A DNA stretch of 64,000 nt, from NCBI GenBank assembly GCA_049509635.1, contig JBEKZS010000011.1, forward strand, positions 141 through 64,140, read 5' to 3'. The DNA is from Roseiarcus sp. Lineage in GTDB: Bacteria > Pseudomonadota > Alphaproteobacteria > Rhizobiales > Beijerinckiaceae. Numbering within the stretch: position 1 is the first letter of the stretch; the number at the start of each line of letters is the position of its first letter. A program made the translations under genes and the position numbers. Positions 1 through 64,000 of this stretch are shown here, piece after piece. The notes beneath the pieces were generated by a model that did no database searches, was not told where the DNA came from, and saw only the letters and a program-made list of their open reading frames with translations.

Positions 1-111
1 CGGTTTCTTCATGGTTTGATGAACGGGCCGCCGATCCCCCGCCGCGAGAGCGGAGATGAAACCGACGACGCGGCGGGACCTGACGCGCGGCGCTCGTCCG
101 CACCGGCGCGC

Positions 112-455
112 TCAGCGAGGGCGCCAGTTCAGTCCGCTCTTCTCGTAGGACCAGGAATATTGGGTCGCCATCTGGGTCGCGCGCATCGCCTTGTAGCTTG
201 CCCAGGCGACCACGAGCAGGATCACCAGAGTGACGATGTAATAATGGAGGGAAGTCAGCTCCTCCTGGAACAGGGCGAAATGAAGAAACCGGACCGCGGC
301 CGAAAGCACCGCCATATAGGGGAGCAGCAGCCAGGCGGGGCTCCAGGTCTTGGCGAGCGCGCGTCCGGTCGCCGAAGCCGCCGCCGCGCCCAGCAGGGTC
401 AACAAGACGAAGACAAACGCTCCGTTGTCGGCGCCGGTCCAGATCAGGCCGCCCA

Positions 456-456
<1 letters not shown>
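112..456 (-). CDS. DUF6867-family small membrane protein of the liv operon
   Basis: Hydrophobic ~114 aa ORF whose ATG overlaps the livF stop; ends ATQMATQYSWSY; this is the usual position downstream of livF in Rhizobiales. Confidence 0.75.
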
Positions 457-1219
<763 letters not shown>

Positions 1220-1223
<4 letters not shown>

Positions 1224-2130
1224 GCCCCGATCTCCGCTTCCGCGACGGCCAGTTCTTCCTCGTCGGCGACGCCGAGATAGGCCGCGATCACCTTGGGATC
1301 GTTGCGCACGTCGACCGGCGTGCCGTCGGCGATCTTCGTGCCGTAGTCGAGGACGACCACGTGGTCGGAAATCTGCATGACGACCGACATGTCGTGTTCG
1401 ATCAGCAGGATCGACACATGGTGCTCGTCGCGGATCAGGTTGAGGAGGATGTTGAGATCGGCCGATTCGCGCGGGTTGAGGCCGGCCGCCGGCTCGTCGA
1501 GGCAAAGGAGGATCGGATCGGTGCACATCGCGCGGGCGATCTCGAGACGCCGTTGCGCGCCATAGGGCAGTTCGCCCGCCGGATCGTCGGCGCGATCGAG
1601 CAGGTTGATCTTCCCGAGCCAGTAGGTCGCCCGCTCCACCGCCTCCGCTTCGCTCGTCCGGTAGCTCGGCGCGCCGAACATGCCGAGCACCGTGAAGCCG
1701 CTCGCCAGCATCAGCCGGTTGTGATGGGCGACCATCAGGTTCTCGAGCACCGTCATGCCCTGGAACAGCCGGATGTTCTGGAACGTGCGCGCGACCTTGG
1801 CGCGCATCGCGATCTCGTTGCCCGCCATGCGCTCGAGCAGATAGAGTTCGCCCGCCTCGGACTTGGCGTGTCTGGCCGGCGAGCGGGTCAGCGCCTCGAC
1901 GTCCGCGGCGGCGGCCACGCCCTGACGGGCGAGCGCGAGGCGCCCCTCGGTCGGCTTGTAGAATCCGGTCACGCAATTGAACACCGTCGTCTTGCCGGCG
2001 CCGTTCGGCCCGATCAGCGCGGTGATGTCGCCGCGGCCGACCTGGAACGACAGGTTGTTGACCGCGACGAGGCCGCCGAAGCGCATCGTCAGATGCTCGA
2101 CGACGAGCAGCGGATTGGTCATCCAGCGCA

Positions 2131-2131
<1 letters not shown>
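1220..2131 (-). CDS. livG: Branched-chain amino acid ABC transporter ATP-binding protein
   Basis: GPNGAGKTT, ARTFQNIRLF, LPYGAQRRLEIARA, DEPAAGLN, LIEHDM; alternative start at 2122. Confidence 0.95.
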
Positions 2132-3534
<1,403 letters not shown>

Positions 3535-3536
3535 CG

Positions 3537-4454
3537 CTACACCTTCTCGATTTCGGGTCGGCCAAGAATGCCCGACGGCATGAAGATCAGGGTGATGGCG
3601 AGGATCGCGAACGCGGCGACATCCTTGTAGTCGGTCGAGAAATACGACGACCAGAACACCTCGATCAGGCCGATCAGCAACCCGCCGAGAACCGCCCCGG
3701 GCAGCGATCCGATGCCGCCGAGCACCGCCGCGGTGAACGCCTTCACGCCGGGCAGGAACCCGTCGGAGAAGTTCACGACCCCATAGTACATCATGTAGAG
3801 CACGCCCGCGACCGCGGCCAGCGCCGCGCCGATCACGAAGGTGATCGAGATCGTGCGGTCGACGTCGATGCCGAGCAGCGCCGCCATCTTGCGGTCCTGT
3901 TCGCAGGCGCGCTGGGCGCGCCCGAGCGCCGTCTTCTGAACGAGCCACCAGAAGGCGAACAGCAGAATCGCGGTCACGAAGCCGATGACGAGCTGCTTGT
4001 ACTGCAGCGTCACGTCATAGGAGCCGCCCGGCGAGAAATGGATGACCTCGTTGAACATCGGCGGCACCGGCTTGTTGCGCGGGCCCTGGACGACCTGGAC
4101 GAAGTTCGACAGGAAGATCGACATGCCGATCGCGGAGATCAGCGGCGCGAGGCGGAACGATCCGCGCAGCGGCCGGTAGGCGAGGCGCTCGATCGTCCAG
4201 TTCCACACCGAGGTCAGCGTCATGCCCGCCACCAGCACGATCACGAAAGCGAGCGCCAGCGAGGTCACGCCGAGAATCTTGGTCAGCACCAGGAAGACCA
4301 GCAGCGCGATGAACGCCGACAGCATGAACAGATCGCCGTGGGCGAAGTTCACCATGCCGATGATGCCGAAGACCATCGTATAGCCGATGGCGATCAGGCC
4401 GTAGATCGAGCCGAGCGTCAGCCCGTTGATCAGCTGCTGCAGGAAATTTCCCAT
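3537..4454 (-). CDS. livH: Branched-chain amino acid ABC transporter permease
   Basis: [52 protein letters not shown]; alternative GTG start at 4466. Confidence 0.95.
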
Positions 4455-4850
4455 CCGCCGCCGCACTCCCCCGCTTCGTCCGCCGGCCCCGACTCCGGAT
4501 CGAAGCCGCCGCCCGCATGCCTTCGTCTAGCTCCAGGGTCTCTCGATGGTCCCCGGTTCTGGTCAAGCAAGTTCCGGGCCACGGGGCCTTCTACTAACGA
4601 TATGATTTCTCGCAAAAAACAGATGCGCCGGTTCGCTCGCCTAGCCTGTCGCCCGTGGTTGAAAGCAGCCCCGATCCAAGCAATCGCACGCCTCGGGGGC
4701 TTTGACAATACAGCGGCCCGCGCCGCGAGCATCGCGCGATTGGGCTTGCGCCGCGTTCGGCGATCTCTAGGGTGAGCCGCGAGTCCACGAGGGTCGCCCG
4801 ACGCGCGTCGCGGGGCGGCGACTCGGACCTGGCGAGGAGAGGAAACTGCC

Positions 4851-5330
4851 ATGGCGATGACGATGTCGGGCGAAGTGACGCTGCCGGCCGGCCGCCCCAA
4901 AGTATGGGCGATGCTCAACGATCCCGCCGTCCTGAAGGCGAGCATTCCGGGCTGCCAGTCGCTGGAGAAGACGAGCGAGACTTCGTTCTCCGCCGTCGTC
5001 AAGGTCAAGATAGGACCCGTCGGCGCCAGTTTCAAAGGCAAGGTGCAACTGTCCGATATCGATCCGCCCAACGGTTACACGATCAGCGGCGAGGGCGAGG
5101 GCGGCATAGCGGGGTTCGCCAACGGGGGCGCCAAGGTGCTGCTCGCCGACGCTTCGGACGGCACGCTGCTCAAATACGACGTCCTGGCCAATGTCGGCGG
5201 CAAGATCGCGCAGCTCGGCTCGCGGCTGATCGACGGCGTCGCCAAGAAGCTGGCCGACCAGTTCTTCGCCAATCTGGCCAAGGCGGCGGGCGAGGAGGCC
5301 GGGGCGCAGCCGGCGGCGGGCTCGGCTTGA
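4851..5330 (+). CDS. coxG: CoxG (SRPBCC family) accessory protein
   Basis: VWAMLNDPAVLKASIPGC, KIGPV, GEGEGGIAGFA, VGGKIAQLGSRLI; GGA upstream. Confidence 0.9.
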   Translation: MAMTMSGEVTLPAGRPKVWAMLNDPAVLKASIPGCQSLEKTSETSFSAVVKVKIGPVGASFKGKVQLSDIDPPNGYTISGEGEGGIAGFANGGAKVLLADASDGTLLKYDVLANVGGKIAQLGSRLIDGVAKKLADQFFANLAKAAGEEAGAQPAAGSA

Positions 5331-5462
5331 CCTCGCCGCGCGCAACGGACAAGTTGCGGCCATTCCGCGCGCCGCCGAGATGACGGCGTCGCACGCCGTC
5401 GGCTGTGAATTCCGGCGCCCGATGGGGCTGTCGGGACAAGACAAATTAAGGGAGGCTGATCC

Positions 5463-5951
5463 ATGATCCATGTTTCCATGACCGTGAACGGCAAGGCCGC
5501 GTCGGGCCATGTCGACCCGCGCACGCTGCTCGTTCAGTTCCTGCGCGAGAATCTCAGGTTGACGGGCACGCACGTCGGCTGCGACACTTCGCAATGCGGC
5601 GCCTGCGTCGTCCACGTCGACGGCCGCGCGATCAAGTCCTGCACCGCGCTGGCGGCGTCGCTCGACGGCGCCCATGTGACCACGATCGAGGGCCTCGCCA
5701 AGGGCGGCAAGCTCCATCCGATGCAGCAGGCGTTCCAGGACAATCACGGCCTGCAATGCGGATTCTGCACGCCGGGCATGATCATGTCCGCGGTCGACAT
5801 CGTCAACCGCAAGGGCCCCGATCTCGACGAGCGCACGATCCGCGAGCAGCTCGACGGCAACATCTGCCGCTGCACAGGCTATCACAACATCGTCAAGGCC
5901 GTCGCCCAGGGCGCGCGCGACATGGCCGGCGCCGCAATCGCCGCGGAGTGA
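5463..5951 (+). CDS. coxS: CoxS-like (2Fe-2S) small subunit
   Basis: [21 protein letters not shown] and NICRCTGY iron-sulfur motifs; GGAGG RBS. Confidence 0.92.
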
Positions 5952-6045
5952 TCCAGACGAATCCGGCCCGCTCGAAGGCGGGACCGTCACGCAATCGACC
6001 GGTCGACCCGACGGGGCGAGACCGGCGGCATCAGGGAGAAGGTTC

Positions 6046-8412
<2,367 letters not shown>

Positions 8413-8467
8413 TCGCCGCCTTCCCATAGGCGCCGCAGGGCGCCCCGCTCGTTCCCAGGAGACTTCC

Positions 8468-9256
8468 ATGTATCCTTTCGCCTATCACAAACCCGGCAAT
8501 GTTCAGGCCGCCGTCGCCCTCCTCAACGCCGACGCCAAGGTGCTCGCGGGCGGCCAGACGCTGCTGCCGACGATGAAGCAGCGGCTCGCCTCGCCGGCCT
8601 CGATCGTCGACATCGGCAGGATCGCCGAACTCGCCGGCGTCAGCCGCGAGGGCGATTCCATCGTCATCGGCGCGACGACGCGCCATGCCGACGTCGCCGG
8701 CAGCGCGGCGGTCCGGCAGGCGATCCCGGCGCTCGCCGCGCTCGCCGACGGCATCGGCGATCCCGCCGTGCGGGCGCGCGGGACGATCGGCGGCTCGCTC
8801 GCCAACAACGACCCGGCGGCCGACTATCCCGCCGCGGCGCTCGCCTTGGGCGCGACGATCGTCACCAACAAGCGCGAACTCGCGGCCGATGCGTTCTTCC
8901 ACGGCCTGTTCGAAACCGCGCTCGAGGACGGCGAGATCATCGTCAAGGTCCGTTTCCCGATCCCCGAGAAGGCCGCCTACGAGAAGTTCCGCAATCCCGC
9001 CTCGCGCTATGCGCTGGTCGGCGTGTTCGTCGCGCGGACCAAGGCCGGAGCGCGGGTCGCGGTGACGGGCGCGGGTTCGGGCGGGGTGTTCCGCGTCAAG
9101 GCGCTGGAGACGGCGCTCGACGCCAATTTCAGCGCCGCGGCCCTGAATGGCGCGACCGTCCCCGCCCAGGGCCTGATCGCCGATCTCCACGCCGACGCCG
9201 CCTATCGCGCGCATCTGATCGTGGTGCTCGCCAAGCGGGCGGTCGCGGCGGCGTAG
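8468..9256 (+). CDS. coxM: CoxM-like FAD-binding medium subunit
   Basis: LAGGQTLLPTMKQRLASP, RGTIGGSLANNDPAADYP, KFRNPASRYA; AGGAG RBS before ATG 8468. Confidence 0.9.
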   Translation: MYPFAYHKPGNVQAAVALLNADAKVLAGGQTLLPTMKQRLASPASIVDIGRIAELAGVSREGDSIVIGATTRHADVAGSAAVRQAIPALAALADGIGDPAVRARGTIGGSLANNDPAADYPAAALALGATIVTNKRELAADAFFHGLFETALEDGEIIVKVRFPIPEKAAYEKFRNPASRYALVGVFVARTKAGARVAVTGAGSGGVFRVKALETALDANFSAAALNGATVPAQGLIADLHADAAYRAHLIVVLAKRAVAAA

Positions 9257-9447
9257 CCTCGAACTCCGTCCGCGCGCGGGCATGAGGCAAGCGCGACGGC
9301 CTTCGCCGGCGGAGCGCGGCGCAGCGTGGATGCCAGCCCGGCGTCGGCCCTCGTTTCGCGCGCCCGGCGGCGCGGCGGGCTTGCCATGCCGCGCCGCGCG
9401 TGAAACGGGAGGGTCCCGATTTCTTCTCGCCTTGGAGCCGCCGACGC

Positions 9448-10395
9448 ATGCCGGACGCCGATCCGCCAAATTCAGCCGTCCCCGTTCCCATCTCGATCGA
9501 AGCGACGCTCGCGCTGCTCGGCGGGGCGTCCTATGTCGCCGAGCGCTCGCTCGCCACCGTCCTGTTCCTCAGCCTGCGGATGGGCCGGCCGCTGTTCCTC
9601 GAGGGCGAGGCGGGCGTCGGCAAGACCGAAATCGCCAAGGTGCTCGCCGCGAGCCTCGGCCGCCGGCTGATCCGCCTTCAATGCTACGAGGGGCTCGACG
9701 TCGCCGCGGCCGTCTACGAATGGAACTACGCCGCGCAGATGATGGCGATCCGGCTCGCCGAGGCGGCGGGCGAACACGACAAGGACCGTATCGAGCACGA
9801 CGTGTTCTCCGAGCGCTATCTCGTCAAGCGCCCGCTGCTGCAGGCGCTCGAGCCTTCGGCGGGCGGTCCGCCCGTGCTGCTGATCGACGAGATCGACCGC
9901 GCCGACGAGGCGTTCGAGGCGTTCCTGCTCGAAATCCTCTCCGACTTCCAGGTGACGATCCCGGAGATCGGCGTCGTCAAGGCCGACCGGCCGCCGATCG
10001 TGATCATCACCTCGAACCGCACCCGCGAAATCCACGACGCGCTGAAGCGCCGCTGCCTCTATCACTGGGTCGGCTATCCCGACGCCGCGCGCGAGATCGC
10101 GATCCTGCGCGCCAAGGCGCCGCGCACGCCCGCCCGGCTGACCGAGGAAATCGTCGCCTTCGTCCAGGCGATCCGCAAGCAGGATCTGTTCAAGGCGCCC
10201 GGCGTCGCCGAGACGCTCGATTGGGCGAGCGCGCTGACCGAGCTCGATGCGGTCGCCCTCGATCCAGCGCTCGTCTCCGACACGCTCGGCGTGCTCTTGA
10301 AATACCAGGACGACATCGGCCGGATCGAGGGCGCCAAGGCGAGCGAGATCATCGAGCAGGTGCGCGGCGACATGAAGCGCGCGCGATTGGCGTGA
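9448..10395 (+). CDS. coxD: CoxD-type MoxR-family AAA+ ATPase
   Basis: LEGEAGVGKT, LQCYEGLD, LLIDEIDRADE, EIHDALKRRC. Confidence 0.88.
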   Translation: MPDADPPNSAVPVPISIEATLALLGGASYVAERSLATVLFLSLRMGRPLFLEGEAGVGKTEIAKVLAASLGRRLIRLQCYEGLDVAAAVYEWNYAAQMMAIRLAEAAGEHDKDRIEHDVFSERYLVKRPLLQALEPSAGGPPVLLIDEIDRADEAFEAFLLEILSDFQVTIPEIGVVKADRPPIVIITSNRTREIHDALKRRCLYHWVGYPDAAREIAILRAKAPRTPARLTEEIVAFVQAIRKQDLFKAPGVAETLDWASALTELDAVALDPALVSDTLGVLLKYQDDIGRIEGAKASEIIEQVRGDMKRARLA

Positions 10396-10426
10396 CGCGC
10401 GGAGCGTCGCGACGGGAGGCTCCGCC

Positions 10427-10873
10427 ATGCCCCATCGGTTCACGCTTTCGACGACGCTGCCGGCGGCGCCGCAGACCGTCTACGATTGCTGGCTCGACAG
10501 CGCCGGACATTCGGCGATGACCGGCGGCGCGGCGACGGCGTCGGACCGGATCGGCGGCGCCTTCACCGCCTGGGACGGCTATATCAGCGGCCGGAATCTC
10601 GCGCTCGAGCCGGGCAGACGAATCGTCCAATCCTGGCGCACGACCCGATTTGCCGCGGCGGATCCGGATTCGATCGTCACCCTGACGCTCGCGCCCGTCG
10701 CGGGCGGCGCGGCGCTCACGCTCGAACATGCCGACGTGCCCGACGGCGATGCGCACAAGGGTTACGAGAACGGCGGCTGGGCGGACCATTATTTCACGCC
10801 GATGCGGGCCTATTTCGCCGGGCAGGCGGGCGCCGCCGGCGGGTCGTTCGACATGCCGAAGGGAACGCCGTGA
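10427..10873 (+). CDS. SRPBCC/AHSA1-like (Aha1 C-terminal-like) domain protein
   Basis: VYDCWLD, IGGAFTAWDGYISGRNLALEPGRRIVQSWR, GWADHYF; GGAGG RBS; stop overlaps the coxE GTG. Confidence 0.8.
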   Translation: MPHRFTLSTTLPAAPQTVYDCWLDSAGHSAMTGGAATASDRIGGAFTAWDGYISGRNLALEPGRRIVQSWRTTRFAAADPDSIVTLTLAPVAGGAALTLEHADVPDGDAHKGYENGGWADHYFTPMRAYFAGQAGAAGGSFDMPKGTP

Positions 10874-12102
10874 ACCCGGATCGCGACCAATCGGCTGAGG
10901 GGGCGCCCGCCGGCGTCGGTCGCCTCGCCGACAACATCCTCTATTTCGCGCGCGCGCTGCGCGAGGCGGGCCTGCCGGTCGGGCCCGGCGCCGTGCTCGA
11001 CGCGCTGGCGGCGGTCGAGGCGGCGGGGATCGGCGACAAGCAGGACTTCTACGCGACGCTGCATGCGGTGTTCGTCAAGAAGCGCGAGCATACGATCCTG
11101 TTCGACCAGGCGTTTCGCATCTTCTGGAAGCGCAAGGGCTTTCTCGAGAAGCTGATCGCGGCGATGTCGCCGCGCGCCGATTCGGACAAGAAGCGCGAGA
11201 AGGCGGAGGCGGGCGCCAGCCGCATCGCCGACGCGATGTTCAAGAACGCCGACAGGGAGGACAAGGCGCCGCCGTCGCTCGATCTCGACGCGCGCTTCAC
11301 CATGTCGGACGCCGAGATCCTGCAGGCCAAGGATTTCGCCCAGATGAGCGCGGCCGAAATCGCGCGTGCACGCCAGGCGATCGCGCGGCTCGCCATGCCC
11401 GACGATCTCGTGGCGACGCGCCGGCATTTCGCCAGCGCGCATGGCCGCAGGATCGACCCGCGCCGCACGTTCCGGCGCAGCCTGCGCGGCGGCGGCGCGA
11501 TCATCGACCTGGCGTTTCGCGCGCCCGCGGTGCGGCATCCGCCGATCGTCGCGCTCTGCGACATTTCCGGCTCGATGAGCGAATACACGCGGATCTTCCT
11601 GCATTTCCTCCACGCGCTCGGCGAGAAGCGGCCGGTGACGACCTTCCTGTTCGGCACCCGGCTGACCAATGTGACGCGGGCGCTGCGCGCGCGCGACGTC
11701 GACGAAGCGCTCGCGCTGTGCTCGGGCCAGGTCAAGGACTGGGCCGGCGGCACGCGCATCGGCGCGTCGCTGCACCGCTTCAACCGCGAATGGGCGCGCC
11801 GCGTGCTGGGGCAGGGGGCGATCGTCATCCTGTTCACCGACGGGCTCGATCGCGATGAGCCCGGCGCGCTCGGCCTGGAAATGGAGCGGCTGCGCAAATC
11901 GTGCCGCCGGCTGATCTGGGTCAACCCGCTGCTGCGCTACGGCGAGTTCCAGGCCAAGGCGCTCGGCATCCGCGCCATGCTGCCGTTCGTCGACGAATTC
12001 CGGCCGATCCACAATCTGGCCAGCATGGCCGATCTGTGCCGGGCGCTCGCCGGCGACGCCTCGGCCGCGGACCCGAAAGCCTGGCTGCGGCGGTCGGCGT
12101 GA
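10870..12102 (+). CDS. coxE: CoxE-type VWA-domain protein
   Basis: LADNILYFARALREAGL, intact MIDAS CDISGSMS, FLFGTRLTNVT, WAGGTRIG, LIWVNPLLR. Confidence 0.88.
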   Translation: MNPDRDQSAEGAPAGVGRLADNILYFARALREAGLPVGPGAVLDALAAVEAAGIGDKQDFYATLHAVFVKKREHTILFDQAFRIFWKRKGFLEKLIAAMSPRADSDKKREKAEAGASRIADAMFKNADREDKAPPSLDLDARFTMSDAEILQAKDFAQMSAAEIARARQAIARLAMPDDLVATRRHFASAHGRRIDPRRTFRRSLRGGGAIIDLAFRAPAVRHPPIVALCDISGSMSEYTRIFLHFLHALGEKRPVTTFLFGTRLTNVTRALRARDVDEALALCSGQVKDWAGGTRIGASLHRFNREWARRVLGQGAIVILFTDGLDRDEPGALGLEMERLRKSCRRLIWVNPLLRYGEFQAKALGIRAMLPFVDEFRPIHNLASMADLCRALAGDASAADPKAWLRRSA

Positions 12103-12197
12103 GCGCCCGGGCGCTTGCGGATCGGCAGCAACCACGCCATGTTCGGGCGGATATTTCGGCGCCCCGCGCGCGCCGATTCCAACGAAAGGGCCCCGCC

Positions 12198-12521
12198 ATG
12201 CTGAGCGCCGAAGACGACATTCTCCTCGCCGCGCAGGACTGGCGCGAGACCGGGCGCGCGGTGGCGATCGCGACGGTCGTCGAGACCTGGGGCTCGGCGC
12301 CGCGCCCCGTCGGCTCGCATCTGGTGATCGACGACGCCGGCAATTTTCTCGGCTCGGTGTCGGGCGGCTGCGTCGAGGGCGCCGTCGTCACCGAGGCGCT
12401 CGACGTGATCGCCGAGGGCGCGCCCAAAATGCTCGAATTCGGCGTCGCCGACGAGACCGCCTGGCGCGTCGGCCTGTCCTGCGGCGGCCGCATCAAGGTC
12501 TATGTCGAGAGGCTCGACTGA
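12198..12521 (+). CDS. XdhC/CoxI-family protein, N-terminal part
   Basis: ATVVETWGSAPRPVGS, GSVSGGCVEGAV, GLSCGGRIKVYVE. Confidence 0.88.
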   Translation: MLSAEDDILLAAQDWRETGRAVAIATVVETWGSAPRPVGSHLVIDDAGNFLGSVSGGCVEGAVVTEALDVIAEGAPKMLEFGVADETAWRVGLSCGGRIKVYVERLD

Positions 12522-13225
12522 TGCGTCTCGATCTCCTGAAGCGGATGAACGAGGCCAGGCGCGGTCGCCGCGCCGCGGCGCTGGTCACGCAGATCGGCGG
12601 CGCCGACCAGCGCTTGGTCACTCCCGACGAACTGGCCGCCGATCCGCTCGGCGAGGCGCTGGAGGCCGCGCTGCGGTCGGGCAAGAGCGGCATGATCGAA
12701 CGGGACGGCGCCCGCTGGTTCCTGACCGTCCAGGTCCCCGCGGTGCGGCTCGTCATGATCGGCGCCGTGCACATCAGCCAGGCGCTGGCGCCGATCGCCA
12801 GGATCGCCGGCCTCGATCCGATCGTCATCGACCCGCGCACCGCCTTCGCGACGCCCGAGCGCTTCCCGGACACGCCGGTGATCGCCGAATGGCCCGACGC
12901 CGCGCTGGAGCGCGCGCCGCTCGACCGCTACACGGCGATCGCGCTGCTGACCCACGATCCCAAGATCGACGATCTCGCGCTCGTGCGCGCGCTGAACGCC
13001 GATTGCTTCTATGTCGGCGCGCTCGGGTCGCGCAAGACGCACGCCGCGCGGCTCGAGCGCATGCGGGCGCATGGCTTCGGCGAGGCCGCGCTGGCGCGCA
13101 TCCACGCGCCGATCGGCCTCGACATCGGCGCGGTGAGCCCGGCCGAGATCGCAGTTTCGATCATCGGCGAAATCATCGGCGCCTTGCGCAGGAAGCCGCT
13201 GCGCGCGGAGGGGCGGGCGGCTTGA
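12521..13225 (+). CDS. XdhC-family protein, C-terminal (Rossmann) part
   Basis: IGAVHISQAL, LLTHDPKIDD, FYVGALGSRKTH, IHAPIGLDIGAVSPAEIAVSI. Confidence 0.88.
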   Translation: MRLDLLKRMNEARRGRRAAALVTQIGGADQRLVTPDELAADPLGEALEAALRSGKSGMIERDGARWFLTVQVPAVRLVMIGAVHISQALAPIARIAGLDPIVIDPRTAFATPERFPDTPVIAEWPDAALERAPLDRYTAIALLTHDPKIDDLALVRALNADCFYVGALGSRKTHAARLERMRAHGFGEAALARIHAPIGLDIGAVSPAEIAVSIIGEIIGALRRKPLRAEGRAA

Positions 13226-14223
13226 AATTCGGTTCAGTTCCCGTCGCCGAGGCGGTCGGCGCGATCGTCGCCCACGCCGTCCGCCGGGACGGGCTCGTCC
13301 TCAGGAAGGGCCAGGTCGTCACGCCCGAATCGCGGTCGGCGCTGGAGGCCGCGGGCATATCGGCCTTGATCGCCGCGCGCCTCGACGCCGGCGACATCGC
13401 CGAGGACGAGGCGGCGCGGCGCCTCGCCGCCCGCCTCGCCGGCGCCCATTTGCGCGCCGAGGGCGCGTTCACCGGCCGCGTCAACCTCTTCGCCGAACGG
13501 GCGGGACTGGTGCAGGTCGATTCCGATCGGATCGGGCGGCTCAACGGGGTCGACGAATCGATTACCGCGGCGACGCTGGCGCCGTTTCGCGCGGTGGCGC
13601 CCGGCGACATGGTCGCCACCGTCAAGATCATACCCTTCGCGGTGCCGGGCGCGGCGCTCGACGCCGCGCTGGCGGCCGCCGGCGAAGGCGCGGTCGGCGT
13701 CGCGCCGTTCCGCCCGTTGCGGATCGGGGTCGTCTCCACGCTGCTGCCCGGCCTCAAGCCGAGCGTCGTCGCCAAGACCCTGCGCGTGCTGGAGGCGCGG
13801 CTCGCGCCCGCCGGGGCCCGGATCGTGCGGGACAGCCGTGTGCCGCACGCGTCCGGCGCCCTCGCACGCGCGCTGGAGGAGATCGCGGGCGACTGCGAGG
13901 CGCTGGTGATCTTCGGCGCCTCGGCGATCACCGACCGGCGCGACGTCATTCCGGCCGCGATCGAGGCCTCCGGCGGCCGGATCGACCATTTCGGCATGCC
14001 GGTCGATCCCGGCAACCTCCTGCTGCTCGGCGCGCGCGGCGCGCTGCCGATCATCGGCGCGCCGGGCTGCGCGCGCTCGCCGCGCGAGAACGGCTTCGAC
14101 TGGGTGCTGCAGCGCGTCCTCGCCGGCGTGCCGGTGACGGCGGCCGACATCATGGCGATGGGCGTCGGCGGCCTGTTGATGGAAATCGCCTCCCGCCCGC
14201 AGCCGCGACTCGGCGATGGCTGA
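13222..14223 (+). CDS. MoeA-like molybdopterin-binding protein
   Basis: TTG start overlapping the previous stop; FTGRVNLFA, VATVKIIPFAV, GASAITDRRDVIP, GMPVDPGNLL, GCARSPRENGFD. Confidence 0.82.
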   Translation: MKFGSVPVAEAVGAIVAHAVRRDGLVLRKGQVVTPESRSALEAAGISALIAARLDAGDIAEDEAARRLAARLAGAHLRAEGAFTGRVNLFAERAGLVQVDSDRIGRLNGVDESITAATLAPFRAVAPGDMVATVKIIPFAVPGAALDAALAAAGEGAVGVAPFRPLRIGVVSTLLPGLKPSVVAKTLRVLEARLAPAGARIVRDSRVPHASGALARALEEIAGDCEALVIFGASAITDRRDVIPAAIEASGGRIDHFGMPVDPGNLLLLGARGALPIIGAPGCARSPRENGFDWVLQRVLAGVPVTAADIMAMGVGGLLMEIASRPQPRLGDG

Positions 14224-14833
14224 CGTCGCCGCGATCGTGCTCGCCGCGGGATCCGCGGCGCGCTTCAGGGCGGCGGGCGGCGTCGGCTCCAAGCTCGTGG
14301 CGCCGCTGGCCGGCAAGCCGCTCGTCCGCCACGCCGTCGATGCGGCGCTCGGCTCGCGCGCGCGGCCGATCGTCGTGGTGACCGGGAGCGATCGCGACGC
14401 GGTCGCCGCGGCGCTGGCGGGCGGCGCGGTCGCCTTCGTTCACAACCCGGATTTCGCCGCCGGCCTCGCCTCTTCGCTGAAGGCCGGGATCGCGGCGCTG
14501 CCGGCGGACGCCGCCGGCGCGATCATCCTGCTCGGCGACATGCCGGACATCGCCCCGTCGCTGCTCGATCGTCTGATCGATGCGTTCGCCGGGGCGCCCG
14601 ACGCCCTCGCCACGGCCCCGTTCCGGGACGGGCGGCGCGGCAATCCCGCGCTGCTCGCGCGCGCGCTGTTCCCGCGCATCGCGACCCTGCAAGGCGACGA
14701 GGGCGCCCGGGCGCTGCTCGACGAGGCGGCGCCCGGGCGGGTCGTGGCGGTCGGCGACGCCGACGCGGGAACCGCGATCGATGTCGATACGCCCGCCGCG
14801 CTCGCCGAAGCGCGTGCGAGAATGGAGCGTTAG
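14216..14833 (+). CDS. mocA: MocA-like molybdenum cofactor cytidylyltransferase (NTP transferase family)
   Basis: IVLAAG, GKPLVRH, HNPDFAAGLASSLKAG, LGDMP, GNPALL, GDEGAR, IDVDTP. Confidence 0.82.
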   Translation: MADVAAIVLAAGSAARFRAAGGVGSKLVAPLAGKPLVRHAVDAALGSRARPIVVVTGSDRDAVAAALAGGAVAFVHNPDFAAGLASSLKAGIAALPADAAGAIILLGDMPDIAPSLLDRLIDAFAGAPDALATAPFRDGRRGNPALLARALFPRIATLQGDEGARALLDEAAPGRVVAVGDADAGTAIDVDTPAALAEARARMER

Positions 14834-15022
14834 GCGGGGCAGGTTCGCCGCGACCCGCCGCGCCGGCGGCCGCGTCCCGTAAACGCCGGCGGCGAAAACG
14901 GGAAACCAAGCGGCGAGAAACCGATTGCCTGACATTCCTTCGCATGTGCAAGACATCCGGGCCGGACGGGCGCCTGAGCGAATTCGCGCGCAGCCGGCCT
15001 TCCAGCGCGAGACGGGACATCT

Positions 15023-15736
15023 GTGAACGCCTGCGGCGCCGTAAGGATTCGACAGCGCGACGCCGGCCGGCCCGCGAGGGCGGCTGTCCGCGCCGCCCTG
15101 TTGGGCCTGGCGATCGCATGCGGGCCGGCCGGCGCCTGGGCCCTCGCCCAATCCCCGCCCGATTACGCGGCCGCGGCGCGGGGGATCGTCGATTCCCAGG
15201 GTCTGCAGACCGCGTTTCCCAACCCGGCGCGCGCCGATCCGGCCTACACCTCCTGGATCGATCTCGACCTCACGCGCTGGCTGCTGTGGGGCGCCGTCGC
15301 CGCCGGCGCCGTCGTCCTCGCGCTGTACCTGGGCGACATCCTGCCGGGCGGGCGGCTCGCGCGGCGGGGCGGCTGGAGCGCCGAGGAAGCCGGACCGGGG
15401 CCGGCGGGCGCCGGCGCCGGGTTGGCCGCGCAGACCAGCGCCGACGAACTGGCGCGCCTCGGGCGGTTCGTCGAGGCGATGCACGTCCTCTTGCTGCAGG
15501 CGGTCGCCGACATGCACGGGCGCCTCGACCAGCGGATCGCCGATTCGCTGACGAGCCGCGAAATCCTCCGCCACGCCTCGGTCCCGCCGGTCGCCAGATC
15601 CGCTCTGGGCGAGATCATCGGCGCCGTCGAGCGCGCCTATTTCGGCGACCATCCGGCCGGCGAGAGCGAGTATCGGGCGTGCCGGAGCCATTTCTCGGTC
15701 TTTGCCGGCGCCCTGCGCGAGGGCCGGCGCGCATGA
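15023..15736 (+). CDS. DUF4129-domain membrane protein
   Basis: Signal-like N-terminus, one TM segment, C-terminal ADELARLGRFVEAMHVLL...DSLTSREIL...VERAYFG; start uncertain. Confidence 0.7.
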   Translation: MNACGAVRIRQRDAGRPARAAVRAALLGLAIACGPAGAWALAQSPPDYAAAARGIVDSQGLQTAFPNPARADPAYTSWIDLDLTRWLLWGAVAAGAVVLALYLGDILPGGRLARRGGWSAEEAGPGPAGAGAGLAAQTSADELARLGRFVEAMHVLLLQAVADMHGRLDQRIADSLTSREILRHASVPPVARSALGEIIGAVERAYFGDHPAGESEYRACRSHFSVFAGALREGRRA

Positions 15737-16945
15737 GCGAACAGAGCCTGTTCTCGCCGCGCGTTCTGCTGCTCTGGGTCTCGGCGCTGGCGGCGATCCT
15801 GGCTCTGTCGCTCTATCTGTTCGCCTTCGGCGACGGCGCCCCCGAGACCCGGGCGGTCGGCCCGAGCGCCTATTCGCGTTCGGCGATCGGCTATGCCGGG
15901 CTTGCCGAGCTGCTGCGGCGCGCCGGCGCGCCGGTGACCAGCAAACGGATCGGCTCCGTGTCGGACGAGGACGCCGACAGCCTGCTGATCCTCGCCGAGC
16001 CCGAGGCAGCCGCCCGCTACGAGGCGACCGGCTTCCAGTTCGGTCCCGCGCGCAACGTGCTGGTGATCCTGCCCAAATGGCTCGGCGAGCGCGACGCGCG
16101 TCATCCCGGCTGGATCGGCCATGTCGAGGCGGCGCCCGAGTCGAACGCCGACTGGGCGCTCTCGATCCTCGGCCTCGGCGGACGGGTCGAGCGCGGCGGG
16201 CGCGACGGGGCGCCGTTCGGCGCGCAACTGACGACCAATCGCCTGGGCGTCGAACCGCAACTGCCCGGCGATCTCCAATTGATCGTCGGCGGTTCGCTGG
16301 TCCCGATCCTGGCCACCGGCGCCGGCGTCATGATCGGCGAGAGCGTCTCGCGCGGGCGCCGCATCTGGGTCGTCGCCGACCCCGACATCCTGTCGAATCA
16401 CGGCCTGTTCGAGGGCGCGAACGCCCAATTCGCGGGCGCCTTGATCGACGCGCTGCGCGGCCCCGGCGGCCGGGTGGTGTTCGACGAGACGATCCACGGC
16501 TTTGCGGCGCCGGCGGCCAATCCGCTGCGCGCGCTGTTCGGATTCCCGTTCGTCGCGGCGACCCTCTACGGGCTGGCGGCGCTCGCCGTGGTCCTGTGGG
16601 CGGCGACGGGCCGGTTCGGCGCCCCCGAGCCCGCGCCCGTCCGCCTGCAGGCGGGCAAGCTCGGCCTGATCCGCAACGTCGCCGACCTCATCGCCCTGGC
16701 GGGCGGGCGGCAGGACGTAGCGATGAACTACCTGCGGCTGTCGGTCGACGACGCCGCGCGGCGGCTGCGCGCGCCCCGGGGCCTCGGCCTCGAGCGCCAG
16801 ATGGAATGGCTCGACCGGGTCGGCGCGGCGCGCGGGCTGAAAGCCGGCGTCGCAGAGATTGCGCGCCGCCTGGTCGGCCAGCGGCAGGACGCGGCGCTCG
16901 CGCGCGCGGCGCTCGACCTTCACCAGTGGAAGCAGGAGATTTTGC

Positions 16946-16956
<11 letters not shown>
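15733..16956 (+). CDS. DUF4350-domain protein
   Basis: N-terminal [40 protein letters not shown], second TM then RFGAP; ATG overlaps the DUF4129 stop. Confidence 0.75.
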
Positions 16957-17901
<945 letters not shown>

Positions 17902-17902
<1 letters not shown>

Positions 17903-19212
17903 TGAACCCGACCCCGCGCGCCGTGCTGCTGTTCGCCGCCGGCCTGCCGCTGGCGGTGCTGCTGGTGGTCGCGCGGCCGGGTCTGTGGGGGCTGGCGGTC
18001 GCCTATGGGCTCGTCGTGCTGACCGCGATCGCGATCGACGCCCTGCTCGGGGCGCCGCTGCGCGCGCTCGCGATCGCGCCGCAGGTTCCGCCGAGCGCCG
18101 CGATCGGCGAGAGCGTCGCGCTCGCCTTCGACTTCGCCGCCCGCCGGGCGCCGCGCGACGTGCGGCTCGATCTGCTGCTCGAGCGGCGCGGCGCGCTGGA
18201 AGCGTCCGAGGGCCAGGCGCTGACGCTCGCGCCGGGGATCGCCGCGCGCGCGCTGATGGCGCTGAAGCCGCTGCGCCGGGGGCAGATCCACGTCGACGCG
18301 CTCTGGCTGCGCTGGCGCGGGCCGCTCGGCCTGGCGGGTTTCGTGCGGCGCGTCGCGCTCGACCGGGTGATCGACATCCTGCCCAACGTGCGCGGCGTGC
18401 AGAGTGCGGCGTTGCAGTTCTTCGCCCATGACGCGATCTACGGCGTCAAGGCGCAGCGCCAGCGCGGCGAGGGTTCGGAATTCGAGGCGCTGCGCGAATA
18501 TGTCCCGGGCGCCGATCCCCGCCACATCGACTGGAAGCATTCGGCGCGCCACCGCAAGCTGCTGGTCAAGGAATTCGACACCGAGCGCAATCATCCGGTC
18601 GTCATCGCCTTCGACACCGGCCATCTCATGCTGGAGCCGATCGACGGGCTGCCGCGCATCGACCATGCGGTCAACGCCGGCCTGCTGCTGGGCTGGATCG
18701 GGCTGCGCGCGGGCGATCTGGTCGGCGCCTTCGGCTTCGACGCCCGGGTGCGGCTCTATCGCCCGCCCGCGCGCGGCCTCGCCAATTTCGCCCAGCTGCA
18801 GCGAGCCGCCGCGACGATCGCCTATCATTCCGAGGAGACCAATTTCACGCTCGCGCTCGCCGATCTGGAAAGCCGCCTCAAGCGGCGCAGCCTGGTCATC
18901 CTGTTCACCGAATTCGTCGACACGATCGCCGCCGAACTGCTGCTCGAGGCCCTGGGCCGGCTCGCCGGCAGGCATGTCGTCGTCCTGGTGACGCTGCGCG
19001 ATCCCGCCCTGCGCGCGCTCGCCGACCGCCGCCCCGACGATTTCGTGACGGTCGCGGAGGCGGTGATCTCGGGCAATTTCCAGCGCGAGCGCCAGACGGT
19101 GCTTGAGCGGATGGAGCGCATGGGGCTGCATTGCCTCGACGTCGCGGCGGGCGAACTGGGAATCGCGCTGATCAATCGCTACCTGATGATCAAGCAGCGG
19201 GGCCTGCTGTGA
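17902..19212 (+). CDS. DUF58 (VWA-like) membrane-anchored protein
   Basis: Two N-terminal TMs; [35 protein letters not shown]; AFDTGHLM; VILFTEF. Confidence 0.9.
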
Positions 19213-20264
19213 GCGCCGTGCCGATCGACGGCCCGCCGCCGCTCGACCCCGGCGAGCCGCGTCCGGCGATCGTCCTGCGCTCGAGCGAATTCCGGCGCGG
19301 GCGCGAACAGGGCTGGCGCGACCTCGAGGCGCTCGTCGACAAGGCCGAGCGGCGCGGCGTCGGCGCGCTCGACGTCGCGGAACTGCAGCGGCTGCCCCAG
19401 CTCTATCGCGCGACCCTGTCGTCGCTGTCGGTCGCGCGCACCATCGCGCTCGATCGCAATCTCCTGCAGTATGTCGACGCGCTGTCGCTGCGCGCCTATC
19501 TGACCGTCTACGGGCCCCGCCAGAGCCTGCTCGAGGGGGCGCGCGATTTCGTGACGCGCGGCTTTCCCGCCGCGGTGCGCGCATCGGTGTGGCCGATCCT
19601 GCTCGCCTTTCTGGCGATCCTCGCCGGGACGCTCGCCGGCTTCTGGCTGGTCACCGGCGACGAGGCCTGGCTGACGGCGCTCGTTCCCGACACCATGGCG
19701 GGCGGGCGGGGGGTCCATTCGACGCGCCAGCAGCTGCTCGACGACGAGATATTCGCGCCATGGCCGGGCTTCGCCAAGTCCTTCGTGGTGTTCGCCAATT
19801 TCCTGTTCCAGCACAATACGGTGATCGGGATCATGACCTTCGGGCTCGGCGTCGCGGCGGGCGCGCCGACCGTCCTGCTGCTCGCCTATCAGGGCCTCGT
19901 GTTCGGCGCCTTCATCGGGCTCCACTACGATCGCGGCCTGCTCGTCGATTTTCTCGGCTGGGTGTCGATCCATGGGGTCACCGAATTCGGCGCGATCATC
20001 CTGTGCGGGGCAGGGGGGCTCGTCATCGCCCGCAGCATCCTGTTTCCCGGCCGCCATTCCAGGATCGAGAATCTCGCGATCAACGGCCAGACCGCGGCGC
20101 GGCTGGCGGTCGGGGCGGTCGCGATGTTCTTCTTTGCCGGGCTCATCGAAGGCGGCCTGCGCCAGCTCGTCGCCAGCACCGGCGGCCGGCTGGCGTTTTC
20201 GGCGATGACCGCCCTCGTCTGGGGCTCCTATTTCACCTTCGCCGGCCGGAGTCCGCGCCGATGA
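19209..20264 (+). CDS. Stage II sporulation protein M (SpoIIM/DUF95)-like membrane protein
   Basis: LYRATLSSLSVAR, FLFQHNTVIGIMTF, WVSIHGVTEFGAI, FAGLIEG; GTG overlaps the DUF58 stop. Confidence 0.85.
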   Translation: MSAVPIDGPPPLDPGEPRPAIVLRSSEFRRGREQGWRDLEALVDKAERRGVGALDVAELQRLPQLYRATLSSLSVARTIALDRNLLQYVDALSLRAYLTVYGPRQSLLEGARDFVTRGFPAAVRASVWPILLAFLAILAGTLAGFWLVTGDEAWLTALVPDTMAGGRGVHSTRQQLLDDEIFAPWPGFAKSFVVFANFLFQHNTVIGIMTFGLGVAAGAPTVLLLAYQGLVFGAFIGLHYDRGLLVDFLGWVSIHGVTEFGAIILCGAGGLVIARSILFPGRHSRIENLAINGQTAARLAVGAVAMFFFAGLIEGGLRQLVASTGGRLAFSAMTALVWGSYFTFAGRSPRR

Positions 20265-21139
20265 CCGCCTCCACCGACCGGGTCGACCAATTGCTCGGCG
20301 GCGCCGTCCGCAGCCGGCGCGAGATCGTCACGCCCGAGGGGGTCGCGCTGCACGTCGAACTCGCCGAACATGGCGAGCGCGCCGCCGCCTTCCTGATCGA
20401 CATGACGATCTGGCTCGGCGTCGCGATCTTCAGCTATCTCGTCGTCGTCGCCGTGCTCGTCCAGACGCACGCGATCGGCGTCGCGGTCACGATCGTGCTG
20501 TTCATCGGCTTCTTCGTGCGCAATCTCTACTTCATCTATTTCGAACTCGCCTGGCAGGGCGCGACGCCCGGCAAGCGGATCAACCGGCTGCGCGTGATCG
20601 ACCGCGCGGGGGGTCCATTGACCGCGGGCGCGGTGATCGCGCGCAACCTGACGCGCGAGGTCGAGGTCTTCCTGCCGCTGGGAGTGATCCTCGCGGGGGC
20701 CGCCGGCGGCGCCGCCAATGTCGTGCTCGGCGTCTGGCTGCTGCTGCTGACCGCGATGCCGCTGTTCAACCGCGACCGCATGCGCGGCGGCGACCTCATC
20801 GCCGGCACCATCGTGATCGCCCTGCCCAAGCGGCTTCTGCTCGCCGATCTCGCCGAGGCGCGCGCGGCCTATGCGTTCACCAGCGCCCAGCTCGCCGCCT
20901 ATGGCGCCTTCGAGCTGCAGGTGCTCGAGGAGCTGCTGCGCAAGCCGCGCACCCACGAGAGCGTACAGGCGCTCGAGGACGTGAGCGCGCGCATCCGGCG
21001 CAGGATCGGCTGGAGCGGACCGCCGCCGCAGCGGACGGTCGAGTTCCTCACCGAATTCTACGCCGCCGAGCGCGCCTATCTCGAGCGCGAACAGCTCTAC
21101 GGGCGCGCGCGCGCCGACAAGAACGCGCCCGCGGGTTAG
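20261..21139 (+). CDS. RDD-family membrane protein with C-terminal soluble extension
   Basis: IVTPEGVAL, RAAAFLID, YFELAWQGATPGKR, RNLTRE, RGGDLIAGTIVI. Confidence 0.9.
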   Translation: MTASTDRVDQLLGGAVRSRREIVTPEGVALHVELAEHGERAAAFLIDMTIWLGVAIFSYLVVVAVLVQTHAIGVAVTIVLFIGFFVRNLYFIYFELAWQGATPGKRINRLRVIDRAGGPLTAGAVIARNLTREVEVFLPLGVILAGAAGGAANVVLGVWLLLLTAMPLFNRDRMRGGDLIAGTIVIALPKRLLLADLAEARAAYAFTSAQLAAYGAFELQVLEELLRKPRTHESVQALEDVSARIRRRIGWSGPPPQRTVEFLTEFYAAERAYLEREQLYGRARADKNAPAG

Positions 21140-22041
21140 TCGAACGCGCTCGCGAGCTGCTCGGCGTCGACGCCCTCGCGGGCGGCGCGCAGGTGAACAT
21201 AGAGAACCCCGAGCGCGACCTGACCGAAGGCGCCGAACTGGACTCCGAGGGGGAAGACGAAGACGACGCACAGGGCGTGGCCGGGAGTCGACGCGAACCG
21301 GACGAGATAGAAGACGAGATAGAAGACGAGCGCGGGGCTCAGATCCAACACGAGGAGGATGCCGACGACGCGCCACCGGTCGCCCTTGGTCAGCTCGACG
21401 CTGCGCCAAAGGCTCTCCAGCGGCCCCAGCCCCTCGACGACGCCGACGGGAATTGCGACCGCGAACAAGCTCATGACGATCACGCCGGCAATGGTCACGG
21501 CGGCGAATCCCAGCTCCAGCCGCGGCCCGTCGAGGAGCATCGCGCCGTGTAGCGGAGGCAATATTCTCGAGACGGCAACGGTCAGCACGGCCGCTCCCAG
21601 CATGCGGCACAGCTCATAAAGCAGCTTCACGATGATCGACGAACGCGATCGCGACAGCGCGGAGGCGAACGCCTCGTCGAGGGAGACGTCCCGATGCCTG
21701 GCGTCCTGGAACGCCATCAAGCAGATCGCCGCATGGGCGACGGCGAAGGAGGCGGCCTCAGCGCAGCAGATGGTGACGATCGCGACGATGGAGCTGCCGG
21801 ACGTGAGGAACGCCCAGGGACTGGCCGCAACCCCCCACGCAAATCCGAGAGTCGCGAATAGTGCTGTCGTAACGACGATGCCCGTCACCGAGGTGGCCAT
21901 GACGATCGCGCCGCAACACCCGCGCCAGCGCCCCGCGAATATCGCGAACGCCTGGGTCAACACGTCGCCGAGGTTGATCGTCGAAGGCCGGCGCGCCGGA
22001 ATGCGCGAGCGCCCGAACGTCGTCGCCGAAGGATAGGCCAT
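21136..22041 (-). CDS. Multi-pass membrane protein, paralog A (YciC/GPDPase-membrane-like; DUF7544-like)
   Basis: LGDVLTQAFAIFAGRW, VEGLGPLESLWRSVELTKGDRWR, LYVHLRAAREGVDAEQLASAFD. Confidence 0.75.
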   Translation of the reverse strand: MAYPSATTFGRSRIPARRPSTINLGDVLTQAFAIFAGRWRGCCGAIVMATSVTGIVVTTALFATLGFAWGVAASPWAFLTSGSSIVAIVTICCAEAASFAVAHAAICLMAFQDARHRDVSLDEAFASALSRSRSSIIVKLLYELCRMLGAAVLTVAVSRILPPLHGAMLLDGPRLELGFAAVTIAGVIVMSLFAVAIPVGVVEGLGPLESLWRSVELTKGDRWRVVGILLVLDLSPALVFYLVFYLVRFASTPGHALCVVFVFPLGVQFGAFGQVALGVLYVHLRAAREGVDAEQLASAFD

Positions 22042-22086
22042 TTCAGTCTCCCGCACTTCCTTTCGGGCAAGCTGGGGCGAAACCCG

Positions 22087-22144
22087 TTCAACAAGGCTTA
22101 AGAAACCGAAGCGCCGCGGCGCGGCGCTGCGGAGACGGTTAAGG
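22087..22144 (-). promoter_or_regulatory. Upstream element of paralog A, similar to 25408-25463
   Basis: Minus strand CTTAACC-N34-CTTAAG-CC-TTGTTGA with a GC hairpin (AGCGCCGC/GCGGCGCT) in the spacer; ends 46 nt before the ATG. Confidence 0.45.
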
Positions 22145-22792
22145 CCCGGCGCCGGCCCGCGCCGGAGCGCCGTTCAGCCCATGGCGGCGATCGGCCCGCG
22201 GCCCGTCCGCGCCGCCCGGGTCCGGGTGCGGTGAAGCTTTTGGAAATCCATTTTCTGGGGTTTTGAGCGATTTCAAGCGCTTGCGGGCAAAAAGAAACCG
22301 TTTGGAGGCGCCCGCGCTGTTTCGTCGCTCGAACCGCCGCGGGAGCGGCGGCGATTGAACGAGGACGAATGGCGCCGCGAACGAACCAGACGCGCCAACC
22401 GCGAGCATCGCCTCGTTGGACGCTTGTCGATGTTGAAAGAGCGTGCGCCGTGGGAGTTACGCAAGGATCGACCCCTTTCGAATTCCGGTCACGATTCCCC
22501 GACCAGCCGCCGCCCGGCCCGCGCCCCGAGTATGCGGAGCATGTCAGGAAAATTAGAACATGACAACCAGAAATTCCGATAAGGAGAATAAATGAGGCGT
22601 GGCGCTGGGAGCGGCCAGCGGCGCCGACCGAGCGGGGACGGGCGCCCGCCCGGCGTGAGCGCCGCGACGACCCACCGTGCCGGCCGATTGCTGCGCGCGC
22701 ATCCCGTGATTGCCGGCGCTACCGAGACGTGCGCTGATGCCGGCCCACAGGAGGAGTTCACAGATCGCGCCAGTTTCCACGACGCACCCCCA

Positions 22793-23470
22793 CTAGTCGA
22801 AAACCCGTCCGACCTCATCGACGTCGACGCCCTCGCGCGCGCCGCGCAGCCGGGCGTAGAGCACGGCGATCGTCACCGCGGTGAAGACGCCGACGGCGAT
22901 CCGGAACGGGGCCGAGACGACCGTCGCGGCGCGCTCGCCGGCGAGGCGAATCGTCGCCTCTGCGACCAACGCGTCGACCACCCCGCCGCCGCCGTAGAGC
23001 AGGACGAGCAGCCCGAACACGCGCCAGCGATTGCCCGTGGTCAGGAATGCGCTGCGCGCGAGGCTGCGAATCGGCCCCAGTTGCTCGACGACGCAGGCAG
23101 GGATCGCGACTGCGGCGAGAGACAGCGCCAGCCGCCCGGGAGCGATGAGAACCAGTCCGAGCGCCGCGCCGAAGGCGACCGCGGCGGCCGCGAGCGCGGA
23201 GCAGACGAGCGCGAAGATGGCGGGCTATGTCGGGATATCGAGCCGGGGCGGCGAGGCTTCCATTTGCGAGAGATCGCCCACCTGCACGACCAAATCGGGC
23301 GGCCAGGTCGCGGCCGCGAACAGCGCGGCGCCGGGCGCCATCATCGCGCGGAAGCCGAGCCCGCGCGCGGCGAACAGTCGCGACGCCGCGGACAGCACGT
23401 CGCCGACGCGGACCACGGTCGGCGCGCCGTCGCGCGTCAGGTCCAGGCCGCTCGGCGCGAGATCGGCCAT
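22793..23470 (-). pseudogene. Membrane protein paralog B interrupted by one in-frame TAG
   Basis: Manual translation: MADLAP...VRVGDVLSAASRLFAAR...RLDIPT*PAIFALVC...AIPACVVEQLGPIRSLARSAFLTTGNRWRVFG...LYARLRGAREGVDVDEVGRVFD; TAG at 23225-23227, no frameshift. Confidence 0.8.
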
Positions 23471-23493
23471 CGCCCGTCCCTCGGGGGCGGCGA

Positions 23494-24225
23494 CTAGTCG
23501 AACACCGCTGCGATCGCCTCGATGTCGACGCCTTCGCGGGCGACGCGCAACTGGTGGTAGAGCACGCCCGCGGTCACCGCACGGAACGCGCCCGCCGCCG
23601 ATTCGACGAGGTAGAGCGCGAGGGCGGCCAGCAGCGGGCCGCCGGCCAGCGGGGCCAGCGCGCCGACGATGACGAAGACGAGCATGAAGGCGAGGACGAC
23701 CAGCGCGAAGACGCCGAATATGCGCCAGCGGGCGCCCTTGGTCAGGGCCGCGCTGCGGCTCATGCTGTCGAACGCCCCGCGCCGCTCGACGACGCAGACC
23801 GGGAGCGCGATCGCATACATGCACCAGACGATGACGCCTGGAATCACCAGCAGGATCGTGGCCAGCCCTACGCTGAAGCCCAACACGAGCGACAGGCCGA
23901 TGACCGGGCCGAGGCGCGCGAATCCGGCGCTCAGCGATTCCGCGACCGTAAAACCGCGTCCGCGCAATTGCTGGACGACGCCGTAGATGATTGCGGCGTC
24001 GGCGAACGACGCGCAGGAGATCTGAAGAACAGTCCCGATGATTCCAGCGCCGACGCCCTTCGCAACGACCAGGCCGAACAGGAACCGGGGCGCGAAGGCG
24101 ATCAGCGAAAGCCCCATGAACGGCGCCCAGCGGGCGGCGAACACGCCCCAAGCCTGGTTCAGGACGTCGCCGACGCGGATCCCGGGCGCCTCGCTGATGC
24201 GGGCGCCGGCGAAGGAATCAACCAT
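23494..24225 (-). CDS. Multi-pass membrane protein, paralog C
   Basis: IRVGDVLNQAWGVFAARW, VVERRGAFDSMSRSAALTKGARWR, LYHQLRVAREGVDIEAIAAVFD; GAGGGG RBS. Confidence 0.85.
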   Translation of the reverse strand: MVDSFAGARISEAPGIRVGDVLNQAWGVFAARWAPFMGLSLIAFAPRFLFGLVVAKGVGAGIIGTVLQISCASFADAAIIYGVVQQLRGRGFTVAESLSAGFARLGPVIGLSLVLGFSVGLATILLVIPGVIVWCMYAIALPVCVVERRGAFDSMSRSAALTKGARWRIFGVFALVVLAFMLVFVIVGALAPLAGGPLLAALALYLVESAAGAFRAVTAGVLYHQLRVAREGVDIEAIAAVFD

Positions 24226-24544
24226 CAAATCCCCCTCTTTGCAGTCGAACCCTCGACGAGCGCCAGACTGACGCGTCCGCGCGCGCCTGTCGAGCGCGGG
24301 CGCCGCGCGGATCGGGCTCCGACGCGCAGCGCTTACGGGACGGCGGCGGGCGCATCGGCCGGCCGACGCCCCGAGGCCCGGTCGAAGCCGCCCGGGACGC
24401 CGATGAACGACCGCGCGCGATCGCGGCCCGGCGCGAAGGCCGCAGGTGATGGATGGGTCATGGGCTCGACCTCTGTCGTCGATCGAGGGCGATCGGGGCG
24501 CGGGGTCCGGCCAGGCCGCCCGAGGCCGGCCGGCGCCCGTCCGC

Positions 24545-25351
24545 CTAGTCGAACACGCGGGCGATCTGCTCGATGGCGACGCCTTCGCGCGCGGCGCGCA
24601 ACTGGAAATAGAGGGCGGCGGTGACCACGGTTCCCAGCGCGCCGGATACCGCCTGGACGGGCAAGTCGAGCAGCAGAGCAACGCTCGGGCCCGCCATGAA
24701 ATCGGCGAGACGCAGCAACAACTGGCAGACGATTCCCACGCCGAAAACGAGCGCCAGGATCAGTCCCAGCACCCGCCAGCGGTTGCCCTTCGTCAGATAG
24801 GCGCTGCGCGACAGGCTCTTGACCGGCCCGAGCCGCTCGATGAGGCAGGCGGGAATGGCGACCGCGAACATGCAGAAGACGATGACGCCGGGAATCAGGA
24901 ACAGCAGGGAGGCGAACAAGCCGGCGAGCCCGCCGAGGATCGTCAGGCCCACGACGGCGGGCGATCGCCGCAGCGCCGCGCCGAGCGCCTGGCCCACGGA
25001 CAGACGGCTGCCGGCGATATCGTGGGAGACGAGCGCATAGCCGGCGACCCAGGCGAGCAGCGCCCATGCGAACGCCGCCAGGCCGACGACGACGATCGCG
25101 CCGACAAGGACGGCGGAATTGACATCCGTGAGATCGTCGCGCAGGACCGTCGGGAGGCGCTGCGACACGCCCGGCAAATTCATGGCGCCCGCGCCCGCGA
25201 ACGGGACATATCCGACGAGCGCGAGGCCGCAATAGGTCGGCCAGCGCGACGCGAACAGCCGCATCGACCGGCTGAAGACATCCCCGAGGCTGATCGCGGT
25301 CGGCGCGCGCTCAGGCGCCTGGGAGAAGGACGTCGCGGCGATATCGGTCAT
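24545..25351 (-). CDS. Multi-pass membrane protein, paralog D
   Basis: ISLGDVFSRSMRLFASRW, LIERLGPVKSLSRSAYLTKGNRWR, LYFQLRAAREGVAIEQIARVFD. Confidence 0.85.
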   Translation of the reverse strand: MTDIAATSFSQAPERAPTAISLGDVFSRSMRLFASRWPTYCGLALVGYVPFAGAGAMNLPGVSQRLPTVLRDDLTDVNSAVLVGAIVVVGLAAFAWALLAWVAGYALVSHDIAGSRLSVGQALGAALRRSPAVVGLTILGGLAGLFASLLFLIPGVIVFCMFAVAIPACLIERLGPVKSLSRSAYLTKGNRWRVLGLILALVFGVGIVCQLLLRLADFMAGPSVALLLDLPVQAVSGALGTVVTAALYFQLRAAREGVAIEQIARVFD

Positions 25352-25407
25352 TTCGGGCGCTTCCGGACGTCCCCATGGACGGTCGGATCACGCTGACTCG
25401 GGCGCCC

Positions 25408-25463
25408 TCAACAAACGCCTAAGGTTCGAGCGCCGGCGGATGCCCGCCGCCAACGGGGTTAAG
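25408..25463 (-). promoter_or_regulatory. Upstream element of paralog D, similar to 22087-22144
   Basis: Minus strand CTTAACC-N33-CTTAGG-CGT-TTGTTGA with a GC hairpin (CGGCGG/CCGCCG) in the spacer; ends 57 nt before the ATG. Confidence 0.45.
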
Positions 25464-25641
25464 AAATGGCGGCGCGCCGCCGTACCGCTCCACCGTCCCG
25501 ACCTCAGCAGCTCGCGCCGGCCATCCCCGCCGTCGGGCGGGCCGCGCCCGAAAGTCATCGGTGGCGGGAGCGCCTCGCCGTGAGGGTTCGCGCGATCCGT
25601 CGCGGTCGCCGCGCGGCGCCCCGGAAGACCCGCTCCTCGCC

Positions 25642-26043
25642 TCACCCCTTCGGCGCAGCCGCGCCCGCCAGCCGCGCGCCCATCGCCTGCTGCACCGCCT
25701 GGATCGCCTTCAGCGGCCGCACCATCACCTTGAACCGGTCGATCCTGTCGGCGGCGTTCCAGCCGATGAAATCGGCGCCGTCGACTTCGACGCCGTCGAT
25801 CGTGGCGAAGAATTCCAGCACCGCCGAATTCGCGCCGATCCACTGCTCGCCATAGCGGAAGGATTCGCCGCCGAGCACCGCGAGCGCCGCGGTCAGGTAT
25901 TTCAGCGTGATCGCCTTGCCGCGCTGCGGCGTGTGGACGACCGGCGAGAAGAACACGACCTCGTCGGCGAGCAGATCGTCGAGCCCGGCGGGGTCGCGGG
26001 CGGCGGCGATCGCGTGCCAGCGCTGGATCGCAGGCGGAATCAT
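25642..26043 (-). CDS. Nuclear transport factor 2 / SnoaL-like family protein
   Basis: LDDLLADEVVFFSPVVHTPQRGK, SAVLEF, GADFIGWN, FKVMVRPLKA. Confidence 0.85.
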   Translation of the reverse strand: MIPPAIQRWHAIAAARDPAGLDDLLADEVVFFSPVVHTPQRGKAITLKYLTAALAVLGGESFRYGEQWIGANSAVLEFFATIDGVEVDGADFIGWNAADRIDRFKVMVRPLKAIQAVQQAMGARLAGAAAPKG

Positions 26044-26149
26044 GGCGGAACCCTCCGGGGTCGCCGGGCGCCCTTCGCCGGCCCGACCCGCCGGCGATGC
26101 TATGAGGCTCGAACCCGCCGCGCCATGCGGCGCGGGCGCGCGCGTCTGG

Positions 26150-26178
26150 TTGCGCCGCCGCGCCGAACCTGCTAGCAC
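26150..26178 (+). promoter_or_regulatory. Possible sigma70 promoter for rplK
   Basis: TTGCGC-N17-TAGCAC (GCTAGC-type -10), followed by a GC-rich discriminator. Confidence 0.35.
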
Positions 26179-26188
26179 CCGCGCCTTC

Positions 26189-26240
26189 GCGCGTGGGAGA
26201 GCGCCCGGTCGCCAGCCGGGGTCGACGCTCGCACCACGCC
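26189..26240 (+). promoter_or_regulatory. rplK leader, putative L1-binding autoregulatory RNA structure
   Basis: GCGTGG-GAGA-GC...GCTC-GCA-CCACGC: outer stem GCGTGG/CCACGC with a purine-rich internal loop, upstream of rplK. Confidence 0.55.
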
Positions 26241-26292
26241 CCTGCCACCGGCGCCGGCTCGACCGAGCCGGGCGCCTCATCGGAGCAGCCTC

Positions 26293-26742
26293 ATGGCCAA
26301 GAAGATAACCGGCTACGTCAAACTGCAGGTGCCCGCCGGGGCCGCCAATCCGTCGCCGCCGATCGGCCCCGCGCTCGGTCAGCGCGGGCTCAACATCATG
26401 GAATTCTGCAAGGCCTTCAATGCGCGCACCGCGCAGATCGAGAAGGGCACGCCGATCCCGGTGGTCATCACCGCCTACCAGGACCGGTCGTTCACCTTCG
26501 AGATGCGTCAGGCGCCGGTGACCTTCTTCCTGAAGAAGGCGGCGGGGCTGAAGATCGGCAAGAAGCCGGCTTCGGGCTCGAAGACGCCCGGCCGCGGCTT
26601 CGTCGGCAAGGTGACCCATGCGCAGGTGCGCGAGATCGCCGAGAAGAAAATGCCCGATCTCAATTGCGCGACCGTCGAGGCCGCCGTGGCGATGATCGAA
26701 GGCTCCGCCCGTTCGATGGGCCTCGAAGTGGTGGCGGGGTAG
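26293..26742 (+). CDS. rplK: 50S ribosomal protein L11
   Basis: [40 protein letters not shown]. Confidence 0.98.
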
Positions 26743-26745
26743 GTC

Positions 26746-27459
26746 ATGGCGCACGCAGGCAAGAGAATCGTCAAGGCGCGCGAGAGCGTCGAACGCACCA
26801 AGCTCTACAAGCTCGACGAGGCGGTCAAGCTGGTGAAGGCGCGGGCGACCGCCAAATTCGACGAGACGGTCGAGCTCGCGCTCAACCTCGGCGTCGACCC
26901 CAAGCACGCCGACCAGATGGTCCGCGGCGTCGTCAACCTGCCCAACGGCACCGGGCGGGTGCTGCGGGTGGCCGTGTTCGCGCGCGGGGCCAAGGCGGAC
27001 GAGGCGAGGGCGGCCGGCGCCGACATCGTCGGCGCGGAGGACCTCGTCGCCACCGTCAACGGCGGCGAGATCGGCTTCGACCGCTGCATCGCGACCCCGG
27101 ACATGATGCCGCTGGTCGGCCGCCTCGGCAAGGTGCTGGGCCCGCGCGGGCTGATGCCCAATCCGAAGGTCGGCACGGTGACGATGGACGTCGCCGCGGC
27201 GGTCAAGGCCTCGAAGGGCGGGGCGGTCGAGTTCCGGGTGGAGAAGGCGGGCATCATCCAGGGTTCGGTCGGCAAGGCCTCGTTCGGCGAGGAGCAACTC
27301 GCCCAGAACATCCGCGCCTTCGTCGATGCGGTCGCCAAGGCCAAGCCGGCCGGCTCGAAGGGGACCTACCTCCAGCGCGCCGCCATCTCCTCGACGATGG
27401 GGCCGGGGGTCAAGCTCGACCTCGGCACGATCGCGACCGTCGGCGTCGTCGGCGCCTGA
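26746..27459 (+). CDS. rplA: 50S ribosomal protein L1
   Basis: [51 protein letters not shown]. Confidence 0.98.
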
Positions 27460-27495
27460 ACCCCCGCGCCGGCGGCGATTCGGCCCCGCGCAGGA

Positions 27496-28971
27496 TCAGG
27501 GTGCGCGATAGAGCGCCCAGCCGACCGACGACAGGCCCCAGGTCTCGTAGCGGCGCACGAGCGCGAACGGGACCCGGCACGCGCCGGCGGCGAGGTCGAG
27601 CGTGGCCGGCAGTTCGGCGAGGCCGGCGGTCTCGGCGACGAACCATTGCGGGCGCCGTTCGCACCATTGCGCGCGCGGCACGAGTTCGAGCCCCGGGTGA
27701 TCGCGGTCGTAATAGGCGACGAACTTGCCGACCCGATCGTCGAAACTGCTGGCGAGCCGGAGCTGTCCGGAGGCGGCGATCGCGTCGAGCGCCAGCGGCC
27801 ATGCCGTCTGCTTGGAGTCCTCAAACCTCAGCACGAGGCCGGCGTCGCCGCACAGGATCGCCGCCAGCCCCGCCAGCGCGCCCCAGCGCCGCCATGAGCC
27901 GGCGCGCCAGAGGCTGCCGAAGCACTCGGCGAGCAGCAGGATCAGGAACAGCGCGCAGACGAGGTAATACCGCGGGATATGAGCGTTGGGCGGGCGCAGG
28001 ACGAAGACCGCGGCGGGCAGGCCGAGGAGGATGAGTCCATAGGCGATCCGGCGCCCGTCGAGGACGAGGCGCGCGACCAGCGCGATCCCGACCGCCGCGG
28101 CGCCGGCGGCGACGACCAGCCAGGCGGGCGCCGCCGGGGAGACGCCGATCGCGTCGCGCGCCATTTCGGCGATCGCGCCGAGCGCCTGGCCGGCGTCGAA
28201 GCCGCGCAGGCCGCCGATCGTCAGCGTCCCGACGACCGCGATCCCCGCCAACACGCAGGCGAGGGCGGGAATCGCGGCCAGGGCGGTCGGCGCGAACACC
28301 CGGATCGTCGCGGCGAGCGCGGGCTCGAAGCCGCCCCTGCGCCGCCGCTCCTCGAACAGGCAGAACAGGCCGAACAATCCGATCGCCGGCAGGATCGCCA
28401 GATGCCAGAGCAGGCCGATCCCCATCGCCGCCGCCAGCGTGAAGCGCGCGCGCGATCCCGGCTGCTCGATCGCCCGCTCGAGCGCGTCGAAGCCGACGAG
28501 AAGGGCGAGCGCGCTGCCGGCGTAGCCGCGCGCCTCGACGCTGTAATTGACGAAGAAATAGGACAGGGCGGTCATCGCGGCGGCGGCGAGCGCGGCCGGC
28601 GGGGAATGGCGGGCGCCCAGTCGCGCCATCATCGCGATCGCCAGCGCGCCCATCGCGATCGAGGGGGCGCGCAGGATCGGCGCGCCGGCGCCGGTCGGCG
28701 CGGCGAAATAGAGCCAGAGCGAATTCAGGAAATGGTTGTTGTCGTGCGATATGCCCCAGAACACCTGCCAGAAATGGCCGAGCGGCGCGAGGTTCTCGAT
28801 CGACCAGATTTCGTCGAGCCACAGCGGGCCGCCGGCGCAGCACAGGCGCACCGCCAGGCCGGCGGCGACGATCGCTGCGGCGGCGAGGGCGAGCCGATCG
28901 GGCCGCGCCAGGCGCCCGGCCGGCCGCGCGCCGGCCGGGGCGCGGATGGGTTGGCAATCGATGACGGACAT
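27496..28971 (-). CDS. GT-C fold membrane glycosyltransferase (ArnT/PMT, GT39-like)
   Basis: About ten hydrophobic segments; first-loop LWLDEIWS, HDNNHFLNS, YSVEARGY; soluble C-terminal tail. Confidence 0.7.
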   Translation of the reverse strand: MSVIDCQPIRAPAGARPAGRLARPDRLALAAAAIVAAGLAVRLCCAGGPLWLDEIWSIENLAPLGHFWQVFWGISHDNNHFLNSLWLYFAAPTGAGAPILRAPSIAMGALAIAMMARLGARHSPPAALAAAAMTALSYFFVNYSVEARGYAGSALALLVGFDALERAIEQPGSRARFTLAAAMGIGLLWHLAILPAIGLFGLFCLFEERRRRGGFEPALAATIRVFAPTALAAIPALACVLAGIAVVGTLTIGGLRGFDAGQALGAIAEMARDAIGVSPAAPAWLVVAAGAAAVGIALVARLVLDGRRIAYGLILLGLPAAVFVLRPPNAHIPRYYLVCALFLILLLAECFGSLWRAGSWRRWGALAGLAAILCGDAGLVLRFEDSKQTAWPLALDAIAASGQLRLASSFDDRVGKFVAYYDRDHPGLELVPRAQWCERRPQWFVAETAGLAELPATLDLAAGACRVPFALVRRYETWGLSSVGWALYRAP

Positions 28972-29277
28972 TTCGACTCGCGCGGGCACGGGCGCTCAGA
29001 AAGAGCATACAGACCTATCCGCCCGGTAAATTCGCCGGCCGGGCGGTTGCGCGACGGCGATGGCGCCGGGCGAAAATAACCTGCGCGACCCCCTTGGCAG
29101 GACGATCCCGGCGGGATAAAGAGCGCGTTCGGGGTCGGCGGCGCGATGCGACCCTGATGATCATTTTTGGCTTCCGCCTCATGGGCGTCCTGGTCCGCGA
29201 AATCGGCCAGGGCGGTTTGGGAGCGGTGGATGGGCCGGGAGACTCGGGGCTGCGCCCCGGGTCTCGTCCGGCCATGT

Positions 29278-29372
29278 CCTGTCCGAGACTGCCGGCGCGC
29301 GCGTCCCCCAGGGGCGCCGCTCAATTCCCTCCCGCCGCCCGGCGGGGCGAAAGGGGGCCTGCACAGACGGGG
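29278..29372 (+). promoter_or_regulatory. L10 leader (rplJL autoregulatory RNA)
   Basis: CCGAGACTGCCGG...CCTGCACAGACGG resembles the AGAC-GYAGG/CCUAC-AGA(C/U)G ends of L10 leaders; upstream of rplJ. Confidence 0.6.
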
Positions 29373-29522
29373 AAGACCGGGTTTTTGCCGAGCGGCCGAC
29401 CAGGCCGCCCGGGGGTATCGGTTCGAACCATCTGTCCGGCGGCGGGCCATCGCCCGGCTCCGGGGACAGGCGCAAGTCGCCGCGGCGCGGCCCGCTAGGG
29501 GCGCGACGGGGCATGTGCAGTG

Positions 29523-29540
29523 GGCGGGAAGCTTCCCGCC
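29523..29540. repeat. Perfect 18-bp palindrome just upstream of the rplJ RBS
   Basis: GGCGGGAAGCTTCCCGCC. Confidence 0.8.
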
Positions 29541-29556
29541 AACCGGAGACAGCACC

Positions 29557-30072
29557 GTGGATAGAGCGGAGAAAAAAGTAGCCGTGGCGTCGCTTCACGA
29601 GGTCTTTTCGAAGGCCTCGGTGGTCGTCGTGGCGCACTACTCCGGCCTGACCGTCGCCCAGATGCAGAATTTGCGCAAGCAGATGAAGCAGGCGGGCGCG
29701 CGCGTCGAGGTCGCCAAGAACCGCCTCGCCAAGATTGCTCTCGAAGGCACGGATGTCGCCTCCGTCGGCTCCCTTCTCAAGGGACCGGCCCTGATCGCCT
29801 ATTCGGACGATCCGGTGGCGGCGCCGAAGGTCGCCGTGGCCTTCGCCAAGGATTACGAGAAATTCGTCCTCCTCGGCGGCGCCATGGGCAGGACCGCCCT
29901 GAACGTCGACGGGATCAGGTCGCTCGCGACCCTCCCCTCGCTCGACGAGTTGCGCGCCAAATTGCTGGGCCTCCTGCAGGCGCCGGCGACCAAGCTCGCC
30001 CAACTCTCCACCGCGCCGGCGGCCAAGCTCGCGCGCGTGTTCGGGGCCTATGCCTCAAGAGACGCAGCCTGA
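29557..30072 (+). CDS. rplJ: 50S ribosomal protein L10
   Basis: GTG start after GGAG; [46 protein letters not shown]. Confidence 0.97.
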
Positions 30073-30123
30073 TCGCAGGCTCTTCACAAACGCTATGGTT
30101 CGAACCATATAGGGATCACTGGA

Positions 30124-30498
30124 ATGGCCAATCTGGAAAAAATCGTCGACGAATTGTCGAGCCTGACCGTCCTCGAGGCGGCCGAACTCGCCAAGCTCCT
30201 GGAAACCAAATGGGGCGTTTCGGCCGCCGCCGCGGTCGCCGTAGCCGCCGGCCCGGCCGCCGCCGCCGCCGCCCCGGTCGAGGAACAGACCGAGTTCACG
30301 GTCGTTCTGCTCGCCGCCGGCGACAAGAAGATCGAGGTCATCAAGGAAGTGCGTGCGATCACCGCGCTCGGCCTCAAGGAAGCCAAGGACCTCGTGGAAG
30401 GCGCCCCGAAGAACGTCAAGGAAGGCGTCGGCAAGGAGGAGGCCGCCAAGATCAAGGCCGCCCTCGAGAAGGCGGGCGCGAAGGTCGAGCTCAAGTGA
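30124..30498 (+). CDS. rplL: 50S ribosomal protein L7/L12
   Basis: [47 protein letters not shown]. Confidence 0.98.
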
Positions 30499-30730
30499 GG
30501 CGCGGTGGGCCCTGCGGGTCCACGTGGGAATTTGAACGGTCCCGGGCCCTCGGCCCGGGGCCTTTCGAGCGTTCCGGATCGCCTTCGCGGCGCCCGGGAG
30601 GCGAGATCGCGGCGGTGACGCGATAGATTCGGGGCCGAACGCCCCGACCCGTTCGCCCCATCCCGAAGGGGCGCGGCGTCCGCAGGCTCGAAGTCAGACG
30701 GCCGAGCGGTTGGCAAAATCGAGGAGCGAC

Positions 30731-34852
<4,122 letters not shown>

Positions 34853-34967
34853 CGCGCCGCGTGCGTCAGCAACAAAGCGATGGGCGCAGCGATCGCAGGC
34901 TGCGCCCCTGTCCATCAACGCGAGCCATGGCGCGACATCCGCACATGGCGACGCAGGAGATGAAACG

Positions 34968-39182
<4,215 letters not shown>

Positions 39183-39216
39183 CGATCGCGTCGCGGTCGC
39201 CGGCGCCGGGTCGACG

Positions 39217-39245
39217 GAGAGCCGCCTTCGGGCGGCTCTCTTGCG
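39217..39245 (+). terminator. Hairpin after rpoC, likely an intrinsic terminator
   Basis: GAGAGCCGCC-TTCG-GGCGGCTCTC: perfect 10-bp stem with a UUCG loop; U-tail is short. Confidence 0.7.
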
Positions 39246-39405
39246 TCGGGCGGGACGTTCGGCGGCGCGCGGCGGATTTGCCGCGCCGGGGGCCCCGGCC
39301 TCGCCGCGATCCGGTCTTTATTTGGCCGGGAAGCCGCGTTCTCCTGCATCCCGTAACCAATCGTCGCGAGCGTAGGCGCTCGCGGCGGCTTTGCGGGGAT
39401 GGCGC

Positions 39406-39894
39406 ATGAAGGCGCAGTTCGAACCGATCGGCGATCCGGCTTCCGCCGCCGGCGCGCGCGCCCCCCGGTCCGAGCCGCTCGCCCCGTTGCTGGCGGGCGC
39501 GCGCGCCCGCGGCATGGCCGACGCCTTCGAAATGCTCGGCGTCGCCGCCGCTTTCCTCGACGAGGGCGGTTTGGCTCTGCACATCAACGATCGCGCCCGC
39601 CGCCTGCTGGGCCCGCAATTGTGGGTCGACGACGGGCGGCTTCGGGCGGCCGACGCCGATCTCGACGAGGCGCTCGCCGCGGCGATCGAATCGGCGCTGA
39701 ACGCGGGCCGGCGCGGCGAAGCGGCGACGAGCTTCTCGTTCGCTTCGGAGTCCCGGGGGCCCCTGGGGCTGAAGGTGCTGCCGGTGGTCGCGGAGGCGCA
39801 TGACCCGTTTCAGCTCCTGCGCGTCGTCGTCGTGCTCGAACGCCAGCAGGCGGCCAAGGCCGCCAATGCGGCGCGCCGCGACGGCCTGAACTGA
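39406..39894 (+). CDS. Hypothetical PAS-like protein resembling the sensor part of LuxR-type regulators, without an HTH
   Basis: AFEMLGVAAAFLDEGGLALHINDRARRLL...GRLRAAD pattern; GGGG upstream; no C-terminal HTH. Confidence 0.6.
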   Translation: MKAQFEPIGDPASAAGARAPRSEPLAPLLAGARARGMADAFEMLGVAAAFLDEGGLALHINDRARRLLGPQLWVDDGRLRAADADLDEALAAAIESALNAGRRGEAATSFSFASESRGPLGLKVLPVVAEAHDPFQLLRVVVVLERQQAAKAANAARRDGLN

Positions 39895-39966
39895 CCGACG
39901 CAGAAACGCCGCCGGCGCCCGCGCGAATTTTCGCCGCGTCGTCGCGATTTTGTGGTCGCGGAGGGG

Positions 39967-39995
39967 TTGACGCGTTTGGGCGCCGCGAATATGGT
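39967..39995 (+). promoter_or_regulatory. sigma70 promoter of the str operon
   Basis: TTGACG-N17-TATGGT followed by a GC-rich CCGCGC discriminator. Confidence 0.7.
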
Positions 39996-40300
39996 CCGCG
40001 CACTTTCGACAGGCAGTAGAGACTTCATTGTTTTGGGCGACGCGTCCAAAACCCACAGTCTCTAAACGCTGGCGACATCATCGACGAGAAGGACATACCG
40101 ATCGGGCGCGAGCCGGATTGGGTTTGGGGGCAAGATCGACGCTTTTGCGCCGATCCTCTGCGATGGTCGCGCCTTAAGCCTACCGGCTTAGCGGCGCGGT
40201 TTGTTTTGCGCGTAGCTTTGCGGCGCGGCGCGAGTCAATTCGATATTTTGTGACGGCGACGCCGCGAGGCGGAGCGTCGATATGCGACGAAGGGCGAGAG

Positions 40301-40672
40301 ATGCCGACGATCAGCCAGTTGATCCGCAAACCGCGGCAACCCAAGACCTACCGTGAGAAGGCGCGCCATCTCGAGGCGAGCCCGCAGAAGCGCGGCGTCT
40401 GCACCCGCGTCTACACGACGACCCCGAAGAAGCCGAACTCGGCCCTGCGCAAGGTCGCCAAGGTTCGCCTCACCAACGGTTTCGAGGTCATCGGCTATAT
40501 CCCGGGCGAGGGGCACAATCTTCAGGAGCATTCCGTGGTGATGATCCGCGGCGGGCGGGTGAAGGACCTGCCCGGCGTGCGTTATCACATCTTGCGCGGG
40601 GTGCTCGACACCCAGGGCGTCAAGGATCGCAAGCAACGCCGCTCGAAATACGGCGCCAAGCGACCGAAATAG
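40301..40672 (+). CDS. rpsL: 30S ribosomal protein S12
   Basis: [30 protein letters not shown]. Confidence 0.99.
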
Positions 40673-41170
<498 letters not shown>

Positions 41171-41203
41171 GCGGTCCGTCGAGCAGGTTTTAAGGATATC
41201 ATT

Positions 41204-43279
<2,076 letters not shown>

Positions 43280-43339
43280 GGCGCGTTGCGCCGCATGATC
43301 GAACCACAGTCAATCAGGTAGCCAAGAAGGAGTCCGGCC

Positions 43340-44530
<1,191 letters not shown>

Positions 44531-44548
44531 GGAAGCGGCGGTAAGGGA

Positions 44549-44570
44549 CGGACGGGGCTTTCCCCGTCCG
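44549..44570 (+). other. GC hairpin between tuf and rpsJ
   Basis: CGGACGGGG-CTTT-CCCCGTCCG, 9-bp stem with no U-tail (pause, processing or stabiliser element). Confidence 0.6.
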
Positions 44571-44590
44571 CTCCGGTGAGGGATTTCAAG

Positions 44591-44899
<309 letters not shown>

Positions 44900-44956
44900 G
44901 GGAACTCATCGGGCGCCTCTTCGCATTCGCGGATGCGCCCCGAAGGAATATGCGCC

Positions 44957-45679
44957 ATGCGCTCAGGCATCATTGCACAGAAGCTGGGAATGACCCGCAT
45001 CTTCACCGATGCGGGCGACCACGTGCCGGTCACCGTCCTCAAGGTCGAGGGCTGCCAGGTCGTCGCCCATCGCACCCAGGACAAGAACGGCTATACCGCG
45101 CTGCAGCTCGGCATCGGCCGCGCCAAGGTCAAGAACGTGCCGAAGGCCGAACGGGCGCGCTTCGCGCTCGCCAATGTCGAGCCGAAGCTGAAGCTCGCCG
45201 AGTTCCGGGTCAGCGAGGACCGGTTGATCCCGGTCGGCGCCGAGATCACCGCCGATCACTTTCTGGTCGGCCAGTTCGTCGACGTGACCGGCGTGACGCT
45301 CGGCAAGGGCTTCGCCGGCCCGATGAAGCGGTGGAACTTCGGCGGCCTGCGCGCGACCCATGGCGTGTCGGTCTCGCATCGCTCGCACGGCTCGACCGGC
45401 GGCCGCCAGGATCCCGGCAAGACCTGGAAGAACAAGAAAATGGCCGGCCACATGGGCGCCGACCAGGTCACCACCCAGAACCTGCGCGTCGTCCAGACCG
45501 ATGTCGAGCGCGGCCTCATCCTCGTCGAGGGGGCGGTGCCCGGTCACGCCGGCGGATGGATCGCGGTGCGCGACGCCGTCAAGAAGCCGCTGCCCAAGGA
45601 GGCGCCGCTGCCCGGCAAATTCCGCGTTCACGCCGCGCCGAGCGCCGAAAGCGCCCCGGCCGAGCCGAAGGGAGCCTGA
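44957..45679 (+). CDS. rplC: 50S ribosomal protein L3
   Basis: [29 protein letters not shown]. Confidence 0.99.
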
Positions 45680-45683
45680 CATC

Positions 45684-46304
45684 ATGAAGATCGACGTGAC
45701 GTCGATCAGCGGCGATCCCGCTGGCTCGCTCGAACTCGACGATGCGATTTTCGGCCTCGATCCGCGCGAGGATCTGATCGCCCGCATGCTGCGCTGGCAG
45801 CTCGCCAAGCGCCAGGCCGGCACGCACAAGACGCTCGGCCGCGCCGAGATTCACCGCACCGGCAAGAAAATGTACAAGCAGAAGGGCACCGGCGGCGCGC
45901 GGCACGGCTCGGCGCGCGTCCCGCAATTCCGCGGCGGCGGCCGCGCGATGGGCCCGGTGCTGCGCTCGCACGCCCACGACCTGCCCAAGAAGGTGCGCGC
46001 GCTCGCGCTCAAGCACGCCCTGTCGGCCAAGGCGCGCGACGGCGGAATCATCGTCTGGGACAAGGCCGATCTCGCCGAGGCCAAGACCGCCAAGCTGCGG
46101 GCCGAGTTCGACCGGGCTTCGCTGAAGAGCGCGCTGATCATCGACGGGGCGCAGGTCCAGGCCAATTTCGCCAATGCGGCCCGCAACATTCCGCATGTCG
46201 ACGTGCTGCCCGTCCAGGGCATAAACGTCTATGACATCATCCGCCGCGAGAAGCTGGTGCTGACCAGGGCGGCCATCGATGCGCTGGAGGCGCGGTTCAA
46301 ATGA
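45684..46304 (+). CDS. rplD: 50S ribosomal protein L4
   Basis: [25 protein letters not shown]. Confidence 0.98.
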
Positions 46305-46597
46305 CCAGGGATCCGCGCCATTATGACGTGATCGTCGCGCCGATCATCACGGAGAAGGCGACGATCGCCGCCGAGAACAACCAGGTCGTGTTCAAGGTGC
46401 GCCGCAACGCGACCAAGCCGCAGATCAAGGCGGCGGTCGAGAGCCTGTTCGAAGTCAAGGTGACGGCGGTCAATACGCTGCTGCGCAAGGGCAAGAACAA
46501 GGTGTTCCGCGGCGTGCGCGGCGCCCAGCAGGATGTGAAGAAGGCGATCGTGACGCTCGCCGACGGCGATCGCATCGACGTGACCACCGGCCTCTGA
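46301..46597 (+). CDS. rplW: 50S ribosomal protein L23
   Basis: [27 protein letters not shown]. Confidence 0.98.
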
Positions 46598-46608
46598 GGT
46601 TCAGGACA

Positions 46609-47451
46609 ATGGCTCTCAAGACATTCAAGCCGACGACGCCGGGCCTTCGCCAATTGGTGATCGTCGACCGCAGCGCGCTCTACAAGGGCAAGCCGGTCAA
46701 GACGCTCACCGAAGGCAAGTCGGAGAAGGGCGGGCGCAACAACACCGGCCGGATCACCGTGCGCTTTCGCGGCGGCGGTCACAAGCAGACCTATCGGATC
46801 GTCGATTTCAAGCGGCGCAAGCTCGACGCGCCGGCGACGGTCGAGCGGCTGGAATACGACCCCAACCGGACGTCCTTCATCGCGCTGATCAAATATGCGG
46901 ACGGCGAGCAGGCCTATATCATCGCCCCGCAGCGGCTGGCGGTCGGCGATCAGGTCGTATCCGGCGTCCAGGTCGACGTGAAGCCGGGCAATGCGATGCC
47001 GCTGGCCAACATCCCGGTCGGCACGATCGTCCACAACGTCGAGATGAAGATCGGCAAGGGCGGGGCGATCGCGCGTTCGGCGGGCGCCTATGTCCAGATC
47101 GTCGGCCGTGACCAGGGCTATGTCTCGCTGCGCCTGGGCTCGGGCGAGCAACGGCTCGTGCACGGCCAGTGTTTCGCCACCGTCGGCGCCGTGTCGAACC
47201 CCGACCATATGAATTCCTCGATGGGCAAGGCCGGGCGCAACCGCTGGATGGGCCAGCGCCCGCACAATCGCGGCGTGACGATGAACCCGGTCGACCATCC
47301 CCACGGCGGCGGCGAAGGCCGCACTTCGGGCGGCCGGCATCCGGTCAGCCCCTGGGGCAAGCCGACCAAGGGCAAGAAGACGCGCAGCAACAAGTCGACC
47401 GACAAGTTCATCGTCGCCTCGCGGCATGTCCGCAACAAGAAGAAGGGCTGA
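46609..47451 (+). CDS. rplB: 50S ribosomal protein L2
   Basis: [29 protein letters not shown]. Confidence 0.99.
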
Positions 47452-47454
47452 GCC

Positions 47455-47733
47455 ATGGCGCGTTCAATCTGGAAGGGTCCGTTCCTCGACGGCTATCTCC
47501 TGAAGAAGGCGGATGTGGCGCGCAGTTCGGGCCGCTCCGACGTCATCAAGATCTGGAGCCGCCGGTCGACGATCCTGCCGCAGTTCGTCGGCCTGACCTT
47601 CGGCGTCCACAACGGCCACAAGCATGTGCCGGTCGCGGTCACCGAGGACATGATCGGCCACAAGTTCGGCGAATTCTCGCCGACCCGCACCTTCCACGGT
47701 CATACCGCGGACAAGAAGGCGAAGAGGGCCTGA
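47455..47733 (+). CDS. rpsS: 30S ribosomal protein S19
   Basis: [28 protein letters not shown]. Confidence 0.99.
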
Positions 47734-47738
47734 TCGTC

Positions 47739-48134
47739 ATGTCCAAGCAAGCCATCCCCCGCGCGCTGAGCGACACCGAGGCCAAGGCGGTCGTGCGCAT
47801 GCTGCGCGTGAGCCCGCAGAAGCTGAACCTGCTCGCCCAGCTGATCCGCGGCAAGAAGGTCGCGACCGCGCTCGCCGATCTCGAATTCTCGCGCAAGCGC
47901 ATCTCGACCGAAGTGCGCAAGGCGCTGGAGTCGGCGATCGCCAACGCCGAAAACAATCATGACCTCGACGTCGACGATCTCGTCGTCGGCGAGGCTTTCG
48001 TCGGCAAGGCGATGGTCATGAAGCGCTTCAGCCCCCGCGCGCGCGGCCGGGCGGGCCGCATCGAGAAGCCGTTTTCGAACCTGACGATCATCGTGCGCGA
48101 AGTCGCGGCCAAGCCCGCCGGCGCAGCGGCCTGA
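47739..48134 (+). CDS. rplV: 50S ribosomal protein L22
   Basis: [25 protein letters not shown]. Confidence 0.98.
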
Positions 48135-48144
48135 GGAGACGACC

Positions 48145-48873
48145 ATGGGTCAGAAGATCAATCCGATCGGCCTGCGCCTGGGCATCAACCGGACCTGGGA
48201 TTCCCGCTGGTTCTCGGGCAAGAACGAATATGGCAAGCTGCTGCACGAGGACATGAAGATCCGCGACGTGCTGATGAAGAACCTCAAGCAGGCCGCGATC
48301 TCGAAAATCATCATCGAGCGCCCGCACAAGAAGTGCCGCGTCAACATCCATTCGGCGCGCCCGGGCGTCGTGATCGGCAAGAAGGGCGCCGACATCGACA
48401 AGCTGCGCAAGCTCGTCGCCAAGCTCACCACTTCCGAGGTCGCGATCAACATCGTCGAGGTGCGCAAGCCCGAGGTCGACGCGACCCTGGTCGCCGACTC
48501 GATCGCCCAGCAGCTCGAACGCCGCGTGGCGTTCCGGCGCGCGATGAAGCGGGCCGTCCAGTCGGCGATGCGGCTCGGCGCCGAGGGCATCCGCATCAAC
48601 TGCTCCGGCCGCCTCGGCGGCGCCGAGATCGCGCGGCTCGAATGGTACCGCGAGGGGCGGGTTCCGCTGCACACCTTGCGCGCCGACGTCGACTATGGCG
48701 TGGCGACCGCGCATACCGCCTATGGCACCTGCGGAATCAAGGTCTGGATCTTCAAGGGCGAAATCCTCGAGCACGATCCGATGGCCCAGGACAAGAAGCT
48801 CGCCGAAGCCGATCATTCGGGCGGCGGCCGGCCGCGGCGCGAGCGCGAGTCGCGCGATCGCGACGCCGCCTGA
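48145..48873 (+). CDS. rpsC: 30S ribosomal protein S3
   Basis: [34 protein letters not shown]. Confidence 0.99.
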
Positions 48874-48892
48874 CATTTGAGAGTTTGCGATC

Positions 48893-49306
48893 ATGCTGCA
48901 GCCCAAGAAAACCAAGTTCCGCAAAGCCTTCAAGGGCCGCATCCGCGGCGTCGCCAAGGGCGGGTTCGAACTGAATTTCGGCCAGTTCGGCCTGAAGGCG
49001 ATGGAGCCGGAGCGGGTCACCGCCCGCCAGATCGAGGCGGCGCGCCGCGCGCTGACGCGCCACATGAAGCGCGCCGGTCGCGTCTGGATCCGGGTGTTTC
49101 CCGACGTGCCGGTCTCGAAAAAGCCGGTGGAAGTGCGCATGGGCAAGGGCAAGGGCGCGCCCGAACTGTGGGTGGTGCGCGTGGCGCCGGGCCGCATCAT
49201 GTTCGAGATCGACGGCGTGCCCGTCGACATCGCGCGCCAGGCGTTCACGCTGGCGGCCGCCAAATTGCCGATCAAGACCCGTTTCGTCCAGCGCATCGCA
49301 GAATAG
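48893..49306 (+). CDS. rplP: 50S ribosomal protein L16
   Basis: [28 protein letters not shown]. Confidence 0.99.
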
Positions 49307-49317
49307 GGGCCGCACGC

Positions 49318-49533
49318 ATGAAATCGAGGAGCCGCCTGTCGGACCTGCGCGTCATGACCGAGGATCAATTGACCGACGAACTGCTCGCGCTGAAGAAGGA
49401 GCAGTTCAACCTGCGCTTCCAGCGGGCCAGCGGACAGTTGCAGAATACGGCGCGCGTGCGCGTCGTCCGGCGCGACATCGCGCGAACCAAAACCCTCGCC
49501 GCCCAGAAGCGCGCGACCAAGAACGAGAGCTGA
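49318..49533 (+). CDS. rpmC: 50S ribosomal protein L29
   Basis: [27 protein letters not shown]. Confidence 0.97.
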
Positions 49534-49544
49534 GGACGAGAGCC

Positions 49545-49787
49545 ATGCCGAAGCGAATTCTCCAGGGCGTCGTGGTCAGCGACAAGCAGGACAAGACCCT
49601 GGTCGTCAAGGTGGAGCGGCGGTTCACCCATCCGCTGCTGAAAAAGACGGTGCGACGCTCGAAAAACTATCACGCCCATGCCGAGACCAAGACGCACAAG
49701 GTCGGCGACACCGTCTCCATCGAGGAGACCAAGCCGATTTCGAAGCTCAAGCGATGGATCGTCGTCGACGGCGCGCTGAAGGCCTGA
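49545..49787 (+). CDS. rpsQ: 30S ribosomal protein S17
   Basis: [27 protein letters not shown]. Confidence 0.98.
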
Positions 49788-49891
49788 GGTTTCGACGCGA
49801 TTGACATCCAACCGGGAGGCGAAGGCCTCCCTCAGACGAAGTCCGGCGCCGAGGCGCCGGAAACCGCTCTGGCAAGAAAGGCGAACAGGCC

Positions 49892-50260
49892 ATGATACAG
49901 ATGCAAACCAATCTCGACGTCGCCGACAATTCCGGCGCGCGCCGCGTGATGTGCATCAAGGTGCTCGGCGGCTCCAAGCGGCGCTACGCCTCGGTCGGCG
50001 ACATCATCGTCGTCTCGATCAAGGAGGCGATTCCGCGCGGGCGGGTGAAGAAGGGCGACGTCATGAAGGCGGTCGTCGTGCGCACCGCCAAGGACATAAG
50101 GCGTTCCGACGGGTCGGTGATCCGGTTCGACTCGAACGCGGCGGTGCTGATCAACGCCCAGTCGGAGCCGGTCGGCACGCGCATTTTCGGGCCGGTGCCG
50201 CGCGAACTGCGCGCCAAGAACCACGTCAAGATCATTTCGCTCGCGCCGGAGGTGCTGTGA
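49892..50260 (+). CDS. rplN: 50S ribosomal protein L14
   Basis: [27 protein letters not shown]. Confidence 0.99.
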
Positions 50261-50577
50261 TGGCCGCCAAGATCAGGAAGGGCGACCGGGTCGTCGTCCT
50301 GGCCGGACGGGACAAGGGAAGGTCGGGCGAGGTCGCGTCGGTCAATCCGCGCGCCGCGCGGGCGATCGTCCAGGGCGTCAACCTCGTCAAGCGTCACACC
50401 CGCCAGACCGCCCAGACCGAAGGCGGCATCATCTCCAAGGAAGCCCCGATCGACCTGTCGAATCTGGCGATCGCCGACCCGAAGAGCGGCAAGCCGACCC
50501 GGGTCGGGTTCAAGTTTCTCGACGATGGCCGCAAGGTCCGCTTCGCCAAGCTTTCCGGAGATCTGATCGATGGCTGA
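50260..50577 (+). CDS. rplX: 50S ribosomal protein L24
   Basis: [34 protein letters not shown]. Confidence 0.98.
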
Positions 50578-51307
50578 CGCAAAATCCGACAAGGGCGCCA
50601 AGCCGGACAAGGGCGCCAAGCCGGCCAAGGCCGACAAGGTCGCCAAGCCGGCCAAGGCCGACGCGCAGGCCGAAGCCGGCAAGCAGGCCAAGGGCAAGAA
50701 CAAGCCGCAGCAGGCCGGCTCGGAGAAGTCCCATACCGGCCCGGTCGCGGTCGTGCCGAAGGACTATGTCGCGCGGCTCAAGAAGCTCTATCGCGACGAC
50801 ATCGTGCCCAAGCTGCTGAAGGAGTTCGGCTACAAGAACGCGCTCGAAGTGCCGCGCCTCGACAAGATCGTGCTCAACATGGGCGTCGGCGAGGCGGTCA
50901 ACGACACCAAGAAGGTCGCCTCCGCCGCGGCCGACCTGGCGCTGATCGCCGGCCAGAAGCCGGTGGTCACCCGCGCGCGCAGGGCGATCTCGACGTTCAA
51001 GGTCCGCGAGAACATGCCGATCGGAGCCAAGGTCACGCTTCGGCAGAACCGCATGTACGAATTCCTCGACCGTCTCGTCACGGTGGCGCTGCCGCGCGTG
51101 CGCGACTTCCGCGGACTCGATCCCAAGTCCTTCGACGGACGCGGCAATTATGCTCTGGGCGTCAAGGAGCACATCATCTTCCCCGAAATCGACTACGACA
51201 AGGCGGAAGCGATGCTCGGCATGGACATCGTGGTCTGCACGACGGCCAAGACCGACGCGGAGGCGCAGGCTCTGCTGCGCGCCTTCAATTTCCCGTTCCG
51301 GCAGTGA
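50570..51307 (+). CDS. rplE: 50S ribosomal protein L5 with N-terminal Lys/Ala/Asp-rich extension
   Basis: [35 protein letters not shown]; 245 aa; ATG overlaps the rplX end. Confidence 0.97.
50588..50662 (+). repeat. Coding tandem repeat in the L5 extension
   Basis: GACAAGGGCGCCAAGCCG x2 (50588-50623), then GCCAAGGCCGAC recurring at a 27-nt period. Confidence 0.85.
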
Positions 51308-51342
51308 GCTGACCCGCTCAAACGCGGAAAATGGAGGCCTTC

Positions 51343-51648
51343 ATGGCAAAGAAGAGTGCAATAGAGAACAACAACCGCAAGATCCGGCTGGTCAAGAAAT
51401 TCGCCGCCCGCCGCAAGCGCCTGCTCGAAATCGCCAACAACGACAAGCACTCGATGGAGGAGCGGTTCGAGGCGCGCCTCAAGCTCAGCCTCGCGCCGCG
51501 CAATTCGGCCCCCGGTCGCGTGCGCAACCGCTGCGAGGTCACCGGCCGGCCGCGCGCCTATTACCGCAAGTTCAGGATGTCGCGCATCGCCTTGCGCGAC
51601 CTCGGCAACAAGGGCCTGATCCCGGGCCTCGTCAAGTCGAGCTGGTGA
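51343..51648 (+). CDS. rpsN: 30S ribosomal protein S14 (zinc-independent form)
   Basis: [33 protein letters not shown]; 101 aa. Confidence 0.98.
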
Positions 51649-51661
51649 GGGGACCACGAAG

Positions 51662-52060
51662 ATGGCAGTGAACGATCCCCTGGGCGACATGCTGACCCGC
51701 ATCCGCAACGCGCAGATGCGCAAGCGGGGCAAGGTTTCGACGCCGGGCTCCAGCCTGCGCGCGCACGTGCTCGACGTACTCGAATCGGAAGGCTATATCC
51801 GCGGCTATTCGACGACCGATTACGGCAATGGCCGCACGGAATTCGAGATCGAACTGAAGTATTTCGACAACGAGCCGGTGATCCGCAAGATCGAGCGCGT
51901 GTCGAAGCCGGGCCGGCGCGTCTACGCGGCGGTCGACGCGATGCCTCGCGTCGCCAACGGCCTCGGCGTGTCGATCATCTCGACCCCGAAGGGGGTGATG
52001 GCCGATCACGCGGCGCGCGAAAATCACGTCGGCGGCGAAGTCCTCTGCAAGGTCTTCTGA
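51662..52060 (+). CDS. rpsH: 30S ribosomal protein S8
   Basis: [34 protein letters not shown]. Confidence 0.99.
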
Positions 52061-52082
52061 CCGCCAGAAATGGAACAATGCT

Positions 52083-52583
52083 ATGTCTCGAGTTGGCAAG
52101 AAGCCCGTCCTGGTTCCCGCCGGCGTCACCGCCCGGCTGGACGGCCATACCGTCGCCGTCAAGGGCGCCAAGGGCGAACTGAAGTTCACGGCCCCCGATG
52201 ACGTCGCCGTCAAGATCGAGGGCGACCTCATCAGCATCGATCCGCGCGGCGACGGCAAGCGCGCGCGGGCGTTGTGGGGAACCTCGCGCTCGATGATCCA
52301 GAACCTCGTCGTCGGCGTGACCAAGGGCTTCGAGAAGAAGCTGGCCGGCAAGAACCTCCAGATGGCGCTCGGCTTCAGCCACGACGTGATCTATCCGATC
52401 CCGGCCGGCGTGACGATCGTCACCCCCAAGCCGACCGAGATCACGATCACCGGCATCGACAAGCGGCAGGTCGGTCAGATCGCCGCCGAAATCCGCGCCT
52501 TCCGCGGCCCCGAGCCCTACAAGGGCAAAGGGATCAAATACGTCGGCGAATTCATCTTCCGCAAGGAAGGCAAGAAGAAGTAG
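52083..52583 (+). CDS. rplF: 50S ribosomal protein L6 with an apparent 11-residue internal deletion
   Basis: [30 protein letters not shown]; 166 aa; GFEKKL joins directly to AGKNLQ. Confidence 0.95.
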
Positions 52584-52594
52584 GGCGTCCCGTC

Positions 52595-52957
52595 ATGACC
52601 AAATCGAACGATACCGGCGACCGGCGCAAGGCGCGCATCCGCCGCGCCGTCATCGCCCGCAGCAACGGGCGCCCGCGCCTCAGCGTGTTCCGCTCGTCCA
52701 AGCAGATCTACGCGCAGGTCATCGACGACCAGAAGGGCGTGACGATCGTCGCCGCCTCCACGCTCGAGAAGGCGTTGCGCGAGACGCTGAAGACCGGCGC
52801 CGACGTCGCGGCGGCGCGCCGGATCGGCAAGGAGCTCGCCGAACGGGCGGCCAAGGCCGGGGTCACCAAGGTCGTATTCGACCGCGGCGGCTATATGTAT
52901 CACGGGCGGGTCAAGGCCCTCGCCGAGGGCGCCCGCGAGGGCGGCCTGGATTTCTGA
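52595..52957 (+). CDS. rplR: 50S ribosomal protein L18
   Basis: [32 protein letters not shown]. Confidence 0.98.
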
Positions 52958-53024
52958 GCCGGACTGAACGAAGCGAGCGGGCCCCGACTCGAGGGTTTCC
53001 GCGCAAGGGACGAATGGAACCGAC

Positions 53025-53597
53025 ATGGCGCGTGAAGGGGAAGGCGGCCGCGGCCGCGACCACAACCGGGAGGATCGGGACAGCGAATTCGTCGACCGCC
53101 TCGTCCATATCAACCGCGTCGCGAAGGTCGTGAAGGGCGGACGCCGGTTCGGCTTCGCCGCGCTGGTCGTCGTCGGCGACCAGAAGGGCCGGGTCGGGTT
53201 CGGCCACGGCAAGGCGCGCGAAGTGCCCGAGGCGATCCGCAAGGCGACGGAAGCCGCCAAGCGCGGGGTCATGCGGGTGCCGCTCCGCGAGGGGCGCACG
53301 CTGCACCACGACGTCAACGGCCGCCACGGCGCCGGCAAGGTCATCCTGCGGGCGGCGCCCGCGGGCACCGGCATCATCGCCGGCGGCCCGATGCGCGCGG
53401 TGTTCGAGACGCTCGGCGTCCACGACGTCGTCGCCAAGAGCCAGGGCTCGTCGAATCCCTACAACATGGTGCGCGCGACGTTCGACGCCCTGCGTCAGGA
53501 GGACAGCCCCCGGTCCGTCGCCCAGCGCCGCAACATCAAGGTCTCCACGCTGCAGTCCCGACGCGTCGGCGTCGAGGCCGACGCGTCGGATTCGTGA
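53025..53597 (+). CDS. rpsE: 30S ribosomal protein S5
   Basis: [32 protein letters not shown]. Confidence 0.99.
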
Positions 53598-53610
53598 TCG
53601 GGAAGCCGTC

Positions 53611-53802
53611 ATGCCGCACAAGAAGATGATCACGCTCGAACAGACTGTCAGCGCCATCGGGCGCCGGATCGACCAGCGCCAGACGCTGATCGGTCTCGGC
53701 CTCAACAAGATCGGCCGGCGCTCCGCCGTCGTCGACACGCCCGCCGCGCGCGGCATGATCGCCAAGGTCGCGCATCTCGTGCGCGTCATCGACGGCTTGT
53801 GA
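53611..53802 (+). CDS. rpmD: 50S ribosomal protein L30
   Basis: [26 protein letters not shown]; lies between rpsE and rplO. Confidence 0.95.
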
Positions 53803-53812
53803 GGATGGAACG

Positions 53813-54292
53813 ATGAAACTCAACGAGATTTCGGATAATCCGGGTTCGTCCCAGGCGCGCACGCGGGTCGGGCGCGGCATCGGATCCGGCAAAGGCAAGC
53901 AGGCGGGGCGCGGCGGCAAGGGCCAGACGGCGCGCTCGGGCGTGCGCATCAAGGGTTTCGAGGGCGGCCAGATGCCGCTCCATCGGCGCCTGCCGAAGCG
54001 CGGCTTCACCAATCCTTCGGCCAGCGACATCAACGAGGTCAACCTCGGCCGGGTCCAGGCGGCGTTCGACGCCGGCAAGCTCGAGGCGGGCAAGACCGTG
54101 ACCGTCGAGACGCTGGTGGCGGCGGGCGTGTGCGCGCGCGCGCGCGACGGGGTGAAGATCCTCGGCAATGGCGAATTGACGGTCGCCGCATCGTTCGAAG
54201 TCCTCGCCGCCTCGAAGCGCGCGCTCGCCGCGATCGAGAAGGCGGGCGGCAGCGTCAAGCTGCTCGCCGCAGCCCCCGCCGTCGCGGCCTGA
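53813..54292 (+). CDS. rplO: 50S ribosomal protein L15
   Basis: [30 protein letters not shown]. Confidence 0.99.
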
Positions 54293-54432
54293 GCCCGGCC
54301 GGGCGATGACAAAGGGCCGCGCGTCGACCATATGACGGTTTCGACGGGCGCCGCGGGCGATCGCGCGCGGACCGGCGGACCGAACGCATAAACCGTCAAG
54401 ACCGGCGCACGGCGCCGCGCGGAGCGCTTTCC

Positions 54433-55767
54433 ATGCCATCGGCAGCCGAACAGCTCGCAGCCAACATCAACTGGGCCGCATTCGGCAAGGCCGAGGAACT
54501 CAAGAAGCGGATCTGGTTCACCCTCGGCGCGCTGGTGATCTTCCGGCTCGGCACGTACATTCCGCTGCCGGGCATCGACCCCGACGCTTTCCAGGCGCTG
54601 TTCCTCGGCCAGAAGCAGGGCGTGCTCGATCTCTTCAACATGTTCTCGGGCGGCGCCGTCCAGCGCATGGCGATTTTCGCGCTCAACATCATGCCCTATA
54701 TCTCGGCCTCGATCATCATCCAGCTCCTGAGCTCGGTGCTCCCCAGCCTCGAATCGCTGAAGAAGGAAGGCGAGGCCGGCCGCAAGGTGCTCAACCAGTA
54801 CACGCGCTATCTCTGCGTCGTGCTGGCGATCTTCCAGGCCTACGGAATTTCGGTCGGGCTGCAGGGGCGCGAAGGCGTCGTCGCCGATCCCGGGATCATC
54901 TTCACGCTTTCGACCGTGGTGACGCTGACCGGCGGGACGATGTTCCTGGTCTGGCTCGGCGAACAGATCACCTCGCGCGGCGTCGGCAACGGCTCCTCGC
55001 TGATCATCTTCGCCGGCATCGTCGCCCGTCTGCCCGAGGCGATCGTGCAGACGTTCGAACTCGGCCGGCAGGGCGCGATCTCGACCGGCGTCGTGATCGG
55101 CGTCCTGGTCATGGCGATCGCCGTGATCTCCTTCATCGTGTTCATGGAGCGCGCGCAGCGGCGCGTGCCGATCACCTATCCCAAGCGCCAGGTCGGCAAC
55201 AAGATGTACGAGGGGCAGAGTTCGTTCCTGCCGCTCAAGCTGAACACGGCGGGCGTCATTCCGCCGATTTTCGCCTCCTCGCTGCTGCTGCTGCCGACCA
55301 CCGTCGCCAATTTCGCCCAGGGCAGCTCCGGCTCCGGGGTTCTGGCGACCATCTCGACCCTGCTCGGGCGCGGCAGCCCGCTCTACTATCTCCTCTATGT
55401 CGCCCTGATCGTCTTTTTCGCCTTCTTCTATACGGCGACGGTGTTCAACCCGACCGACACCGCGGACAATCTCAAGAAGCACGGGGGCTTCATCCCCGGC
55501 ATCCGCCCGGGAGAGCGGACGGCGCAATACATCGACCAGATCCTGACCCGCATCACCGTCCTCGGCGCGCTCTATCTCGCGCTGATCTGCCTGCTGCCGG
55601 AAATGCTGATTTCCTACGCCGCGCTGCCGTTCTATTTCGGCGGCACCTCGCTTTTGATCGTCGTCAATGTCACTATGGACACGGTCGCCCAGATTCACGG
55701 ACATCTACAGGCCCATCAATACGAAGGTCTGATCCGGAAGGCGAAATTGCGGGGGAGGAAGCGATGA
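54433..55767 (+). CDS. secY: Preprotein translocase SecY
   Basis: [49 protein letters not shown]. Confidence 0.99.
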
Positions 55768-56351
55768 GGCTGATCCTGCTCGGGCCGCCGGGCGCGGGCA
55801 AAGGCACGCAGGCGACGCGGCTCGTGCAGAAGTTCGGCATCCCTCAGCTCTCGACCGGCGATATGCTGCGCGCCGCGGTCAAGGCGGGCACGCCGATCGG
55901 CCAGCGCGCCCAGGCGGTGATGGAATCGGGCGCCCTCGTATCGGACGACATCGTCGTCGGCATCGTCGCCGAACGGATCGGCGAACCGGACGCCAGCAAC
56001 GGCTTCATCCTCGACGGTTTCCCGCGCACCATCGCCCAGGCCGAGGCGCTCGACGCCATGCTCGCCGGCAAGGGCATGAAGCTCGACGCGGTCATCGAAC
56101 TGCGGGTCGATCACGACAAGCTCGTCGACCGCATCCTGCGCCGCGCCGCGCAAGCGCAGGCGGCCGGCGCGCCGGTCCGCAAAGACGACGATCCCGAAGT
56201 CTTCAAGACCCGGCTCGCCGCCTTCGAGAAGGACACCGCGGCGGTGACCCCGTATTATCGCGCGAGCGGCGTGCTGCATGGCGTCGACGGCATGGCGGAG
56301 ATCGGCGAAGTCTCCGCGTCGATCGACGAAATCCTGGCGGCGCACGCCTGA
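55764..56351 (+). CDS. adk: Adenylate kinase (short-LID type)
   Basis: [27 protein letters not shown]. Confidence 0.97.
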
Positions 56352-56382
56352 TCCCGGTCCGGGCCGCCACCCAGGAGCCGCC

Positions 56383-57438
56383 ATGAGCGAGCCCGAGGTC
56401 CTCGTCGAGCGCCGCGGATGCGCGGGCTTCCTGACCCTGAACCGGCCCCGGGCGCTCAACGCGCTCAACCTCGGCATGGTGCGCGCGATCGCCGCGGCGC
56501 TCGACGAGTGGGAGCGCGACGGGTCGATCGCGCGCGTCGTCGTCATCGGCGCCGGCGAGCGCGCCTTTTGCGCCGGCGGCGACATAAGGCTGCTCTACGA
56601 CCAGGGCCGGGCCGGCGATCATGCCGCGCAGCTCGCGTTCTGGGCCGAAGAATACCAGCTGAACCGTCGCATCAAGCGCTACCCGAAACCCTGGGTCGCG
56701 CTGGTCGACGGCATCGTGATGGGCGGCGGGGTCGGCCTTTCCGCCCATGGCGCGCGCATGATCGCGGGCGAGCGCTTCGCCTTCGCCATGCCGGAGGTCG
56801 GCATCGGGTTCTTTCCCGACGTCGGGGCGACCTGGCTGCTGCCGCGGCTGCCCCGCCGCATCGGCGTCTATCTGGCGCTGTCCGGCGCCCGGATCGGCGC
56901 CGCCGACGCGCTCGCGCTCGGCCTCGCCCAGGATTTCGTGCCGAGCGCGCGCATCGCCGAATGCGCGCTCGCGCTCGAGGAATCAGGGCCGATCGACGCG
57001 ATCGTGGCCCGGTTCGCGGCCGCTCCGCCAGCCTCGCCGTTGATGGCGCATGCCGCATCGATCGAGGAATGCTTCGGGCGCCCGTCGCCCGGCCGGATAC
57101 TCGCCGCGCTCGGCGAAGCCGCCGGCTCCCCCTTCGCCGATGCTGCGCGCGAGGCGATGCTGGCCAAATCGCCGACGAGCCAGGCGATCGCGCTGCGTCA
57201 GATGCAGGTCGGCCCCGGCCTGTCGTTCGAGGCGGCGATGACGCTCGAGTTCCGGGTGGTTTCGCGCATCTGCCGCGGGCACGATTTCTATGAGGGCGTG
57301 CGGGCCGTGATCGTCGACAAGGACGGCCGGCCGCAATGGCGCCCGGCGCGCCACGAGGATGTCGAGCCCGCCGCCATCGACGGCTATTTCGCGCCGCTCG
57401 GCGATGCCGACCTGGCCTTCGAGCCCGCGGTTCGATGA
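56383..57438 (+). CDS. Enoyl-CoA hydratase/isomerase family, 3-hydroxyisobutyryl-CoA hydrolase-like
   Basis: LNRPRALNALN, AFCAGGDI, DGIVMGGGVG, AMPEVGIGFFPDVG, DFYEGVRA; AGGAG RBS. Confidence 0.9.
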   Translation: MSEPEVLVERRGCAGFLTLNRPRALNALNLGMVRAIAAALDEWERDGSIARVVVIGAGERAFCAGGDIRLLYDQGRAGDHAAQLAFWAEEYQLNRRIKRYPKPWVALVDGIVMGGGVGLSAHGARMIAGERFAFAMPEVGIGFFPDVGATWLLPRLPRRIGVYLALSGARIGAADALALGLAQDFVPSARIAECALALEESGPIDAIVARFAAAPPASPLMAHAASIEECFGRPSPGRILAALGEAAGSPFADAAREAMLAKSPTSQAIALRQMQVGPGLSFEAAMTLEFRVVSRICRGHDFYEGVRAVIVDKDGRPQWRPARHEDVEPAAIDGYFAPLGDADLAFEPAVR

Positions 57439-57914
57439 AGCGCGAGGCCAGGCACGCCGCTGCGACCGACATTCGCCTCGTCGATCGCGCGCCGATGCCG
57501 GCCATTCACGCCGATGGCCCGGCGACGACAGACGCTCAGGGCGCGCTGCGGTGGTCGCTGATTCTCGTCTGGTTCATGCGCACCATGGCGGTGGTCTGGA
57601 TCGCCAAAGGGCTGGTCGCCTGGACGATCGCCCTCGGCATCAATCCGGTGGTCGCCGACTTTCTCGGGCTTCCGATGGTCGCCAGGGGGATGGTCGGCTT
57701 CTTCGCGGTCGCCGATCTCATAGCGGCGGTCGGCCTCTGGCTCGCCGCCCCCTGGGGCGGCGTCCTCTGGCTGACCTGCGCGGCGATGGAGCTGCTGGCT
57801 GCGTTTCTCGGCGCCGGGGTTTGGCTGACCGGCGCGGCGGGCCTCGTCCTGGTGGGGGCCCTGATCGTGGTCTATTTCGTCCTCAACTGGCTCGCCGCGA
57901 ACCAGCGGATGTGA
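57435..57914 (+). CDS. DUF6163-family membrane protein
   Basis: Four hydrophobic segments; FAVADLIAAVGLWLAAPWGGVLW; lies upstream of ldtR; start uncertain. Confidence 0.7.
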   Translation: MKREARHAAATDIRLVDRAPMPAIHADGPATTDAQGALRWSLILVWFMRTMAVVWIAKGLVAWTIALGINPVVADFLGLPMVARGMVGFFAVADLIAAVGLWLAAPWGGVLWLTCAAMELLAAFLGAGVWLTGAAGLVLVGALIVVYFVLNWLAANQRM

Positions 57915-57976
57915 GCCGCCGACGGCGCCGTCTTAACGATTTGGCAAAGTAAACAAAGCCTTCAATTTAGCACAAA

Positions 57977-57994
57977 TTTACTTAGATAAGTAAA
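57977..57994. promoter_or_regulatory. Perfect inverted repeat in the AT-rich ldtR promoter region; candidate operator
   Basis: TTTACTTA-GA-TAAGTAAA; the half-site AAGTAAAC also occurs at 57947-57954. Confidence 0.55.
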
Positions 57995-58108
57995 CATTGG
58001 ATTCATCCTGACTTTTAAACTCGTATTCATGGGCGATCGCTACTGTCCAATTCATAGAAGGCCCGAATATAAATGTCGGCCAGGGACAGTCGAACAAGCG
58101 AGAGTATT

Positions 58109-58621
58109 ATGAGCAAGGTTGCGAAAGTCGAAGAAAACACGAGCCGTTCAGAAAGGATGGCCGAAGTTCGGCCCGTGTACCTCGAGGCGCTGACGATGGT
58201 CGAGCGTCTTCATCGTCGCCTTCTCGACGTAATCAAGGATGAATTCGATCGCCGCGGCCGCTCGGACGTCAATGCTGTCCAGGCGCTCTTGCTGTATAAT
58301 ATCGGCGACAAGGAGCTCACCGCCGGCGAACTGCGCACGCGCGGCTATTATCTCGGGTCGAACGTCTCCTACAACGTCAAGAAACTGGTCGAGATGGGCT
58401 ATCTCCACCATGCCCGTTCGCGGATCGACCGCCGGTCCGTGCGCATCAGCCTCACCGAGAAGGGCGAGGAGGTGCACAAGATCATCACCGGGCTCTACGA
58501 GAAGCACGCGACGACGGTCGAGCAGATCGGCGGCGTGGTCACCGATGATTTCGCCCGCATGAACCAATCGCTCGCGCGGCTCGAGCGCTTCTGGACCGAT
58601 CAGATCAAGTATCGGCTTTAA
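58109..58621 (+). CDS. ldtR: MarR-family transcriptional regulator, LdtR-like
   Basis: VERLHRRLLDVIKDEFDR, QALLLYNIG, RGYYLGSNVSYN, DRRSVRISLT, RFWTDQIKYRL; alternative start at 58073. Confidence 0.85.
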   Translation: MSKVAKVEENTSRSERMAEVRPVYLEALTMVERLHRRLLDVIKDEFDRRGRSDVNAVQALLLYNIGDKELTAGELRTRGYYLGSNVSYNVKKLVEMGYLHHARSRIDRRSVRISLTEKGEEVHKIITGLYEKHATTVEQIGGVVTDDFARMNQSLARLERFWTDQIKYRL

Positions 58622-58971
58622 TCGTCGACCAAGGATCACGCGCCGCTTCCCCGCGGCGTGCGCGGAATCGAGGCCGTGCGGCGCAATGCCCCGCGCGGCC
58701 TCCTCGTTTTGCAGCCGCGCCCGACCCCGCGCGTCGCCCGCAACTCTTCGTGATCGGCCGCTCGCGCCGCGCTCATGCGCCGCAAGCCATAAAATCGCCC
58801 GACTGCTCCCCTCCTTTCGCCCTTGAAAGCGCCCGAAATTGCGCGCGATGTCGGATCGACCGAGATCGAAGCGCAGTCGGCGCTCGGGACCCTGCCTCAT
58901 CGAGGCCTGCCGGATGGCGGGGCTCCGGGAAGGCCAGGGACATCAACGGCGAGAATTGAACTGGGGCCTGC

Positions 58972-60273
58972 GTGTCGATGAAGCAATCCGAATCTATGCG
59001 GCGGATCCGCCGAATCGTGCTGGCGGCGGCGGCTTGCGCGGCGGCGGCTCTCCTGGCGGGACCGGCGGCGCTGGCCCAGCAAGCGGACGCGGACAAGTCG
59101 TCCCAGGCCGAATGGCCGCAATCCTGGGACGCATCGCCGCGCCTCGTCGTCGACCGCGAGACCACCCCGGTCCTGTCGCCCGAGACGCTCGCGGCGACGG
59201 AAGCGGCGGTCGCCAAATACCAGGGCATCGTCGCCCAGGGCGGCTGGAATCCCGTGCCGTCCGGGGCCGAATTGAAGATCGGGGTCAAGTCGACGGCGGT
59301 GCAGGCCCTGCGGCGGCGGCTGATCGTGTCGGGCGATCTCGATCCGGTCGCCGGCGCCGGGGCCGTGTTCGATTCGTTCGTCGAGGCGGCGGTCAAGCGA
59401 TTCCAGGCGCGCCACGGGCTGAGCCAGACCGGCGTCGTCGCCGAACAGACTTTCGCCGAACTCAACATCCCGGCCGAGGCGCGGCTTCAGCAGCTCGAGA
59501 TCAACATCGTCCGCCTGCGGGCCTTTTCGGGCAATCTCGGCGAGCGGTTCGTGATGGTCAACATCCCGGCGGCGGCGGTCGAGACGGTCGAGAACGACGT
59601 CGTCTATTCCCACCACGTCGCCGGCGTCGGCAAGATCGATCGCCAGTCGCCGATCATGCAGGCCAAGGCGACCCAGATCAATTTCAACCCGTTCTGGACG
59701 GTGCCGCCCTCGCTGATCAAGAAGGACCTCATCCCCAAGATGCAGGCCGATCCGACCTATCTGACTGAGGAGAAGATCCGCGTCTTCAACAAGGAGGGAC
59801 AGGAGGTCGATCCGCAGACGATCAACTGGAATTCGCTCGACGCCACCAACTACAAATACCGGCAGGACACCGGCGCCGACATCAATTCGCTCGGCTTCGT
59901 GCGCGTCAACATTCCCAATCCCTATGGCGTCTACATGCACGACACGCCCTCGAAGGGCATTTTCGGCGACGATTTCCGCTTCGTGTCGTCCGGCTGCGTG
60001 CGCGTCCAGGACGTGCGCGACTATGTCGCCTGGCTGCTGAAGGAAACGCCGGGCTGGTCGCGCGACCAGATCGACGAGGTCATTCGATCCGGCCAGCGTC
60101 TGGACGTCACCCTGGTCAAGCCGGTCAACGTCTATTGGGTCTATGTCACGGCCTGGGCGACGCCGGATGGCGTCGTCCAGTTCCGCCCGGACATCTACCA
60201 GCGCGACGGCGCGGGGCCGGGGCCGGTACAGACCCCGGTGCCCGAGGAGCCGTTGCCGATCGTGCAGGAATAG
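58972..60273 (+). CDS. YcbB/LdtD-type L,D-transpeptidase with peptidoglycan-binding domain (LdtP-like)
   Basis: Signal peptide, AVKRFQARHGL PG-binding motif, MVNIPAA, YMHDTP...SSGCVRV catalytic motif; start could be 58996. Confidence 0.9.
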   Translation: MSMKQSESMRRIRRIVLAAAACAAAALLAGPAALAQQADADKSSQAEWPQSWDASPRLVVDRETTPVLSPETLAATEAAVAKYQGIVAQGGWNPVPSGAELKIGVKSTAVQALRRRLIVSGDLDPVAGAGAVFDSFVEAAVKRFQARHGLSQTGVVAEQTFAELNIPAEARLQQLEINIVRLRAFSGNLGERFVMVNIPAAAVETVENDVVYSHHVAGVGKIDRQSPIMQAKATQINFNPFWTVPPSLIKKDLIPKMQADPTYLTEEKIRVFNKEGQEVDPQTINWNSLDATNYKYRQDTGADINSLGFVRVNIPNPYGVYMHDTPSKGIFGDDFRFVSSGCVRVQDVRDYVAWLLKETPGWSRDQIDEVIRSGQRLDVTLVKPVNVYWVYVTAWATPDGVVQFRPDIYQRDGAGPGPVQTPVPEEPLPIVQE

Positions 60274-60461
60274 CGCGGCGCGGCCGCGCGACCACGGCGA
60301 AACCGTCCCGGGCGCGAGGCGAAGTCGCTTCGGGACCAAGGCGATGCGGCGCGGGCTTGCCTCGCCGGCCTGCGGAGCGATAAGTCTCCCCTCGCCGGCG
60401 GCGAAGCGCAATTGGCGCCTCGCGCGATTCCGGGCGAGGCGCGGCCGCGCGGGAAGGTTCC

Positions 60462-61310
60462 ATGCCGACCAATCCGATCGTCGAGGCCGGGCGCGGCGCC
60501 GGGGCCGTGCGGTTCGGCGCCGACCTGCCGCTCGCCGTGATCGCCGGCCCCTGCCAGCTCGAGAGCCGCGCCCATGCGCTGGAAATGGCGGGCGCCCTGC
60601 GGGCGATCGCGCGCAAGCTCGGCGTCGGGCTCGTGTTCAAGACTTCGTTCGACAAGGCCAACCGCACCTCGGGCGCCGGCCAGCGCGGCGTCGGTCTCGA
60701 GGAAGCGCTGCCGATCTTCGCCGAGATCCGAGATTCGCTCGGCCTGCCGGTGCTGACCGACGTGCACGAGGCCGGGCAATGCGCGCTCGCCGCGCGAGCG
60801 GTCGACGTGCTGCAGATTCCGGCGTTCCTGTGCCGGCAGACCGACCTGCTGGTCGCCGCCGCGCGCACCGGCCGGGCGGTGAACGTCAAGAAGGGGCAGT
60901 TCCTCGCGCCATGGGACATGAAGCACGTCGTCGCCAAACTGACCGCGGCCGGCGGGACCGACGTGCTGGTGACGGAGCGCGGCGTCAGTTTCGGCTACAA
61001 CACGCTGGTCTCGGACATGCGCGCGCTGCCGATCATGGCCCGGGAGACCGGCGCGCCCGTCATCTTCGACGCCACCCATTCGGTCCAGCAGCCGGGCGGG
61101 CAGGGCGCCTCGTCGGGCGGCCAGCGCGAATTCGTCGCCGTGCTCGCGCGCGCGGCGGTCGCCGTCGGCGTGGCGGGCGTGTTCATCGAAACGCATCAGG
61201 ATCCCGATCGCGCGCCCTCGGACGGGCCCAACATGGTGCCGCTGCGCGATTTCGAGGCGCTGATCGGCGACCTCCTGGCTTTCGATCGCCTCGCCAAGCG
61301 TCGGCCGTGA
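60462..61310 (+). CDS. kdsA: 3-deoxy-8-phosphooctulonate (KDO-8-P) synthase
   Basis: [58 protein letters not shown]. Confidence 0.97.
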
Positions 61311-61367
61311 ATCGCGACGTCCCGGCCGGCGTCATGGTCCAGTCATGCGTCGCGGCTATGCCGAGGC

Positions 61368-62264
61368 ATGGACGATTTCCTGTTCAGCTATGCGACGCCG
61401 GCCGACCCGCCCGTCAAAAGGGCGCTCATCCGGCTGGTGGAACGGGCGACCGGCCAGCCCGAGCTGAAGCGCCTCTATCTCGACAACCAGCGCCATCCCC
61501 GCCCGAGCGAGAGCTTCTGGTCCGCCGCCGTCCGTTCGCTCGCCCTCGACGTGGTCCATGACGAGCTGGCGCTGGCCCGGCTGCCGCGCAGCGGTCCCAC
61601 GGTCTTCGTGGCCAATCATCCCTATGGCGTTCTCGACGGGATCGTCATTTCCTGGCTCGTCCACAAGGTGCGGCCCGATTTCCTGGTGCTGACCAACGCC
61701 GTGCTGATGCGCGCGCCGGAGGTGCGCGACTACGTGCTGCCGATCGATTTCTCCAATACGCCCGGGGCGCGCGCGATGAACCTGAAGTCGCGCGCGGCCG
61801 CACGCGCGCAACTCGACCGGGGCGGCGCGGTGGTGATGTTTCCGGCGGGCGCGGTCTCGACGGCGCCCGATCGTCTCGGCTTCCGCCCCGCCAGGGACGC
61901 GGCGTGGCAGCCGTTCGTCGCCCAGCTGATCCAGCGCTCGAAGGCGACCGTGGCGCCGATCTGGTTCGACGGCCAGAACAGCCGCCTGTTCCAGATCGCC
62001 AGCCATGTCAGCCAGACCCTGCGGCTTTCCCTGCTGTTCCACGAGGTGACGACGCGGATCGGGACGACCCTGCCGGTGGCGATCGGCGCCCCGATCCCGT
62101 TCGCAAAAATCGCCCATCTCGCCGACCGGCAGGCGCTGGCCGACCATCTGATGAACCGCACCTACGCGCTCGCCTTCAGCGCGCCCGAGCCGGCCCGCGG
62201 CCAGGTCGCCGGCGCCGGGCTGCGCGGCAAGCTCGAGCGATTGCGGCGCCGGCTCGCGGCCTGA
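61368..62264 (+). CDS. Lysophospholipid acyltransferase-family protein
   Basis: VANHPYGVLDG, FPAGAVS, FDGQNSRLFQ. Confidence 0.85.
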   Translation: MDDFLFSYATPADPPVKRALIRLVERATGQPELKRLYLDNQRHPRPSESFWSAAVRSLALDVVHDELALARLPRSGPTVFVANHPYGVLDGIVISWLVHKVRPDFLVLTNAVLMRAPEVRDYVLPIDFSNTPGARAMNLKSRAAARAQLDRGGAVVMFPAGAVSTAPDRLGFRPARDAAWQPFVAQLIQRSKATVAPIWFDGQNSRLFQIASHVSQTLRLSLLFHEVTTRIGTTLPVAIGAPIPFAKIAHLADRQALADHLMNRTYALAFSAPEPARGQVAGAGLRGKLERLRRRLAA

Positions 62265-62270
62265 GCGCGT

Positions 62271-62744
62271 CTATCCGCGGCCGCGGTAGGGGGCGACTCC
62301 CTGGTCCGGGACCCAGACCCCCTTCGGCAGGGCGCCGGTCTGCCAGAACACGTCGATGGGAATGCCGCCGCGCGGGAACCAATAGCCGCCGATCCGCAGC
62401 CAGCGCGGCGCCAGCAGGGCGGCGACGTCCTTGCCGATCCGCACCGTGCAATCCTCGTGGAAGGCGCCATGGTTGCGGAAGCTGCCGAGATAGAGCTTCA
62501 GCGACTTCGATTCGACGAGCCAGCGGTCCGGCGCCACATCGATCACCAGATGCGCAAAGTCGGGCTGGCCGGTGACCGGGCACAGCGAGGTGAATTCGGG
62601 CGCCGTGAAGCGCGCGACATAGTCGGCGTCGGAATGCGGATTGGCGACGCGTTCGAGAATCGACGCGTGCGGGCGCTCCGGTTGCGCGGAGAGATGGCCG
62701 AGATGGGTCAGGACGGCGGGCGATTTCGACTTCGGCTTGGGCAT
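62271..62744 (-). CDS. queF: NADPH-dependent preQ0 reductase (type I)
   Basis: [38 protein letters not shown]. Confidence 0.96.
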
Positions 62745-62833
62745 GAGCGACCTGGGCGGCGTTGCGGCGACTGGCGCCGCCTTCCGTCTCCCGCTTTGCC
62801 GGCGAAGGAAAGCCCCCTCGGCCGTCCGGGCCC

Positions 62834-64000
62834 TCAGGCGCCCTGTCCGACCGGCGCATCCGCCGGCGGCCGCTCCAGCGCCGGATTGTGGCCGAGGACG
62901 AGGACGATCGCGGCGCCGACGATCGCGCAGGCCGCCAGGAACATCAGGCTCGCAAAATCGCCGCCCGTCGCGTCCTTGAGCTGGCCGAACACCTTCGGGC
63001 CGAAGAAGCCGCCGAGGTTGCCGATCGAATTGACCGCGGCGATGCCGGCCGCCGCGCCCGTGCCGGTGAGGAAGGTCGTCGGCAGCGTCCAGAACACCGG
63101 CAGCACGGAGAAAAATCCGAACCCGGCGACGCACAGGAAGATCATCTTGGTCAGCGGAGTCGGCATGACCGCGGCGAGCGCCAGGCCGATGACGATGATC
63201 CCGAGCGGGATCACGGCATGCCATTTGCGCTCGGCCGACTGGTCCGAGTGGCGGCTCCACAGCAGCATGCCGGCGGCGCCCACGAGATAGGGCAGCGCGG
63301 TGATCAGGCCGACCTCGAAGTTGCTCAATTGGCCGAAACCCTTGACGATCTGCGGCAGGAAGAAGCTCAGCCCGTATTGGGGAATGTTGCAGCCCATATA
63401 GACGAAGCCGAGCGCGATCACCCGCACGTCGAGCATCGAGCGGAGCCACGACATCTGGCCGTGCCGTTCGCGATTGGCGCGTTCGGCGTCGAGCCGCGCC
63501 TGCAGCCATTCGCTCTCCTGCGGATCGAGCCAATGCGCCTCGCGCGGCCGATCGGTCAGGTAGTAGAGGACGGCCAGAGTCATCAGCAGCGCCGGCAGGG
63601 CTTCCAGGATGAACATCCATTGCCAGCCGTGCAGGCCGGCCACGCCTTCGAGATTGAGGATGAGGCCGGAAATCGGCGCGCCGATCACGGTCGAGATCGG
63701 AATCGCGAACATGAACCAGCCGACGATGCGGGCCCGGTAGGCCGCGGGGAACCACAGCGTCAGAAAGAAGATGACGCCGGGGAAGAAGCCCGCTTCCGCC
63801 GCGCCCAGCAGCAGGCGCACGAAGTTCAGGCTGTATTCGCCGACCACGAACGCCTGCGCGCCGGTGATCAGCCCCCAGGTCAACATGATGCGGGCGATCC
63901 AGAGCCGCGCGCCGAATCGATCGAGCGCGAGATTGCTGGGCACTTCGAAGAAGAAATAGGCGATGAAGAAAATGCCCGCCGCGCCGCCGAACGCCCCCGC
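62834..64000 (-). CDS. MFS transporter (ACS family, TtuB/NicT-like); 5' end lies outside the window
   Basis: [57 protein letters not shown]. Confidence 0.9.

Follow-up and report, generated by a model that had tools for sequence, protein, structure and literature searches.

Ribosomal protein uL6 (L6), the product of rplF, is normally about 177 residues long. In a metagenome-assembled genome (MAG) of Roseiarcus, the rplF open reading frame encodes 166 residues and lacks the near-universal GVGY segment. Does this organism build its ribosome with a shortened uL6, has an allele conferring resistance or slow growth been selected, or did the gap arise while the DNA was sequenced and assembled? We addressed these questions starting from the window, by which we mean the whole stretch of 64,000 nucleotides that was analysed (C13:141-64140). 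The MAG comprises 288 contigs totalling 4.69 Mb, with an N50 of 24.9 kb, no Ns, a completeness of 98.85% and a G+C content of 67%.

The window's rplF lacks exactly 33 nucleotides

Membership of the uL6 family is indicated by two properties of the open reading frame. The product matches Ribosomal_L6 (PF00347) in two stretches, corresponding to the tandem domains of the family (E=2.6e-35, 121.5 bits, cut-off 27), and the gene is flanked by rpsH and rplR, its usual neighbours in the spc operon. The C-terminal domain is incomplete, as residues of its first β-hairpin, with the conserved GVGY turn, are missing. The second Ribosomal_L6 domain begins at profile position 9 of 80.

We aligned the product to 95 distinct solved uL6 sequences. 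The alignment runs from end to end and is interrupted once, where 11-12 residues are missing after KKL and before AGKN. Comparison with an intact rplF allele from the same population, carried by contig L033, defines the loss as exactly 33 nt. These encode the 11 residues from E88 to V98 (EINGVGYRAAV). The coordinates of the gap and its neighbours are listed in Table 1.

Table 1. Position of the rplF gap and of neighbouring features in the window
Feature	Coordinates	Strand	Description
rplE site	50923..50977	+	Intact in the window; deleted in L036 (25 nt) and L039 (55 nt)
rpsH (S8)	51662..52060	+	Upstream neighbour of rplF; exact-match handle for same-population contigs
rplF (uL6)	52083..52583	+	ORF of 166 aa, against 177 normally; Pfam PF00347 match; end-to-end match to solved uL6 chains
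Deletion junction	52341..52343	+	Parental order in the intact L033 allele is AAGCT, then CGAGATCAACGGCGTCGGCTACCGGGCGGCGGT (or placement one base over), then GGCCGGC; CGAGATCAACGGCGTCGGCTACCGGGCGGCGGT is missing here
rplR (L18)	52595..52957	+	Downstream neighbour of rplF; exact-match handle

An initial annotation, made from the letters of the window, had described an L6 short by exactly 11 residues, a junction at 52343/52344 and no second rplF in the window. The open reading frame, the alignment to solved chains and the intact allele all bear out the length. The junction is correct at the codon level; at the nucleotide level it falls at 52341/52342 or 52342/52343, an ambiguity of 1 nt. The claim of a single copy extends beyond the window, since one rplF was found on searching all 288 contigs of the draft genome. 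The missing 33 nt were not found elsewhere in the same 288 contigs.

No repeat or hairpin favouring deletion in vivo was found at the rplF junction. Microhomology is limited to 1 nt, and a repeat-mediated deletion of the 33 nt was rejected. Hairpin-mediated slippage was also rejected: folding of the region is no more stable than that of shuffled controls (z = -0.45).

The missing residues coincide with a conserved hairpin

The intact L6 of the same population was modelled using AlphaFold (pLDDT 85.4, pTM 0.72). In the model, residues 88-98 take in the last part of one strand (83-90), the turn with GVGY and the greater part of the following strand (95-99). The segment is predicted to be the first β-hairpin of the C-terminal domain, and it includes the GYxA loop, which is in contact with the sarcin-ricin loop. 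Residues I89, G91, V92, G93, Y94 and A96 are invariant in 27 sequences, down to 59% identity. When the 166-residue protein was modelled with the same alignment, pLDDT was 67.4 and pTM 0.47, and residues 144-166 fell below 50. Such a drop in model confidence is a weak indicator of stability, but it is consistent with a core element having been removed.

A smaller lesion of the same loop has been described in Pseudomonas aeruginosa. Mesa et al. 2023 (bioRxiv 10.1101/2023.06.13.544509) reported a 12-nt in-frame deletion in rplF that removes GYKA after residue 92. The GYKA loop lies between β7 and β8 of the uL6 C-terminal domain and contacts the sarcin-ricin loop; the ΔGYKA mutant is viable but grows 2.5-fold slower, misassembles its 50S subunit and is highly resistant to aminoglycosides (bioRxiv 10.1101/2023.06.13.544509). 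In our alignment, GYKA of P. aeruginosa 7unr_G corresponds to G93-Y94-R95-A96. Hence, both deletions are in frame and both remove the sarcin-ricin contact loop. They differ in that ΔGYKA comprises 4 residues and was studied in a cultured clinical isolate, by allelic replacement and cryo-EM, whereas the window's loss comprises 11 residues, involves parts of both strands and is seen in a single metagenome assembly, the organism being uncultured and known from a MAG.

The initial annotation had instead invoked rplF lesions of gentamicin-resistant E. coli and of FusE mutants of Staphylococcus aureus, which are small-colony variants. The E. coli lesions, reportedly described by Davies and colleagues in 1998, are C-terminal truncations of L6. 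The FusE mutants carry frameshift, nonsense or start-codon lesions, and rplF lesions are selected by fusidic acid or aminoglycosides (PMC3226684). Both sets are alike in being rplF lesions under drug selection, but neither is an internal hairpin deletion as in the window. The P. aeruginosa ΔGYKA allele is the closer precedent for a resistance reading.

Relatives and the same population encode intact uL6

Full-length rplF matches were obtained in 38 related genomes, 23 of them from the same genus. All span 531-537 nt, compared with 498 nt here. In a collection of 5.8 billion proteins, 114 of the best 120 matches are exactly 177 residues long, and the exact 166-residue product occurs on one contig only. 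Source names of the closest matches assign the organism to Roseiarcus.

Contigs from the same population were retrieved from a JGI metagenome series (3300063202-3300064022, 3300085340 and 3300041432), using the exact products of flanking genes (S8, L18 and SecY) and the intact L6. No paper was found to mention the sample identifiers. The samples appear to belong to a single series, and the communities behind them may not be independent. Seven samples other than that of the window contain an intact 177-residue rplF (L033/L040, L034, L035, L037, L049, L052 and L053), on contigs with 0-7 mismatches per 1-2 kb. Near the rplF site, the window has 0 mismatches to L033/L040 over 2267 nt and 0 to L037 over 1617 nt; L035 has 1 mismatch and L034 has 3. 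Contigs L049, L052 and L053 were compared with L040, from which they differ by 1-7 mismatches per kb. A metagenome scan with one rplF flank returned one contig only, from a 93%-identical relative in which the gene is intact.

Over 17.3 kb, the window and L040 are distinguished by 49 substitutions and two indels. One is the rplF gap of 33 nt and the other a single intergenic base at 49787. The latter (GG versus GGG, relative to L040) lies right after the rpsQ stop codon and is harmless. It is the one other indel across 37512-63767 relative to contigs of the same population, in agreement with the earlier remark that the remaining ribosomal genes of the window show no similar loss. Five further contigs covering 37512-45817 contain no indels. 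The rplF gap is private to this assembly.

The comparison also exposed local features of the population and its contigs. Four sibling contigs (L038, L039, L052 and L053) end or start at window positions 52216-52237, near the strain-variable position 52224. These breaks probably reflect an assembly-graph branch caused by co-occurring strains. Contig L039 matches the window perfectly to ~51778, beyond which it shows the substitutions that characterise the strain of L036 (95% identical); it is a chimera of two co-occurring strains. The window's rplE (50570-51307) encodes a 245-residue L5 with an N-terminal extension rich in Lys, Ala and Pro. Since L5 has the same length on L033, L034 and L040, the extension is real in the population and not a product of assembly.

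Indels are also found elsewhere in the genus. In rpoC (window 36324-36773) there is an 11-residue polymorphism. The short form is present in the window, G007, G005, G002, G010 and G011, and 33 additional nt are present in G001, G003, G006, G008, G013, G014, G015 and G024. We considered the 11-residue gap relative to G024 as a private lesion and rejected this, as it is ordinary lineage variation common to many relatives. The gap was classed as natural and serves as a negative control; hence, the approach distinguishes natural indels from private ones. In rplF itself, single-base insertions cause frameshifts in two other long-contig MAGs of the genus (L108, G007:C22; L109, G022:C3). One of these insertions precedes the site of the window's deletion by 12 nt. 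Both frameshifts are probably consensus errors.

If Roseiarcus, or a subclade of it, had evolved a shorter uL6, the gap would be a lineage trait. All that speaks for such a history is that the open reading frame is unbroken and that the genome has no other rplF. Against it, the full segment is encoded in all 38 related genomes with a match, the database matches are overwhelmingly of 177 residues (114 of the best 120), and the intact gene is present in the same population at 99.7-100% identity. The lineage-specific ribosome variant proposed initially is refuted by these relatives and by the seven other samples, and the deletion is absent from all 38 related genomes with a match. We give it practically no chance of being correct. 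It is also very improbable that the window carries a decaying extra copy while a functional rplF resides elsewhere in the genome. The gene occupies its canonical spc place (rpsH-rplF-rplR), the genome is 98.85% complete and yields one rplF match, and none of its 288 contigs contains the missing 33 nt.

Sibling contigs carry further private deletions

A different rplF deletion is present in contig L031, which comes from another sample and whose 1287 flanking nt are 100% identical to the window. This 45-nt deletion, within L031:483-971, is in frame and overlaps the window's 33 nt; EINGVGYR is retained and 15 residues are missing. Three more private deletions break the reading frame of other ribosomal protein genes. 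In L052, 23 nt are lost from rpsE, within the KGGRRFGF motif. In rplE, L036 lacks 25 nt and L039 lacks 55 nt, and the two deletions have a common left boundary, GTCGCCTC. All four sibling deletions (45, 23, 25 and 55 nt) lie on contigs of 1.3-2.1 kb.

Counting the window's 33 nt with the deletions of 45, 23, 25 and 55 nt, three of five events are out of frame and two are in frame, the latter being the chance expectation. The rpsE and rplE deletions break essential single-copy genes. Hence, three or more of the five deletions cannot represent alleles of viable cells. Moreover, since the two rplE deletions occur at one spot, recurrence at a site is a property of the process that makes these deletions and no sign of selection. 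The G+C content of the affected sites is 78-83% in 41-nt windows, which corresponds to the 89th-97th percentile. High local G+C is suggestive as a factor, but not decisive.

The MAG contains other private indels

Translations of ~400 kb of DNA, taken from two related genomes, were set against the whole MAG, and ~155 kb of coding sequence was matched. The survey identified one frameshift and several in-frame gaps. Two loci outside the window were compared with contigs from the same population. In leuA (C207:1920-1953), an exact 17-nt tandem duplication, TTCTCCAAAATCGCCCA x2, results in a frameshift. Contig L095, from the same population, has a single TTCTCCAAAATCGCCCA copy and encodes an intact LeuA of 559 residues. 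C207 and L095 also show a 20-nt copy-number difference in an intergenic repeat of the TTTTTTGAAA type.

The second locus encodes a NudK/AdpP-like Nudix hydrolase on the reverse strand of C133, ~310 nt from the contig end. Here, 51 nt (RQFRLGAYLESRRASMT) are missing. The loss is in frame, removes 17 residues from the protein core and has a junction microhomology of 1 nt. Six contigs from the same population (five JGI, one Logan) contain the 51 nt, with 0-6 mismatches over 1.2-3.7 kb, and 119 of 119 other top database matches to the C133 protein are longer. We also considered whether an excess of tandem duplications might betray faulty joins. This proved uninformative: exact tandem duplications are no denser in the MAG (8.5 per Mb) than in relatives (12.5 per Mb).

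Origin of the gap

Taken together, the sequence comparisons make it likely that the 33-nt gap is a local assembly or library artefact, and that the organism itself has an ordinary 177-residue L6. We infer that the gap originated in silico or in the library. It would have been introduced at one local spot while the metagenome was sequenced or assembled. Either two sequence ends may have been joined over a short uncovered stretch, or a deleted library molecule may have dominated a thinly covered spot. The artefact is favoured because private short indels recur in the MAG and its siblings, several of them breaking the frame in essential genes. The allele is private to one assembly and the population is intact elsewhere; the other private indels are disruptive and show no enrichment for in-frame events, in the MAG and siblings alike; and the lesion is harsher than the one known to be viable. 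These points determined our weighting.

The SPAdes gap closer requires ends that overlap by at least 10 nt with no more than 2 mismatches. The L031 45-nt deletion fits this rule (TCGGCTACCG/TCGGCTTCAG). The rule fails for the window's 33 nt, for the 51 nt of the Nudix gene and for the deletions in rpsE and rplE, and end-overlap gap closing was rejected as their cause. De Bruijn assemblers do not normally produce junction k-mers that no read contains. Hence, reads carrying the junction may exist, which counts against an artefact. Also on that side, the gap lies on a 64-kb contig, while the four sibling deletions are on short ones, and the MAG is not generally broken, having one frameshift in ~155 kb of matched coding sequence. 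Finally, the gap is in frame, and in P. aeruginosa a 4-residue deletion of the very loop that it would remove is viable and has been selected. Lui et al. 2021 (PMC8172020) associated a lack of read coherence in SPAdes contigs with high G+C and with low 127-mer coverage. The gap resembles such short-read local misassemblies in being a private indel where other assemblies are intact, in being accompanied by more private indels in the MAG and siblings, and in its high G+C context (67% for the genome, 78-83% locally). It differs in that its junction is outside the overlap rule that we tested, and in being known here from assembled contigs alone.

The main rival is a real and recent sample-specific allele. 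By analogy with ΔGYKA, a Roseiarcus sub-clone would have lost the hairpin with its GYRA loop, and would grow slowly and tolerate aminoglycoside-like compounds. On this view, L031 with its missing 45 nt would represent another such allele, of independent origin. Both rplF deletions indeed preserve the frame and extend into the counterpart of the GYKA loop, and loss of GYKA after residue 92 is compatible with life, at the price of 2.5-fold slower growth and with the gain of high aminoglycoside resistance. Lesions in rplF are selected in S. aureus FusE mutants too. The length of the contig suggests that it represents the majority sequence of its assembly, and reads are the normal source of junction k-mers. 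Nevertheless, we regard such an allele as unlikely. It is seen on one contig of one assembly, with flanks identical to those of intact contigs from seven samples. The same data set yields non-viable frame breaks in rpsE and rplE, two of them at one spot, so recurrence implies no selection. Resistance would leave the private Nudix and leuA indels of the MAG unexplained. The loss of 11 residues, including parts of two strands, goes well beyond a 4-residue loop, and model confidence is lost across the C-terminal domain. The bolder proposal, that the 33-nt and 45-nt deletions are both real and represent independent hairpin losses under natural parallel selection in near-clonal peat or soil Roseiarcus, is less likely again. 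Among the three readings offered by the initial annotation, the artefact is best supported, the lineage variant falls, and no second assembly supports a resistance or slow-growth allele.

Implications

If both rplF deletions were real, a ribosome could work with 11-15 residues of the uL6 sarcin-ricin hairpin missing. A wild population would be on the same route to aminoglycoside tolerance as clinical P. aeruginosa. Were the window's gap real, a resistance mechanism described in the clinic, uL6 loop deletion, would extend to an alphaproteobacterium from the environment and to deletions of far greater size. If the gap is instead an artefact, as we consider likely, a public MAG that is probably the representative of its species has at least three private coding indels, in rplF, the Nudix hydrolase gene and leuA. 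Sibling assemblies of the sample series carry deletions in rplE, rplF and rpsE that look lethal. Phylogenomic marker sets and screens for resistance alleles draw on ribosomal proteins. Hence, gaps of this kind could be mistaken for biology.
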